Shown here: positions 1-64,000 of the stretch, in pieces | How the letters are laid out: each line of letters starts with the position of its first letter | How positions within the stretch are numbered: position 1 is the stretch's first letter | Source: Hyphomonadaceae bacterium | Lineage (GTDB): Bacteria; Pseudomonadota; Alphaproteobacteria; Caulobacterales; Aquidulcibacteraceae | Direction: 5' to 3' | Length of the DNA stretch: 64,000 nt | NCBI GenBank assembly: GCA_050246475.1 | Contig: JBFWVZ010000006.1 | Coordinates: forward strand, 83,803 to 147,802 | Program-made: the position numbers and the translations under genes | Notes under the pieces: generated by a model | The model's input: only the letters and a program-made list of their open reading frames with translations | What the model was told of the DNA's origin: nothing | Databases searched by the model: none

Positions 1-1935
1 GCGGCCGCGCTGATCCAGCCAGAGCCGGTGATGATCGCCCCGGGGGAGATCGTCGTCGGCGCACCGGTGGAAGAGGAAATCGTCTCCTCCGCTGAATCCC
101 TGCAGACCGAACTGGGGATTGACCGCTCGACGATCGCCTCGCTGCGCACGGGCCTGCGCGCACGGCGCAACAGCGAGGTCGCGCTGCAAGAATTTCCCGA
201 TCACATCCGCCGCCGCGTGCGCGCCCGCGCCGAGAGCCAAGCCTCCGGCGCCGCGCGCGAGGAAGCCCGCCGCGTGCTTGGCCGCCTTGGTGTTGATGGA
301 GAGGTGAACGTGCGCCCCGGCGGCGTTGTCACGGTCAACCTTCGCCGCAATCGCCGCGTGAGCCCAACGGCGTTGCCCCTGGCGCAGCAAGCGCAAACGG
401 AGGCCGCGGCGCCCGGCGCCAACGCGCCTGTCACCACTGGTGACTTGCCCACGACTCCGGATGGGGCCGCGCCCTCGGAGCTGCAAGCGGTTCGTTGGAC
501 TGGCCAACCATGCCCGCGCATCGTCAGCCCGGAAGAATTGGAGCAGGATCTGGAGCTCGCGACCCGCTGCGCGGTTGCGCGTCTCGAAGCGTCGGGTCAA
601 TTTGAGTACGTCGATCCGAATTTCATCGCGACGATCGATTTCGATCGTTTGCCGGGCGTGCGTCCGTCAACGCCGCCGCCCACGCAGCCCACGCCGAGCA
701 ATCCCACGCCGGCGCAGCCGGCTGAACCGGCGACGATGCTGCCCAACGATCCGCTAGAAGCGCTCCAATGGCACTATCGCGCGCGCGGCGCCGCGGCCGG
801 CCAATCCCCGGGCGGCGCGGGCTTTGAGGCTTTCTGGGTCGGCGCGCGCCAAGTCGGCTCGCGCGGCATTCGCGTCGCGGTGGTCGATACCGGCCTTGAT
901 ACGCGCCATCCCGAAATCGCCGGATCGCCGAACGTCGCCGCCGGCGTCGATCTGATCGCCAACACCGAGCGCGCCGGCGATGGCGATGGTCCCGACGCTG
1001 ATGCTTTCGACGTCGGCGATCGCTGCGGCACGGCGACGGAAAATTCTTATCACGGCACCCATGTCGCCGGCACGATCGGCGCGGTGCGCACTAACAATCG
1101 CGTCGGCATCGCCGGCGCCGCGTGGAACGTGACGGTCGTGCCCGTGCGCGTGCTGGGCCGCTGCGGCGGCGAACTGGCCGATATCGCCTCCGGCATTCGC
1201 TGGGCGGCGGGCCTTGCGCCGGCGGTGCTTCCCGACGGACGTCAACTCGCCAACGGCAATCCAGCCGACATCATCAATCTCTCGCTTTCTGTCGGCGTGC
1301 CGTGCCCCGCGTCGATGCAATCGGCGATCGACGCCGCCGTCGCGCGCGGCGCGGTGATCGTTGTCGCGGCAGGAAACAAATCGGGCCAGACCCGCAATTA
1401 CGCGCCGGCGAACTGCAACAACGTCATCGTCGTCGGCGCCAACGACGAACGCGGGAATCTGTCCTTCTATTCGAACTTCGGCCCCGAGGTGGACATCCTC
1501 GCCCCAGGCGGCGACGTCTTCGCCGATCGCGATGGGGACGGCCGCCCCGACGGCGTGCTCTCCGCCCGCACCGCCACCACGGGCTGCTACGATCCGGCCA
1601 ACAACGCCGCCGCCGCCCAAACTTGCAACTACACCTTCCTGCAGGGGACCTCGATGGCAGCGCCTCACGTCTCAGCGGCGCTCGCGCTTCTAGCGTCGCA
1701 GACGGGCCTGCGCGGGCGCGAATTGGAGAACGCGCTGTTCACCCGTGCGTTAGGCCCTATTGATCCGGCGCAATGCCGCATCGAGTGCGCACGCAATTCT
1801 GCCGCGAGCCCCATTCCGGGGAACGCCACCATGTGCATGCGCGCATGCGGGCGCGGCATGCTCGATATGGCGCGCGCGGCGACCGCGCCGCCGATCACTC
1901 AGCCCGCGGCCGCGGCGCAAAGAAGGCGCCGCTGA
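1..1935 (+). CDS. Subtilisin-like serine protease (peptidase S8), probably 5'-truncated by the window edge
   Basis: Track ORF 28-1935; the frame stays open back to nt 1. Triad motifs VAVVDTGLD (Asp), HGTHVAGTIG (His), GTSMAAPHVS (Ser). Confidence 0.85.
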   Translation, partial: AAALIQPEPVMIAPGEIVVGAPVEEEIVSSAESLQTELGIDRSTIASLRTGLRARRNSEVALQEFPDHIRRRVRARAESQASGAAREEARRVLGRLGVDGEVNVRPGGVVTVNLRRNRRVSPTALPLAQQAQTEAAAPGANAPVTTGDLPTTPDGAAPSELQAVRWTGQPCPRIVSPEELEQDLELATRCAVARLEASGQFEYVDPNFIATIDFDRLPGVRPSTPPPTQPTPSNPTPAQPAEPATMLPNDPLEALQWHYRARGAAAGQSPGGAGFEAFWVGARQVGSRGIRVAVVDTGLDTRHPEIAGSPNVAAGVDLIANTERAGDGDGPDADAFDVGDRCGTATENSYHGTHVAGTIGAVRTNNRVGIAGAAWNVTVVPVRVLGRCGGELADIASGIRWAAGLAPAVLPDGRQLANGNPADIINLSLSVGVPCPASMQSAIDAAVARGAVIVVAAGNKSGQTRNYAPANCNNVIVVGANDERGNLSFYSNFGPEVDILAPGGDVFADRDGDGRPDGVLSARTATTGCYDPANNAAAAQTCNYTFLQGTSMAAPHVSAALALLASQTGLRGRELENALFTRALGPIDPAQCRIECARNSAASPIPGNATMCMRACGRGMLDMARAATAPPITQPAAAAQRRRR

Positions 1936-1960
1936 CCGCCTTTCCGGAGGCTTGAAGCCG

Positions 1961-2485
1961 ATGGACGATAGAGCATTGCAGCGTTGGGGCGTCATTGTCG
2001 GCGGCGGCATGATCGCAGCCGCCTTCGCCGCCGCAACCTTGACTGCGCCGGAAGTCGGCCCTGCCGAAACCGCCGCGCCGGCGGCGCAAAACCGAGAGCC
2101 GGTGACGTTGCCTTCGAACAACGCCCTCGTGCAGCCGGCTGGGGACGCCGCAACGCCCCCGCCGGCCAGCGGGCGCATCGTGTCCTTCATTGTGCGTTTT
2201 GAAGGAACGCACCCGATGGCGCGCGCACAGGCGCTTGAAGCGCAAGGCCAGCACGCGCAAGCGGTGCGCACCGCGGAGCAAGCCCTCCGCACACGGACGG
2301 AAATGCAGGGACTTTGCTTCGATCGCTTCACACTCGGCGGCGCCGAGATCGTGCTGAAGTCCTGCGAAGCGATCGCCGCCAATCAGCAGCAGACCTACAC
2401 CCGGCAATGGACCGAGCGTCTAAACGCCATGCCCGGCGTCGATTACGCGGAGTTCAACGCCATCGCCCAGCCGGAGCAAAACTGA
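1961..2485 (+). CDS. Hypothetical membrane-anchored protein
   Basis: Internal ATG of track ORF 1760-2485 (MDDRALQRWGVIVGGGMIAAAFAAATL = one TM helix), GGAGG about 12 nt upstream, stop abuts the next gene (TGAATG). No family recognised. Confidence 0.5.
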   Translation: MDDRALQRWGVIVGGGMIAAAFAAATLTAPEVGPAETAAPAAQNREPVTLPSNNALVQPAGDAATPPPASGRIVSFIVRFEGTHPMARAQALEAQGQHAQAVRTAEQALRTRTEMQGLCFDRFTLGGAEIVLKSCEAIAANQQQTYTRQWTERLNAMPGVDYAEFNAIAQPEQN

Positions 2486-3391
2486 ATGAGCGCATTGCCC
2501 GCGGAATCGCAGGAATTTGTCGAACGCCGCATCAAGTCGGCTGACGGCCTGTCGATCTACGTGCGGGACTATGCGGCGCTAGCTCCTGAAACGGGCGTCC
2601 CCGTCTTTTGCCTCCATGGCCTCACGCGCAACTCGAAGGATTTCGACGTTGTCGCGCCGCGCATCGCGGCGTTGGGGCGCCGCACCCTCGCGTGGGACAC
2701 GCGCGGAAGAGGGCTCTCCGATCGCGATAGCGAACCCGCGCGCTACAATCCCGCTATCTATGTGCAGGATGCGTTGGCGACGCTCGATCAGCTCTCCATT
2801 GAGAAAGCAGTCTTCGTCGGCACCTCGATGGGCGGCCTCATCACGATGGTGCTCTCCGCCATGGCGCCCCAGCGCATTGCGGCGTCCGTGCTGAACGATA
2901 TCGGCCCCGAGATCGATCCCACCGGCCTCGCGCGCATCGCTGGCTATGTCGGAAACAGGAAGCCCGTCACCAATTGGGACGAAGCCGCCGAAGCTATCAA
3001 GGGCATCAACGGCGTGGCTTTCCCAGATAAGCTGAACGATCACGCATTCTGGCTGCGCTTCGCGCACAACACCTTCCGCCAACAGCCGGACGGCTCGTTT
3101 GCCGCCGACTACGATCCCGCGATAGCCGATGCGTTCAAAACGCCCGAGGGCCAAGAGCCCGCGCCGCAGCCGGATCTGAAGCCGCTCTTCGCCGCTTTGT
3201 CCGCGGCCGGGCCCGTGCTCGTGGTGCGCGGCGGCATTTCCGATCTTTTGTCGCCCGCGGGCGTCGCGACCATGAAGGGCCTCAACCCGAAGCTCGAAAC
3301 GGTGGACGTCCCGCGTGTTGGGCACGCGCCGACGCTCGAAGAACCCGAGGCCTGGAACGCGATCGTCAGCTTCCTGGCGAAAGTCGCTTAA
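2486..3391 (+). CDS. Alpha/beta-fold hydrolase
   Basis: FCLHGLTRNSKDFD oxyanion region and GTSMGG nucleophile elbow (GxSxG). Confidence 0.8.
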   Translation: MSALPAESQEFVERRIKSADGLSIYVRDYAALAPETGVPVFCLHGLTRNSKDFDVVAPRIAALGRRTLAWDTRGRGLSDRDSEPARYNPAIYVQDALATLDQLSIEKAVFVGTSMGGLITMVLSAMAPQRIAASVLNDIGPEIDPTGLARIAGYVGNRKPVTNWDEAAEAIKGINGVAFPDKLNDHAFWLRFAHNTFRQQPDGSFAADYDPAIADAFKTPEGQEPAPQPDLKPLFAALSAAGPVLVVRGGISDLLSPAGVATMKGLNPKLETVDVPRVGHAPTLEEPEAWNAIVSFLAKVA

Positions 3392-4524
3392 AGCGAATCC
3401 CTAAAGAGCGCGTCGTATTCCGCATCTTTCATCGGAATGGCGTTCGTGAACGTCGCGATGTCGGAGAGCGCGTAGGGCTTCGCGTCCGGCCAATGCGCTT
3501 CCGTGACGCCCACCGCTGAGAGCGAAGCCGGAATGCCGGTGCGTTGATTGAGCGCCGCCACCGCATCCGCGACATCTGCTTTTTCGCTCAAGCCCATCGC
3601 TTTGCGCAGCCGCGCGAACTTCTCGCCGCCCACGCCCGCTTGCTGAATCTGCCGCAGCGCATGCGGCAGGATGATCGCGTTGAGCGTCCCATGATGCAGC
3701 TTCAAATCTTGGAGCCGCCCGAACGCATGCGAAAGCCCATGCACGGCGCCCAAGCCTTTGACGAAGGCGAGCGCGCCCTCATAGCTCGCCATCATCATCG
3801 CCCAGCGCGCATCGCGATCACTGCCGTCCGCCACCGCGCGCTCCAGATTGCCCGCGCCCACCGCACGTTCGACCCCGTCGAGCCCGATCGCTTCCGCAGG
3901 CGGATGCACGACAGGCGAGAGCACCGCTTCGATGCAATGGGTCACCGCATCCATGCCGGTCGCGGCGGTGAGTGACGCCGGCAGCCCAAGCGTCAGCTCC
4001 GGATCGCAGAGCGCTGTCGATGGAATGAGGAAGGGCGAGACGAACGTCTCTTTCCGCCCGTTCTCTAGAATGAGCACGAAGCCGACCGAGACTTCGCTCC
4101 CAGTGCCCGCTGTCGTCGGCACGGCGACGAGCGGCGGAATCTTTTTGATCTTCTTCGTGCCGCGCTGCGTGCCGCCATATTGTTCGTAGGGCGCCTCGTG
4201 CGTGGCCATGAGCCCGACGGCCTTCGCCATATCCATGGAAGAGCCGCCGCCGAGCGCCACCAGCCCATCCGCGCCCGACGCCGTGTAAGCCGCCGCCGCA
4301 ACATTCGCGGCTTCCTCGGTTGGGTTCGCCGGCGTGTCGCTATAGACGCCTGCTGGCTCGCTCCCCAAAGCCGCGAGCAGGCGCTCGAGCAGTCCATTCG
4401 CCTTGAGTCCCGGATCGGTGACGATGAAGGGCCGCGAGACGCCGTGGGCCTTGAGGATATTCGGCAACTGCGCGAGCGCGCCGAAATCGAACACGCATTG
4501 CGTGAGATATTGCATATTGGGCAT
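3388..4524 (-). CDS. Iron-containing (group III) alcohol dehydrogenase
   Basis: GGGSSMDMAKAV motif and His-rich metal-site region (HCIEAV, HGLSHAF). Confidence 0.85.
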   Translation of the reverse strand: MPNMQYLTQCVFDFGALAQLPNILKAHGVSRPFIVTDPGLKANGLLERLLAALGSEPAGVYSDTPANPTEEAANVAAAAYTASGADGLVALGGGSSMDMAKAVGLMATHEAPYEQYGGTQRGTKKIKKIPPLVAVPTTAGTGSEVSVGFVLILENGRKETFVSPFLIPSTALCDPELTLGLPASLTAATGMDAVTHCIEAVLSPVVHPPAEAIGLDGVERAVGAGNLERAVADGSDRDARWAMMMASYEGALAFVKGLGAVHGLSHAFGRLQDLKLHHGTLNAIILPHALRQIQQAGVGGEKFARLRKAMGLSEKADVADAVAALNQRTGIPASLSAVGVTEAHWPDAKPYALSDIATFTNAIPMKDAEYDALFRDSL

Positions 4525-4612
4525 CGCGCCCGCTTAGCGCTTCGTCGCATCCCTGTCCAAGGGCTGAGGGCGCGCCTTTCCTTCGCCCTGGGCCTCGCCT
4601 AGCTTCGCGGCC

Positions 4613-6424
4613 ATGGCCGAACCCGTTCTCGCGATCAATGATCTCAAAGTCTTGTTCGACACGCCCGACGGCGTCGTCGAGGCCGTCCGCGGCGTCTCCC
4701 TCGAAATCGCCAAGGGCGAGTGCTTGGGCGTGGTGGGCGAATCCGGCTCCGGCAAGAGCCAGACCTTCCTTTCCGCCTTCGGCTTGACGGCGGAGAACGC
4801 CCGCGTATCGGGTTCTGTGAAGTTCCAAGGTCAGGAAATACTGGGCCTGAAGCGGCGCGAGCTGGATTCCTTCCGTGGGCGGAAGGTCTCGTTCGTCTTT
4901 CAGGATCCCCTGACGGCGCTGACGCCCCACCTCACGGTCGAAACGCAGATGGGCGAAGTGCTGGCGCATCACTTCAATCAGAAGGGAGGCGCCGCGCGCG
5001 CCAAGAGCCTCGAATGGCTGGAGCGCGTGCGCATTCCCGAAGCCGCGCGCCGCCTCCGGCAATACCCGCACGAGCTCTCAGGCGGCATGCGCCAGCGCGT
5101 CATGCTGGCGATGGCGATGATGGGCGGTCCCGAACTTCTCGTCGCCGACGAGCCGACAACGGCGCTCGACGCAACGGTTCAGGCGCAAGTCCTCGATCTG
5201 ATGGAGGAGTTGCAGAAAGAGACGGGCACCGCTGTTGCGCTCATCACGCACGATATGGGCGTCATTGCGCGCATGGCGCAACGCGTCGTCGTGATGCGCC
5301 AAGGTCTCATCGTCGAGGAGGGCGGCGTCGATCAGATTTTCACGGCGCCGCAAGCCGATTACACCAAGATGCTGCTGAACGCCGTGCCGCGCATCGAAGG
5401 CGCCAAGCCCGATCTCGCCGCGCCGGACGTGGGCGATCCGCTGCTCAAGGCCGATGATGTGAAAGTGCATTTCCCCATCCGCGTCGAAGGGGGCCTCTTC
5501 GGGCGCACCAAGAAGTTGAAGGCCGTGGACGGCGTCTCTTTCGATCTGCACGCGGGCGAAACGCTCGGCGTCGTCGGCGAAAGCGGCTGCGGCAAGTCCA
5601 CGCTGGCGCGCGCCATCGTGCAACTGCTCCCGCGCACCAGCGGCTCGGTGACGTTCCTTGGCCGCGGCTTGAACGCCGGCGATCAGCGCACCATCCGCGA
5701 ATCCCGCAAGGACCTCCAGATCGTCTTCCAGGATCCGCTTGCGAGCCTCGATCCGCGCATGACGGTGGGCCGCTCCATCGCCGAGCCTCTTGCAACGTTC
5801 CGCCAAGATATGAACGGCCGCCAGCGAGAGGAGGCGGTGCGCGCTCTGATGGAGGAGGTGGGCCTCGATCCCAACCTCATCAATCGCTATCCGCACGAAC
5901 TATCGGGCGGGCAAAACCAGCGCGTCGGCATCGCGCGCGCCATGATCCTGAAGCCCAAGCTCGTTGTTTGTGACGAAGCCGTGTCAGCGCTCGATGTTTC
6001 GATTCAGGCGCAAGTCGTGCGGCTGCTCATCGACCTGCAGAAGCGCTTGAAGATCGCGATGGTCTTCATCAGCCACGATCTCGCCGTCGTGCGCGAAATC
6101 AGTCACAACGTCCTCGTGCTTTATCTTGGCCGCGCCGTTGAATATGGCCCGGCCGAGACAATCCTGCGCAACCCCCAGCACCCTTACACCAGAGCGCTCC
6201 TCGCCGCCGCGCCCGAGCCCGATCCCGCCGCCGCACGCGCACGCACGCGCATTCGCTTGGTCGGCGATTTGCCCAGCCCGCTCGATACGCGCGCCAGCCT
6301 GCGCTTTCTCAAATCCAAGATCGTCGACGATCCTGACGCCGAGCAATACCGCCCGCAAATGCGCGAGGCCGGGCCCGGCCATTGGGTCGCGGAATTCGAT
6401 CCCGAGCCGCGCGAAGCCGCCTGA
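4613..6424 (+). CDS. ABC transporter ATP-binding protein with two fused ATPase cassettes (oligopeptide/dipeptide Dpp/Opp/YejF type)
   Basis: Two Walker A motifs (GESGSGKS, GESGCGKS) and two ABC signatures (LSGGMRQR, LSGGQNQR); oligopeptide-type C-terminal tail. Confidence 0.85.
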   Translation: MAEPVLAINDLKVLFDTPDGVVEAVRGVSLEIAKGECLGVVGESGSGKSQTFLSAFGLTAENARVSGSVKFQGQEILGLKRRELDSFRGRKVSFVFQDPLTALTPHLTVETQMGEVLAHHFNQKGGAARAKSLEWLERVRIPEAARRLRQYPHELSGGMRQRVMLAMAMMGGPELLVADEPTTALDATVQAQVLDLMEELQKETGTAVALITHDMGVIARMAQRVVVMRQGLIVEEGGVDQIFTAPQADYTKMLLNAVPRIEGAKPDLAAPDVGDPLLKADDVKVHFPIRVEGGLFGRTKKLKAVDGVSFDLHAGETLGVVGESGCGKSTLARAIVQLLPRTSGSVTFLGRGLNAGDQRTIRESRKDLQIVFQDPLASLDPRMTVGRSIAEPLATFRQDMNGRQREEAVRALMEEVGLDPNLINRYPHELSGGQNQRVGIARAMILKPKLVVCDEAVSALDVSIQAQVVRLLIDLQKRLKIAMVFISHDLAVVREISHNVLVLYLGRAVEYGPAETILRNPQHPYTRALLAAAPEPDPAAARARTRIRLVGDLPSPLDTRASLRFLKSKIVDDPDAEQYRPQMREAGPGHWVAEFDPEPREAA

Positions 6425-6524
6425 GCGGCGAAATGACGCCCGTCACGGCAAAATGAGTGGCGCGCCGCGAAACGAACGCCCATGTCTCGCGTTTGAGAGG
6501 GACGCGTTTATCGGAGTGTGCGCC

Positions 6525-6953
6525 ATGAAATCATGGTTGGTTGCATGCGCCTTGAGCGTCGGCGTGTTCATCGCCCCCGCCTCGGCGCAAGATGAAACAC
6601 AGAAGAGTGCCGATGCTGTCGCCGAGCAAGAAAGCCCATATGTGATCCTGCGCGAGAACGTGTCGATCCCGTTCGCCAACCGCGCCATCCGGGGCTTTGA
6701 GGCTGGAGAGGATCGCCGCTCCGTCATCTTCCGCGGGCCTGGCCGGCGCCATTACCGCGCCGAACTCGACAGCTTCTGCGCGCGTAATTTGCGCTTCGAG
6801 AGCCGGATCGGAATGCGCTCCGGCCCCGTCGATGACACGCTGCGTCGCGGTTCGACGCTCTATATCGATCGCGATCGCTGTATGATCCTGTCGCTCGACG
6901 AAATCGCCGATCCGCGCGCCCAGGCGCGCGCAGAAGCCGCGGAACAAAACTAG
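6525..6953 (+). CDS. Secreted hypothetical protein
   Basis: Internal ATG of ORF 6126-6953; signal peptide MKSWLVACALSVGVFIAPASAQ. Two Cys residues. No confident family. Confidence 0.5.
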   Translation: MKSWLVACALSVGVFIAPASAQDETQKSADAVAEQESPYVILRENVSIPFANRAIRGFEAGEDRRSVIFRGPGRRHYRAELDSFCARNLRFESRIGMRSGPVDDTLRRGSTLYIDRDRCMILSLDEIADPRAQARAEAAEQN

Positions 6954-7008
6954 CTCTGCGGCGGTGCGCCGTCTGGACCGGCGCGTTGTCAGCGCCGATG
7001 TGTCATGC

Positions 7009-7362
7009 ATGGATGATGGATCGTTTCCGCAGCGGGCCTTCGCCGCGCCTGGCCCCGAAATGTGCCGCACGATGACTGACGTGCGCGCCGGCGTCGATGA
7101 GGTCGACGCTATGCTTGTCGCGCTTATCCGCCGCCGTCAGGGCTATATGGACGCAGCGGCCCGCATCAAGCCGGAGCGCGCGCTCGTGCGCGATGAGGCG
7201 CGCATCGCGCAGGTGCTGTCGAACGTAAAGCGTCATGCCGAAAAGGCAGGCCTCTCCTGGGACATCGCGGAGCCGGTCTGGCGCACAATGATCGAGCGCT
7301 GCATCGCCCACGAACTTGTCGAATATGATCGCCTGCAAGCGCAAAGCAGCGCCAAGGGCTGA
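7009..7362 (+). CDS. Chorismate mutase type II domain protein (start uncertain: 7009/7060/7072)
   Basis: MTDVRAGVDEVDAMLVALIRRRQGYMDAAARIK...VRDEARIAQVL matches the AroQ-class helical pattern. Confidence 0.7.
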   Translation: MDDGSFPQRAFAAPGPEMCRTMTDVRAGVDEVDAMLVALIRRRQGYMDAAARIKPERALVRDEARIAQVLSNVKRHAEKAGLSWDIAEPVWRTMIERCIAHELVEYDRLQAQSSAKG

Positions 7363-7585
7363 CGCGCCCGGGCGGCTTGGCTATGGTTTGGTCGGGGCAG
7401 CTGGGATGGGCTTCGGGCCGAGGGGGCCTGATGCACGCCGATTCGAAGCACGAGTGCGATGCGGGCTTTCGCGCGCGGGGCGAGAGCGTTCGCGCCTTTG
7501 CGCGCCCGCGCCTTGCCGCGTCGCGCCCGCGCGGGGGCGATGCTAGCGTGGGCTGCTCGGATTGGGCCGGTGAGGGGCGCTTCCA

Positions 7586-10004
<2,419 letters not shown>

Positions 10005-10039
10005 CGCTGACGCGGCGTCGCGTGCGATAGGCGAGGGCC

Positions 10040-10873
10040 TTGCCGCCGCTCGCCATCGCCGCCGCGCTCACCTCCGCGCTCATTCACGCCAGCTGGAACG
10101 CGCTCATGAAGGGCGGCCGCGATCGCATCGCGGATTCGTTCCTGCTCGCGCTCGGCTGCATCGCCTTCGCGCTGGCGCTCATCGCGTTCAACGGCTTTCC
10201 CGCGCGCGCGGCGTGGCCCTTTCTCGCCATCTCCGTCGTCGTCCACGCCATCTACTGGCTGACGGTCGTCAAAGGCTACGACGCGGGCGATCTCTCCCAC
10301 GTCTATACGATCTCGCGCGGCGGCGCCCCTTTGCTCGTCGCCCTTGGCGCTGCAATCGCCGCGCGCGAAATCCCTTCGCTGGGCGATGGCATTGGCATCG
10401 CACTCGTCAGCGCCGGCGTATTGACGATCGGCGTCAGTCCCAACGCGCCGTTGCGCGCGACGCTCTGGGCGCTCGCCTGCGCCTCGTGCATCGCGACATA
10501 TTCCCTGGTGGATGCCATGGGCGCGCGCGCTTCTGGCGATGCGCTCACCTATATCGGCTGGTCCACCTTGGGCACGGGTGTGCCGCTCGGTCTCTTCTGC
10601 CTCGTCCGCCGCGGCCCCGCACGCATGTTGTCGGACGTGCGCGTCGATCCCTGGCGCGGCATCGGCGCGGGCGCGATCTCGAGCGCCGGGTTTGGCATCG
10701 TGCTCTGGGCGCAGACCTTCGCACCCATCGCGCAGGTGACGGCGCTGCGCGAAACCTCTGTCGTCTTTGGCGCGCTGATCGCGTGGCTCTTCTTGAAGGA
10801 GCGCATGGGCCCGCGCCGCTGGACGGGCGTATTGATCGTGGCGGCCGGCGCGCTGTTGATCGGTTTCGCTTAG
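10040..10873 (+). CDS. EamA/DMT-family membrane transporter
   Basis: About 10 hydrophobic helices in a two-repeat EamA-like organisation; TTG start. Confidence 0.65.
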   Translation: MPPLAIAAALTSALIHASWNALMKGGRDRIADSFLLALGCIAFALALIAFNGFPARAAWPFLAISVVVHAIYWLTVVKGYDAGDLSHVYTISRGGAPLLVALGAAIAAREIPSLGDGIGIALVSAGVLTIGVSPNAPLRATLWALACASCIATYSLVDAMGARASGDALTYIGWSTLGTGVPLGLFCLVRRGPARMLSDVRVDPWRGIGAGAISSAGFGIVLWAQTFAPIAQVTALRETSVVFGALIAWLFLKERMGPRRWTGVLIVAAGALLIGFA

Positions 10874-11349
10874 CGCTCGGGCGTGGGCGCCGTCATTTGG
10901 CGTACGATGCGCCATTCACCATCGTCCTGCAGCGCCCAAGTCATGAGGTGACGCCCCCGCGCCATTCCTGTTTGGCGCGTGGCGGGATCGGTGAACGTCA
11001 ACTCATAGACGCCGACTGCGACGCCCAACTCGCCGCTTGCCGCCACCAGCGGCGGATCGGAATGAAACGTCAGCGTGAAGGCGGGGTCGGTCAGGAATTG
11101 CTCGAACAATCCGCGCAGCGCCTCGCGGTTCGGAACGGGATCCCTCCCGGAAAGCATCACGATGGCGTCCGGCGCGTAGGCGTTCATGATCGCATCCACG
11201 TCGCGCGAAGCCCACCCCGCGGCTTCCGCCGCTTCGGCTTGCAGAATGCGTTCGCCGATAGCTTGAAAGTCCGGTTCGGGCGCCGTCGCCGGCGCCGGCG
11301 CGCACGCCGCCAGGAGCGCCAGTCCCGTGATTGCGTGGATCATCCGCAT
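10870..11349 (-). CDS. SnoaL/NTF2-like (DUF4440-type) lipoprotein
   Basis: Lipobox MRMIHAITGLALLAAC, then an NTF2-like pattern (WASRDVDAIMNAYAPDAIVM, EWRIVRQM). Confidence 0.6.
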   Translation of the reverse strand: MRMIHAITGLALLAACAPAPATAPEPDFQAIGERILQAEAAEAAGWASRDVDAIMNAYAPDAIVMLSGRDPVPNREALRGLFEQFLTDPAFTLTFHSDPPLVAASGELGVAVGVYELTFTDPATRQTGMARGRHLMTWALQDDGEWRIVRQMTAPTPER

Positions 11350-11473
11350 GGTTCGCCTCCCGCTTGCAGGCTGGCGAATCTAGCCCGCCGAGAATCGTTG
11401 GCGGATCACACCTTGGTTGGCGGGGGCCGGAAGCCATCACGTCTGCTTGAGAACGCGCACCTGGACCAATCCG

Positions 11474-11510
11474 AAAAAACGGCCGCGCAGCCAATGAAGG
11501 CGCGCGGCCG
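11474..11510 (-). terminator. Intrinsic terminator (9-bp GC stem followed by a U6 run on the minus strand)
   Basis: CGGCCGCGC (11480-11488) pairs with GCGCGGCCG (11502-11510). The plus-strand A6 at 11474-11479 reads as U6 after the hairpin on the minus strand. Confidence 0.6.
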
Positions 11511-11567
11511 AAAGGGATTGCCTCGGGGGAGGAAACGCCCGGAGGGCGCGTGCGCGAGGCGGCGCAC
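11474..11567 (-). ncRNA. Candidate trans-acting small RNA with a C/U-rich anti-Shine-Dalgarno tract (5' end is a guess)
   Basis: Minus strand reads ...CGCCCUCCGGGCGUUUCCUCCCCCGAGGCAAUCCCUUU + terminator. Possible promoter TTGTTG (11597-11602) - 17 nt - CATATC (11574-11579). No ORF. Confidence 0.3.
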
Positions 11568-11644
11568 GACCGCGATATGGGCGCCTGAATCGCGCGCAAC
11601 AAGGCGTGTGCGCGGCGATTTCTGGGCGCTCCGTTACGGCAGGT

Positions 11645-12535
11645 TTAGCCAGTCCAGCCCGCCGCCTGCTCGATCAGGAATTGCCGGAAAGCCGCGATCC
11701 GCTTCGAGCGCTTGAGATCGCTCGGATAGATGAAATAGACCTCGAACGACGGGCCATCGAGATCGGGCAGCACTTTCACGAGGTCTTGCGCGCCGCGCGC
11801 CATGTAGTCGGGCAGGCTGGCGACGCCGAAGCCCGATTCAACCGCGCGCAACATTCCGTATACGTTGTTGATCTCGAGCGCCGGCGCGCGCGGGCGGGCG
11901 TCTTCGCGTCCAGCGCGCGTCGCCCAATCGAGCTCCCGCATCGCGTTGGGCGCATTCACTTGGTAGGCGATGATGCGGTGCTCATCGAGATCTTCGACCT
12001 TTTGCGGCGCGCCATGCTTCGCGACGTACGCCTTCGACGCGTAGAGGCTCACATGCACTTCGAGGATTTTGCGCTGAATGAGATCGGCGTGCGTGGCGGC
12101 CCAGAGCCGCACCGCGCACTCCGCCTCGAGCTTCAGGAGATCGAGTTCGCGGTCATCGAGCAGCAGCTGCACGCGCGTCTCGGGATAGGATTCCGCGAAC
12201 GTCACCAGCCGCGGCGCAAGCCAGGTCGAGCCGAACGCAACTGGCGCCGTGACTCTGAGATCGCCCATCACCTTTTCGCGCGCGTCCTTGAGCGCGGATT
12301 CCGCGATCATCGCCGCGGACGCCATCTCGCGGGTGAACTCGCGCAGCGCCATGCCTGGCCCGGTGAGCAACAGCCCGCGCGCATGCCGCTGAAAGAGCGG
12401 CACGCCCATGCCTGCTTCGAGCGCCGCGATTTGCCGCGACACCGCCGATTGCGAAACGCCCAGCCGTTCCGCGGCTGCCGTGAGGCTTCCGGTTTCGGCC
12501 GCGTAGTGGAAAGTCTTGAGCTTGTCCCAGTCCAT
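11645..12535 (-). CDS. LysR-family transcriptional regulator, VtlR/LsrB-like
   Basis: HTH motif LTAAAERLGVSQSAVSRQIAALE. The N-terminus MDWDKLKTFHYAAETGS and C-terminal NNVYG...LPDY...PSFEVYFIYP resemble my recollection of rhizobial LsrB/VtlR. Confidence 0.88.
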   Translation of the reverse strand: MDWDKLKTFHYAAETGSLTAAAERLGVSQSAVSRQIAALEAGMGVPLFQRHARGLLLTGPGMALREFTREMASAAMIAESALKDAREKVMGDLRVTAPVAFGSTWLAPRLVTFAESYPETRVQLLLDDRELDLLKLEAECAVRLWAATHADLIQRKILEVHVSLYASKAYVAKHGAPQKVEDLDEHRIIAYQVNAPNAMRELDWATRAGREDARPRAPALEINNVYGMLRAVESGFGVASLPDYMARGAQDLVKVLPDLDGPSFEVYFIYPSDLKRSKRIAAFRQFLIEQAAGWTG

Positions 12536-12571
12536 GCGTGGCCCGCGGTTGCGGCCCCGCCGCTCTCAACG

Positions 12572-12585
12572 ATGCAATATTGCAT
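12572..12585. promoter_or_regulatory. Perfect 14-bp palindrome ATGCAATATTGCAT in the LysR / PQQ-dehydrogenase divergent region (candidate LysR-type operator)
   Basis: Read directly from the sequence. Lies 37 nt upstream of the LysR start and 93 nt upstream of the divergent gene. Confidence 0.4.
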
Positions 12586-12677
12586 AGCTCCCGCGCGCAG
12601 TCGAGCCGTCCGCGCGTCAGCCCTGTGCGCAAGTCGCCCCGCGCGCTATCTCGCTTCGCAGAAGTGAAGGTGCGGGC

Positions 12678-14009
12678 ATGAGAACAGCGATCTTGGCGTT
12701 GACGGCGGTGTTCGTCGTGGGGTGCACCGGACCGTCTGGCCCGCCGAACGCGAACGTGGACGGCGAATACGGCCCAAACCCGACATTGACCGCGCCCGAA
12801 CCGAGCGGCTTCCTCCCGACCGTGGTGACGGCTCGTCCCGTGGGTTGGGCCGCGGATGAGACTCCCGATGCGCCGGAAGGCTTCACCGTCACGCGCTATG
12901 CGGGCGATCTCAGCCACCCGCGCCGCCCCTATTTGCTGCCGAACGGCGACGTGCTGGTGGCCGAGTCTTCCACCCAGCCGAGCAGGGGCGGCGGGCTGAT
13001 GGGCTGGGCCGCCAACCAAGTGCAGCGCGGCGCAGGTTCGATCGTCGAGAGCGCGAACCGCATCACGCTGCTGCGCGATTCCGATGGCGACGGCGTCGTC
13101 GATGAACGCTTCGTCTTCCTTGAGGGCCTCAACCAGCCCTTCGGCATGGCTCTGGTTGGAGACAGCTTCTACGTCGGCAACACCGACGCCGTGCTCCGCT
13201 TTCCGTACACGGAGAATCAGACGCGCTTGGAGGGGCCCGGCCAAGTCGTCGTCTCGCTGCCGCACAATGACGGCGCCAACGGCCACTGGACGCGCGATCT
13301 CCTCGCCAGCCCGGACGGCCGCAGGCTCTTCGTCGGAATCGGCTCAGTCTCCAACATCGCCGATCAGGGAATGGAGATCGAAGAGGGCCGCGCCGCTGTT
13401 TGGGAGATCGATCTCGCCAGCGCTTCGCATCGCGTCTTCGCTTCGGGCCTGCGCAATCCCAACGGCCTCACCTGGAACCCGGAATCCGGCGCGCTATGGG
13501 TTGTTGTCAATGAACGCGACGCCCTGGGCGATCACCTCGTGCCCGACTACATGACCAGCGTGCGCGAAGGCGGCTTCTACGGCTGGCCCTATTCCTATTA
13601 CGGCCAGCATCTCGACGAACGCGTCACGCCGCAAAACGCCGAACTTGTCGCCCGCGCCATTGCGCCCGACTACGCGGTAGGCGCCCACACGGCCGCGCTC
13701 GGCCTTGCTTTCTACACAGGCCAAGCCTTCCCAGAACGCTATCGCAATGGCGCGTTCGTCGCCCAGCATGGCTCCTGGAACCGCGCCAGTCCTGCCGGCT
13801 ATCGCGTTATCTTCGTACCCTTCGCCGGCGGCGCTCCGGCCGGCGGGCACGAAGAGTTTCTCGGTGGTTTCCTGAACGCGGTGGGCCAGGCGCGCGGACG
13901 TCCCGTCGGCCTCGCGCTCGATCGCACAGGCGCGCTGCTTGTCGCCGATGACGTCGGCAATGTGGTCTGGCGCGTAGCGGCCGATGCGCCGGCGCCGCCC
14001 GCGGATTGA
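12678..14009 (+). CDS. PQQ-dependent sugar (sorbosone/glucose) dehydrogenase-family beta-propeller lipoprotein
   Basis: Lipobox ALTAVFVVGC; GLRNPNGLTWNPESGALWVVVNERDALGD..PDY, GGFYGWPY. Confidence 0.8.
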   Translation: MRTAILALTAVFVVGCTGPSGPPNANVDGEYGPNPTLTAPEPSGFLPTVVTARPVGWAADETPDAPEGFTVTRYAGDLSHPRRPYLLPNGDVLVAESSTQPSRGGGLMGWAANQVQRGAGSIVESANRITLLRDSDGDGVVDERFVFLEGLNQPFGMALVGDSFYVGNTDAVLRFPYTENQTRLEGPGQVVVSLPHNDGANGHWTRDLLASPDGRRLFVGIGSVSNIADQGMEIEEGRAAVWEIDLASASHRVFASGLRNPNGLTWNPESGALWVVVNERDALGDHLVPDYMTSVREGGFYGWPYSYYGQHLDERVTPQNAELVARAIAPDYAVGAHTAALGLAFYTGQAFPERYRNGAFVAQHGSWNRASPAGYRVIFVPFAGGAPAGGHEEFLGGFLNAVGQARGRPVGLALDRTGALLVADDVGNVVWRVAADAPAPPAD

Positions 14010-14150
14010 CGCGTCTTCACATCGATTGACGAGCGATGAACGCGATGAGCGCGCGCCGCATGTGAAGCGCGCGCTTCATTCCCGCTTAATCAGAAGCTGG
14101 TTTTGATCCACGCGCGCGCCGCGCGGGGGAAGTGTTTCGTGTATCGCATA

Positions 14151-16337
14151 ATGGCCTGTCTGACAGAGCAGCATGAGCCGTGGCTCATCGTCGTGGCCGG
14201 CCTCGTATGCGCGCTCGCGTGCGTTGGCGCCTTCGTCATCGCCGATCGCGTGTTCGCCGCCGAACCGCAGCGTCGCATGCAATGGGTTCTTCTCGGCGGT
14301 CTGGTTGCCGGCGGCGGCGCCTGGGCCACGCATTTCGTCGCGCAGCTTGCCTACGATCCAGGTTTGCCTGTCGCCTTCGATCTTGCTCTGACTTTGCTGT
14401 CCGCAACTGCCGGCTTTGCGTTGGCGACGCTCGGGTTCTTCATCCTTGCGCGCGCTCAGATGGCTGCCGCGCCTGCGGTCGCAGGCGCCTTCGTGGGCGC
14501 AGGCACGATTGCCTTGCACTATATTGGCATCGCGGGCCTCATCACGGGCGCAACGCAAAGCTGGGCGTTCGATCTTGTCGCGGCCTCCGCCGCACTCAGC
14601 ATCGGTCTTGCCGCCGCCGCCTTTGGGCTCTTCGCCGCGAAGCGCGGCGCGAAACTCGCGACGTTTGGCGCGCCGCTTCTCCTCGTTCTGTCGATCGTCT
14701 CGCTCCATTTCACCGGCATGGGCGCGTTGACCTTGACGCCCGATCCCCGCGCGCCCATCGCCGAAACCGGCGCCGATCGCGTCACCATAGCGCTCATCGT
14801 CTGTTTGGGCGCCGCTGGCGTTATGCTCGCCGCCGCTCTGATTGCGGGGGCCGATCGCCGCATCGCCGCATTGAAGCTCGCTGAGGCGGCGCGCTTTAAG
14901 CGGTTGGCGGACGCCGCCCTCGAAGGCCTCGTCATCCACGACATGGACGTGATCATCGATGCGAACGCGCGTTTCGCCAAGATGGTCGGCCGTGAACTCG
15001 AAACACTGGTCGGTTTGCGCATCGCCGATCTCCTGCCGGACGCAATGCGCCGCCGGGTCGCGGAAATGCGCGCCGATGGGCGTCCCATGTTCGAGGTGAC
15101 GATCCCGAACGGGGAGCAAAGCGTCGAAGTCGAGATTCAGACGCGTCCCTTGAACAGCGAGGAGGGCCTCTGGATCACCTCGGTGCGCGATATCGGCGAA
15201 CGCCGCCGCGCCGAACGCGCCGAGCAAGCCAACGCCGCCAAATCCCAATTCGTCGCCAACATGAGCCACGAATTGCGCACGCCCTTGAACGCGATCATCG
15301 GCTACGCCGAGATCATGGAGGAGGACGCCGACATGCGCGGCGATGCGCCCTCGGCGGGCGACGCCGCCAAGATCAGGAAGGCCGGCCATCATCTGCTTTC
15401 CTTGATCAACGAGATTCTCGATCTCTCGAAGATCGAGGCCGGCCGCATGGAATTGACCATCGCTGATGTCGATCCTGCAGCCATGGCGCGCGAAGCAATG
15501 GACACGATCCGCGCCGCAGCCGAGGAGAAAGGCAACCGGCTCGACGTGATCGTTGAAGGCGAGCCCGGCCTGGTCCGCGCCGATGCGTTCCGCCTGCGCC
15601 AATGTCTGTACAATCTCTTGTCCAATGCCGCGAAGTTCACCGAGCGCGGGCGCGTCGCCGTGCGCGTGCGCAAGGCCGGGGCGCGCGTCGAGATCGCGGT
15701 CGGAGACACCGGCATCGGCATGAACGCCGATCAGCTCGCGCGCCTCTTCCAGCCCTTCGTGCAGGCCGACGCCTCGATCACACGGAAGTTCGGCGGCACG
15801 GGCCTTGGGCTGACGATCACCCGCCGCCTTGCGCAGCTGATGGGCGGCGATGTTTCCGTGAAGAGCCGCCAAGGCCGCGGCTCCGTCTTTGCGCTGAGCT
15901 TGCCGGCCGTGGAGGCCGCGGCCGCCCCGCCGGTGGACGATGCGCGCCCCTACGTCCTCGTCATCGACGACGACGCCGCCACCGTGGAGCTGATCGGCCG
16001 CGTGCTCGATCCCGCGGGCCTCGCCGTACGCGGCGCGAAGAACGCCGAAGAGGGTCTGCGCGCCGCAAAGCTGGGCGAGCCGGCCGCCATCGTTCTCGAC
16101 ATTCACTTGCCTGATCGCTCGGGCTGGGAGCTCTTGGGCGAACTCGCCCACGCCGAGATCGCGCCCATCGTTGTGGTCAGCGTCGATCCCGATCATGCGC
16201 GCGCGAGGGGCGCAGGCGCCTGCGCCTCCTTCCAGAAGCCAGCGGCGCGCGACGAACTCGCAGCCGCGATTTTGCGCCACGCGCGATTCCGCGATGAGCC
16301 GGATTCGGACGATTCCTGGAAAGTCGCCGCCGCTTAG
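14151..16337 (+). CDS. Hybrid sensor histidine kinase: MHYT membrane domain - PAS - HisKA/HATPase - receiver
   Basis: Repeated MHYT-like helices (ATHFVAQLAY, LHYIGIAG, LHFTGMGAL); H-box MSHELRTPLNAIIGY; DTGIGM and GGTGLGL; receiver YVLVIDDD...VLDIHLPD. Start moved to MACLTEQHEPW. Confidence 0.85.
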   Translation: MACLTEQHEPWLIVVAGLVCALACVGAFVIADRVFAAEPQRRMQWVLLGGLVAGGGAWATHFVAQLAYDPGLPVAFDLALTLLSATAGFALATLGFFILARAQMAAAPAVAGAFVGAGTIALHYIGIAGLITGATQSWAFDLVAASAALSIGLAAAAFGLFAAKRGAKLATFGAPLLLVLSIVSLHFTGMGALTLTPDPRAPIAETGADRVTIALIVCLGAAGVMLAAALIAGADRRIAALKLAEAARFKRLADAALEGLVIHDMDVIIDANARFAKMVGRELETLVGLRIADLLPDAMRRRVAEMRADGRPMFEVTIPNGEQSVEVEIQTRPLNSEEGLWITSVRDIGERRRAERAEQANAAKSQFVANMSHELRTPLNAIIGYAEIMEEDADMRGDAPSAGDAAKIRKAGHHLLSLINEILDLSKIEAGRMELTIADVDPAAMAREAMDTIRAAAEEKGNRLDVIVEGEPGLVRADAFRLRQCLYNLLSNAAKFTERGRVAVRVRKAGARVEIAVGDTGIGMNADQLARLFQPFVQADASITRKFGGTGLGLTITRRLAQLMGGDVSVKSRQGRGSVFALSLPAVEAAAAPPVDDARPYVLVIDDDAATVELIGRVLDPAGLAVRGAKNAEEGLRAAKLGEPAAIVLDIHLPDRSGWELLGELAHAEIAPIVVVSVDPDHARARGAGACASFQKPAARDELAAAILRHARFRDEPDSDDSWKVAAA

Positions 16338-17299
16338 GCCGCGGCCGCCTCGCTCACCCCTGCGTGCGCGAGAAATTTCTCGGCTTCGAGCGCCGCCATG
16401 CAGCCCAATCCCGCCGCTGTCACGGCCTGACGATAAGTCTCGTCCGCCACATCGCCCGCGGCGAACACGCCCGCAACGTTCGTCTCCGTCGTGCCGGGCT
16501 TAACGATGAGATAGCCGTTCTCCTTCATCGCCAACTGGCCTTTGAAGAGGTCCGTCGCCGGCTGATGCCCGATCGCGACGAAGACGCCGTGCACCGCCCG
16601 CTCGCTCGCCGCGCCGGTCTTCAAATTGGTCAGCCGCACATGGGTCACGCCGCGCGGTTCTTCCGAGCCGAGAATTTCATCGATCGCCGTGTCCCACAGC
16701 ACCTCGATCTTGGGGTGCGCGAAGAGGCGCTCCTGCAGAATCTTCTCCGCACGCAGGCTGTCGCGCCGATGCACGAGAGTCACCTTTGACGCGAAGTTGG
16801 TGAGGAAGAGCGCTTCTTCGACGGCGGTGTTGCCGCCCCCGACAACGATCACGTCCTTGCCGCGATAGAAGAAGCCGTCGCACGTCGCGCACGCCGAAAC
16901 GCCGAAGCCCTGGAAGTGCTGCTCGCTCGGCAAGCCGAGCCACTTCGCCGATGCGCCTGTGGCGATGATGAGCGCGTCGCCCGTGTAGGTCGTGCCGCTG
17001 TCTCCGGTCGCGCGAAAAGGACGGCGCGAGAGATCGACGCTTGTGATCTGGTCGGTCGCGAACTTGGCCCCGACGTGCTCCGCCTGCGCGCGCATTTGCT
17101 CCATCAGCCAAGGGCCTTGGATCACTTCGGCGAAGCCGGGATAATTCTCCACATCCGTGGTGATGGTGAGTTGTCCGCCTGGCTGGATGCCGGAAATCAC
17201 GAGCGGCGCGCGCATCGCACGCGCGGCGTAGATTGCCGCCGTCAGCCCGGCGGGGCCGGAGCCGAGAATGAGGACGGGCGCGTGGATCGTTTCTGCCAT
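16334..17299 (-). CDS. trxB: Thioredoxin reductase
   Basis: GSGPAG FAD motif, redox-active CATCDG, GGGNTAVEEA NADPH motif. Confidence 0.95.
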   Translation of the reverse strand: MAETIHAPVLILGSGPAGLTAAIYAARAMRAPLVISGIQPGGQLTITTDVENYPGFAEVIQGPWLMEQMRAQAEHVGAKFATDQITSVDLSRRPFRATGDSGTTYTGDALIIATGASAKWLGLPSEQHFQGFGVSACATCDGFFYRGKDVIVVGGGNTAVEEALFLTNFASKVTLVHRRDSLRAEKILQERLFAHPKIEVLWDTAIDEILGSEEPRGVTHVRLTNLKTGAASERAVHGVFVAIGHQPATDLFKGQLAMKENGYLIVKPGTTETNVAGVFAAGDVADETYRQAVTAAGLGCMAALEAEKFLAHAGVSEAAAA

Positions 17300-17363
17300 G
17301 AGCCGCTTTCTGCGCAGATTCGCTTGGACAAATATGGCGATTGCCGCCGCGCGGCAAAGTCTC

Positions 17364-18377
17364 TCAGACGGCTGCCATCCGCTTTTGAATCATCGCCAGC
17401 ACCGCTTGCGCCGCGCGCTCGGTTTCGTTGAGCGGTGGATATTGCCAGAACTCCAGCGGCAGTTTGAACGGCCTTGATGCGCCCCGTTGCTGCAGGCTGC
17501 GGTGAAATCGTTCGATCTTTCCGCTCTGGCCGTTGACCGGGAGCACATGGATCGGCTTGCCGGTTGCCGCGGCCTCCGTCGCCATGCTGACGCTGTCGGC
17601 GGTCACGAAGATCACGTCTGCGGCGGCCAGGAGCGCGAAATAGGGATTGGCGCCGTCGGCGTGCGCGGGATCGTAGAAGAGCGCGCAGTGCGGGGCGAGG
17701 TGGGTTGCGAAGGCGGTGCGCGCCGGCTTCGGCGTGCGCCGTGAAAGCGTCACGAGCAGCGAGCCGCCGGTCGCGTTTTTCAGCCGCGCCAGCACATCGC
17801 TCATCAGTCGCGCGCGTCGCGCGTTGATCGTCTGGCGCTTGCTTCGGCCCCCGATCAGCACCGCGAAGCGCGGGCGGTTTTCGCTGAGGAGTTGATCCCG
17901 GAGCGGACCCGCTTCAGTCGCGATGCGCTCCACGCTCACCCTGTGGCACGCGCCCACAATGGCGAGCACATTGGGCCCCTCGAGATCGTCGTGCTGCGGT
18001 GGAATGACGAGATCGAACTCACGCGGATTGACGTTCGGGTCCTGCAGTTGAACGACGAACGATTTCTCGCGCGACCAGGCTTTGACGCCCATGGAGAAGG
18101 GGATCGATTGGCGCCCGCATCCTATCCAGATATCCGGCCAGGGCGCGCGCAACGGGTCTGAGCCGATCGTCAGCGCCTGCAGCGGCGCCGGCACGAAGCC
18201 GGGATGGGCCCACCGCCACGGCGTTCGCAGCGCAATGCGCTTTGTGGTGATCGTCGCCGGGACGCGCCGCGCGATCGCCTCCGCGAGGCCCAGCGCCTGG
18301 TTTTCAATGCCCGCGCGCCCATCGCTCACCGCCCAGATGCTGAGCGGCGACGCTGGCTGGAACCCCACGGAGCGCAT
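17364..18377 (-). CDS. ELM1/DUF1022-family (mitochondrial-fission-ELM1-like, glycosyltransferase-like) protein
   Basis: IWAVSDGRAGIENQALGLAEA start and overall length fit the alphaproteobacterial ELM1-like family. Confidence 0.65.
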   Translation of the reverse strand: MRSVGFQPASPLSIWAVSDGRAGIENQALGLAEAIARRVPATITTKRIALRTPWRWAHPGFVPAPLQALTIGSDPLRAPWPDIWIGCGRQSIPFSMGVKAWSREKSFVVQLQDPNVNPREFDLVIPPQHDDLEGPNVLAIVGACHRVSVERIATEAGPLRDQLLSENRPRFAVLIGGRSKRQTINARRARLMSDVLARLKNATGGSLLVTLSRRTPKPARTAFATHLAPHCALFYDPAHADGANPYFALLAAADVIFVTADSVSMATEAAATGKPIHVLPVNGQSGKIERFHRSLQQRGASRPFKLPLEFWQYPPLNETERAAQAVLAMIQKRMAAV

Positions 18378-18388
18378 CGGCTTGCTGG

Positions 18389-18862
18389 TCAGACCCAGCG
18401 GATCTTGAGAATTTCGTACGACTTGGCGCCGCCGGGCGCCGCCACTTCGACGACGTCGCCCACTTCTTTGCCGATCAGCGCGCGCGCCAGCGGCGACGTG
18501 ATGGAGACCTTGCCGCCCTTCACGTCGCTCTCGTCTTCGCCGACGATCTTGTAGTTCGCCTTCTGCTCGGTGTCCTCGTCGAGCACGGTGACGGTCGCGC
18601 CGAACTTCACCTGCTTGCCGGAGAGCTTCGAGACGTCGATCACCTGCGCGCGCGCGATCTTGTCCTCGAGTTCAAGGACGCGCCCTTCAATGAAGCTCTG
18701 GCGCTCCTTGGCCGCGTGGTACTCGGCGTTTTCCGAGAGGTCGCCGTGCGAGCGCGCCTCGGCGATCGCCTGGATCACCGTCGGGCGTTCTTCCGTCTTG
18801 AGACGTTTCAGTTCTTGGTCGAGGGCGGCGTAGCCCTCGGCCGTCATCGGCACTTTTTCCAT
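18389..18862 (-). CDS. greA: Transcription elongation factor GreA
   Basis: [22 protein letters not shown]...[20 protein letters not shown] is the classical GreA N-terminus. Confidence 0.95.
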
Positions 18863-18953
18863 GTATGTGAGGCTTTCGGTCTATTCCGATGGGGGGAGGC
18901 TGCACCCGACTTTCCGGGCCGTCAAGATTGGGGTCGATGGGCTGCCTAAAACG

Positions 18954-21900
18954 TCAGCCATACCCTTGGAGGGCCATGACGCTGAGATCGCCCTCCCTGA
19001 GCCGCCGAATCGCCTGGATGGAGGCTTTGGCGCCCGACACGGTTGTATAATAGGGGATATTTTGGCTGAGCGCGGTCCTGCGGATGGAGAAGCTATCCCT
19101 ATAGGATTGGGCGCCTTCGGTCGTGTTGAACACCAGCTGCACCTCGCCGTTCTTCATCGCATCGACGATATGGGGCCGGCCCTCGGCCACCTTGTTCACC
19201 CGGGTGACGGCGAGGCCAGACTTTGTCAGATGGGTCGCCGTGCCGCCTGTCGCAAGGATCGTGAAGCCAAGCTCGATAAGGTCCTTGGCGACTCCGATCA
19301 TCGCCTTCTTGTCCCCGTCCTTGACCGAGATGAAGACGGCGCCGGCGGTGGGCAACGTCGAGCCCGAGGCGATCTGGCTCTTGGCGAAGGCCGCCGCGAA
19401 GCTCTGATCGAGCCCCATCACTTCGCCCGTGGAGCGCATCTCCGGCCCGAGGATCGGATCGACGCCCGGGAACCGCCCGAACGGGAAGACCGCCTCCTTG
19501 ACCGCCACATGCCCCTTCGAGGGCCGGTCGAGCTTGAGTTCCTTGATCGTCGCGCCCGCCATGATCTTGGCCGCCGCCGCCGCGATCGGCCGGTTGATCG
19601 CCTTCGCTACGAAGGGCGCCGTGCGCGAGGCGCGCGGATTGGCTTCGAGCACGAAGATCTCGCCGTCCTTCACCGCGAATTGGATGTTGATGAGCCCCTG
19701 CACATTGAGCGCGAGCGCCAGCTTCTTGGTTTCCTCCTCGATCTCGCCGATGAGCTTCTTCGAGAGCGTGTAGGGCGGGAGCGCGCACGCGGAATCGCCG
19801 GAGTGGATGCCCGCTTCCTCGATGTGCTCCATCACGCCCGCGACAAACACGTCCTTGCCGTCGCACAACGCATCGACATCGACTTCGATTGCGTCGCGCA
19901 AATAGCGGTCGATGAGCACGGGCCGTTCATTCGAAGCCTGCACTGCCTCGGTGATGTACCGTTTTAAGCCGTCTTCATCGTGCACGATCTCCATCGCGCG
20001 CCCGCCCAGCACGAACGAGGGGCGCAGCACGACAGGAAATCCGATTGCGCGTGCACCGTTGAGCGCTTCCTCCGCCGAGCGCGCCGTCGTGTTCTCCGGC
20101 TGCTTCATCCCGATTTTCTGCAACAACGCCTGGAAGCGCTCGCGGTCCTCGGCGAGATCGATGGCATCGACGCTCGTGCCAAGGATCGGCGCGCCTTCCT
20201 CCTCAAGCGGCTTTGCAAGATTGAGCGGCGTCTGCCCGCCGAATTGAACGATCAGGCCTCGGATCGTGCCGTTGGCCTTCTCCGTCTCGATGATTTCGAG
20301 CACGTCTTCACTCGTGAGCGGCTCGAAATAGAGCCGGTCCGATGTGTCGTAGTCGGTCGAGACGGTCTCGGGATTGCAATTGATCATGATCGACTCAACG
20401 CCGATCTCCGCGCACGCGAACGAGGCGTGGCAGCAGCAATAATCGAACTCGATGCCTTGCCCGATCCGGTTAGGGCCCCCGCCAAGAATAATGATCTTGT
20501 CGCGGTTGGTCGGTTCGGATTCGCATTCAGGCTCGTCGAGATAGAGTCCCGTCTCGTAAGTCGAATACATGTAGGGCGTCGTCGCCAAAAACTCCGCCGC
20601 GCAGGAATCGATCCGCTTGAATTGCGGGCGCACGCCGAGCTTGCGGCGTGCATCGCGCACGGCGCGCTCGCTCGTGCCGGTCAGTTTCGCTAGCCGTCTA
20701 TCGGAAAAGCCTTGCGCCTTAAGCGCGCGCATGGCCGGCGCTTCCTTCGGCAAGCCGTCCGCGCGAACGCGCTTCTCCGCCTCGATGATCTCCGCGATCT
20801 GACGCACAAACCAGGGATCGTAGTGCGAAGCCGCGCAAATCTCCTCAACGCTGAGCCCGCGCCTGAGCGCCTCCGCCGCCACCAGCAAACGATCCGGCTT
20901 TGGCGCAATCAGCCGTTCGCGCACGGCAAGCCGCCCCGCGTCTTCATCGCTCGCCCCGCCGACTGCGATTTCATCGAGCCCGGAAAGCCCGATATCCAAG
21001 GAGCGCAGCGCTTTTTGTAGGCTCTCCTGAAACGTCCGCCCAATCGCCATCGCTTCGCCGACGCTCTTCATCGATGTCGTCAGCGTTGAATCCGCGCCGG
21101 GGAAGCGCTCGAACGCAAAGCGAGGAATCTTGGTGACGACGTAATCGATCGTCGGCTCGAACGAGGCGGGCGTTGCGCCCCCCGTGATGTCGTTGGCGAT
21201 TTCGTCAAGCGTGTAGCCGATCGCGAGTTTCGCCGCGACTTTTGCGATCGGAAAACCCGTCGCTTTGGAAGCCAAAGCGGATGAGCGCGAAACGCGCGGG
21301 TTCATCTCGATGACGACCATGCGCCCGTCGCGCGGATTGACCGCGAATTGAACGTTCGATCCCCCAGTCTCGACGCCGATCTCTCGCAGCACGGCGATGC
21401 TTGCATTGCGCATGATCTGATATTCGCGGTCGGTGAGGGTCAGCGCCGGCGCCACGGTGATCGAATCCCCCGTGTGCACGCCCATCGGGTCTATGTTCTC
21501 GATTGAGCAGATGATGATGCAATTGTCCGCCTTGTCGCGGACAACCTCCATCTCGAACTCTTTCCACCCGATGATGCTCTCTTCGACGAGCACTTCAGTG
21601 ATAGGGGAGGCGGCCAGGCCGCGCGCTACGATCTCCTGAAACTCCTCGAGATTGTAAGCGACGCCCCCGCCCAGGCCGCCGAGCGTCAGCGAAGGCCGGA
21701 TGATCGAGGGCAGCTGCACGAACTCGAGCGCGGCAAGCGCTTCATCCATCGTGTTGCACAGGCGCGAGCGCGGGCTCTCAAGCCCGATCTTGTCCATCGC
21801 ATCGCGGAACTTCTGCCGGTGCTCGGCCTTCTCGATGACGTCGGCCTTCGCGCCGATCATCTCCACCTTGAACTTCTTCAGCACGCCCGCGCGTTCGAGA

Positions 21901-22202
21901 TCGAGCGCGCAATTGAGCGCCGTCTGCCCGCCCATCGTGGGCAAGAGCGCATCAGGGCGCTCCTTCTCGATGATCTTGGCGACGATCTCCGGCGTGATCG
22001 GCTCGATGTAGGTCGCGTCTGCGAGCCCCGGATCGGTCATGATCGTTGCGGGATTCGAATTGACCAGGATGACGCGGTAGCCCTCGGCCTTGAGCGCCTT
22101 GACCGCCTGCACGCCGGAATAATCGAATTCGCACGCCTGCCCGATGACGATAGGCCCCGCGCCGATGATCAGGATCGAATTGAGGTCGGTCCGTTTCGGC
22201 AT
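18954..22202 (-). CDS. carB: Carbamoyl-phosphate synthase large subunit
   Basis: 1082 aa, [30 protein letters not shown], with a duplicated ATP-grasp half ([21 protein letters not shown]). Confidence 0.97.
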
Positions 22203-22310
22203 GCGCGCGCGTTCTCTCCGCCTTCGGCGGCCCCTGGAATCGATCCTTTCGCGGATCGCGCGTGCTTAGCGGCGGGGGGCGGGCAGGGCAAGGGAGGCGC
22301 CCTGCGCCGG

Positions 22311-22811
22311 TCAGCCGCGCCAAGGTGTCACCCCGGGGATCCAGCGCCGGACGCCCGCGCGATAGGCGTCGTACTGCGCGCCGAAAGCATCGCCGAGCGC
22401 CGGCTCCTCGTAGAAGAAGACGAAGAGGTGCGTTGCGAGCCAGAACACGCCCGCCCAAACAAAGAGCTGCGCGTCGCCGAACAACAGGCCTTGCCCGGCG
22501 ATGAGCGTAAGGAGCGCCACATACATCGGATTCCGAACGTGCCGGTAAAGGCCGCTCACAACGAGCGTCTTCGGCGCAGCGATCGGCGCGGGCGTTCCGC
22601 GCCCCTCGAAGGCAAAGCGGGCGAAGCAATCGATGATCGCCCACAGCCCTGCGAGAATGAATGCGCCGCCAAGCCAGCGCAGCGGCTCAAAACCGAAAAA
22701 CGCCGGCCCAATCCGCCACTGTGTGATCGCCCAAGGAATGAGCCCCGCCATCGTGCCCGGCGCCAGGAGAAAGAAGAGCGCCGAGCCGATCGCCGCGCCC
22801 GCGCGGGTCAC
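22311..22811 (-). CDS. ICMT/PEMT-like membrane methyltransferase
   Basis: Multi-pass protein with LVVSGLYRHVRNPMYVALL...FYEEPALGDAFGAQY, as in isoprenylcysteine carboxyl / phospholipid methyltransferase-like families. The GTG start overlaps the upstream stop (GTGA). Confidence 0.7.
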   Translation of the reverse strand: MTRAGAAIGSALFFLLAPGTMAGLIPWAITQWRIGPAFFGFEPLRWLGGAFILAGLWAIIDCFARFAFEGRGTPAPIAAPKTLVVSGLYRHVRNPMYVALLTLIAGQGLLFGDAQLFVWAGVFWLATHLFVFFYEEPALGDAFGAQYDAYRAGVRRWIPGVTPWRG

Positions 22812-22978
22812 GAGGGTTCTTCCTCGCTTATCCGCACCCCGCGCGCGCGCAGCGCTTCGCGCAGCAGAAACTCGATCTGCCCGTTCACGCTGCGCAGTTC
22901 GCCCGCCGCCAGGCGCGCGATCGCCTCATAGAGCACGGGATCGAGCCGGAGCGCGAAGGCCTTCTTTTCTGCGGGCAT
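22808..22978 (-). CDS. 56-aa Arc/CopG-type ribbon-helix-helix protein (below the track's size cutoff)
   Basis: Hand translation: MPAEKKAFALRLDPVLYEAIARLAAGELRSVNGQIEFLLREALRARGVRISEEEPS. This is the beta-strand/helix/helix pattern of RHH (HicB/Arc-like) proteins. It starts 7 nt after the SPFH stop and overlaps the next gene by 4 nt. Confidence 0.6.
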   Translation of the reverse strand: MPAEKKAFALRLDPVLYEAIARLAAGELRSVNGQIEFLLREALRARGVRISEEEPS

Positions 22979-22984
22979 CGGACT

Positions 22985-23881
22985 CTATTGATAAATCGTG
23001 CCGGTGTTGACGACGGGTTGCGCGTCGCGGTCCCCGCACAGAACGACAAGAAGATTCGACACCATCGCCGCACGCCGGTCGTCGTCGAGCTTGACGATGT
23101 CGCGTTCGGAAAGCTGCGCCAGCGCGCTTTCCACCATCATCACGGCGCCCTGAACAATCTTCTGGCGCGCGGCGAGCACGGCCTCCGCCTGCTGGCGCCG
23201 CAACATCGCTCCCGCGATCTCGGCCGCATACGCGAGGTGCGAGAGCTTCGTTTCGTCGATCGTGATGCCCGCGACCGCTACCCGCTCCTGCAGCTTGTCG
23301 CGTAGCAGCCCCGAAACCTGATCGGCGTCCGCGCGCAGCGTCGGCTCCTCGTGCTCGGCGTGATCGTAGGCGAAGTGCGAAGCGATTTCCCGGAGCGCGG
23401 TCTCGACCTGGATGTTGAGGAATGTCTCATAATGATCGACGTCGAAGAGCGCCGCGGCTGTATCCGTTACGCGCCACACCACCACGGCCGCGATCTCGAT
23501 CGGGTTGCCGCGCTTGTCATTCACCTTGAGCTTCTCGCTCGTCACGTTGCGCGCGCGCAGCGAGATCTTCTTGCGCCCGTACCAGAAGATCACCCAGCGA
23601 AGCCCGGGGCGCCGGTCCGTGCCCTTGTAATTGCCGAAGAGGGTGATCGCGGCCGCCTCGTTGGGCTGCAGCGAGTAAAGCCCCAGGAAAATGAAGAAAG
23701 CCGCGATGATTTCGAGGATCATCAGCGCCAAGATCCCTCCGGCGTCTTCGCGCGCGCCTTCCAGCGTCGTCGCCTGCCAGATCGCGAACCCGATGAGCGC
23801 GAGCGCCAGAAGCAAGAGCCACCCGCCCGCGGCGGAGGAGGCCGGGCGTTCGGCGGTGCGGCGGAGGGCGGCGTCGGTCAT
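22985..23881 (-). CDS. SPFH/band-7 (stomatin/flotillin-like) membrane protein
   Basis: Two N-terminal TM helices, then an SPFH core (ITLFGNYKGT...IEIAAVVVWRVTD...ALREIASH) and a coiled-coil tail. ATG 23881 preferred (GAGGTG 8 nt upstream) over the track's GTG 23890. Confidence 0.85.
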   Translation of the reverse strand: MTDAALRRTAERPASSAAGGWLLLLALALIGFAIWQATTLEGAREDAGGILALMILEIIAAFFIFLGLYSLQPNEAAAITLFGNYKGTDRRPGLRWVIFWYGRKKISLRARNVTSEKLKVNDKRGNPIEIAAVVVWRVTDTAAALFDVDHYETFLNIQVETALREIASHFAYDHAEHEEPTLRADADQVSGLLRDKLQERVAVAGITIDETKLSHLAYAAEIAGAMLRRQQAEAVLAARQKIVQGAVMMVESALAQLSERDIVKLDDDRRAAMVSNLLVVLCGDRDAQPVVNTGTIYQ

Positions 23882-23885
23882 GGAG

Positions 23886-23907
23886 ATCACCTCAATATTG
23901 AAGTGAT
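23886..23907 (-). promoter_or_regulatory. 22-nt AT-rich palindrome covering the SPFH ribosome-binding site
   Basis: Plus strand ATCACCTCAATATTGAAGTGAT. In the mRNA sense AUCACUUCA-AUAU-UGAGGUGAU forms a 9-bp stem (one G-U pair) that contains the SD GAGGUG. Confidence 0.4.
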
Positions 23908-24052
23908 ATCATTCTATCCCGCAACCAGCCCGCCATCAAGCGAAGATCGCAAGCCCTTCCAGCGCGTTCACCGTCTTTCCAAAGCGGGTGTTAACGCCGG
24001 TTGTGTAAGGGTTTTTCGAATTCTGCGGCCCATCAGGAGCTGGGGCGGCCCG

Positions 24053-25816
24053 ATGCAACGATTGAACGTCATGGCGCGTCTGCGCCGCTTCGCTGAGGCG
24101 CGGGGCGGCAACGTCGCGATGCTGTGGGCGCTGGGCGCGGTCGTGTGCTGCGGCCTCGTCGGGCTCTCGATCGACTTTGCCCAGGCGCAATCCCTGCGCG
24201 CACAGATGCAGAATGCCGCCGACGGCGCCGCCCTCGTCGCGGAGCGTTCGTCCAATCTCCCGCTCAACGAGCGCGTCAACGCCGCGCGCGCCTTCTATGA
24301 CGCGACGTTGGGCGATCAGGCCAGCCTCACCAACGTCTCATTCGCCGTCACGCAGCTGCCCGAAGGCGGCCACCGCGTCCGCGTCGGCGCCGACATGGAG
24401 ATGAGCCTCACGCGCGTCGTCGTGCAGGACGATTGGCGCATCGTCGTTGAATCGGATTCCGTTTCCGAAGCGAGCCCCCCGATCGAAGTCGTGCTCGTGC
24501 TCGACAACACCGGCTCCATGTCCAACGACATGGATACGCTGCGCGACGGCGCCGAGGAGATGGTCGATTTCCTCTACAACATCGACGGGGACACCGTGCG
24601 CATGGCGCTCGTGCCCTTCGTCGCGCAGGTCAACATCGGCAATTCCGCCGCGCACCGCGCCGCCTGGATGGACACCGCCGGAACCTCGCCGATGAATGGC
24701 GAACTGGTTGAGGATCGCGCGATCGCCGTGCGTTCTCGCTCCGGAACGAACAATTGCACCAACCTCTCGACGATGCCCTTCAATGGCTACACTGGCACGT
24801 ATCGCCTCACGTGGGTTCGTCACGGCAACAATTGCATCGCCTACACGCCCGACACGGTGAATTATTTCACGCTGTTCGACTACATGCCGAACGTCTCGTG
24901 GGGCGGCTGCGTCGAAGCGCGTCCGATGCCCTATGACATCCAGGACAATCCGCCGAACTCGCCGGAGACGCGCTTCACGCCGTTCTTCTGGCTGGATACG
25001 CTCGACTCAGGCTCAAACTCTTACTTGCAGGATACGTCCGGCAATATCTCCGGCGCCACGATGTCGAACGGCATTGATACGACGCCGACCACGTCCGAGC
25101 GCAACCGCGCTTACGTGTTCAACATTTTTCGCTATCGCGGCAACAACGCGAACCTGGACACCACGCCGCCCGAAACGCGCGGCCCCAATCGCGGCTGCCC
25201 CACGCCCATCGTTCCGCTGACGGACGATCGCCAGACGATGATCGACGCGGTCCGCGCCATGCGCCACTGGAACGGCGGCGGCACCAACCAGGCTGAAGGC
25301 CTGGCCTGGGGCTGGCGGGTCGTGTCTCCCGGGGAGCCCTTCACAGAAGGCGAACCCTATGGCGATGACGTCCGCAAAGTCATCGTGCTGATGAGCGACG
25401 GCCAGAACACCAATGTCGGCAACGACTCGGTGTGGGGCTCGGACTATTCCTCCTTCAACCACTTGGACTTGTGGACGGAATACGCTGACGGCTCCCTCTT
25501 GAACGGGCTCTATGGCTTGATCGGCGGCATCTTGCACGGAACGCTGCCGAGCCAGTATCGCCGAGCAATCACCGGGTCGAGTTCGTACGTCAGCCACATC
25601 AATGCGCGCCAGCGCGCGTTGTGCGACAACATCCGCGCGGAGAACGTTGAGGTGTACACCGTGATGTTCCGCGAGACGGACGGCACGGCGCGCGATCTCC
25701 TGCGCTACTGCGCCACCGATGAGGATCACTACTTCACGGCCGAGACGCAGGAAGAGCTGCGCGAGGTGTTCCGCGCGATTGGCTCCGGCATCGGCCAGTT
25801 GCGCATCACGCGCTGA
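24053..25816 (+). CDS. TadG/TadE-like N-terminal domain plus von Willebrand A domain protein (pilus-assembly-like, orphan)
   Basis: RGGNVAMLWALGAVVCCGLVGLSIDF (Tad-type N-terminus); vWA MIDAS-like VVLVLDNTGSMS. The track ORF start (23351) is antisense to the SPFH gene, so the start was moved to MQRLNVMARL. Confidence 0.75.
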   Translation: MQRLNVMARLRRFAEARGGNVAMLWALGAVVCCGLVGLSIDFAQAQSLRAQMQNAADGAALVAERSSNLPLNERVNAARAFYDATLGDQASLTNVSFAVTQLPEGGHRVRVGADMEMSLTRVVVQDDWRIVVESDSVSEASPPIEVVLVLDNTGSMSNDMDTLRDGAEEMVDFLYNIDGDTVRMALVPFVAQVNIGNSAAHRAAWMDTAGTSPMNGELVEDRAIAVRSRSGTNNCTNLSTMPFNGYTGTYRLTWVRHGNNCIAYTPDTVNYFTLFDYMPNVSWGGCVEARPMPYDIQDNPPNSPETRFTPFFWLDTLDSGSNSYLQDTSGNISGATMSNGIDTTPTTSERNRAYVFNIFRYRGNNANLDTTPPETRGPNRGCPTPIVPLTDDRQTMIDAVRAMRHWNGGGTNQAEGLAWGWRVVSPGEPFTEGEPYGDDVRKVIVLMSDGQNTNVGNDSVWGSDYSSFNHLDLWTEYADGSLLNGLYGLIGGILHGTLPSQYRRAITGSSSYVSHINARQRALCDNIRAENVEVYTVMFRETDGTARDLLRYCATDEDHYFTAETQEELREVFRAIGSGIGQLRITR

Positions 25817-25828
25817 GCCGGCGCGGCC

Positions 25829-26185
25829 TCACGCGGCGTGCTTCACGCAATTCTCGTCGTCGAGCAGCACGACGTTGGGCGCATAATTGCGCGCTTGCTC
25901 GGCGGGCAGGTGGCAATAGGCGACGACGATGATCTTGTCGCCCGGCTGCACAAGCCGCGCCGCCGCGCCGTTGACGCCGAACGTCCGGGAGCCTGAGGGC
26001 GCCTCGATCGCGTAGGTCGTGAAGCGCGCCCCTGAATTGATGTTCAGCACGTCCACCTGTTCGTGGGGCAGGATCCCCGCGCGGTCGAGCAGGTCGCGGT
26101 CGATCGCGATCGAGCCTTCATAGTCCAGGTCGGCTTGGGTGACGGTGGCGCGGTGCAGCTTCGCCTTGAGCATCGTCACGAACAT
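25829..26185 (-). CDS. panD: Aspartate 1-decarboxylase
   Basis: [29 protein letters not shown] contains the self-processing Gly-Ser site; GAGGAG lies upstream of ATG 26185. Confidence 0.9.
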
Positions 26186-26318
26186 GCGGGGCGTCTCCTC
26201 TGGGCGGCGTCCCGTGCGCGCTGCAGCGAAATTGCTGCGCCTGCGAACGTCCATTGGAAATAAGCGTTCGCGCGCGCGAAGGCAAGTTTATGAACAGCTC
26301 AGGCGATGCGCCGGCGGA

Positions 26319-28139
26319 TCAATTCGCCTGCGGTTGCCGGAAGACGATCACCAGCCGGGTCTGCGCGCCGCTGGAGCGCGTGCCGTCGTCGAGCTGGGGC
26401 TGCGCCCGGAATTGCGCCGAGGCCCGGAGCGCCGCGGCGCCGAAGCCGAACCCGCCTGGGCTCTCGCCCGCCACGGCGCAGCGCGGCACGCCGGTGGCGT
26501 CGATCAAGCACTCAAGCTCCACGCGCCCGCCCTGATTGGCCCGGAGCGCGCGCGACGGGAAGAGTTCGTTGATCCGCTGCGCGGATGGGCGCGCGGCCCA
26601 CACCACTTGCGGCGGGCGTGTCCGCGCCGGACGCTGCGCCGCGGGCGGCTCGATCGCGGCCGTCTGCATCTGCTGTTGGGTCGGCGGCGCCGGAGTCGGC
26701 TGCAGCTGGATCGGCGCGGGCGCGGGCGACAACGTCACGGGCTGGCGCTCTTCCGCCGCCGGTTGCTGGCGCGCCGGCGCCGGCGTCGTGTCGCGCGTGC
26801 TGGGCAATTCCGGTCCGCCTTGGGCGGTGTCTCTTTGGCGCGGCGGCTCGCGAACGGGCGCGGCGCGCTCAGGCTCGCGGCGCGGCGCGGCGGCAGGCTC
26901 GATCGGCGCTGTCGCGGCGCCCGCGTCGGCGAATGTCGAGGATTCAGCGCTCGTGTCGGCGGCGTCTTCCGCCGCGGGGGGCGCATCGGCCCAGGGATCG
27001 GCCTCGGCTGTTTGCGCGGCGCCGCCGCTCAGGAAGTCGAGCGCGCCGAACCGGTCTCCCGCGAAGAGGCCGGCGCCCAGCGCTGCGCCCCCGAGAATGA
27101 CGATGATCGCCATCATACGGATTCCGCGTCCCCCCGCGCGCGGCGGCGGTCCGCTGTCGCGCCGGGCCGGCAAGCGGGGATCGTCGCGCCAGTCCGCTTG
27201 CTGGGGCGGCGCGGCGCGGCGCGCCTCGCGCCGCGTGGGCGCGTCTGAGCGGATAGGCTCGAAAGCGGCTGGCGGCGGTCTGTTGGCGGGCTGAGGCGTC
27301 GGCGCGCGCGATCGTGCGGGCGCGGCTTCGCCGCGTTGCGGCCGTGTCGGCGGATCGAGCCTCACGGGCGCGCCTCTGAGCGCGTCCTGACGCGCTGCCG
27401 CGGCGGGTGTTTGGCGACGGCGGCGCTGTTCGGCCTCGAGTTCCGCGAGTTTCATTTGCGCCAGCTCGGCGAAGGCGCCGTCGGCCCCGAAATCGGCGAG
27501 GTGCCGAAGAAAATCTTCCGGATTGCGGCTGTGCCGGATCGCGGCCCAGTTCTGCGCTTCGTCCGCGACGCTCCCGCTTGGCGCCGGTGCGGCTGCTCGG
27601 CGCGCCGTCGCGCGGGGCGCATCGTAATTGGGCGGCGGAGGCCGCGAAGGCGCCGCTGCGGGCGGCGCGGCGCGGGCGCGCGCATAAGGCGGCGCGGCCG
27701 GAGGCGGATTGTTGAAATAGGGGGCTGGCGCTTCCGCGGCGCGCGCGCTGACCGGCGCGGCGACGCCTGCCGTCGCGCGTTGCGCGGCGACCATGCGGTC
27801 CACGGCGAAGAAAAGCGGATCGAGCGCGGGATCGTCCGGATCGCCCTGCCAGTGCGAGAGATCGAACGCGGGCGCATGGTTGATCGAGGCCGCCGGCGGC
27901 GGCGCGATGAGGCACGCCACCACGGCCTTGCCCGCATTCACCGCGCGCTGCGCCGCGTCGAGGAAGGCGCGCGAGCGAATTGAGGCCTGGGACCACACGA
28001 CGAGCGCCGCCCCGCAGGCGCGCAAATCTTCAGCGCCGGGGGCGCCCCCGACATGAAGGCCCGCCCGTTCGAACATATCGGCGAATGCTTTCGCCAAAGG
28101 TTCGTCTTCGCGCACACAGACGATAAGCACGTCAGCCAT
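26319..28139 (-). CDS. TIR-like domain / Pro-rich linker / single TM helix / TonB C-terminal domain fusion protein
   Basis: N-terminus ADVLIVCVREDEPLAKAFADMFERAGLHV...ALVVWSQASIRSRAFLDAAQRAVNAGKAVVACLI (TIR_2-like pattern). TM helix MMAIIVILGGAALGAGLFAG. C-terminus FPSRALRANQGGRVELECLIDATGVPRCAV...GFGAAALRASAQFRAQP (TonB_C pattern). Confidence 0.7.
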   Translation of the reverse strand: MADVLIVCVREDEPLAKAFADMFERAGLHVGGAPGAEDLRACGAALVVWSQASIRSRAFLDAAQRAVNAGKAVVACLIAPPPAASINHAPAFDLSHWQGDPDDPALDPLFFAVDRMVAAQRATAGVAAPVSARAAEAPAPYFNNPPPAAPPYARARAAPPAAAPSRPPPPNYDAPRATARRAAAPAPSGSVADEAQNWAAIRHSRNPEDFLRHLADFGADGAFAELAQMKLAELEAEQRRRRQTPAAAARQDALRGAPVRLDPPTRPQRGEAAPARSRAPTPQPANRPPPAAFEPIRSDAPTRREARRAAPPQQADWRDDPRLPARRDSGPPPRAGGRGIRMMAIIVILGGAALGAGLFAGDRFGALDFLSGGAAQTAEADPWADAPPAAEDAADTSAESSTFADAGAATAPIEPAAAPRREPERAAPVREPPRQRDTAQGGPELPSTRDTTPAPARQQPAAEERQPVTLSPAPAPIQLQPTPAPPTQQQMQTAAIEPPAAQRPARTRPPQVVWAARPSAQRINELFPSRALRANQGGRVELECLIDATGVPRCAVAGESPGGFGFGAAALRASAQFRAQPQLDDGTRSSGAQTRLVIVFRQPQAN

Positions 28140-28210
28140 GACGTCTCCGGCGCCCCTGCGGGATCCTGTCCCACGCCCACCATGAACACCCGCGGTCATC
28201 GTCCGCCGGT

Positions 28211-28231
28211 TTATGCAAGAAGGGTGCATAA
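28211..28231. promoter_or_regulatory. Dyad TTATGCA-N7-TGCATAA upstream of the TIR/TonB-like gene
   Basis: Perfect 7-bp inverted repeat, 72-92 nt upstream of ATG 28139, AT-rich in a GC-rich spacer. Confidence 0.3.
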
Positions 28232-28282
28232 CACGCCGGAAGCGAAGGCACAGGGGGGTCTGCCCTTGAAATGCGACAAGAC

Positions 28283-28930
28283 TCAGTCAATTCGCGCAAA
28301 TTCACCTGTATTCGGGTCCATGAGTTCGAGAATCCCGTCGGCGACGCCGAACCGGGCGCCCTCTAACCTTACTTTTCCAGCGTCTAGAGCCGCGCGAATG
28401 AACGGAAATGACGCCAAATTCTCCAGACTGACGCGGATGCTTTCGAATTCCAGAGCCGTGCATGCATCCCCGCGGCTTTGATCTAGGCGCGACTTGGCCG
28501 GCCCCAGCAGCGTAAGCCACGGCGCCAGGAAATCGGTATCCGCAACCGACCCTTCATCGAGCGCCGCCGCCACGCCCCCGCATTGCGCGTGGCCAAGCAC
28601 CAGGATGGTTTCCACCTCAAGCCGGCTCACGGCGAATTCGATGGCCGCGCTCACCCCGTGATAGGCGCCGTCCGCCTGATAGGGCGGCACCAGATTGGCC
28701 ACGTTGCGCACGACGAAGAGCTCCCCGGGCGAGGCGTCGAAGATCGCCGAGGGGTCAACCCGGCTGTCGGAGCACGCGATCACGAGCGTCTTGGGCCGCT
28801 GCCCCTTCGCGAGCTTGCGGTGAAGCGAGGCGAGCCCCGGCCAGCGCTGCTCCCTGAAGCGCCGATAGCCTGCCAGCAAGTCATCCATGCGCCGCCTTGG
28901 AAACCATGCGCGCGTCTGGATCAACCCCAC
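28283..28930 (-). CDS. Beta-class carbonic anhydrase
   Basis: Zinc ligand motifs CSDSRV and GHAQCGG. Confidence 0.9.
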   Translation of the reverse strand: MGLIQTRAWFPRRRMDDLLAGYRRFREQRWPGLASLHRKLAKGQRPKTLVIACSDSRVDPSAIFDASPGELFVVRNVANLVPPYQADGAYHGVSAAIEFAVSRLEVETILVLGHAQCGGVAAALDEGSVADTDFLAPWLTLLGPAKSRLDQSRGDACTALEFESIRVSLENLASFPFIRAALDAGKVRLEGARFGVADGILELMDPNTGEFARID

Positions 28931-29001
28931 GCATCGCGCCGCGATTGCCGCGCACGCCTTGGCGCTTCATTGTGCCGCGCGCGGAAGTGGGGAGAGCGGC
29001 C

Positions 29002-29994
29002 ATGAGCGAAGCGCCAGCATTGAGCGACGCCGAGGCGGTGAAAGCGCAGGGCCTGCGCGGCATTGCGTTCGACGCATTCAAGAAGCGCGAACCGGGCGGC
29101 GTGATCCTGCAGGCCACGCTCGGGCTCATCCTGATCGTCGCCGTGATTGTTGGCCTCTTCGGTTTCATCGGATGGCGCAGCGTCGTCGATTACATGCAAT
29201 GGGTCGCTCAGATCACAGCGGCGCAGCAGCAAGACCCGTCCGCCGCACTTGCGCCGGGCGCTATGATGCCCCCGGCGTCCGTCATGATGGCCGGCAATCT
29301 CTTATTCGTCGTTCAGCTCGTTCTCTACATTGTCATCGCCGCCTACGAGGCCGCGATCCTGCGCTGGCTGACGCGCGGCGAGCGCGGCGGCGTCTTTCTG
29401 GGCTTAGGCTTCGGCGCCGACACCTGGTACGTCTGGTTCAGCTACTGGATCTGGTACTTCCTCGTCTTCGGCGTCTTTCTAGCGGTCTTGTTCGTCGGCC
29501 TGATCATCGGCGCCGTCATGGCCGCGGCACAGATGAGCGCGGCCGTCATCGCGGCGGCGATGGGGCTGTTGGGCCTCGCGATCGTCGTTGGGTGCATTTA
29601 CTTCGCCGTGCGTCTGGCGCCGGCGGCCGCAACGAGCGTCATCCTGCGGCGCTTCGCGTTCTTCGACGCTCTCAAGGTCACCCGCGATCGCTTTTGGCCG
29701 GTTTTTGGCGCGTTTCTCGTCATCGTGCTTTTGAGCTTCGTCACGGCTGCGCTGGCGGCGGGCGTCGGCGCAGTCACTTTGCTCGCCGAGCTCATCGCCG
29801 GCCTCGCAAATGACAGCGGCCAGCCCGATCCGGCCGCGACGATGGCGCTCGTTTTCTCGCCAGCGATGATCGCGCGCTGGGGCGTGCTCTACCTCGTATT
29901 GTTGCTGCTCCAGCTTATATGGACGATCGCGACCTATGGTCTGAACGCGCGCGCCGCCAAGCTTGCGCTGGCCGAGGGCCGCATCGAGAGGTGA
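29002..29994 (+). CDS. Multi-pass membrane protein, family not recognised
   Basis: Start chosen at MSEAPALSD. About 6-7 hydrophobic helices and strong GC3 bias. Confidence 0.55.
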   Translation: MSEAPALSDAEAVKAQGLRGIAFDAFKKREPGGVILQATLGLILIVAVIVGLFGFIGWRSVVDYMQWVAQITAAQQQDPSAALAPGAMMPPASVMMAGNLLFVVQLVLYIVIAAYEAAILRWLTRGERGGVFLGLGFGADTWYVWFSYWIWYFLVFGVFLAVLFVGLIIGAVMAAAQMSAAVIAAAMGLLGLAIVVGCIYFAVRLAPAAATSVILRRFAFFDALKVTRDRFWPVFGAFLVIVLLSFVTAALAAGVGAVTLLAELIAGLANDSGQPDPAATMALVFSPAMIARWGVLYLVLLLLQLIWTIATYGLNARAAKLALAEGRIER

Positions 29995-30000
29995 GAGCGC

Positions 30001-30528
30001 ATGCGCGGACAGGTTTTGGGATTGGATCAGCCGCGCGGCATCGGCGTGCTGGTCGATGCATCGGGTGAGCGTTTGGAGTTCGCACTTGCTGAGTGGCGCT
30101 CGCCAGGTGCGCCTGCGCCGGGCCAGTGGGTCGATTTCGTTCTGGCGGATGGCCAAGCCAAGCAAGTCTTCGCGCTGCCGCCGGGCGCGCCGGGAACGCC
30201 AGCCTACGGCGCCGGACCGGGGCCCGCGCCTGCCGCGCCCACGCCGATGGGCACGATCCTCGGCGCCGTGGCGCTCGGCTGTTTGGTGCTTGGCTTTGTC
30301 ATCCCAATCCTTCCCACCATCGCCGCGCTCGTTCTCGGCATCGTCGGCGCGGGCCGCGCCAAGGAGGAGCGCGACGAAACGGGCCTGACGCTTTCGCGCA
30401 TCGCCTGGATCGCCGCGACCGTTCTGCTTGTCCTGTTCGTGATGATCGCGATCATTGCCGCGCTTTTCTTCGGCGGGCTGATGGGCGTCCTCGGCACGGC
30501 CGGCTGGAACTGGGGCGTCTGGACCTAG
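30001..30528 (+). CDS. Small soluble N-domain plus DUF4190-like double-TM membrane protein
   Basis: Starts 7 nt after the previous gene. Pro/Ala-rich linker, then GTILGAVALGCLVLGFVIPILPTIAALVLGIVGAGRAKE and further helices. Confidence 0.5.
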   Translation: MRGQVLGLDQPRGIGVLVDASGERLEFALAEWRSPGAPAPGQWVDFVLADGQAKQVFALPPGAPGTPAYGAGPGPAPAAPTPMGTILGAVALGCLVLGFVIPILPTIAALVLGIVGAGRAKEERDETGLTLSRIAWIAATVLLVLFVMIAIIAALFFGGLMGVLGTAGWNWGVWT

Positions 30529-30770
30529 AGCGCCAGAAGCGTCTCACTGCTCGTCTCGAACGCGCGGATCGCGCCGCTCTTCTCCGCGTAGATCGCCGGC
30601 CATTCGTGCTCGATCAACGCCATGAAGAAATGATGCGCGTGCGGCCCCATGGAAGTCTTGTAGCCCTCGAACTCGCCTTGCAGCGTGCGCCACGTCGCGC
30701 CCGGGCGCTTCACGAGGAAGAGCCCGGCCTCGGTGATCACGAGATGAAAGATCAGCGGGTGAGCCGCCAT
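30525..30770 (-). CDS. Hypothetical 81-aa protein
   Basis: Strong GC3 coding bias. Overlaps the VOC gene's 3' end by 19 nt. No family recognised. Confidence 0.4.
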   Translation of the reverse strand: MAAHPLIFHLVITEAGLFLVKRPGATWRTLQGEFEGYKTSMGPHAHHFFMALIEHEWPAIYAEKSGAIRAFETSSETLLAL

Positions 30771-31129
30771 GGCGGATGCGTCCGGTTTGCGCCGGCGCGA
30801 TAGAGGATGAGCGCGTTGCCCGCCGGGTCGCGCAAATGCGCTTCACGCCAGAGCCAGCGTTGATTGGTTGGATCGAGATCGAAGACTATGCCGCGCGCCT
30901 TGAGCCGCGCCACGTCGCCGTCGAGGTCGTCGCACTCGAAATAAATGACCGGCGCGTGTGCGCGCGCCGCGTCCGCCTCGACATGCAACGAGAAAGTTGA
31001 GCCGCCCTCCGGCAACTCGAACCGCGCATATTCGTCGCTCTTCACGATGAGGATGAGCCCAAGCGTTTCGTAAAACGCGATCGATTGCGCCAAGTCGCGG
31101 GCAGGGACGGTGACTTGATTGAGCCGCAT
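30752..31129 (-). CDS. VOC/glyoxalase-family protein
   Basis: MRLNQVTVPARDLAQSIAFYETLGL...DPAGNALILY. The start overlaps the HAD stop as TGATG. Confidence 0.75.
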   Translation of the reverse strand: MRLNQVTVPARDLAQSIAFYETLGLILIVKSDEYARFELPEGGSTFSLHVEADAARAHAPVIYFECDDLDGDVARLKARGIVFDLDPTNQRWLWREAHLRDPAGNALILYRAGANRTHPPWRLTR

Positions 31130-31809
31130 CAGCCCCAACTCTCGAAAAGCGCTCTCGCTTCGCGCCAATCCGCGAGCACGCGCTCGGCGCCCGCATCGCG
31201 GAGCAGGCCGCCTGTCTCGTCAAGGCAATGCCCCCCGCCGGTGAACCCCATCACCCGCATGCCCGCCGCCCGCGCCGAGACGACGCCGTTGATGCTGTCC
31301 TCGATTGCGAGGCATTGCTCCGGATGCATCTCAAGCGCCGCCGCCGCGTGAAGATAGATGTCCGGCGCCGGCTTTCCGTTGGCGACGAGATCGGCCGAAT
31401 AGACGTGCGGCGCGAACGCCTCCCAAAGCCCCGTTCGTTTCAATTTGTATTCGAGAAAGCGCGCGCCCGTTGAACTCGCCACCGCCCGCGCCGTCCGCGC
31501 CGCGTTCACCGCTTCGTGCGCATCCGCCACCGCCTCAAGCCGCGCCTCGCACGCTGCGAACAATTGAGCGCGATGCTGTTCGCGGAAGTCGCGCGGCAGC
31601 CCTTGCCCGGTCGCCGCGCGGCAATCGGAATCGAGCGCCTTGAAGAAGAGCGCATTGTGCATGCCCATGAAGCGGCGGCAGAAGTCCGCGCGCGCGTAGT
31701 GCAGCCCCAGTGCGGCGAGCGCTGAAAGCTCCACGTCGAGCGCCAGCACTTCGCTGTCCACAAGCACGCCGTCGCAGTCGAAGATGATGGCCGGGGGCTT
31801 CTTACTCAT
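31129..31809 (-). CDS. HAD-superfamily hydrolase (phosphatase type)
   Basis: Motif I IIFDCDGVLVDSE and motif IV EDSINGVVSARAAGM. Confidence 0.85.
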   Translation of the reverse strand: MSKKPPAIIFDCDGVLVDSEVLALDVELSALAALGLHYARADFCRRFMGMHNALFFKALDSDCRAATGQGLPRDFREQHRAQLFAACEARLEAVADAHEAVNAARTARAVASSTGARFLEYKLKRTGLWEAFAPHVYSADLVANGKPAPDIYLHAAAALEMHPEQCLAIEDSINGVVSARAAGMRVMGFTGGGHCLDETGGLLRDAGAERVLADWREARALFESWG

Positions 31810-31934
31810 CAGCGCGGACTAAGCGCATCGCGCGCATTGCGCAATTCGTCGCGAACCCGTCTCCTAAGGCGCCGAAGGCGCTTGCTCCGGCCGCGCGGCG
31901 CGCCATGTTGAACGCGCAGTCCAAAGAGGGTTCA

Positions 31935-33065
31935 ATGCAGTTTCGCCGCCGCGCCTTTCTCTATCTTCCCGCCGCCGCTCTGCTCGGCTGCACCAGTGAA
32001 ACGCCAAGCGCCGCCGCCCAGCCGGCGGACGCCGCGAGCCTCGCCGTCGACGTGCTCGCGCGCGGGCTCAACAATCCGTGGTGCGTCGCCTTCCTGCCGG
32101 ACGGCGCGATGCTCATCACCGAGAAGCACGGCCACATCCGCCGCTTCGCGAACGGCCAGCTTTCGCAGGCGCTCGCTGGCGAACCCCAGAACATCCTGCG
32201 CGATGGTCAATCCGGCCTGCAGGACATCGCGCTCGATCCGCGCTTCGCGGAAAACCGCTTGGTCTATGTCTCCTTCATGGAAGAGCAGGAGGGCGCGCGC
32301 CGCCTCGCGCTCTACCGCGCGCGCTATGACGGGCAGGGCTTGAGCGAAGGCCGCGTCATCTTCCGCGGCAGCGTGCGCCGCGGCCGCAACCATCCCGGCG
32401 GCCGCATGCTCTTCCTGCCGGACGAAACCTTGCTCCTGGTCGTCGGCGTGCCGGACGATCATCGCGCTGAAGCACAGGATTTGCGCTCTTATCTCGGCAA
32501 GATCGTCCGCCTCGATCGCGAAGGCCGTCCGCCTACGGACAATCCCTTCCATGGCCGCGCCGATGCGCTCCCGGAAATCTTCACCCTCGGTCACCGCAAC
32601 TCCATGGGCCTCGCCCGCGATTCCGAGACCGGCGTGATCTGGTCCCACGAAAACGGCCCGCGCGGCGGCGATGAACTGAACCTCATCCGCCCCGGCGCGA
32701 ACTATGGCTGGCCCACCGTCACGTTCGGCCGCGAATATTCAGGCGCGATCATCACAAACGAGACAAGCCGCCCCGGCTTCGACGATCCCGTCACGCAATG
32801 GACGCCCTCGATCGCGCCATCTGGCCTCTGCGTTTATCGCGGCCAGGCGTTCCCGAGTTGGCAAGGCGATCTCCTCATCGGCTTCCTCGGCGGCCAGCAA
32901 TTGCGCCGTCTCCGCGTCGCCGAGCGCCAAGTCGCCGAGCAAACGAACCTGCTCACCGATCGCGAACTCCCCCGCATTCGCGACGTCCGCGAAGGCCCCG
33001 ACGGCCTTCTCTATGTCCTGACCGACGGCGACGACGGCGAACTCTGGCGCGTGCGCCCCGCCTGA
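31935..33065 (+). CDS. PQQ-dependent soluble aldose sugar dehydrogenase (YliI-like)
   Basis: Start at MQFRRRAFLYLPAAALLGC (Tat/lipobox-like); GHRNSMGLARD...ENGPRGGDELNLIRPGANYGWP. Confidence 0.8.
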   Translation: MQFRRRAFLYLPAAALLGCTSETPSAAAQPADAASLAVDVLARGLNNPWCVAFLPDGAMLITEKHGHIRRFANGQLSQALAGEPQNILRDGQSGLQDIALDPRFAENRLVYVSFMEEQEGARRLALYRARYDGQGLSEGRVIFRGSVRRGRNHPGGRMLFLPDETLLLVVGVPDDHRAEAQDLRSYLGKIVRLDREGRPPTDNPFHGRADALPEIFTLGHRNSMGLARDSETGVIWSHENGPRGGDELNLIRPGANYGWPTVTFGREYSGAIITNETSRPGFDDPVTQWTPSIAPSGLCVYRGQAFPSWQGDLLIGFLGGQQLRRLRVAERQVAEQTNLLTDRELPRIRDVREGPDGLLYVLTDGDDGELWRVRPA

Positions 33066-33085
33066 CGCGTGCAGTCCGTTGAAGC

Positions 33086-33721
33086 GTGACAGGCGCCGCG
33101 CTATGCGCGCCCATGCCCGCGACGCCGCTTTTCGTCACCAAGCTCTACCGCGCCGAACTCGCCGAGGCGCGCGCGCTCAATATGGAGCTCGCGCTCGCAT
33201 GCCGGACCATCGCCGCCGAAGATCGCGCGGGCCAGGAATGGAGCCGCGAGAAGGGCTACAAGGGCTACACGTCCTACGCCTCGCTCAACGATCTGCCCAA
33301 ACGCGATCCCGCCTTCGCCGAACTGAAAAAGGCGCTCGACCTCCACGCGCGCAAATTCGCGGACGACTTGCACCTCGATCTCAAGAGCCGCCGCCTCGCG
33401 CTCGATTCCATATGGATCAACGTGCTCGAGCCCGGCGGCGTCCACACCGGCCACATTCATCCGCATGCGGTCATTTCCGGCACGTACTATGTGCAAGTTC
33501 CGCCGGGTTCGTCATCGCTCAAGCTCGAAGACCCGCGTTTGCCCTTGATGATGGCCGCGCCGCCACGCCGCGAGCACGCCCCGCTTGAGGAGCAGACCTT
33601 CGTCTATCTGAAGCCCAAGGAAGGCGAAGTGCTGATGTGGGAGAGCTTCGTGCGCCACGAAGTCCCGCCGAACGGCGCCAAGAAAGCCCGCGTCAGCATC
33701 AGCTTCAATTATCGCTGGTGA
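33086..33721 (+). CDS. TIGR02466-like putative 2OG-Fe(II) oxygenase family protein
   Basis: IWINVLEPGGVHTGHIHPHAVISGTYYV...ISFNY pattern. Confidence 0.65.
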   Translation: MTGAALCAPMPATPLFVTKLYRAELAEARALNMELALACRTIAAEDRAGQEWSREKGYKGYTSYASLNDLPKRDPAFAELKKALDLHARKFADDLHLDLKSRRLALDSIWINVLEPGGVHTGHIHPHAVISGTYYVQVPPGSSSLKLEDPRLPLMMAAPPRREHAPLEEQTFVYLKPKEGEVLMWESFVRHEVPPNGAKKARVSISFNYRW

Positions 33722-34480
33722 TCAGAGCGCCGCGATGAGCGCCTTCGCCGCGGCCGGATTGCGCTCCTTGGCGCCGGCAATGAAGAACGCGAAGACGTCG
33801 CGATCCTTGCCCCAATCCTTGAACGTCTTCGCCCAGGACGAAATCTCCGTCTTCGGATAGCCCGTGGCTTCATCCGCCTTCGTGCGCTGCAAGCGGATGT
33901 AGGCGAAATCGGCGGTCTTCAAATCGGGCTGCGGCCAATCATCGTCATCCGCCGCGACGATCGCGCAGCCGTGCTTGCGCAAGAGCGCTTCGAATTCGCC
34001 CGTCTGAAAGCTCTTGTCGCGCACCTCGATCGCGTGCCGGAGCGCCACGCCTTTGTGCTCCTTCGGCAAAAGCGAAAGGAAGCGCTCGAAATAGTCGGCC
34101 GCGAACTTCTTCGAAGGATGGAACTGCCAATTGATCGCGCCCAAACGCGCGCCAAGCTCCGTCACGCCGCTGCCGACGAAGTGCCCAATCGAATCCTTCA
34201 TCTCCTGGGGCGTCTTGCGGCTCATGCAATAATTGTGAGCCTTGACCGTGAAGACGAAATCCTCCGGCGTCTCGCCCGCCCATTTCTGAAACGTCGCCGG
34301 CGTTTGCGTGCGATAGAACGTGCCGTTGATCTCGATCGTCGTCAGCTGGCGCGACGCATACTCAAGCTGCCGCTTCTTCGCGAGATCGGCGGGATAAAAC
34401 GTCTCGTTCCAAGGATCGTACGTCCATCCGCCCACGCCCACGCGAATAGGATGTCCGGTTTTGGCTTCCTTCTTGGCCAT
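33722..34480 (-). CDS. DUF72 (YecE-like) protein
   Basis: IRVGVGGWTYDPWNETFYP...LEYASRQLTTIEINGTFYR is typical of DUF72. Confidence 0.85.
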   Translation of the reverse strand: MAKKEAKTGHPIRVGVGGWTYDPWNETFYPADLAKKRQLEYASRQLTTIEINGTFYRTQTPATFQKWAGETPEDFVFTVKAHNYCMSRKTPQEMKDSIGHFVGSGVTELGARLGAINWQFHPSKKFAADYFERFLSLLPKEHKGVALRHAIEVRDKSFQTGEFEALLRKHGCAIVAADDDDWPQPDLKTADFAYIRLQRTKADEATGYPKTEISSWAKTFKDWGKDRDVFAFFIAGAKERNPAAAKALIAAL

Positions 34481-34553
34481 CAGGCGCGCCTCCGGTCGCG
34501 GCGTTCAAATACCGTCGTACCAGGACGATCGTCCACCCCGTTCCGATTTGTCG

Positions 34554-35399
34554 CTAGATAGCGCTGAAGAACGCGTGGTCGACGGACACCTCTTCTACCA
34601 TTCGCACTCCAACGCCAAGCGCGCGTTCCTTCAAGAGCAAGCACAATGCCTCGCCATCGATCAAGTCGATCGCCGGAGCACCATCGCGCGTTGCTTCCTT
34701 CCGCGCTTCGGCGGTGAAAGTGCTAGTTGTTATGACGATGCCCTTATCGGCGCGACCGACCATTGCACCACGAAAATCACGAACGACGCTTGGGCCTACC
34801 GACGATTGCCAGCGTTTGCATTGAAACAAGACTTGAAAGGAAACGAGGTTCACTCGCAGAACGCCAATCCCATCAATTCCCCCGTCTCCGGATTTCCCTG
34901 TGACCTCGACCTTTGTGAAGCCGGACTCGCGCAACAGTCTCTGTGCGAGGCGTTCGAATGCGGCAGGCGGCATCGCGCCAAGAGTTTCGAGCAAGCGATC
35001 AATCCAAGTCTCCTCGCCATCCTCGAACTCTTCGTCAACAGCATCTGGTTCCGGCTCGACGGCATTTGCGCGGCGTTCCGCCCGAACTCGACGAAAGATT
35101 TCCTTCGCCTCTTCGGACGACATTCGTTCGCCATAGTCGGTGAGTGACCAGACTGCGCGTTCGCTATTCTCGACCGCCCCGACCTTCTTAAGATACGTAC
35201 GAACCCAAGCAAGCCGGTACTGAAACTCAGTGCGCGAACCGCGTGTGTGCGGAATTGAGAGTACATCGTCGGACAATTGGAGGAGGCGCGAGACTCCGTC
35301 TTCGATCTCTTCGATAGTCGCTGATCCACCGCGCTCACGAATGGATTCGAGCGTGGGCATGACCAGGTTGGGGTAGGCAAGCTCGGTGGGCCTTGGCAT
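34554..35399 (-). CDS. mrr: Mrr-family type IV restriction endonuclease
   Basis: Mrr N-terminal winged helix (MPTLESIRERGGSATIEEI) plus a PD-(D/E)xK catalytic core (GDGGIDGIG...FQCKRW). GC content and GC3 bias are visibly lower than in the flanking genes. Confidence 0.85.
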   Translation of the reverse strand: MPRPTELAYPNLVMPTLESIRERGGSATIEEIEDGVSRLLQLSDDVLSIPHTRGSRTEFQYRLAWVRTYLKKVGAVENSERAVWSLTDYGERMSSEEAKEIFRRVRAERRANAVEPEPDAVDEEFEDGEETWIDRLLETLGAMPPAAFERLAQRLLRESGFTKVEVTGKSGDGGIDGIGVLRVNLVSFQVLFQCKRWQSSVGPSVVRDFRGAMVGRADKGIVITTSTFTAEARKEATRDGAPAIDLIDGEALCLLLKERALGVGVRMVEEVSVDHAFFSAI

Positions 35400-35405
35400 G
35401 CGTCG

Positions 35406-35428
35406 CTCCCCGAATGTGATTCGGGGAG
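35406..35428 (-). terminator. 10-bp perfect hairpin between the rpoD stop and the mrr start
   Basis: CTCCCCGAAT-GTG-ATTCGGGGAG. On the mRNA the 3' arm AUUCGGGGAG ends 6 nt before the mrr AUG and contains its only SD-like sequence. No U-tract follows. Confidence 0.45.
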
Positions 35429-35441
35429 GATAGACGCAATC

Positions 35442-37736
35442 TTAGTTATCCAAGAAGCTCCGCAGCTTCCGTGACCGCGACGGATGCTTGAGCTTCCTCA
35501 GCGCCTTCGCTTCAATCTGCCGGATCCGCTCGCGCGTCACGCTGAATTGCTGGCCGACTTCTTCGAGCGTGTGATCGGTGTTCATGCCGATGCCGAAGCG
35601 CATCCGGAGCACGCGCTCCTCGCGCGGCGTGAGCGAGGCGAGCACGCGCGTCGTCGTCTCACGCAAATTGCTCTGGATCGCGGCGTCGACCGGCAGCACG
35701 GCGCTCTTGTCCTCGATGAAATCGCCGAGGTGTGAATCTTCTTCATCGCCAATCGGCGTTTCAAGAGAGATCGGCTCCTTGGCGATCTTCATCACCTTGC
35801 GAACCTTCTCCAAAGGCAGGCCGAGCTTTTCAGCCAATTCCTCCGGCGTCGGCTCGCGGCCGATCTCGTGCAGCATCTGGCGCGAGGTCCGCACCAATTT
35901 GTTGATCGTCTCGATCATGTGCACGGGAATGCGGATCGTGCGCGCTTGGTCCGCGATGGACCGCGTGATCGCTTGGCGAATCCACCACGTCGCGTAGGTC
36001 GAGAACTTGTAGCCGCGACGGTACTCGAACTTATCGACCGCTTTCATGAGGCCGATATTGCCTTCCTGAATGAGATCCAGGAATTGCAGGCCGCGGTTCG
36101 TGTATTTCTTCGCGATCGAGATGACGAGACGGAGGTTGGCCTCCACCATCTCCTTCTTCGCCTGGCGCGCTTCGCGCTCGCCCTTCTGCACCGCGTGCAC
36201 GATGCGGCGGTATTCGTCGATCGGAACGCCGGTCTCTTTCGCGAGCGCGGAAATCTCGTTGCGGATTTCAACGATGGCGTCGGCTTCGCTCTTCACGAAC
36301 TTCGCCCAGCCCTTCGAGCGCGCCTCGACCTTCTCGACCCAGCGCGGATCGAGCTCGCTGCCCTGATAGGCGTCCAGGAATTCCCCGCGCGGCACGCCGT
36401 TGCCGTCCGCGAGCCGCATCAGCTTGCCTTCGAGCGAGATGAGCTTCTTGTTGATCGCGTAGAGCTGCTCGACGAGGCTCTCGATCCGCGCATTGTTGAG
36501 CTTGAGCTTCTTCAGCTCCTCGATGATCGTATTCTGCGCGCCGTCGTAGGTTTCGGCCTGCGCACCCGGCAGCGAGCGGCCCTTGAGCCGCGCCGAAATG
36601 CGCTTGTCCTGCAGCTTGCGGAAATCCTCGAACGCGTGCGCGATCGCATCGAGCGTCGCCATCACGCCTTCCTTGAGTTCGGCCTCCATCGCCGACATCG
36701 AGATCGCCGCCTCGTCGTCGAAATCGTCCGAATCCGGATTTTCGCCTTCTGCGCCCTCGGGCTTCTCGCCGCCTTCCTCGCCCTCGGCCTCTTCGCCTTC
36801 CGCCGCTTCGAGCGCGGCGGGGGCGGGGCCGGTCTCGGCGCCGTAGGTCGCTTCAAGATCGATGATGTCGCGGAGCAGGATCTGCTGGTTCCGCAATTCG
36901 TCGCGCCACACCATGATGGCTTCAAACGTCAGTGGGCTTTCGCACAGCCCGCGGATCATCGCGTCGCGCCCGGCTTCGATCCGCTTGGCGATGGCGATTT
37001 CGCCCTCGCGCGAAAGGAGCTCCACCGAGCCCATCTCTCGCAGATACATCCGCACCGGATCGTCCGTGCGGTCCGCGTCTTCGCGCGTATTGGTGACGGG
37101 CGGCTTGCCGTCCTCGCGCTTGGCGAGCGCGGTCTGCGCGGAATCTTCCTGCTCGGCTTCCGCTTCTTCTTCGCTGTCGACGACATTGATGCCCATGTCG
37201 TTGAGCTGCGACATCACATCTTCGATCTGGTCGGCGCTGAACTCTTCGCTCGGCAGCACCTTGTTGAGCTCTTCGTGCGTGACGAAGCCGCGCGCCTTCG
37301 CGGCCTTGATCATCTTCTTCACCGCCGCGTCGGAGAGATCGAGGATCGGGCCGTCCGGCGAAGACTCGTCCTTGTCGCCGCCGCCTTCGTCAGCCTTGGC
37401 GTTCTTCGTCTTGCGCAGCCCCTGCGGCGCCTCGGGCGCGGGCTTCGGCGTATCGATCTTGGCTTCGATCTTTTCCGCGATCTTCTCGGCGGTCTTCACA
37501 TTGGCGGGCCTGGCCGCGACGGGCTTTGCAGCCTTCGCGGCGGGCGCGGGCGCGGCCTTCTTCGGCTCGGCCTTTGGCTCCGGCTTCGCCGGTTTCGCCG
37601 GCGCAGCCTTCGCCGCAGCCTTGGGCGCGACTTTCTTCGGCGCGGGTTTCACGGGCGCGGCCTTCTTCGCCGCCGCTTTCGCGGGCGCCTTGGCCGGAGC
37701 TTTCGTCTTCACCTTTTCACTCGTCTTCCGCGCCAT
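35442..37736 (-). CDS. rpoD: RNA polymerase sigma-70 factor RpoD with a long Lys/Ala/Pro-rich N-terminal extension
   Basis: Regions 2-4 are conserved ([48 protein letters not shown]; [14 protein letters not shown]). ATG 37736 preferred (GAGGA upstream); the track uses GTG 37745. Confidence 0.95.
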
Positions 37737-39738
37737 TGTCCTCACCGTGTTGATCGCCCGCGCGTTGGCTCAAGAGGAGCGCCTCGCTGGCTGCGCGCAG
37801 TCTGTCGCGCAATAATTCCTGTGCTCTGGCCATTGCGGCCGGATCGTCGTCCACGCTGTCCCGGAGCGCCCGGGCCTCTTGGCGGATCGCGGCGGAAGCA
37901 AGATCGACGCCGATCGCCGCCTCCCATTCCGCTTCATTGACCGAATTGATCGGCCGGGGCCGCGCGGCTTTAGCCTTCATGCCCCCCCGGATCGCCACGC
38001 GCTCGCCCGTCTGTCCGGGGGAGGCGAGAGCTTCCGGTTTCGCGCTCTCCGGCGCCGCCAACGCCGTCCAGTCGCGGTCCAAATCCTCTTTTGAAATCTT
38101 CGGCCGGGGCCAGGTGTCCAAACGGGCCGCCGCGCGCGCCTCTCCCAAGTGGCGGAGATGGAGCGCGAGCGCCGCCCGGTCAACACTTTGCATGTGGTGC
38201 CAGAGGTCCAAAAGCGCTGATTTTATGCAGGCGATCTCCCGATCGCGGGTTTCGAGGCGCGCCAGCGCGTCCGCGCCCCGGTCGAGCAGATCCGGATGGT
38301 CCACCGCGAGGCGGACGAGGCGCTCCGTGTTGGCGTCCCGCCGCGCCGCCGCATGGGCCTTGAGCTCGGCGGTCGGGCCCGCCGGAGGAGGGGTCCAGCG
38401 GCCGCCCGCAGGCCGCCGCCCGGGCGTGAAGGGCGCACGGTCCTGGCGCGGCTGAAAGCCGAGCGCCGCATCCGCCTTTGCGAGCAATTCCTTGATGTAG
38501 AGCCGCCGCGTCTCCTCATCCGCGATACGGTGCGCCGCGTCCCTGAGCCGTTTCTTGAATGCGGCTTTGGCCTCCGGCGTCTCGAGCGGCGCACGCGCCT
38601 TCTCACGCTCGAAGAGCGCCGCGACCGCCGGCTGTGCGTTCTCTAGCAGCGCCTTGAGCGCTTGGGGCCCCTCCGCGCGGAAGACATCGTCGGGATCCTT
38701 GCCCGCAGGCAGCACCGCAATCTTCACCGTGCGCCCAGGCCCCAGGAAGGGCAGCGCCAGATCGAGCGCGCGTTCGGCGGCGCGAATGCCCGCTGCGTCG
38801 CCGTCGAAGCAGAGGATGGGTTCTCCGCCCGCGCGCCAGACAAGTTGCAGCTGATCTTCCGTGAGAGCGGTGCCGAGCGGCGCGACCGCGCCGACGCCCG
38901 CGCGCTCGAATGCGATGACGTCGAGATAGCCCTCCGCGACCACGAGACCGCCCGCCTTGGCCTTCGCCGCCAGTTCGCGCGCCTGCTTCAAGCGATAGAG
39001 CGTGCGCCCTTTGTGAAAGAGCGGCGTCTCCGGCGAGTTGATGTATTTCGCGGGGTTCGCGGGATCGAGCGCGCGCGCCCCGAATGCGATGACTTTCCCG
39101 CCCGCGTCTGCGATTTCGAAAGTGATCCGTTCACGGATGAAGTCGAAGGCGCGCTTGTCGCCTTCGCCCGGCTTCATGAGCCCAGCTTCCGCCAGTTCCT
39201 CGGCGGTGAACGCGCTCTTCATCTTGTCGATGAGCCACGTCCAGCCGCCCGGCGCGTAGCCGATGCCGAAGCGCTCGCAAAGATCGCTGTTGAACCCGCG
39301 CTCCGCGAGATAGGCGCGCGCGGCGCGCCCTTCGCCCGCCATCAGCGCTTCGCCGTAGAGCGAGGCCGCGCGCCCCATCGCCTCATAGAGCCGCCTGCGC
39401 CGCGCCGATTCTTCTTTGTCCTCATGCTCGTCGACGGGGAGCGGCACGCCCGCGAAATTGGCGACCCGCTCAACCGTCTCCGGAAAGCTCCCGCCTTCGA
39501 GCTTCATGGAAAGCGTAAAGACATCCCCCGAAGCCCCGCAGCCGAAGCATTTGTAGATCCCCTTGGCGTCCAGCACGTGGAAGGAGGCGGATTTCTCGGT
39601 ATGAAAGGGGCAGCAGGCCCAGTAATCGCCCTTGGCGGGTTGGCTTTTCTTCTTATCCCAGGCCAAGCGCTTGCCGGCGTAGTCCGCGATGGACACGCGT
39701 TCTCTCAAGGCGCGCAAAAAGGCGTCCGAAAACCGCAT
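37717..39738 (-). CDS. dnaG: DNA primase
   Basis: Zinc finger [13 protein letters not shown]...CFGCGASGD and TOPRIM motif [10 protein letters not shown]. Confidence 0.95.
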
Positions 39739-39944
39739 CGGGTCCGAAACTCTCCAGGGAAGCCCCCATTATACACTGATTCGCCGGGCCCTCTGTTTTC
39801 ACGGTGCTTTTCGCCCTCTCCGAAACGTGATGCCGCCGGATCGTCCGCACACGGCTGAAACACGCCGCCGCCGCAATTTGGGCGCGCTCGCAAGGCTTTC
39901 CTCCGGGCCGAGGGGTTCTAATTCCTCAAAAGGAGGACGTTCAC

Positions 39945-40676
39945 ATGCGTAAATTGGCGTTGGCCGCCGCGACCGGCGCGTTGCTCTTGGCCGCGTCTCC
40001 CGCGGGGGCTCAGGTTGCGGTCCAGCCGCATCCCGGTCTGGTCGCCATCGAAGGCGCGCTGCTCACCGTCTCGGCTGAAGCGCGCGTCGATGCCGCGCCC
40101 GATTTGGCCACCATCAATCTGGGCGTGACGACAGAGGGCCAAACCGCCCAGGCCGCTATGCAGGCAAACGCGCAGCGCATGACGGGCCTCATGGCCGCGC
40201 TTCGCCGCGCCGGCGTCGCCGAGCGCGACGTGCAGACCTCCAACATCTCGATCAACCCGCAATACGTGTACGGGGAGGGCGTGCCCCCGCGCATCACCGG
40301 CTACCAGGCCTCCAACCAGGTCACGGTCCGCGTGCGCGATCTCGCCAATCTCGGCCGCACCATCGATTCAACGGTGGCGGCGGGAGGCAACACCATCAAC
40401 GGCGTTTCCTTCTCGATCGACGATCCCGAGCCGCAGCTCAACGAAGCCCGCACCCGCGCGATGACGCGCGCGCGCGAACGCGCCGATCTCTACGCGCGCG
40501 CCGCCAACATGCGCGTCCACCGCATCGTCTCCATTTCGGAAGGCTACAACGTCCCGCCGCCGATCCCGATGCCGATGATGATGCGCTCGGAAGCCGCCAA
40601 CGATGCATCCTCGCCCATTTCGCCCGGCGAAGTCCGCACCACGGCGAACGTCACGGTCGTCTTCGAACTGCGCTAA
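39945..40676 (+). CDS. SIMPL/DUF541 periplasmic protein (BP26/Omp28-like)
   Basis: Signal peptide, then a SIMPL-type pattern (GYQASNQVTVRVRDL...INGVSFSIDDPE...AR..A). AAGGAGG lies upstream. Confidence 0.8.
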   Translation: MRKLALAAATGALLLAASPAGAQVAVQPHPGLVAIEGALLTVSAEARVDAAPDLATINLGVTTEGQTAQAAMQANAQRMTGLMAALRRAGVAERDVQTSNISINPQYVYGEGVPPRITGYQASNQVTVRVRDLANLGRTIDSTVAAGGNTINGVSFSIDDPEPQLNEARTRAMTRARERADLYARAANMRVHRIVSISEGYNVPPPIPMPMMMRSEAANDASSPISPGEVRTTANVTVVFELR

Positions 40677-40688
40677 GCAGAAAGCGCC

Positions 40689-40715
40689 CCGACCGCCCCT
40701 CGATGGGGCGGTCGG
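40689..40715. terminator. 11-bp GC hairpin between convergent genes
   Basis: CCGACCGCCCC-TCGAT-GGGGCGGTCGG, 13 nt after the SIMPL stop. Confidence 0.5.
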
Positions 40716-40777
40716 TCACGCGCAGCGTGACCGGGTGGGGTGCGCCCGCCTCTCGCGACGACTTGGCTCGTGCGGCG

Positions 40778-41128
40778 CTACGCCGTGGCAAAAAGATAAA
40801 CCGCAAAGAGCGCCGCAAACGCGCTGTCGATGATTGCTGCCGTGAGCGCGCGTGTCTTCGTGTAGCGCCCGCCCGATCCGAACACGAGGAGCGCGAAGAA
40901 GACCTTGCCCGTTCCTGAGATGATGAGCGCCGGCGCCCGCATGCTCACATCGACGAACGCGGCGTAGAGGAGGAAGAGCGCGCTCGCACAGATCAGGAAG
41001 CCCCAATTCCGAACCACAATCGTCGCCGCGGGCGATTCAAGACCTTCTCCAAACATCGAAGCAAACGTCGCCTTCGGCGCAAAGACCGCTTGCGCCATCG
41101 TGAGCGTCAAAAGCCCCGCGACCGGCAT
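40778..41128 (-). CDS. Small multi-pass membrane protein, unknown family
   Basis: 116 aa with four hydrophobic segments and GC3 bias. Confidence 0.45.
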   Translation of the reverse strand: MPVAGLLTLTMAQAVFAPKATFASMFGEGLESPAATIVVRNWGFLICASALFLLYAAFVDVSMRAPALIISGTGKVFFALLVFGSGGRYTKTRALTAAIIDSAFAALFAVYLFATA

Positions 41129-41202
41129 CAGCCACTGAAAATTTGTCCGTGTACAGCGCCATGCCGCCCTCCCACCTTGAGCGGCAAACTATCAGCAAAC
41201 GG

Positions 41203-42135
41203 CTAGAACGGCACCGGGCTCGCGAGCGGTTCGCCCGCGAAGAAGCGCCGCAGATTTTCCGCCACCATCCGCCCGGACGCAATGATCGAATCCCGCGTGC
41301 CGCCCGCAATGTGCGGCGTGAGCGTCACGTTCGGCACATCCGCCCAGCGTTCGCCCGGCGTCGGCTCTTCCTCGAACACGTCGAGCCCCGCGCCATAAAG
41401 CGCACGCGCCTTCAACGCTGTTATCAGCGCGTCCTCATCCACGACAGAGCCGCGCGAGACGTTGACGAGAATGCCCTCCGCGCCCAGCGCGTCGATCACA
41501 CGTGCATCGATGAGCTTCTCGGTTGAGGCGTCCGCACGAACGGCGACAGCAAGAATATCCGCCCACGCCGCGAGCGCCATCAAGTCGCTCTCGAACGAAT
41601 AGGGCGCCTCCGCCTTCGCCCGCGGCCCGGTGTAGCGGATCTCCAAACCAAAGGCGGCAGCGCGCACAGCGATCGCTTGCCCGATCGCGCCCATCCCGAC
41701 GATGCCGAGCTTGCGTCCTTTCAAGGAGCGCGGCCACACCAGGCCTTCGCGCCATTTTCCCGCGCGCGTCAGCGCATCGCCTTTGGCGATGTCGCGCGCC
41801 ACCGAGATAAGCAAGCCCATCGCCACGTCCGCGACATCCTCGTGATTGATCGCCGGGCAATTCGTCAGCGCGATCCCGCGCGCCTTGAGCGCCGCGAGAT
41901 CGACGCCGTCATAGCCGGCGCCAAACGCCGCGATGAGCTCCAGATGGCTTGCCGCGTCGAACACATCGCGCGGCAAGCCATGCGAGCCGATCACCACCGC
42001 CGCCCGCGCGCGCGGCGCTTCGGTCCTCAGAAAGTCCGCGCGCGACGCATCGTCGGGCGGAGAAACCACTTCATAATCCCCGAGCATCCGCTCAAGGCCC
42101 GCCATGCGCGGATGAGAAAGGACGACCGGCTTCAA
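41203..42135 (-). CDS. D-isomer-specific 2-hydroxyacid dehydrogenase (glyoxylate/hydroxypyruvate reductase-like)
   Basis: NAD motif [14 protein letters not shown]; catalytic region [10 protein letters not shown]...TPHIAG. Overlaps the carA stop by 4 nt. Confidence 0.85.
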
Positions 42136-43331
42136 GCCTTCTTCTTCCGCTTCGCCATCGCGTCCGCGAAGCGCTCGAAAAGATAGTGGCTGTCCTGCGG
42201 GCCGGGCGAGGCCTCCGGATGATACTGCACGGAGAAGACGGGCTTGCCCTCAACCTCAATTCCGCAATTCGATCCGTCGAACAGCGAAACGTGCGTCTCC
42301 TTCACGCCTTTGGGCAGCGTGTCGCGATCGATCGCAAAGCCGTGGTTCATCGAGACGATTTCGACCTTGCCGGTCGCGTTGTCTTTGACGGGATGGTTCG
42401 CGCCATGATGGCCCTGCGCCATCTTCGTGGTCTTGGCGCCAAGCGCCAAGCCAAGCATCTGGTGCCCGAGGCATACGCCCATCACCGGCGTCCCGCTCTC
42501 CACGAGCTTCTTGATCTCCGGCGCCGCATAAACGCCCGTCGCCGCCGGATCGCCAGGCCCGTTCGAAAGCAGCACGCCATCCGGCTTGTGCTTCAAAGCA
42601 TCTTCCGCCGTCGCATTCGCCGGAAGCACGATCGCTTCCGCGCCCACGTCCCCGAGCGCCCGCAGGATGTTCCGCTTCACGCCATAGTCGAACACGACGA
42701 CTTTGAATTTCGGGTTGTTGATCTCTTCAACGCCCGCCGGCCAACGCCAACGCCCCTCGCGCACGACATAGCTTTGCGTGCAGCTCACATCCTTCGCGAG
42801 ATCGAGCCCTTCAAGCCCACCCCACGCGGCCGCTTCCGCATGCAGCGCATCAATGTCGAGATTGCCTTTCGGATCGTGCGCGACGACGCCGTTGGGCATC
42901 CCATGTTCGCGGATGCGCCGCGTCAGCGCGCGCGTATCGATGCCCGCGAGCGCCACGACGTTGCGCTTCTTGAGCCACGCATCGAGCGGTTCGGCCGCGC
43001 GCCAGTTCGAGGGATCGGTCGGCGTCGCGCGGAAGATCGCGCCCCGCGCCGCGACGCTCGCGGCCGGCGAACTCGTTTCGACGTCTTCCGGATTGGCGCC
43101 GACATTGCCGATGTGCGGGAACGTGAACGCGATGATCTGCGCGGCGTAGGAGGGGTCCGTCAGGATCTCCTGATAGCCCGTCATCGCCGTGTTGAAGCAC
43201 ACTTCCCCGACGGCGCTTCCCTCCGCGCCGATCCCCGCGCCCAGAAAAACGGTCCCGTCCGCCAGCACCAACGCGCCGGTCGCGGCCTTCGCGGCTCCAT
43301 TCGTCTTCCGCGCGCCGCTTCTGGCCGCCAT
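42132..43331 (-). CDS. carA: Carbamoyl-phosphate synthase small (glutaminase) subunit
   Basis: [25 protein letters not shown] and glutaminase nucleophile [14 protein letters not shown] 43331 preferred, because the track's TTG 43385 would place the upstream terminator inside the gene. Confidence 0.95.
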
Positions 43332-43395
43332 ACCGCTCTCCGGACAAACGGACGCGGAGATAGGTCGCGTCGCCCCCGATGTCAAAGAAAGGAAA

Positions 43396-43420
43396 GGGGC
43401 GGGCCGTTCTGGCCCGCCCC
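43396..43420 (-). terminator. Intrinsic terminator of the autotransporter gene
   Basis: GGGGCGGGCC-GTTCT-GGCCCGCCCC (10-bp perfect stem), followed on the minus strand by UUUCCUUUCUUU. Confidence 0.6.
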
Positions 43421-43448
43421 TCGAGTTCTTCAGGAGAATCCCGCCTCT

Positions 43449-46400
43449 TTAGAAGCGGTGGTTGAAGTTGAGCTGCAGCGATTGCGTCGAATAATCGTCG
43501 CGATCGAGCTCCGTCGACGCTTCGAGCGACAGCGATGTGTTAGGCCCGAACATGTAGGAGAGGCCGCCCGCGGCTGAGTACCATTCGCGGTCGAGCTCTT
43601 GGCTCATGCTGAAGCCGATCTCCGGCGCCGCGGCGAAGCGTGCGTAGAGATAGTCGCTGCCGTCGCCGATTTCGTTGACCGCCGCGAAGCGGCCATAAGC
43701 AGCGAACGGGCTCGCCCGGCCGTTGCGGATCGGCTGGTACGAGAATTCGAGCGCACTTTCGACGGTCATCGAGGTAAGCGAGCGCTCATCGACCAGCAGG
43801 TCAAAATCGCCGCCGCCGGATTCACGGTAGCCGTCGAAATTGAGATGCGAGTAGTTGAGCGTGATCGTCGGCGAGAGCGTCAGCCCGTTCATTGGGCGGA
43901 ACGTGTAGCCGCCGCGGATGCCCGCGAGAGACTGCACCGCCCCTTGTGTGGACTCGACTTGCTGCAGAGGTCCGCCGGTGAGCAGCGAACGGTTCATCAG
44001 ATAGTCCTGCTGCGCCACGCCGGCATAGGCGTCGGCGAACCAGCCGCCGTGCCACGCCGACGCGTAGGCCATCGCACCGTAGCCGGTGTGATCGAGCGGA
44101 GTCGCGTTCTCGTCACGGACGAGATAGCGCGAAACCGTGCTCGCCACGCCGATCGCGAAATGATCGCTGATGCGATAATCCGCGCCGATCGTCATTGAGG
44201 CCGTGCTCGCTTGCGAGAGCGACGCCGGGTTGAACCGGTCCCCTTGATAAGCCTCTTGGCCGACATCGTTGAGATCGCCTTGGCCCGCGAAGAAAAAGCC
44301 CAGCCGGTCGCCGGTGTCGACACGGCGTGGGCCGTCCTCGCGATAAGAGGCGCTCCACGGGTTGTCTTCTTCCTCGACCGTGCCGCTCAGCATCCGGTAG
44401 CCCGAGAGCAGGCTCCGCTCGCTGATGCCGCGCTGGCCCGCCCGCAATTCGGCCGTGCGTGCAAAAAGATCGCGCGTGAAGCCTTGCGAGTACGAGATCG
44501 CCAGCGGCATTTCGCTGAACACATGCGTCGGCGTCAGCGTCGGCAGGACAAAACCGAGCGTGTCGATCGGCACATTGTCGATCAGATCGAACACGCCCGC
44601 GACGGAACTGTAGTGGCCGTCGAACCGGAGCGAGTCGAGCGCCAGCGCGAGCGAACTCCATTGGCTCCCGTGGAAGAAGTCCCAAACTCTGCGCGCCGAA
44701 ATGCGCAGATCGATCGAGTCCGCATCGGCGATTGTTTCGCCGAAGAGCAGCGTTCCCGAGCCGAGCGTGCGGTCGAAATTGCCGCTGATGCTGTCGGCGT
44801 GGACGACCGTGAAGCGGTCGCCGTAACGCAGCCGCCGGCTTGAATCGACGAGCAGATTGCCCCGCATATCGACATGGCCTTCCACTTCCAGAAGGTCGGT
44901 CGAGTGCCGCCCGATCTGGAAGAGGACGGTGCCGAGGCCGCTCTGCGCATAATCGCCGACGATCGTCAGCGTGCCGATGTCATTGCCGCCGGGCGAGACG
45001 ACCCCAGCCGTGTTCGCGACCCCCGTCATTGCGCGGATGGTTCCCTCGCCAGAGAGGATGCCGAACAGGATGTCGAACCCGAGCGTGTTAAACTCGCCGT
45101 CCACATTGAGCCTGCCCACATCCATGTAGGAGGTGAGGTTGGTTGTCAGCGACGCGTTCGAACGGATGTCCAGCCGCGAGCCGACGCCGCGGATGTTCAG
45201 CCGGTCGATCTCGATGTCGGCGTTGCGCAACGTGAGCGTGCCTGCATTGCGCAGGTTGACTTCGAAATAGCGCGTCGAGTTTTGCAGGCCCGGCGTGCCG
45301 TCGGTGTTGTCAGGCACGAAGTTCGTCGTGCCGGGCCCGGTGAGCGCGCCCGTGCCGACTTGCAGCAAGCCGCCCGTCAGCCAGTCCGCAGTATCTGGCG
45401 GCGGGGGCGGCGGCGGATTGTGGCGCCGTCCCTGTTCTTCGTGCAGAGGCGCTGGCATCGCTGCGGCAGCGGGCGCCGGTTCGGAATTGCCTTCGCCCGG
45501 CACGCACGTGCCAGTCCACGCGCACTCCGCGATCGGGACGGGGTTCGGATTGATCGTTCCGATGTTGTCGGTCGCATCGCTTGAGCCGAGCGCTGGGTCG
45601 TTCGGCAGTCTGTTGCGCAGATCGCCGTGCGAGTTGAGCACATAATAGAGCGGATCGATTTCCTGCACCCACGTGGTCGGATCGGTCCATTCGCGGTTGC
45701 CGCTCCGCGCCTGCACATACTTGTAGGGATTGTTGACGACGATTTGATCCCAGAACAGGAACAGCGGATTCCACCCACCGACGGTCCCGAAGTCAGAGAA
45801 ATTCGGGAAGAACACGAAATTGTCGTCCGGGAAGTTGACGACGTCGTGAAAGAACCGCGACCCCTGGCTCAGCACGCCGAGCGAAACTTCGCGGCCATAC
45901 GCGTCTGTGATGAGCGGCGAGCCGGAATCGCCTGCCGCAGTAATCGCCTCGTTCGCCGTCGGCTCGTCCGGGAAGACGTTGAAATCGAACGTCGTCGTCA
46001 CCCCCGGGTTAGTCGTAAGCAGATCTGCATCGAACGGCCGATTCTGCGGATCGTCGAAATCGATCCAGTAGAGATCCTGATAACTGAAGCCGGGTGGATT
46101 GAAGAGATCCGCGATGTTTTGCGGTTCTGTGCCGTTGTAGAGATCGCGCTCGCTGCCCAGGAAGCCAAGCATGTTGGTGGCGACGCGGCGGAAGAACGTC
46201 TCTTCGACGAGCGAGAGGCGGAACCCTGTGAGACCGTCGCCCGCTTGGCCGTAGCCGCCGATTGTCACCGGCACGAGCCGATCGACCGGTGAGAAGAGAA
46301 GGCCGATGCCGTTCTCGGCGTCGCGGCCAAGCAATTCTGTCGGCGTGTCGAACGCCGCGATCGCAATATCGGCCGGCAGGAAGGCGAACGAATTCGGATC

Positions 46401-46910
46401 CCACAGCGGGCCGAACCGCGAGCGCGGATCGTACCAAACCATGGTCGACTCGACCATCGTGCGCCCGTCTCCTGGCGGTACGGCTGCGCCGACGCCGTCG
46501 GCGACGCGATACTGGAAGAGCCAATTGCGAAGATTGTCACGTCCGAGAAGCGGGTCGGTCGTGTAGCCGACGGAGGCACGGTCTCCCGGTCCGTTGTTGC
46601 CGTCATATTGATCGGGGTTGAGCCCATCGACGCAGTGCGCGGCGAAGAGCACGGTGCGCGGATTGATCAGCAAACCGCTGCAGCTGCCGCCTGTTGCGCC
46701 GGTTTCGCTGCGAATGCCGATGCCGACAAGGTAGGGCCGCGTGTTGTCCTCATCGACAACCTCTGACGGCGGAACGTCGTCGGGCGTGACGACAGCGTGC
46801 GCGCTGCCGCTGAACGCGATCCCTGTGAGGCCGAACAAAAGCGCAAACTTGATCGCCGCGCTTGTAAGCAAGCTATTGCGGCGAACGTTCTTCCCTTTAG
46901 CCATAACCAA
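43449..46910 (-). CDS. Autotransporter with a trypsin-like (S1/PA clan) serine protease passenger
   Basis: Signal peptide; His LFAAHCVDG, Asp ADIAIAAFD, Ser AGDSGSPLI; junction motif GNDIGTLTIVGDY. The C-terminal beta-barrel ends ...LQLNFNHRF (terminal aromatic residue). Confidence 0.8.
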   Translation of the reverse strand: MVMAKGKNVRRNSLLTSAAIKFALLFGLTGIAFSGSAHAVVTPDDVPPSEVVDEDNTRPYLVGIGIRSETGATGGSCSGLLINPRTVLFAAHCVDGLNPDQYDGNNGPGDRASVGYTTDPLLGRDNLRNWLFQYRVADGVGAAVPPGDGRTMVESTMVWYDPRSRFGPLWDPNSFAFLPADIAIAAFDTPTELLGRDAENGIGLLFSPVDRLVPVTIGGYGQAGDGLTGFRLSLVEETFFRRVATNMLGFLGSERDLYNGTEPQNIADLFNPPGFSYQDLYWIDFDDPQNRPFDADLLTTNPGVTTTFDFNVFPDEPTANEAITAAGDSGSPLITDAYGREVSLGVLSQGSRFFHDVVNFPDDNFVFFPNFSDFGTVGGWNPLFLFWDQIVVNNPYKYVQARSGNREWTDPTTWVQEIDPLYYVLNSHGDLRNRLPNDPALGSSDATDNIGTINPNPVPIAECAWTGTCVPGEGNSEPAPAAAAMPAPLHEEQGRRHNPPPPPPPDTADWLTGGLLQVGTGALTGPGTTNFVPDNTDGTPGLQNSTRYFEVNLRNAGTLTLRNADIEIDRLNIRGVGSRLDIRSNASLTTNLTSYMDVGRLNVDGEFNTLGFDILFGILSGEGTIRAMTGVANTAGVVSPGGNDIGTLTIVGDYAQSGLGTVLFQIGRHSTDLLEVEGHVDMRGNLLVDSSRRLRYGDRFTVVHADSISGNFDRTLGSGTLLFGETIADADSIDLRISARRVWDFFHGSQWSSLALALDSLRFDGHYSSVAGVFDLIDNVPIDTLGFVLPTLTPTHVFSEMPLAISYSQGFTRDLFARTAELRAGQRGISERSLLSGYRMLSGTVEEEDNPWSASYREDGPRRVDTGDRLGFFFAGQGDLNDVGQEAYQGDRFNPASLSQASTASMTIGADYRISDHFAIGVASTVSRYLVRDENATPLDHTGYGAMAYASAWHGGWFADAYAGVAQQDYLMNRSLLTGGPLQQVESTQGAVQSLAGIRGGYTFRPMNGLTLSPTITLNYSHLNFDGYRESGGGDFDLLVDERSLTSMTVESALEFSYQPIRNGRASPFAAYGRFAAVNEIGDGSDYLYARFAAAPEIGFSMSQELDREWYSAAGGLSYMFGPNTSLSLEASTELDRDDYSTQSLQLNFNHRF

Positions 46911-47043
46911 ACCCCTCGCTTGTGACAGGCGTCCTGTCAGCGGGGTGGTTCGCCGGAAAGCCGTTCTCGAGTTCCCTCGGGCGGCCTTCTAGCCCACCTC
47001 TCCTCGGACGCTTGAAGCCACGCTAGGCCCGTATCGCCCCGTT

Positions 47044-47078
47044 AACAATATGGCGCTCCCGCCACATTGTTGTTTTTT
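47044..47078 (+). terminator. Orphan intrinsic-terminator-like hairpin in a divergent intergenic region
   Basis: AACAATATGGCG-CTCC-CGCCACATTGTT (12 bp, one A-C mismatch), then G + T6. No plus-strand gene lies upstream. Confidence 0.45.
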
Positions 47079-47230
47079 CGTCGTGCCTCTTGGTTGAACC
47101 GTCGCGCGCTTATCGCGCGTGCGGTGAATCGCAGCCGCCGCCGCATCGTCGCCCCAAACATGAAGCGGAAGAAAGGCTGGCGGTTTTGCACGTCCTCCCG
47201 GCTTGGTAGGGTCGCCGCTCTTGCGAGGAG

Positions 47231-49408
47231 TTGAAAATGGGTGGGGCCCGCTTCTGGGCGGCGCTGGTCTTTTGTGTGGGCGCGGCCGCGTGCGGCGCTC
47301 GCGAGACCGCGCGCGTCGAAGCGGAGGGACCCCTTATTCCGCGTTCGGAGCTTTTCGCCGATGCGCCGCGCGCGCGCCCCGCGTTGAATCCGCAGGGCGA
47401 CCGCCTGGCGTTTTTGGCGCCGCGGGCGCCTGGTGGTCCGCTTGCCGTCTTCGTGGCCGATCCCGCGGCACTGGGGGCGGCGCGGCTCGTCGCGGGCGCT
47501 GAAGGGCCGGTCGCGGACTTCGCGTGGGCCGCGGGCGGTCGCCACATTCTCTACACCCTCGACATTGCGGGGCGTCGCGGCCTGCGCGCCGCAATGGTCG
47601 AAGGTGAGCCGCAAGCGCGAACGCTGACGCCGGAGAGCGCCGGCGCCGAGATTGTCGCCATGAGCCCGGCGGAGCCGAACATCGTTCTCGTCGCGGTCAG
47701 TGACAGAGAGGCCGGCTGGCCCGATCTCCATCGTATCGACATCGCGACCGGTGAGAGCACGCGTCTGGATCGCAACACGCGCCGCATCGTTCGTTATATC
47801 GCGGATCGCCAGAACGAACTGCGTCTGGGCCTGGCCGCGCGCGCCGACGGCGGCATCGATGTGCTGGTGCGCGAGCGTGGCGCGTGGCGCGCGCAGCCGC
47901 TTTTCTCGGTCGCCTACGAGGATGCGCCCTTCCTCTCGATCGTGTCGTTCGGCGCCGACGGGCGCAGCTTCCTGATGCTGGATTCGACCAATCGCCAACA
48001 CGCCGGGCTCTTCCGTGTCGATGCCGAGACGGGTGAGCGCACGCTGGTCGCCGGCAGCGAGCGCGCCGACGTCGTGAGCGTCTGGCTTCACCCCTTGACG
48101 CGCGCGCCCGAGGCGTTCGTGACCGAATATCTGCGCCGCGAATGGCGCGCGCTGGAGCCCGCCGCACAGGCCGATCTCGATTTCTTTGCGGCGCAGGGCG
48201 TAGGCGATCTGCGTGTTCTCGATCGCACGCGGGAGGATCGCCGCTGGTTGGTGGTCGCCGAAAGTCCCGCCGCGCCGCCGCGCTACTTCCTCTATGACCG
48301 ACCGATCGGGCAGGAAGCGCGCGCGCGCGCGTTGACGCCGCTCTTCAGCGAACGCCCCGCATTGGCTGAGCGCACGCTGCAACCGATGGCGCCCGTTGAG
48401 ATCCCCGCGCGCGACGGGCGCACGCTCGTCTCTTACCTCACGCTGCCCAGAGGCGCCGACGCCAACGGCGACAGCCGCCCCGATCGTCCGCTGTCGCTCG
48501 CCGTCATCGTGCATGACGGGCCATGGTCGCGCGCTTCCTACGCGTTCGATGCGATGCATCAATGGCTGGCCAATCGCGGTTACGCAGTGCTGAGCGTGAA
48601 CTATCGCGGCTCGACGGGCTTTGGCCGCGCCTTCGCGGCCGCGGGCGATCGCGAATGGGGCCGCGCCATGCAGAGCGACCTCGTCGATGCCGCGAACTGG
48701 GCCGCCGACCAGCGTATCGCCATCGAAGGACGCATCGCGCTCATCGGGGAGGGCTACGGCGGATACGCCGCACTGATGGGCGTTTCGGATGCGCCGGGAA
48801 TTTTTTCCTGCGCCGTCGCCGCCGCGCCGATCCTCAATCTTGAAGCCTGGCGCCGCCCTGAGGCTTCCCTCGGTCTGCGTGCGGCGCTCGCCGCGCGCGT
48901 CTCCGAGCGGGCGGCCCTTCCGCGCCCTCAATCCATCCGGGGCCTGACGATCATCGCACAGGGGGCGCGCGATCCGCGCTTCCCGCGCGCTGCCGCGGAC
49001 GCCTTCGCTGCGAACCTGCGCACGCGCAACATTCCCTACACGTTGCTTTTCTATCCCGACGAGGGCGCTTCGCTCGCTCGCGGCGCGAACCGCATATCGT
49101 TCTACGCCGCCGCCGAGCAGATGCTGGCCGATCCCCAATGCCTCGGCGGGCCCGCGCAAGGCCTGTCGCGCGAGGACTTCTCTGGATCGAGCGCACAGCT
49201 CATCGCCGGCGGCGCGCGCATCGAAGGGTTGGGACGCTTTGCTCCGCCGCAGCGTGTCGCCGCGCGTCCGCGGGGACGGCCCGTCATGGCGCCGGCGCAG
49301 GCTGATGCGTTGATCGAAGAACAGCAGCGCCAGCGCGATGTGCCTATCGCCACGCGCCGCCCCCAATCGCCGGCACGCGAAACGGCCAAGCCCGCCGACG
49401 CAAACTAA
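47231..49408 (+). CDS. S9 (prolyl oligopeptidase / acylaminoacyl-peptidase) family homolog lacking the catalytic Ser and His
   Basis: Signal peptide, beta-propeller, then an alpha/beta domain (VHDGPW...RGYAVLSVNYRGSTGFG). The nucleophile elbow reads GEGYGG instead of GxSYGG (codon 48752-48754 = Gly). The His motif reads YPDEGAS instead of DEGHG (49067-49069 = Ala). The Asp is kept (QGARDPRF). Confidence 0.8.
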   Translation: MKMGGARFWAALVFCVGAAACGARETARVEAEGPLIPRSELFADAPRARPALNPQGDRLAFLAPRAPGGPLAVFVADPAALGAARLVAGAEGPVADFAWAAGGRHILYTLDIAGRRGLRAAMVEGEPQARTLTPESAGAEIVAMSPAEPNIVLVAVSDREAGWPDLHRIDIATGESTRLDRNTRRIVRYIADRQNELRLGLAARADGGIDVLVRERGAWRAQPLFSVAYEDAPFLSIVSFGADGRSFLMLDSTNRQHAGLFRVDAETGERTLVAGSERADVVSVWLHPLTRAPEAFVTEYLRREWRALEPAAQADLDFFAAQGVGDLRVLDRTREDRRWLVVAESPAAPPRYFLYDRPIGQEARARALTPLFSERPALAERTLQPMAPVEIPARDGRTLVSYLTLPRGADANGDSRPDRPLSLAVIVHDGPWSRASYAFDAMHQWLANRGYAVLSVNYRGSTGFGRAFAAAGDREWGRAMQSDLVDAANWAADQRIAIEGRIALIGEGYGGYAALMGVSDAPGIFSCAVAAAPILNLEAWRRPEASLGLRAALAARVSERAALPRPQSIRGLTIIAQGARDPRFPRAAADAFAANLRTRNIPYTLLFYPDEGASLARGANRISFYAAAEQMLADPQCLGGPAQGLSREDFSGSSAQLIAGGARIEGLGRFAPPQRVAARPRGRPVMAPAQADALIEEQQRQRDVPIATRRPQSPARETAKPADAN

Positions 49409-49902
49409 GGCCGCGTCAGCAAATCGCCGCAGATCGCTTCAAGCCCTTCTTGGTCGGCCGCGTCGAATGCATCGAAGAGCGTTGAGTCCACATCGAGGAC
49501 GCCGGCCAGATTGCCCGCGCGATCGAACACCGGCGTCACAATCTCCGAATTGGAGCGGCTGTCGCACGCAATGTGCCCGGGAAACGCGTGCACGTCCGGC
49601 ACGATGATCGTCCGCCGCTGCGCCGCCGCCGTCCCGCACACGCCCTTGCCGATCGCGATCCGCAAGCACCCGAGCGTGCCTTGATAGGGGCCGACCACCA
49701 GCTCATCCGGCTTCTCCGGATCGACGAGATAAAAGCCCGTCCAGAAGAACCGCTCCGGAAACGCATGCGCCAAAAGCGACGCCGCGCTCGCATAGCGCGC
49801 CGTCACGTTCCGCTCCCCCGCGATCACCGCCGCGATCTCGTTGCGCACCGCCGCGTAGCGTTCGGCCTTGTCGTCCGGCAGATCGAGCGCGCGTTCAGCC
49901 AT
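49405..49902 (-). CDS. GAF-domain free methionine-(R)-sulfoxide reductase-like protein
   Basis: GKGVCGTAAAQRRTIIVPDVHAFPGHIACDSRSNSEIVTPV matches the fRMsr/YebR signature. The ATG overlaps the upstream stop (ATGA). Confidence 0.8.
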   Translation of the reverse strand: MAERALDLPDDKAERYAAVRNEIAAVIAGERNVTARYASAASLLAHAFPERFFWTGFYLVDPEKPDELVVGPYQGTLGCLRIAIGKGVCGTAAAQRRTIIVPDVHAFPGHIACDSRSNSEIVTPVFDRAGNLAGVLDVDSTLFDAFDAADQEGLEAICGDLLTRP

Positions 49903-50552
49903 CACGAAGCTCCTTGCGGGCGCTTGTAGCGCGCAACGGCGCCGGGCGCATCGCCCCGATTGCCTGGCGCCGCCATCGGCGCGCCCGCCGCGAACGAGAA
50001 GGGGATGATCCCCGCCCAGGCATCGCCGGGGAGATCCTCCGGCCCGTCCATATTGATCTTCGCCACGCATTCATCGAGCGGCAGGACGAGCACCTGCACG
50101 GTCGCCAGATAATCCTCATCGACCGGCGGAAGGCTCTCCCACCGCGCCGCGATGATGTGATCGAACACGATCTTCATGAGCCGCCGTTTCTCCGCGGCGC
50201 CGGCCACAGGCTGTGCAGCGCCGTAAACAGTGGCGGAGCGATAGCGGAACGTGTGATCCGGCACGCTGCGCCCGAGCACCAGCCCATCCACCAGCGTCAC
50301 ATTGAACGTGCAGCGCGCGCCTTGCGCCAAGTGCGAAAGCATCCGGTTGGCGCTGGAGCCGTGCAGGATGAGCGCATCGTCCATCCGCGCATGGATCATC
50401 GGCTGCACCTGCGGCTCGCCGTCGATCACCGCAGCGAGTGCGCCGATCAGCGCCTCATCGAAGATCGCGTGGATCTGCGCTTTGGAATAGGTCGCGCGCT
50501 TCTTCTTGCGCACCACGCGCGTGCGCGGGCTCGGTTCGTAAGCATCATCCAT
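49902..50552 (-). CDS. Pyridoxamine 5'-phosphate oxidase-like (flavin-binding split barrel) protein
   Basis: RKKKRATYSKAQIHAIFDEALIGALAAVIDGEPQVQPMIHARMDDALILHGSS pattern of the PNPOx_2 family. Confidence 0.7.
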   Translation of the reverse strand: MDDAYEPSPRTRVVRKKKRATYSKAQIHAIFDEALIGALAAVIDGEPQVQPMIHARMDDALILHGSSANRMLSHLAQGARCTFNVTLVDGLVLGRSVPDHTFRYRSATVYGAAQPVAGAAEKRRLMKIVFDHIIAARWESLPPVDEDYLATVQVLVLPLDECVAKINMDGPEDLPGDAWAGIIPFSFAAGAPMAAPGNRGDAPGAVARYKRPQGAS

Positions 50553-51264
50553 CGGCGCGCCGCCTCGCGATCACAGTGAGTTCGCTGTTCATCCAGAGCG
50601 GAAAGCCCGCGAACGGGCTCCCCGCGACGCGCTCTATATCGAAACGCAAACGCAGCGCTGCAATAAGCGTGCGATGATCGAACCCCAAATGATGCGGATG
50701 ATAGGCCCGCCCTGGCGCGATCTCGTTTGCCGGCCGTGGTGCGGGCGCCTTGCCAAACGCCGCCAACGCGATCCCCCGCCAGCGCGCATCGAATGCGGAA
50801 GGACGCCGCGCCCAGCGGAACAGCCCCTTCGCCAGCGCCGGCGCCCCGATCTCGATTGGAACGCCGATGATGAGCGCCCCGCCGGGCCGAAGCACGCGCG
50901 CGATCGCATCGAGCGCGCCATCACTCTCGCGCGGCGGCAAATGCTCGAACACTTCCGTGCAGAAGAGAAGATCGGCCCACCCATCGCCGAGCGCGCGCTC
51001 CTCGCGCACAACGCGCCCGGCGCCGAGCGCCGCCTCCGCTTCCCGCGCCAAATCCGCCGCCGGTTCGAACGCGACGACCTCCGCGCCCGCGAACGCTTGA
51101 AGCGCCATCGCCGCGAGCGCCCCGTCGCCCGCGCCATAGTCGACGATCCGCTCAGCGCCCGCCGCCGCGCGCAAGCCGAACCGCAACGCGTCGTGCAACC
51201 GCCGCCGCTGCAGCCAGCGCTTCAGCGCATTCGGATCGTCGCGTGTAAGCGCGGCGTAGCTCAT
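50545..51264 (-). CDS. Class I SAM-dependent methyltransferase
   Basis: Motif I IVDYGAGDGALA and motif post-II LLFCTEVFEHL. Start moved to MSYAALTRDD to avoid overlap with the upstream gene. Confidence 0.7.
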   Translation of the reverse strand: MSYAALTRDDPNALKRWLQRRRLHDALRFGLRAAAGAERIVDYGAGDGALAAMALQAFAGAEVVAFEPAADLAREAEAALGAGRVVREERALGDGWADLLFCTEVFEHLPPRESDGALDAIARVLRPGGALIIGVPIEIGAPALAKGLFRWARRPSAFDARWRGIALAAFGKAPAPRPANEIAPGRAYHPHHLGFDHRTLIAALRLRFDIERVAGSPFAGFPLWMNSELTVIARRRADG

Positions 51265-51305
51265 GCGCGACGATTGCCACGCGCGCGTGAGTCCGGCCAG
51301 TCGCG

Positions 51306-52160
51306 TTAGGCTGCGGCGCCCAACTGCGCCGCTTCGTCGAACTCGGCCTTCCAGCGCGCGACGAGCGCGCGGTTGTCGTGATCCCACGGATGAAAGCCCG
51401 GGCGGTACCACGCGAAGTAGGTGCGCCATCCGCGCGAGAAGATGCCGGGCTCCTTCCACACGAAGCGCCTAACGGCCTTGAGCGCGTCCTTGCGCGAATA
51501 GCCGTCCGCTTCGAGCAGCATCGCCGCGTACGTGATGATGTTGCGCGTGAAGAGCGCGCTGATGACGGCCATCGCGAGGCACCGCCGCAGATAGCGCCGC
51601 ACCGGCCCCCATTTCTGCGTGACCGCCATGAACACGTCGAACGCGACCGCCTTGTGCTCGGTCTCCTCCATCGCGTGCCACCGCCACAGCTGTTCGATGC
51701 CCGGCGCGACGCTGTCGAACATCTCTTGGTTCGCGGCATGCACATCCGCCATCATCGCCGTGAAATGCTCGAGCGCGATCGTCGAAATCAGCATCCGCAT
51801 CGGCCCGCGTGAGCGCGCGAACGCCACGCGCTCTTGGATCGCGGCTTCGACCGCCGCCGCCGGATACTTCTCCCGGTCGATGAGCTGATTGAGCTGATGG
51901 TGCTCCCGCGCATGAATGAACTCCTGCGCGATGAAACCCTTCACGTCGTCCACGAGCTTGCCTGAAACCTGGCCGCGATAATGCTTCACCGCGTCCACGA
52001 ACATCCGCTCTCCATCCGGGAACGTCAGCGAGAGCGCGTTGAACACCGCCGTGCCGACCGGATCGCCATTGAGCCAATGGCCGCGCCGTGCGGCTTCGAG
52101 ATCGAAGCGGATGTCGCGCGGCGGAACCGGAACGTCGGCGGGCGTGGATTTGGCGCTCAT
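51306..52160 (-). CDS. Predicted metal-dependent hydrolase (PF10118-like)
   Basis: IRFDLEAARRGHWLNGDPVGTAVFNALSLTFPDGERMFVDAV...FIAQEFIHAREH...WHAMEETEHKAVAFDV pattern. Confidence 0.65.
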   Translation of the reverse strand: MSAKSTPADVPVPPRDIRFDLEAARRGHWLNGDPVGTAVFNALSLTFPDGERMFVDAVKHYRGQVSGKLVDDVKGFIAQEFIHAREHHQLNQLIDREKYPAAAVEAAIQERVAFARSRGPMRMLISTIALEHFTAMMADVHAANQEMFDSVAPGIEQLWRWHAMEETEHKAVAFDVFMAVTQKWGPVRRYLRRCLAMAVISALFTRNIITYAAMLLEADGYSRKDALKAVRRFVWKEPGIFSRGWRTYFAWYRPGFHPWDHDNRALVARWKAEFDEAAQLGAAA

Positions 52161-52212
52161 CGGGCGCTCTCCTGCTAAAGACCTTGGCTCTCGAGTCGAG
52201 ACTGGCTACTAC

Positions 52213-52226
52213 TGACAAAAATGTCA
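52213..52226. promoter_or_regulatory. TGACA-AAAA-TGTCA dyad overlapping the TetR start codon (candidate TetR operator)
   Basis: Read directly from the sequence, in the 60-nt divergent spacer between the TetR gene and the four-gene operon. Confidence 0.35.
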
Positions 52227-52832
52227 ATAAGACGCTCCATGAAAAAACCGCCACGCATCCGGCGCGACGCCGCCGCCGCGCGCGAGCACATCCTCGCCGC
52301 CGCGGAGCAAGTGCTGGTGGACGAGGGGCCGCTCGCGCTCAAGCTCGCCGAAGTCGCTTCCGCCGCCGGCGTCGCCAACGCCACCGTGCTGCATCACTTT
52401 GAATCGATCGACGGCCTCCACGCCGCGCTCATGCAGCGGATGACGGATCAATTGGTCGCCGCAGTCCTCGCCGCGCCCGCGCCGGAGGACGATCACGAGC
52501 GTGCGGTCGAGGAGGTCGCCAAGGCGCTCTTCGACGTCTTCGAAACCCGCGGCGCCGCGCGCCTCGCCGCGTGGCTGGAGCTGACCGGCGAGTCCAAACG
52601 CCTGACGCACGTGCGCGAAGCGGTCGCCGCCGTCGTCGCCGAGCGCGCCGGTCGGGGCGCGCTCACGGTCTCGCAAGCGCAGGATCTCGTGCTGACGAGC
52701 CTCATGGTCGCCATGGGCGCCGGCCTCTTCGGCGCCTCCCTCGCGGAATTGATCGGCAAACCCCCCAGCCGCGCGCGCAATCTCGCGTCCGAACTCCTCC
52801 GCGACCACGCCGCGAAGCTGAAAAAGCGCTAA
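52221..52832 (+). CDS. TetR-family transcriptional regulator
   Basis: HTH motif AREHILAAAEQVLVDEGPLALKLAEVASAAGVANATVLHHF. Confidence 0.85.
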   Translation: MSIRRSMKKPPRIRRDAAAAREHILAAAEQVLVDEGPLALKLAEVASAAGVANATVLHHFESIDGLHAALMQRMTDQLVAAVLAAPAPEDDHERAVEEVAKALFDVFETRGAARLAAWLELTGESKRLTHVREAVAAVVAERAGRGALTVSQAQDLVLTSLMVAMGAGLFGASLAELIGKPPSRARNLASELLRDHAAKLKKR

Positions 52833-52834
52833 AA

Positions 52835-52865
52835 GGCCAAGTCCGCTCTTGGCCCGAAGCGGACT
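52835..52865. terminator. Two mutually exclusive hairpins between convergent genes
   Basis: GGCCAAG/CTTGGCC (52835-52854) or AGTCCGCT/AGCGGACT (52840-52865). Confidence 0.35.
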
Positions 52866-52866
52866 C

Positions 52867-53166
52867 TCAGTAGAGAGCGCACTCCCAAGCCTCAAACGGT
52901 GGTTTTGCTCGTTCGCCAGTGATGTATTCGCGAATGTATTGGGCGGCTCGTCGTTCGGCGTACTTGGCGTTCAGTACATTTCCATCGTTGTCGAGTTCGA
53001 GAACGTTGGCAAAAACGGCGTAGACGGTCTCAAGAGCGCTTGGCTCTTCTTGCAACAGTCTGCGGTACTCGATCCCTTCGACATCCAAGTTGCCGACTGT
53101 GCCGTTCGCGATCCAGTACGAGAACTGTCGAAGTGCGCCGCTGACGGAGTTGCTAAGCTTTGGCAT
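52867..53166 (-). CDS. Orphan hypothetical protein (about 99 aa), low GC
   Basis: ATG 53166 with GGGAG upstream; MPKLSNSVSGALRQFSYWIANG... No family recognised. GC content is clearly below that of the neighbours. Confidence 0.4.
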   Translation of the reverse strand: MPKLSNSVSGALRQFSYWIANGTVGNLDVEGIEYRRLLQEEPSALETVYAVFANVLELDNDGNVLNAKYAERRAAQYIREYITGERAKPPFEAWECALY

Positions 53167-53296
53167 TAAAGGGCACTCCCGACCAATGCTGAAGTGGGCG
53201 GCGCTTGTCGTCAACGTCCGCTCCCGGCGAAAAGCAGACCTAATGGGCCTTCACCGACCCGGAAGGCTGCTAAGGTCCGGAGCGGACGTTGCCCAG

Positions 53297-53770
53297 TTAG
53301 GGACTGTCAAAAGCAGCGGCGTCGGCGGCCTCAGCAGCGAGCCCGTGCGCAAACTGGGCGCCGCCATGATTTTCGAATTGGTTTTCGAAGCCGTAGCCGT
53401 CAAAACTCAAAATCATCGCGGCTGCCAGATACAGTCCAGCGCGAATCTGATTGGCGTCAGATCGAAATGTCAGCGTGAGAAAATAGTCGCCGTTTGAGAT
53501 TAGGAAATTCGACGCAGAGCATTGCGCTATATAGCCCCAGAGGGATTCTGCATCCTCGACATCAGACGCTTCTTCGATATTGGCCTCTAGCGAGACCGGT
53601 CGCCCTTCGAAGACCACCGGCAGAGTGAGGTTGCCGTCCGGCACGGAGAACGGCTCGCTCGAGATGTGTGCGAGTGAAACAGGGTAAGAATGCTGCTCAA
53701 GCGCCATTTGGACTTGTTGCGCGGTCGGCCATTTGTCCCGACGCACTGCGACGAAGTAATCAAAGCTCAT
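53297..53770 (-). CDS. Orphan hypothetical protein (about 157 aa), low GC
   Basis: ATG 53770 (MSFDYFVAVRRDKWPTAQQVQ...). No signal peptide, TM helix or known motif recognised. Confidence 0.4.
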   Translation of the reverse strand: MSFDYFVAVRRDKWPTAQQVQMALEQHSYPVSLAHISSEPFSVPDGNLTLPVVFEGRPVSLEANIEEASDVEDAESLWGYIAQCSASNFLISNGDYFLTLTFRSDANQIRAGLYLAAAMILSFDGYGFENQFENHGGAQFAHGLAAEAADAAAFDSP

Positions 53771-53899
53771 GCTGGCCCCGAACGCCCCTCCAAATAGCAC
53801 ATTGCCCGATTTCCGCTCTCGGCGAAAAGCGGACGGATGTGGCCCGGCCATTGCGCCCGCAGCGCGTGAGCGCGAGGACGCAAATCAAAACAAGAAACG

Positions 53900-53949
53900 C
53901 CTACCGGGCCCACCACGCCGCGCGAAGCGCGCGTGGTGGGCCCGGTAGG
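53900..53949 (-). terminator. 19-bp perfect hairpin whose 5' arm is the 3' end of the tRNA, followed by a U-rich tract
   Basis: CCTACCGGGCCCACCACGC (53900-53918) is the exact reverse complement of 53931-53949 (tRNA T-arm and acceptor 3' strand, CCA, plus 3 nt). The minus strand then reads CGUUUCUUGUUUUGAUUUG. Confidence 0.5.
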
Positions 53950-54009
53950 ACTCGAACCTACAACCAGACCGTTATGAGCGGCCGGCTCTAACCATTGAGC
54001 TACGGGCCC
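53934..54009 (-). tRNA. tRNA with anticodon CAU (elongator Met or lysidine-modified Ile2; not the initiator)
   Basis: Hand-folded 76-nt cloverleaf. Acceptor GGGCCCG/CGGGCCC, D-arm GCTC-AATGGTTA-GAGC, anticodon stem GGCCG/CGGTC with loop CT-CAT-AA, T-arm GTAGG-TTCGAGT-CCTAC, encoded CCA. The 1-72 pair is G-C, so it is not tRNA-fMet. Confidence 0.9.
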
Positions 54010-54220
54010 CCGCGTGTCGCTGCCATCGCTGGAGGTGGCGCGCCCCTTACCAGCGTTCCCCGCGCCCCGAAAGCGTCGCCTCCGCGCCGGGCGCCCAGCG
54101 CTGAGGCGCCCAAGGATCGAACCGCCCCATCTTGCGGCGCCGCGCACACAGGGGCCTAGTGCGCGGGCGTCGGGCGCCGATTCCTTGGGCGGCGCTCGCC
54201 ACAGTCAGGGCGTGAGCGAG

Positions 54221-55642
54221 ATGTTCGATGAGATGCGGGAGGGTGGCGGCGTGCGCGCGGCCTATCGCGCCATCGCCGCTTGGCTTGAGGAGACGCCGCA
54301 TGAAACCTTGGCCTCCAAGCGTGAGGAGGCTGAGCGTCTCTTCCGCCGCATCGGCATCACATTCGCGGTCTACACCGAGGGCGGCGATCCCGAGCGATTG
54401 ATCCCGTTCGACATCATTCCCCGCGTCATCGATGCGCTGGAGTGGGAGACGCTGTCGAAAGGCTTGAAGCAACGCGTCCGCGCATTGAACGCCTTCCTCG
54501 CCGATATTTACGGGCCGCGCGAAATCATCCGTGCCGGGATCATTCCCGAAGCGCTCGTTCTGCTGAATCCTGCCTTCCAGGCGCACATGCAGGGCCTCGC
54601 CGTGCCCGGCGGCATCTACACCCACGTCGCCGGCATCGATCTCGTCCGCACCGGGCCGGACGAATTCTACGTGCTGGAGGATAATTGCCGCACGCCTTCC
54701 GGCGTCTCCTACATGCTCGAAGATCGCGCCGTGATGATGCGGCTCTTCCCCGAGCTTTTCGCGCGCGCCGGCGTCGAGCCCATCTCGCGCTATCCGGAAA
54801 TGCTTCTGCGCACGCTCCAATCCGCCGCGCCCCCCGCGTGCAGGGGAGAGCCCACCGTCGCATTGCTGACACCCGGCCAATACAACAGCGCCTACTACGA
54901 ACACTCCTTCCTCGCCGACGAAATGGGCGTGGAATTGGTCGAAGGCGTCGATCTCGTCGTCGAGGGCGGCAAGGTCTTCATGCGCACGACAGGCGGGCTG
55001 AAGCAGATCGACGTGCTCTATCGCCGCTTGGACGACGATTTCATCGACCCGCTCACCTTCCGCCCCGATTCAGCTTTGGGCGTGCCGGGTCTCATGGCCG
55101 CCTATCGCAACGGCCAGATCACACTCGCCAACGCCGTCGGCGCCGGCGTCGCGGACGACAAAGCCGTTTACATGCACGTACCCGCGATGGTGCGTTTCTA
55201 TCTGGGCGAGGAGCCAATCCTCAAGAATGTGCCCACGCACGATTGTTCGAAGCCGGATGATTTGGCTTACGTGCTGGAGCACATTCACGAACTGGTCGTG
55301 AAGGAAACGCGCGGATCGGGCGGCTACGGGATGCTCGTCGGGCCCCACGCCACGAAAGCCGAACACAAAGCCTTCGCCAAGAAACTCAAAGCCGATCCCG
55401 CCAGCTACATCGCACAGCCGACGCTCTCGCTTTCCACCTGCCCGACATTCGTTGAATCCGGCGTCGCGCCCAGGCACATCGATCTGCGTCCCTTCGTGCT
55501 CGCCGGCGCCGATGAGATCCGCATCGTGCCGGGCGGCTTGACGCGCGTGGCGCTGCGCGAAGGCTCGCTCGTCGTCAACTCGAGTCAAGGCGGCGGCACC
55601 AAGGATACCTGGGTGTTGCGCAAAAACGGATCGGGCGCTTGA
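54221..55642 (+). CDS. Circularly permuted ATP-grasp type 2 protein (COG2308-like)
   Basis: Start at MFDEMREGGG. RIGITFAVY...IPFDIIPR, YVLEDNCRTPSGVSYMLE, QITLANAVGAGVADDKAVY and PTLSLSTCPTF are the family hallmarks as I remember them. Confidence 0.85.
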   Translation: MFDEMREGGGVRAAYRAIAAWLEETPHETLASKREEAERLFRRIGITFAVYTEGGDPERLIPFDIIPRVIDALEWETLSKGLKQRVRALNAFLADIYGPREIIRAGIIPEALVLLNPAFQAHMQGLAVPGGIYTHVAGIDLVRTGPDEFYVLEDNCRTPSGVSYMLEDRAVMMRLFPELFARAGVEPISRYPEMLLRTLQSAAPPACRGEPTVALLTPGQYNSAYYEHSFLADEMGVELVEGVDLVVEGGKVFMRTTGGLKQIDVLYRRLDDDFIDPLTFRPDSALGVPGLMAAYRNGQITLANAVGAGVADDKAVYMHVPAMVRFYLGEEPILKNVPTHDCSKPDDLAYVLEHIHELVVKETRGSGGYGMLVGPHATKAEHKAFAKKLKADPASYIAQPTLSLSTCPTFVESGVAPRHIDLRPFVLAGADEIRIVPGGLTRVALREGSLVVNSSQGGGTKDTWVLRKNGSGA

Positions 55643-56574
55643 TGCTCTCGCGCGCCGCGGATTCCATGTTCTGGCTCGCGCGCTACATGGAGCGCATGGA
55701 CAATATCGCGCGCCTCATCGAAGCCGCGCAGATGATGACGGGCGTCGGCACGGACGCCGATGAGTGGCGCTCCGCGCTCGTCGCCGCCGGCTGCGATGAG
55801 GGTTTCGACAAGAAGCACGACATCGCCGACGCCGAATCCGCCGCGCTCTTTCTGGGCTTCGATCGCGACAACGATTCCGCCATCGTCAATTGCTTGGACA
55901 AAGCCCGCATCAACGCCCGCGCCATGCGCACCGCGCTCACGCGCGACATGTGGGACACGGTGAACGACGCCTGGCTCGAAGCCCGCGCATTGACGCCACG
56001 CTCTTTCTCCCAAGCGCGCCTCGCCGAAACGCTCGATTGGATCAAGACGATCTCGATGCGCTTCTTCGGCGCGTACTCGACGACCATGCTGCGCAACGAA
56101 GTATATTATTTCACGCGCCTCGGTACCTTCATCGAGCGCGCCGACAACACAGCCCGCATCCTCGACGTGAAATATCACGTGCTCTTGCCGAGCCCGAAAG
56201 AGGTCGGCGGCGCGCTCGATTATTATCAATGGGTCTCGATCCTGCGTGCGGTTTCCGCCGTCCGCGCGTATCAATGGGTCTATAAGGGCGAGGTGACGCC
56301 CTGGAACCTGGCGGAGCTGCTTATTCTCCGCCCCGAAATGCCGCGCAGCCTTCGCCGCTGCTACGAAGAGATCAATGAGAACCTCGATCGCCTGGCTGAC
56401 GCGCACGGCGGGGCGAAGGGCGAGCCGCACCGCCGCGCCGGCGCGATCGACGCTGAGCTGCGTTACGGCCGCATCCGCGACATTTTCCAATCGGGGCTGC
56501 ACGAATATCTGACCGGCATGATCGACCGCACAAGCGAACTCGGCCAAGAAGTCTCCGCCTTCTACATGCGATAG
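55639..56574 (+). CDS. Alpha-E domain protein (COG2307-like)
   Basis: MLSRAADSMFWLARYMERMDNIARLI... is the typical alpha-E start. Overlaps the upstream stop (TGATG). Confidence 0.85.
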   Translation: MMLSRAADSMFWLARYMERMDNIARLIEAAQMMTGVGTDADEWRSALVAAGCDEGFDKKHDIADAESAALFLGFDRDNDSAIVNCLDKARINARAMRTALTRDMWDTVNDAWLEARALTPRSFSQARLAETLDWIKTISMRFFGAYSTTMLRNEVYYFTRLGTFIERADNTARILDVKYHVLLPSPKEVGGALDYYQWVSILRAVSAVRAYQWVYKGEVTPWNLAELLILRPEMPRSLRRCYEEINENLDRLADAHGGAKGEPHRRAGAIDAELRYGRIRDIFQSGLHEYLTGMIDRTSELGQEVSAFYMR

Positions 56575-56578
56575 CTCC

Positions 56579-57367
56579 TTGCGCCTCAAGATCACGCACC
56601 GCACGTCCTACGCTTACGCCGCCCCCATCGAGCGCGGCGTCGAGCTCGTGCGTTTGTTCCCCAGCGCGCACGCAGGCCTCTCCGTGCTGCGCTGGTTCGT
56701 GACCGCGAAGGGCGCCCGCGTTGGGCAGAGTTTCTTGGATGGCGTGGCCAATCGCAGCGCGCTCGTTGATTTGAATCCCGGCGTTGAGAGCTTCGAAATC
56801 CTCGTCGAGGGTGAGGTCGAAACGCGCGATTCAAAAGGTCTCGTCGAAGGCGCCGCCGAGCCGTTGCCGCCCGGCTACTTTCTCCGCGAAACCAGGCTCA
56901 CCACGCCCAACGCCGCCATCGCGGCGCTGACGCCCAAGGGCGCCGATCAAGGCGCGCGCGCCATCGCGCTCATGCACGCCGTCCGTGAACGGATCGATTT
57001 TCAGGTCGGCGTGACGGACGTGCACGTCGATGCCGCGGCCGCGCTCGAACGAGGCGGCGGCGTCTGCCAGGATCACGCGCACGTCTTCCTTGCCGCCGCG
57101 CGCGCCGCCGGCATCCCCGCACGCTACGTCTCCGGCTATCTCTACACCGGCGAGAAGAACGAACCCGCCAGCCACGCTTGGTGCGAAGCCTACGTTGAAA
57201 CCGGTTGGCTCGGCCTCGATGCGGCGAACCGCGCCATCGTCAATGACGGCTACGTTCGCTTAGCCGTGGGCCTCGACTACCGCGAAGCAGCGCCCATCGC
57301 CGGCGTCCGCGTCGGCGGCGGAACGGAGACGCTGGCCGTTGAAGTCGGCGTCCGCGCGGAGCAATAA
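56579..57367 (+). CDS. Transglutaminase-like cysteine protease-fold protein (COG1305-like)
   Basis: N-terminal bacterial transglutaminase extension LKITHRTSYAYA; catalytic Cys in GGGVCQDHAHVF, His in SHAWCEAY, Asp in LGLDAAN. Confidence 0.85.
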   Translation: MRLKITHRTSYAYAAPIERGVELVRLFPSAHAGLSVLRWFVTAKGARVGQSFLDGVANRSALVDLNPGVESFEILVEGEVETRDSKGLVEGAAEPLPPGYFLRETRLTTPNAAIAALTPKGADQGARAIALMHAVRERIDFQVGVTDVHVDAAAALERGGGVCQDHAHVFLAAARAAGIPARYVSGYLYTGEKNEPASHAWCEAYVETGWLGLDAANRAIVNDGYVRLAVGLDYREAAPIAGVRVGGGTETLAVEVGVRAEQ

Positions 57368-57376
57368 AGGAAAAGC

Positions 57377-58114
57377 ATGACCTATTGCGTGGGCCTCTGC
57401 TTGAAGGATGGCGCGGTGCTGCTCGCCGACACCCGCACAAACGCGGGCGTGGATAACGTAGCGGTCTTCTCCAAGCTTCATGTCCTCAACGAGCCTGGCA
57501 AGCGGATGATCGCGCTGATGACGGCGGGAAACCTGGCCGTCACCCAATCGGTCGTCGCGCGTGTCATCGAAGGGGCCGGCGCGCCCGACGATGATCCGCC
57601 CCCAACGCTTTCGACCGTCTCCACCATGTTCGATGCCGCCAAACTCGTCGGCGATGCCATCCGCCGCGTTTATGACGCCGACGGTGAAGCCCTCGCCGCG
57701 CAGAATTTCCCGTTCGAAGCCTCGATGATCTTGATGGGGCAGATCGCCGGCCGGCGCATGAGGATGTTCCACATCTACTCGGCCGGCAACTTTATTGAAT
57801 CGACGCCCGACACGCCCTTCTTCCAGATCGGTGAGAACAAATACGGCAAGCCCATTCTTGATCGCGTCGCGCTCTTCGATACGCCGCTGGAGGATGCCGT
57901 GAAGCTGGCGCTCGTGTCGATGGATTCCACCATCCGCTCGAACCTTTCGGTCGGCTTGCCGCTCGATTTGCTCGTTTACAGGAAGGACGCGGTCGATATC
58001 GCCCTGCAGCGCCGCATCAGCGAGGATGACGACTACTACCGTATGATCCGGCAGCGCTGGTCCGATGCGCTGCGCGCCGCCTATCGCGACATCCCGGCGC
58101 CCGATTGGATGTAA
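57377..58114 (+). CDS. Anbu (proteasome beta-subunit-like Ntn peptidase, COG3484-like)
   Basis: MTYCVGLCLKDGAVLLADTRTNAG. Thr directly follows the initiator Met, with no propeptide. About 245 aa. Confidence 0.85.
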   Translation: MTYCVGLCLKDGAVLLADTRTNAGVDNVAVFSKLHVLNEPGKRMIALMTAGNLAVTQSVVARVIEGAGAPDDDPPPTLSTVSTMFDAAKLVGDAIRRVYDADGEALAAQNFPFEASMILMGQIAGRRMRMFHIYSAGNFIESTPDTPFFQIGENKYGKPILDRVALFDTPLEDAVKLALVSMDSTIRSNLSVGLPLDLLVYRKDAVDIALQRRISEDDDYYRMIRQRWSDALRAAYRDIPAPDWM

Positions 58115-58115
58115 G

Positions 58116-58589
58116 TTAGGCGGCCAGCGCCGCGCCCAGATGATCGAGCGCGACGCCCCAGCCTTGCTCGCGCTCGTTGGTCGTGTGCGAGCCGTCGAGA
58201 TTGGAGACGTGCTCGTTGAGCGTCAGCCTCGTGTGCCCTTGATCTTCCGAAAACTCGACTGTCACGAGTGAGGCGGTGACCGGCTCTTGCCCGCGCGTGA
58301 CCGTGTAGGCGAACACGATGCGCGCGTTTTCGATGAGATCGAGATAGACGCTGTCCTCCCGGTAAAGGAGATCGCCGGGCGGCCCGAAGCGTGAGCGCTT
58401 AAAGCCGCCGACGCGGAAATTCACTTCGTCGAACACGATTTCCCAGTCGTTGTGCGAAACGTCCCAGCGCCCGTGCGCCTCCGGATCGCGCCACGCCGCG
58501 AAGACCCGCGCGGGCGGCGCCCGATACGCGCGCTCGATCGTGATGGCTCCGTGATGGATGCGCGGCGCGTTCATCGCGGCCTCCTGCAA
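58116..58589 (-). CDS. SRPBCC / AHSA1-like (activator of Hsp90 ATPase homolog) domain protein
   Basis: ITIERAYRAPPARVFAAWRDPEAHGRW...LVTVEF...GHTRLTL.. pattern. Confidence 0.8.
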   Translation of the reverse strand: MQEAAMNAPRIHHGAITIERAYRAPPARVFAAWRDPEAHGRWDVSHNDWEIVFDEVNFRVGGFKRSRFGPPGDLLYREDSVYLDLIENARIVFAYTVTRGQEPVTASLVTVEFSEDQGHTRLTLNEHVSNLDGSHTTNEREQGWGVALDHLGAALAA

Positions 58590-58707
58590 TCAATTAGGCA
58601 TATACCTAACTAACGTCGGCTCTCCATCGGAGTCAAGTGCTCGCTCAATGTAAGCTTGCATCGCCCAGCCGCGCGCGATTGAGTGTTTTGAGGGGAGAAC
58701 GCATGCA

Positions 58708-59832
58708 ATGCGCAACACACGCCGCAGCTTCATGATCGGCGCCGTCGCAGCCGCCGCTTCGCCCGCTGTCGCCGCGAGCGAGCGCGAAGTTCGCGCGCTA
58801 TACCGCCGCGCCATCGTCATCGATACATTGGGCGGGCCCGGCGGCTTCGTGCCGGGCGCGCCGCCCGATGCGATGTGGACGGCGCAACACATCGCTGATG
58901 CGCAGGCCTCCGGCCTCACCGCTGTCAATCTCACCTTGGGCTCGGTCGGCAATGTGCCGGACGCCTTCGAGCAAGCCGTGCGCGGCATCGCCGGCGCCGA
59001 GGCCGAGATCGCGGCGCATCCAAACGCGCTGACCAAAATTCTCACCGCCGCCGACATCCGCGCCGCCAAGCGCGCGCGCAAACTGGGCCTCATCTACGGC
59101 TTCCAGGACACGGCGTGTTTGGGCGCCGACGTCGCCAACGTCGATCTCTTCCACAATCTCGGGATCCGCATCTTTCAGCTCACCTACAACAACCGCAACC
59201 TCGTCGCCGACGGATGCATGGAGCAGAACGATGCGGGCCTCTCCGATTTCGGCCGCCGCGTCGTCGCGCGTTTGAACGAGCGGCGTGCGCTCATCGACCT
59301 CTCTCACGCGGGCGCACGCACGCAGGCCGAAGCGATCGCCGCTTCGCAAGGTCCGGTTGCCATCACCCACACGGGTTGCCACGCGCTGAACGACGTGCCG
59401 CGCAACACGCGCGATGAAGTTCTGCGCGCGCTCGCGGAGAAAGGCGGCGTCGCGGGCATTTACTTCATGCCGTTCCTGCGCGCCTCGGGGCAATTCCATG
59501 CCGAGGATGTCATCCGCCACGTCAATCACGCCTTGAATGTCGCGGGTGAAGATCATGTCTCCATCGGCACGGATGGCGTGATCTCACCGACGATCCTGGA
59601 CGACGCATTTCGCGCCGCGCACGCCGCTGAAGTGGCCGCGCGCCGCGCCGCGGGCTATTCCGCGCCGGGCGAGAGCGATGAAGTCTACAATTTCGTCCCG
59701 GAGTACAACGCCGTCGATCGCTTCGAGCGCTTGGCGCTCGATTTGAACCGCGCCGGCCTCACGCCCCGCGTGGTCGAGAAAGTTCTCGGCGCCAATTTCC
59801 TCCGGCTCGCCGCCGAAGTCTGGGGCGGTTGA
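58708..59832 (+). CDS. Membrane (renal-type) dipeptidase, peptidase M19, with a Tat-like signal
   Basis: MRNTRRSFMIGAVAAAASPAVAA; HNLGIRIFQLTYNNRN, DLSHAG, GEDHVSIGTDG. Confidence 0.85.
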   Translation: MRNTRRSFMIGAVAAAASPAVAASEREVRALYRRAIVIDTLGGPGGFVPGAPPDAMWTAQHIADAQASGLTAVNLTLGSVGNVPDAFEQAVRGIAGAEAEIAAHPNALTKILTAADIRAAKRARKLGLIYGFQDTACLGADVANVDLFHNLGIRIFQLTYNNRNLVADGCMEQNDAGLSDFGRRVVARLNERRALIDLSHAGARTQAEAIAASQGPVAITHTGCHALNDVPRNTRDEVLRALAEKGGVAGIYFMPFLRASGQFHAEDVIRHVNHALNVAGEDHVSIGTDGVISPTILDDAFRAAHAAEVAARRAAGYSAPGESDEVYNFVPEYNAVDRFERLALDLNRAGLTPRVVEKVLGANFLRLAAEVWGG

Positions 59833-59928
59833 TCTTCCGCGTCCGGAACATCACGCCCGCGTGACGACGCCCCGCCATCTTCCCGCCGTGAACGTCATTC
59901 GTCATAATCGTGTGGGAGGAAATCGAAG

Positions 59929-60690
59929 ATGAAGAAGCTCATCGCCGCCTTGGCGTTCGTCGCCATGGCGCCAGTCATGATCGTTGCGCCGGCGCACGCG
60001 CAGGCCGTCGCGCCGTTGCGTCCCTTCGATCCCGCCATCGTGCGTGTCGCGGGCCGCGCCGAGCTTTACCTTCCCCCGGATCAAGCCCGCATCCGCGTCT
60101 CGTTCTATAGTCCCGCGCGCACCGCGCTTGAAGCGACGCAGAACGTCTCCACCCGCGCCCGCGCCCTGGAGACCGCCGCGCGCGCCATCCACGCGACGAA
60201 CGTGACGCTCGAACGCACGGATGTCTCCGTCCAGCCCGTCATGCGCGAAGGCGGCGAGCGCCGGCCCGACCGCATCAACGGCTATGAAGCCACCGCCTCC
60301 GTCACGCTCCTCGTGCGCGATCTGGCGCTCCTCTCGCGCGCCATGGAGGCCGCCATCGGCGCCGAGCCCGATCGTTTCGACGAAGTGAGCTTCTCTATTG
60401 CCGATACGGCCGCCGCCCGCCGCGCCGCGCGCGAGGTCGCCATCGCCGACGCAGTCGATAAGGCCCGCGTCTATGTCGAAGGCGCCGGCCACCGCTTGGG
60501 CCGCTTGCTGCTGGTGGAGGAGGGCGCCGGCGGCATGATCATCCAGACCGGCAACCGCGCCATGGAATACGCCGTTCCCGCGCCGCCCCCGCCGCCGGGC
60601 GAGCCCATTGTGCCCCCGCCCGTGGCCCCCACGCCCCAGCTCTACACGGCCGAGGTGCAAGTCGTGTTTGAGATCGCGCCCCCGCGCTAG
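59929..60690 (+). CDS. SIMPL/DUF541 periplasmic protein (second copy)
   Basis: Signal peptide MKKLIAALAFVAMAPVMIVAPAHAQ; GYEATASVTLLVRDL...FSIADTAAARRAA; Pro-rich segment near the C-terminus. Confidence 0.75.
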   Translation: MKKLIAALAFVAMAPVMIVAPAHAQAVAPLRPFDPAIVRVAGRAELYLPPDQARIRVSFYSPARTALEATQNVSTRARALETAARAIHATNVTLERTDVSVQPVMREGGERRPDRINGYEATASVTLLVRDLALLSRAMEAAIGAEPDRFDEVSFSIADTAAARRAAREVAIADAVDKARVYVEGAGHRLGRLLLVEEGAGGMIIQTGNRAMEYAVPAPPPPPGEPIVPPPVAPTPQLYTAEVQVVFEIAPPR

Positions 60691-60735
60691 CGTCTCCGCG
60701 CGGGCCGTGCTTTTTTCCGCGGCGAGGGAGACGTC

Positions 60736-61110
60736 ATGAAAGCGCTGATCGCGGTCCTGGGCCTTGCCACGCTCGCCGGTTGCGCGACGCCGTGCAGCAC
60801 GACGATGCCGCAGCGCTCGGAGGTGGAGTATTCCTGCGCCAACGGTGCGCGGCTCACCGTCGCGTTTGACCGCGGCGCCGGGCGGGCGCTCGTGTCGGAG
60901 GATCAAGGCGCCGCCTTCGATCTCGGGATTCAGGTGTCCGGCCAAGGCTTCCGCTATTCGGGCGAAGGCACAGCGCTGCGCGGCCGCGGCGACAGCGTCG
61001 AGTGGACATCGCCCGCGGGCGCCACGACCGAATGCACGGCGATCGCTTCGCGCGCCATGGCCCAGTCCACGATCCAGTCGCGCCCCGAAACCGCCGTCTG
61101 CCGTACTTAA
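60736..61110 (+). CDS. MliC-like lipoprotein (lysozyme-inhibitor fold), tentative
   Basis: Lipobox LGLATLAGC; YSCANGARLTVAF...GQGFRYSGEG..LRGRGDSVEWT...EC resembles the MliC pattern. Confidence 0.55.
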   Translation: MKALIAVLGLATLAGCATPCSTTMPQRSEVEYSCANGARLTVAFDRGAGRALVSEDQGAAFDLGIQVSGQGFRYSGEGTALRGRGDSVEWTSPAGATTECTAIASRAMAQSTIQSRPETAVCRT

Positions 61111-61236
61111 TCCAGCGCAAGGATTGTGGCGTGACAGGGCCTTAAGTGGACGCCTGATCGCCGCGAACTACCTCTAGAGCCAGCGAGGCATGGGGAAGGG
61201 GCAGCGTACGCGCGCCCCTCTTGAGGAGATTTGGGA

Positions 61237-61749
61237 ATGCGCATGAAGATGACGGTTCTGGCGCTCGCCGGCGCCATGGCGTTGAGCGCCTGCGAGACGA
61301 CCGGCGGCTACGGTTATAACGACGGCTACCATTCCGGCGGCTCACGCCTGTCGCAGTGCACGCGGAACGCGCTCGTCGGCGCTGGCGTCGGCGCGGTCGT
61401 CGGCGCGGTCACGGCGCCGGACGGCAATCGCGGTGAGAACGCCGCTATCGGCGCCGCGGTCGGCGGCCTGGGCACATACGGCGTCTGCCGCTGGCTGCGC
61501 GCGCGCGATCAAGCCAACATCGAGCGCGGCTACCGCCAGGCTTTGAATGACAACCGTCCCTACAATGGTTCCTGGCAAAGCGATGAAGGCGCGCAGCGCA
61601 GCGTCTATGTCGATCGCCCGGTCGTGGATCCCAATCGCAGCGATTGCCGCCGCATCACCGCGACCGTGACCGATCCGCAATACGGCCGCGAACAATTGCC
61701 GCCGGAAACCTATTGCCGCAACGCCAGCGGCCAGTGGGTGCCGGTCTAA
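61237..61749 (+). CDS. Glycine-zipper surface-antigen-like lipoprotein
   Basis: Lipobox LAGAMALSAC; glycine zipper GAGVGAVVGAVTAP...AAIGAAVGGLG; GAGGAG lies 8 nt upstream of ATG 61237. Confidence 0.65.
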   Translation: MRMKMTVLALAGAMALSACETTGGYGYNDGYHSGGSRLSQCTRNALVGAGVGAVVGAVTAPDGNRGENAAIGAAVGGLGTYGVCRWLRARDQANIERGYRQALNDNRPYNGSWQSDEGAQRSVYVDRPVVDPNRSDCRRITATVTDPQYGREQLPPETYCRNASGQWVPV

Positions 61750-61770
61750 CCTGAACTCATAGACGAAGCG

Positions 61771-61798
61771 CTGGGCCCTCGCGAAAACGAGGGCCCAG
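61771..61798. terminator. 11-bp perfect hairpin between convergent genes
   Basis: CTGGGCCCTCG-CGAAAA-CGAGGGCCCAG. Confidence 0.5.
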
Positions 61799-61923
61799 TC
61801 GTCTCGCGCCACTGCAGACCAGCAGCGTCGGACATGAGGGCCGACGCTGGCTGCGGCGAAGGTCGGCTGGCCATCTGCGCGGCTCGACGTAGAAGCCAAG
61901 CTCGCTGTGAAGCCGCGAAAAAA

Positions 61924-62133
61924 TCAGCTCTTCTCGTGCTTGAACGAGACGGAGAGCTTCACGCGGAAGACGTCGATCTCCCCGTTGTCCTTGAGCGTCA
62001 GGTCCATCTCCTTGACTTCCGCGACGCGCAGCTCGCGCAAACTCGCCGCCGCCATCGCCATGGCTTCCTTGGCCGCGTCCTCCCAGCCCTTTTTGCTGGT
62101 GCCGACGAGTTCGATGACTTTGTAGACGCTCAT
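61924..62133 (-). CDS. Dodecin-family flavin-binding protein
   Basis: MSVYKVIELVGTSKKGWEDAAKEAMAMAAASLRELRVAEVKEMD is a classic dodecin sequence. Confidence 0.85.
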   Translation of the reverse strand: MSVYKVIELVGTSKKGWEDAAKEAMAMAAASLRELRVAEVKEMDLTLKDNGEIDVFRVKLSVSFKHEKS

Positions 62134-62242
62134 CGCTTCCTCCCATTGGCCGCGCCTCTGACATGGGCGCGCGAAACGACAGAAGGTCTTGCAAACGCCG
62201 CCGGCGTCAAGCGCCGGCGGCGAGAGCTTCGCGTAGGCGTTG

Positions 62243-62356
62243 TTACGCTACGAGCGCCGCCGGAGGCAGCGCCGCAGCGGACACGCCGATGAACAGGACA
62301 AGCGCAACCAGCGTCGCGATCATCGTGATCCATACGGGCGCCAACCGGGCCAACAT
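62243..62356 (-). CDS. Candidate 37-aa single-TM small protein (below the track cutoff)
   Basis: Hand translation MLARLAPVWITMIATLVALVLFIGVSAAALPPAALVA*. GGAGG lies 5 nt upstream of the ATG. A 10-bp GC hairpin (62197-62221) follows 22 nt after the stop. Confidence 0.35.
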   Translation of the reverse strand: MLARLAPVWITMIATLVALVLFIGVSAAALPPAALVA

Positions 62357-62538
62357 TGTTGCCTCCATCGAAAGAGCCCTTTGCGGGCCGCCGCACACAT
62401 TGCGGCGAGGCATATCTAGAACCGCGCGGTCCAGCTTGCGGTGACGGCGGTCACGTGGGCGTCAGGCGGAGCGCTGTCGTTCGCGGGCGCGCGCCGGAAT
62501 CGATTGAACAAGCGCGCTCTTCGCGCTTCAATTTTGAG

Positions 62539-63195
62539 ATGCTCACAATCTTCGGCCGGCGCAGTTCAAGCAACGTGCAGAAGGTGATGTGGCTGGTGGG
62601 CGAACTGAAGCTGCCGCATCGGCTCGTGCCGCTCGGCGGCGACCATGGCGGGCTCGACGACCCGGCGTTCACGGCGCTGAACCCCAACGGCCGGATCCCA
62701 ACGATCAAGGAAGGGGACGTCGTGGTGTGGGAGAGCCACGCGATCTTGCGCTACTTGGCGGCAAACTACGGCGGCGAGATTTTTTGGAGGGAGAACGCGG
62801 CGGAGCGATCACTTTCCGACCGCTGGATGGATTGGGCTCAGACGGTCTGGCAACCGAGCTTTGTCGATGGCGTGTTTTGGGGCTGGTACAGGACGCCAGA
62901 GGCGCAGCGCAACGAGCGCGTGGTCGCTGAAGCCATTCGGGCGAGCGCTCAGCTTATGCAGCTCCTCGATCGCGTGCTCGCGGAGCGCTCTTTTCTGGCG
63001 GGCGACACGCTGACATTGGCCGATATCGCAGTCGGCGCGACTCTCTTCCGATACTTCAATCTGGACATTGAGCGCCCGCGCGTTGCGAACGTGGAAGCAT
63101 GGCGAGCGCGTCTTGAGGCGCGCCCCGCATATCGAGAACACGTCATGATCCCCTTTGAGGAACTGAAGGACAAACCCTTCCCGGCCGGGCGGTGA
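62539..63195 (+). CDS. Glutathione S-transferase
   Basis: Start at MLTIFGRRSSSNVQKVMW. The thioredoxin-like N-domain has IPTIKEGDVVVWESHAILRYLA. The track start (62356) is too far upstream. Confidence 0.85.
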   Translation: MLTIFGRRSSSNVQKVMWLVGELKLPHRLVPLGGDHGGLDDPAFTALNPNGRIPTIKEGDVVVWESHAILRYLAANYGGEIFWRENAAERSLSDRWMDWAQTVWQPSFVDGVFWGWYRTPEAQRNERVVAEAIRASAQLMQLLDRVLAERSFLAGDTLTLADIAVGATLFRYFNLDIERPRVANVEAWRARLEARPAYREHVMIPFEELKDKPFPAGR

Positions 63196-63278
63196 CCGGG
63201 TCGGCCTTCGCGTCGGCGTTCGCCCGCTCGCCGTGACGCAGCCCCCGCCCCCCGCTAACAATGGCGGGGGAGGGAAGA

Positions 63279-64000
63279 ATGCGCGGGCTCATCGCCGCTC
63301 TGGCCGTCACGGCCTGGTCGTCCTGCGCCGCCGCGCAAGAGCCGCCGGGAGCGGAAATCTACGGCGCGTTGCCGGCGATCTCGGACGCCGCCATTTCCCC
63401 CGACGGGAGCAGAATTGTCATCGCCGTCGCGTCAGCCGCCGGGGAGGGCGTGCGCGTTCTCGGTCTCGACGGCATGTACGAGATGATGGCCGCCGCGGCG
63501 CCGCAGCGCATGAGCCTGCGCGCCATCGGCTGGGCCGATGACGAACACGCCGTCTTCACGGTAAGCCAGACGCTTCGTCCCGAGCACGCCTTCGCCGGCG
63601 TCATCTTCCCGGGCAATCCGCGCTACATCGAATATTTCAGCACCGGCATCGCCGCGCTCCCGTCCAACCGCTGGTTCTACATTCAGGCGCGCGGCGGCCC
63701 TTCCGGCGTGCCGCAATTCTTCTGGGATTTCGAGGCGCCGATCGAAGGCGATCCCGGGCGCGGCCGCGCCACCGGCTACACCTATTCCTCGGCCGCTTCG
63801 AGCCTCGCGGTTTTCGCCGTCGATCTTTCGTCGGGGCGTGCCGGCGTCGTCGCGCGCGGCAGCCCCGACACGCTCCAATTCATCTTGAACGAACGTGGCG
63901 AAGTGGCCGCGCGCATCGACGTGCAAGACGCCGCCAATAGCTGGCGCATCCTGCGCAACGAAGGCGGCCGCTATGTTGAGGCGTTGAGCGGCGATTCCGA
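63279..64000 (+). CDS. Secreted protein, probably the N-terminal beta-propeller of a second S9-type peptidase (3'-truncated by the window)
   Basis: Absent from the track because it has no stop codon. Hand translation MRGLIAALAVTAWSSCAAAQEPPGAEIYGALPAISDAAISPDGSRIVIA... stays open to nt 64000. GGGGGAGGG lies upstream. The ISPDGSRIV propeller motif resembles ORF 47231. Confidence 0.5.
   Translation, partial: MRGLIAALAVTAWSSCAAAQEPPGAEIYGALPAISDAAISPDGSRIVIAVASAAGEGVRVLGLDGMYEMMAAAAPQRMSLRAIGWADDEHAVFTVSQTLRPEHAFAGVIFPGNPRYIEYFSTGIAALPSNRWFYIQARGGPSGVPQFFWDFEAPIEGDPGRGRATGYTYSSAASSLAVFAVDLSSGRAGVVARGSPDTLQFILNERGEVAARIDVQDAANSWRILRNEGGRYVEALSGDS

Follow-up and report, generated by a model that had tools for sequence, protein, structure and literature searches.

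Gene, start codon and neighbourhood

An open reading frame at positions 26319-28139 on the minus strand of the window (the whole stretch of DNA analysed, 64 000 nucleotides) translates into 606 amino acids followed by a stop codon (26319-26321, minus strand). The extent of the gene is supported by this translation, by its homologues, and by the family alignment (A4). From the N-terminus, the product comprises a TIR-like domain, a Pro/Ala/Arg-rich linker with a helical module, a transmembrane helix, a Pro/Ala-rich spacer, and a TonB C-terminal domain (TonB_C), the parts before the helix being predicted to be cytoplasmic and those after it periplasmic. The five parts listed in the first-pass annotation, which was made from the sequence alone, are all present and in the same order. 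The GC content of the gene is 72-75 %, which is due to its Pro, Ala, Arg, and Gly codons rather than to a foreign origin. Tandem repeats within the gene are trivial GC-rich runs.

A Shine-Dalgarno sequence, GGAG, can be read from the sequence at 28145-28148 (minus strand), 5 nt 5′ of the ATG at 28139, and 69 of 74 orthologous upstream regions retain GGAG followed after 4-9 nt by ATG. The residue equivalent to the first of M-A-D-V is the start in 118 of the 120 listed homologues, the remaining two (P0008 and P0093) being fragments. This speaks against a true start downstream of the TIR-like segment, which the first-pass annotation had considered. Likewise, a longer alternative beginning at the ATG at 28229 was rejected, as the homologue starts and the Shine-Dalgarno sequence favour 28139. 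This spurious upstream ATG falls inside a conserved element, CGTGnTAT(G), at 28227-28235 (minus strand), identified from columns at least 80 % conserved in a MAFFT alignment of 74 upstream regions. The element resembles an extended -10 sequence and is a putative promoter. No sigma-70 site was found in a promoter consensus scan, and the three terminator-like sites found are at chance level (2.7 expected). In a weak test, no CtrA, Irr-ICE, or RirA-type boxes were found upstream of the gene, therefore there is no hint of iron or cell-cycle control.

The window is rich in long spurious open reading frames on both strands, at 64-75 % GC, and a gene of this composition might be an artefact, through a mis-called start, a fused gene pair, or a chance reading frame in GC-rich DNA. 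Against this, the full-length architecture is found in more than 250 homologous proteins, which come from independent assemblies and in part from complete genomes, the start and Shine-Dalgarno sequence are conserved, and the three conserved blocks of the family alignment all fold with high confidence. An artefact is refuted by these conservation data and is given virtually no weight.

The gene lies between a carbonic anhydrase gene and panD or TadG. In the window, the upstream neighbour encodes a beta-carbonic anhydrase (28283-28930, minus strand; Pfam Pro_CA, E = 8e-43) and the downstream neighbour is panD, encoding aspartate 1-decarboxylase (25829-26254, minus strand; Pfam Asp_decarbox, E = 1.3e-47), both as originally annotated. 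The carbonic anhydrase is directly upstream in 69 of the 81 loci compared, and the order of the gene and panD is retained in distant orthologues (L082, L084, L085, and L087). A functional tie to either neighbour would be speculative: the arrangement is ancient, but both neighbours serve metabolism and offer no obvious mechanism. No partner, effector, or regulator gene is conserved nearby across the 81 loci, PADLOC gave no match at E ≤ 10, and there is no exbB, exbD, or receptor gene among the window open reading frames scanned. Based on the synteny across 81 loci and in distant orthologues, and on PADLOC being without a match, this is a core gene of the Terricaulis, Vitreimonas, and Viadribacter-type Caulobacterales. 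The same PADLOC result and housekeeping synteny agree with the earlier remark that this is not an obvious defence island. The clade is one of soil and freshwater bacteria.

The N-terminal TIR homologue and the linkers before the membrane

Most of the bacterial TIR domains studied are immune or virulence enzymes that cleave NAD+. Residues 1-122 (27774-28139, minus strand) form a degenerate TIR domain, predicted to be cytoplasmic, for which Pfam, phmmer, hhalign, AlphaFold2, and Foldseek results are available. In isolation it scores 21.5 bits against Pfam TIR_2, which is under the gathering score of 28; among 139 relatives, 36 match TIR_2 (best E = 5e-42), and phmmer from residues 1-130 arrives at canonical TIR_2 proteins. 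When the profile of the family N-terminal domain (A2) is aligned by hhalign with that of the TIR_2 relatives bearing the catalytic Glu (A5), the probability is 99.8 % (E = 1.9e-30), and A5 in turn matches the solved TIR structures of AbTir, PdTIR, and SARM1 with E values down to 4.5e-11. With phmmer the N-terminal domain had no match among PDB sequences, A2 by itself reached no solved TIR structure in the PDB, and word-indexed searches using the domain and using A2 returned close fragments only.

The AlphaFold2 model of the domain (pLDDT 92.7) has a flavodoxin-like alpha/beta fold. Searched with Foldseek, it matches TIR domains best (TM-score 0.45-0.67, E about 1e-3), including 5for, RUN1, SNC1, SARM1, SPARTA, and the TIR filaments of MyD88 and MAL, with some non-TIR flavodoxin-like folds scattered among them. 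A reading as a receiver domain was rejected; the response-regulator match is weak (45 residues, E = 0.031, A2 against the PDB), and both hhalign and Foldseek indicate TIR. The N-terminal 122 residues are thus a true TIR homologue, due to the chain of homology through the Glu-bearing relatives together with the predicted fold, and not to Pfam alone. The first-pass annotation had seen a TIR_2-like pattern here, whilst allowing that the segment might not be TIR-like; despite the sub-threshold Pfam score, the profile alignment, the model, and the structural matches support the TIR_2-like reading. Pfam ThsB_TIR is touched by 6 of the 139 relatives.

The hallmarks of catalysis are lost from this domain. 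Published work describes the role of the Trp and of the catalytic Glu in the WxxxE motif of TIR domains (PMC10641520). In the MAFFT and hhalign columns, the position of this Glu is taken by Ala62 (codon at 27954-27956, minus strand). Among 124 sequences, column 62 holds Ala in 85, Val in 13, Thr in 7, and Glu in 6, all six of the latter being canonical relatives. The position of the Trp (residue 58) is also Ala, and is Ala or Pro in the family. In addition, the WWD/BB-loop region is shortened by a deletion of 10-11 residues, seen as a 10-column hhalign gap opposite 'WWD..G..y', so that this segment has 20 residues compared with 31 in canonical relatives. With the Trp and the catalytic Glu of WxxxE gone and the WWD/BB-loop region 10 residues shorter, NAD+ cleavage by the domain is predicted to be very unlikely. 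An acid shifted to position 61 (Asp or Glu in 71 of the 124 sequences) could in principle support some chemistry; Asp61 is also present in canonical relatives, alongside their catalytic Glu. The initial suspicion of a non-catalytic domain, with an Asp one position away from the expected Glu, agrees with Ala62 and with the acid one position earlier.

These losses set the domain apart from the TIR_2 NAD+ hydrolases (AbTir, PdTIR, and BtpA/TcpB), with which it shares homology and N-terminal position; it also differs from them in falling under the Pfam threshold and in being fused to TonB_C. Closer at hand are the Glu-bearing, membrane-associated TIR_2 relatives (P0273, P0278, and P0283-P0288), which share the homologous N-terminal domain. 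The post-TIR motif is FDLSxWxGDPxDPxLDPLFFAVDRMV (residues 92-117; 27789-27866, minus strand), placed by alignment and model as a strand and the beginning of the long C-terminal helix (104-126 in the model). It is common to the family and to the Glu-bearing relatives; W97 is invariant in all 124 sequences, and G99 is present in 120 of them. The closest Glu-bearing relatives share both this post-TIR motif, as DLxxWxGD, and a helical motif, WRxIxxSxDP, similar to that of the helical module described below.

A membrane-anchored anti-phage or NAD+-depleting TIR effector would be in keeping with the common NADase activity of defence-system TIR domains in bacteria and with the existence of Glu-bearing relatives of similar N-terminal layout. 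This is nevertheless highly improbable for the present protein, given the missing catalytic Glu and WxxxE Trp, the deleted BB-loop region, the lack of any PADLOC match, the core-genome synteny with housekeeping genes in 81 loci, and a very high conservation unlike that of fast-evolving defence genes. Likeness to Thoeris ThsB and other defence TIR proteins is in the TIR fold and the few ThsB_TIR matches among relatives; the protein differs from them in its core-genome location and in having neither a catalytic Glu, a PADLOC match, nor a nearby partner effector.

Between the TIR homologue and the membrane are two linkers and a folded module. Linker 1 (residues 123-188; 27576-27773, minus strand; 36 % Ala, 27 % Pro, 11 % Arg) is predicted to be disordered, with pLDDT below 50 and a mean pairwise identity of 0.39. 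The conserved helical module (residues 189-256; 27372-27575, minus strand) carries the motif EAxxWxxIRxSxxPxxF...GxxGAFAExA and is modelled as helices at 190-201, 207-217, 224-242, and 245-255 (pLDDT 93-97). In alignment A4, its invariant residues are E194, W198, I201, R202, S204, and F210, and no Pfam family matches it at E ≤ 10. Linker 2 (residues 257-336; 27132-27371, minus strand) is 25 % Pro, 20 % Arg, and 19 % Ala.

Membrane anchor, Pro/Ala-rich spacer and TonB C-terminal domain

The single transmembrane helix, IRMMAIIVILGGAALGAGLFAG (residues 337-361; 27057-27131, minus strand), was placed by hydropathy, flanking charges, and a model helix at 338-359, and contains the only stretch of 19 residues that exceeds 1.6 in Kyte-Doolittle hydropathy. 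About 340 residues precede it. In the 20 residues flanking the helix, the mean number of Lys and Arg is 3.9 before and 0.35 after. Based on these counts and on an invariant Cys pair in the C-terminal domain, the protein is predicted to have its N-terminus in the cytoplasm and its C-terminus out, with the TIR-like domain cytoplasmic and TonB_C periplasmic. The cytoplasmic side first proposed for the TIR-like module thereby holds as a prediction. Conserved small residues are present in the helix at A353 and G357.

TonB contacts ExbB through Ser16 and His20 in a Ser-x3-His arrangement (SHLS motif), and the His is reportedly essential (PMC12215075). The present helix has no His, as was noted at the outset, and lacks this contact for ExbB or TolQ; SxxxH is found in none of the 139 family transmembrane helices, and any His within the helix or six residues to either side in only two of the 139. 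Just after the anchor, TonB has a beta-prone, Pro-flanked motif, the D-box, that binds ExbD (PMC10907165). Past the present helix there is no conserved D-box-like block in A4 and no modelled strand, although this is a weak test, given how short the motif is and how loosely it is defined. The spacer that follows (residues 362-509; 26613-27056, minus strand) is 148 residues long, with 24 % Ala and 18 % Pro, and shows the lowest conservation in the protein (mean pairwise identity 0.27). It is predicted to be disordered, and the model shows no secondary structure in it.

The C-terminus (residues 510-603; 26331-26612, minus strand), predicted to be periplasmic, is a genuine TonB C-terminal domain on the evidence of Pfam, NCBIfam, and fold, as first annotated. 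It scores 27.3-30.3 bits against Pfam PF03544 (gathering score 24.6) and 29.1 against NCBIfam tonB_Cterm (TIGR01352; cut-off 27.1). In the model its pLDDT is 95-98, and the best Foldseek matches are the TonB C-terminal domains 1u07, 2gsk, 7zc8, 9ddz, and 6i97 (TMt 0.66-0.73). The family TonB_C profile also matches the C-terminal domain of TonB2, 2k9k (E = 4.2e-5). The domain carries a (Y/F)PxRA motif, and the invariant residues of its Cys pair, Cys544 and Cys554, are on adjacent strands.

Compared with the TonB and TolA transducers (E. coli TonB, HasB, FusB, and Vibrio TonB2), the likeness is in the single N-proximal helix, the long Pro-rich periplasmic spacer, and TonB_C. The differences are the roughly 340 cytoplasmic residues, where TonB has only a handful, the missing Ser-x3-His and conserved D-box, exbBD not being found nearby, the Cys pair in the C-terminal domain, and the dispensability of TonB_C in some orthologues.

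The protein might therefore be a working TonB paralogue, its C-terminal domain drawing on an ExbBD-type motor to energize at least one TonB-dependent transporter and its TIR-like extension serving only in regulation or clustering. The curated cut-offs passed by TonB_C, its TonB fold with (Y/F)PxRA, and the TonB-like spacer would support this, as would the TonB-dependent receptor gene that adjoins one distant orthologue (L084) and the name 'energy transducer TonB' given to relatives by several sources. It is considered unlikely, however, because none of the 139 anchor helices has the SxxxH whose Ser/His pair contacts ExbB in TonB (PMC12215075), a D-box-like strand is not conserved, and neither exbB, exbD, nor a receptor gene is among the window reading frames scanned. 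Furthermore, TonB_C trails the TIR-like domain in conservation (mean pairwise identity 0.57 against 0.81, the highest of any part) and is missing from some syntenic orthologues, such as P0230. The absence of motor coupling is suggested by the lack of SxxxH and of a conserved beta-prone D-box; the missing SxxxH does not prove it, and coupling of an ExbBD or TolQR type could still occur in this clade.

Proposed role and comparison with known systems

The reading favoured, tentatively and with a little less than an even chance of being right, is that the protein is a non-enzymatic bridge across the envelope that is not coupled to a motor, with a scaffold TIR inside and a docking TonB_C outside. 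Its mechanism is inferred from anatomy alone. As a single-pass inner-membrane protein, it would span the envelope as a structural or signalling link, being neither an immune enzyme nor a component of the motor for nutrient uptake. Outside, TonB_C would dock by beta-strand addition to an outer-membrane or periplasmic partner, such as a TonB-box-like strand or the cell wall. Inside, the scaffold-type TIR and the helical module would hold or nucleate a cytoplasmic assembly through contacts between TIR domains or between TIR and partner. The genomes that carry the gene also encode a soluble, TIR-only paralogue, which is a possible cytoplasmic partner. The TIR-like domain and membrane anchor would be the functional core and TonB_C an exchangeable outer module, based on the syntenic orthologues without TonB_C, the difference in identity between the two domains, and the other periplasmic tails borne by relatives.

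The same anatomy could belong to a transducer in the manner of the Toll-like receptors. Engagement of the periplasmic TonB_C, sensing contact with the outer membrane or cell wall, would shift the oligomeric state of the scaffold TIR, and the clustered TIR would recruit, for example, the TIR-only paralogue; the reverse direction could also be envisaged. A binding domain outside, a single helix, and, inside, a TIR that is non-enzymatic and scaffold-like would suit such Toll-like logic in a core gene, as would the presence of the paralogue and the small-xxx-small residues of the helix, which suit helix packing. It is thought rather improbable, since no effector or regulator is conserved nearby, orthologues without TonB_C exist, and disordered linkers of more than 200 residues inside and 148 outside separate the parts. 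Due to these long linkers on both sides conformational coupling is hard to picture, although clustering alone could signal. The idea from the first-pass annotation that an event at the outer membrane is relayed to an effector in the cytoplasm is a hypothesis that the results do not support; the syntenic orthologues without TonB_C point to the TIR-like domain and anchor as the core, and not to a TonB_C sensor.

The TIR domains of Toll-like receptors and of the adaptors MyD88 and MAL are classically regarded as scaffolds, not enzymes. The likeness to them is in the single pass, with a binding module outside and a TIR inside, and in the MyD88 and MAL filaments among the Foldseek matches. The orientation in the membrane is opposite, with the N-terminus predicted to be inside here, there are no leucine-rich repeats, and the disordered linkers are very long. 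This is an analogy, not orthology, and signalling by the present protein would be hypothetical.

No description of a fusion of TIR and TonB_C was found in the literature searched, including searches on TIR_2, Caulobacter, and single-pass proteins, and TIR goes unmentioned in a 2025 survey of how TonB/TolA evolved. It is therefore not, in that literature, an already characterized class, as the first-pass annotation had considered it might be, and it is a real, conserved, uncharacterized TIR-TonB_C membrane protein. Work on TonB C-terminal domains has dealt almost exclusively with their role at the tip of a motor driven by protons. Here the two domains are in one polypeptide, each without its usual hallmark, the catalytic Glu of the TIR and the ExbB-contact motif of the anchor, and despite this the TIR-like part of this core gene retains 81 % identity.

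If the bridge with a scaffold TIR is the true reading, bacteria employ non-enzymatic TIR domains in housekeeping, TonB_C can act as a plain docking module, and the family offers a tractable bacterial model for how a scaffold TIR arises from an enzymatic one. If Toll-like transduction is true, scaffold-type TIR signalling occurs in bacteria for organization of the envelope or cell, not for immunity. Should the protein prove to be an ordinary TonB paralogue whose extension is decorative, its interest would be modest. A TonB-like protein of Anabaena, SjdR (formerly TonB1), functions in septal envelope structure and not in siderophore transport (PMC8262864). SjdR is from a different phylum, a TIR-like domain is not reported for it, and the likeness rests on TonB_C; with this qualification, it offers the closest functional parallel to a TonB_C protein without energy transduction.

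Architecture, start codon, and conservation of the gene

The gene at 26319-28139 (-) is an uninterrupted open reading frame that translates into 606 residues. All five parts described for it in the first-pass annotation, namely a TIR-like domain, a linker region with a helical module, a single membrane helix, a Pro-rich spacer, and a TonB_C domain, were found, with coordinates agreeing to within a codon or two. In a model of the whole protein based on 43 members of the family, the helical module is made up of helices at residues 190-201, 207-217, 224-242, and 245-255 (pLDDT 93-97), there is only one membrane helix (338-359), and the C-terminal alpha/beta domain covers residues 510-600 (pLDDT 95-98); the stretches between these confident elements are Pro/Ala/Arg-rich and have low model confidence. 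The membrane helix is the sole strongly hydrophobic window of the protein and contains two conserved small residues, A353 and G357. Positively charged flanks of membrane helices are cytoplasmic, according to the positive-inside rule. The 20 residues before the helix contain on average 3.9 Lys/Arg, compared with 0.35 after it, and the N-terminus would therefore be cytoplasmic.

Translation starts at the M-A-D-V position in 118 of the 120 homologues listed, the other two being fragments, and a GGAG sequence is found at 28145-28148, 5 nt 5′ of the ATG at 28139; of 74 orthologous upstream regions, 69 retain this GGAG. A further ATG in the same frame, at 28229, would add 30 residues and was ruled out as the start by the homologue N-termini and the position of the GGAG. 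This spurious ATG is housed in a non-coding element, CGTGnTAT (28227-28235, -), which is conserved in at least 80 % of the 74 orthologous upstream regions and is extended -10-like. No CtrA, Irr, or RirA boxes were found in the region upstream of the gene. Between 26000 and 28000, the GC content is 72-75 % within the gene and about 64 % in the flanks, due to the Pro, Ala, Arg, and Gly codons of the linkers, not to foreign origin; as a consequence of this high GC, there are many long spurious ORFs in the other frames.

More than 250 full-length homologues were found, and it is scarcely credible that the protein is an artefact. Based on source labels and 80 GTDB-representative loci, these come from MAGs and genomes of Terricaulis, Vitreimonas, Hyphomonadaceae, Caulobacteraceae, Caulobacterales, Candidatus Viadribacter manganicus, and alpha proteobacterium U9-1i. 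Complete genomes with the gene include CP013244 and CP096134. A few records are labelled outside Caulobacterales (Sphingopyxis, Hydrogenophilaceae, Verrucomicrobiae, and Binatia); MAG binning errors are suspected. Mean pairwise identity among the 43 family members is highest in the TIR-like domain (0.81), followed by the helical module (0.59), the membrane helix and TonB_C (both 0.57), and the linkers (0.27-0.44).

Near the gene in the window are rpoD, dnaG, carA, carB, and greA. In related loci, a beta-carbonic anhydrase gene is directly upstream on the same strand (69 out of 81), and a convergent TadG/VWA gene (57), Band_7 (48), and carB (37) are downstream. Directly downstream on the same strand is panD (25829-26254, -), which is in this neighbourhood in only 19 of the 81 loci and is missing from many Terricaulis-type loci. 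Distant orthologues, with 38-45 % N-domain identity, retain the order of the gene and panD (panD at L082:8823-9179, L084:5920-6279, L085:7413-7772, and L087:7907-8269, where L numbers are genomic loci of relatives), though most other neighbours differ. The neighbourhood is thus conserved, in part also in distant orthologues; the gene has been inherited vertically as part of the core genome, and its locus is not a defence island. The first-pass annotation, noting the housekeeping neighbours, had likewise seen no obvious defence island.

The TIR-like domain and its relatives

Standard libraries give weak direct evidence for TIR identity of the N-terminal domain. Pfam TIR_2 scored 21.5 bits against the isolated domain, under the gathering score of 28, there was no match in NCBIfam or PADLOC, and solved TIR structures were not reached by sequence from either the single domain or the family profile. 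An exhaustive phmmer search with residues 1-130 against 1.84 billion cluster representatives returned 303 proteins at E<=1e-3, 120 of them at E<=1e-10, with the match N-terminal or nearly so in almost all. The weak end of this list merges into classical bacterial TIR_2 proteins (...FISY.RED...VWWD...LWS..S..WVRDEA...), and 36 of 139 representatives match Pfam TIR_2 (best E 5e-42). In an hhalign comparison, the profile of 48 query-type domains and that of 10 canonical, Glu-bearing TIR_2 relatives aligned over 131 columns (probability 99.8 %, E 1.9e-30); the latter profile matched the solved TIR domains 7uxr, PdTIR (3h16), SARM1, and AbTIR, with E down to 4.5e-11. An AlphaFold2 model of the domain based on the 48-member alignment has strands alternating with helices (mean pLDDT 92.7, pTM 0.85), and among PDB structures, Foldseek ranks TIR domains at the top (5for, RUN1, SNC1, SARM1, MyD88, MAL, and SPARTA TIR-APAZ), at TM-scores of 0.45-0.67 and E of only about 1e-3. 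The profile alignment, the model, and these matches bear out the original suggestion of a TIR-like N-terminus, and since the chain of profile comparisons closes the case, the domain is, on profile and model evidence, a degenerate TIR homologue.

In AbTir, W204 and E208 of the alpha-C WxxxE motif both bind a substrate analogue; for nearly all TIR NAD+ hydrolases, this Glu is reported to be critical (PMC10641520). The corresponding stretch is W-x-x-x-E in the canonical relatives, whereas the query has A58-F-L-D-A62. In an alignment of 124 N-domains, the column of the Glu contains A (85), V (13), T (7), and E (6), all six E being in canonical relatives, and the Trp column contains A (45), P (16), L (12), and W (5). 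In addition, the WWD/BB-loop segment is 10-11 residues shorter in query-type domains than in the canonical relatives. With the Trp replaced by Ala58, the catalytic Glu by Ala62, and this segment shortened, the alignments make NADase activity very unlikely, as had been suspected. The first-pass annotation had also remarked on an Asp one position off from the catalytic Glu; the residue is there (Asp61), but canonical relatives carry it beside their Glu (WVRDEA), therefore it is a separate conserved residue, not a displaced catalytic one. A defence NADase would suit the TIR homology and is a highly improbable reading of a core gene with these replacements.

Some orthologues do not have the TonB_C domain. 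For example, the relative P0230 (423 aa; L085:6001-7272) has the TIR-like domain, a helix, and a Pro-rich periplasmic tail without TonB_C, and is a syntenic orthologue that occupies the corresponding place in its genome (gene, panD, TadG, Band_7); the TonB_C module has therefore been lost or swapped in evolution. P0235, P0237, P0241, and P0244 have the same build, synteny being known for P0230 alone. As the tails vary among relatives, the constant unit is the dead TIR with its membrane anchor, TonB_C being one of several outer modules. There is also a paralogue class of 270-330 aa, with a dead TIR, one helix, and a periplasmic tail containing a recurring G(R/L/V)EPPSA motif (P0191 at L086:6001-6984, P0177, P0204, P0242, P0248, P0250, P0253, and P0255); P0191 adjoins an HTH_31/MLTR_LBD regulator gene.

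A soluble TIR-only paralogue (MADVLFVFVRED...) of about 172 aa, or 207 aa in L076, occurs in several of the genomes with the TIR-TM-TonB_C gene and has about 50 % identity to the query domain (L075:1493-2014, L076:6001-6624, L078:600-1121, L079:6001-6519, and L080:6001-6522). In L079, it shares a contig with the main gene (L032). The paralogue is a candidate for pairing with the main protein by TIR-TIR contacts. Just 3′ of this paralogue in L075, L076, L078, L079, and L080 is a small conserved ORF (MNKHDPGGPEAKIHYGDNEVTILKQGLYV...), followed in L079 by an exported protein that by eye is M23 peptidase-like (downstream region, e.g. L079:6816-7769).

The Glu-bearing TIR_2 relatives P0273, P0276, P0278, and P0283-P0288 share with the query family a DLxxWxGD motif after the TIR domain. 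In several of them, there is also a helical motif, WRxIxxSxDP, along with at least one membrane helix or TPR repeats. The WRxIxxSxDP motif is related to that of the helical module, which matches no Pfam family; the module is therefore part of the ancestral layout of TIR plus anchor. The Glu-bearing relatives are presumably active and appear to be the enzymatic sister group that gave rise to the dead-TIR family.

Comparison with TonB and a possible role in the envelope

The C-terminal domain is over the cut-offs of both Pfam TonB_C and NCBIfam tonB_Cterm, the family profile matches the Vibrio TonB2 C-terminal domain (E 4.2e-5), and by fold it is closest to TonB C-terminal domains, among them those solved as complexes with BtuB and FoxA (TMt 0.66-0.73), so that its initial description as TonB_C-like holds. 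Cys544 and Cys554, on neighbouring strands, are both invariant in the family, which fits an oxidising, periplasmic location.

The protein is therefore TonB in part. It shares the C-terminal domain and Pro-rich spacer with TonB, but has about 340 cytoplasmic residues where TonB has a handful, and the motor-coupling features of TonB and TolA are missing. In TonB and TolA, the anchor helix touches conserved residues of ExbB/TolQ through its Ser-x3-His pair, whose His is reported to be essential (PMC12215075); SxxxH is present in none of 139 family membrane helices and any His in just two, extending to the whole family the earlier observation of an anchor helix without His. The TonB D-box, after the anchor helix, binds ExbD (PMC10907165); no conserved beta-prone D-box-like block follows the helix in the family alignment or model, which is a weak test. 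Likewise, exbB, exbD, and TonB-dependent receptor genes are absent among the window ORFs scanned. A true TonB paralogue whose extra part is regulatory would explain the shared domain and spacer; given the missing coupling features, it is unlikely.

The tentatively preferred reading is an envelope bridge that is neither enzymatic nor motor-driven. TonB_C would dock by strand addition on an outer-membrane or cell-wall partner, and the strongly constrained TIR-like domain and helical module would hold or nucleate a cytoplasmic assembly through TIR-type contacts, possibly joined by the soluble TIR-only paralogue. A precedent for such a role is Anabaena SjdR, which is TonB-like and has a part in the structure of the envelope instead of in transport (PMC8262864). 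A receptor-like signal transducer overlaps with this scaffold, differing in that information, and not attachment alone, would cross the membrane. With very long disordered linkers on both sides of the membrane, a signal could plausibly be passed on by clustering only, and the receptor reading is considered unlikely.

Existing sources label the two halves separately and automatically: the names given are 'energy transducer TonB', 'protein TonB', and 'hypothetical protein', with a single 'toll/interleukin-1 receptor domain-containing protein'. Literature searches found no paper on a TIR-TonB_C fusion. Each domain is familiar by itself; what is new is that the two are combined, that both hallmark motifs are lost, and that the gene belongs to the core genome. 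The fusion is real and unexpected in its detail, with a narrow distribution.

Other features of the window

Beside the carbonic anhydrase gene, 28897-29994 (+) and 30001-30528 (+) encode predicted membrane proteins that belong to no Pfam family; the 175-aa one has been kept in 39 of the 81 related loci. A hybrid histidine kinase with MHYT, PAS, HisKA, HATPase, and receiver domains is encoded at 14103-16337 (+), and the 734-aa ORF on the opposite strand (14076-16280), which has no family, is probably spurious. Likewise, the ORF at 47042-49366 (-), opposite the S9 peptidase gene at 47231-49408 (+), has no family and is probably spurious. At 43449-46910 (-) is a 1153-aa autotransporter (beta-domain E 1e-33) with a weak trypsin-like match near its N-terminus.
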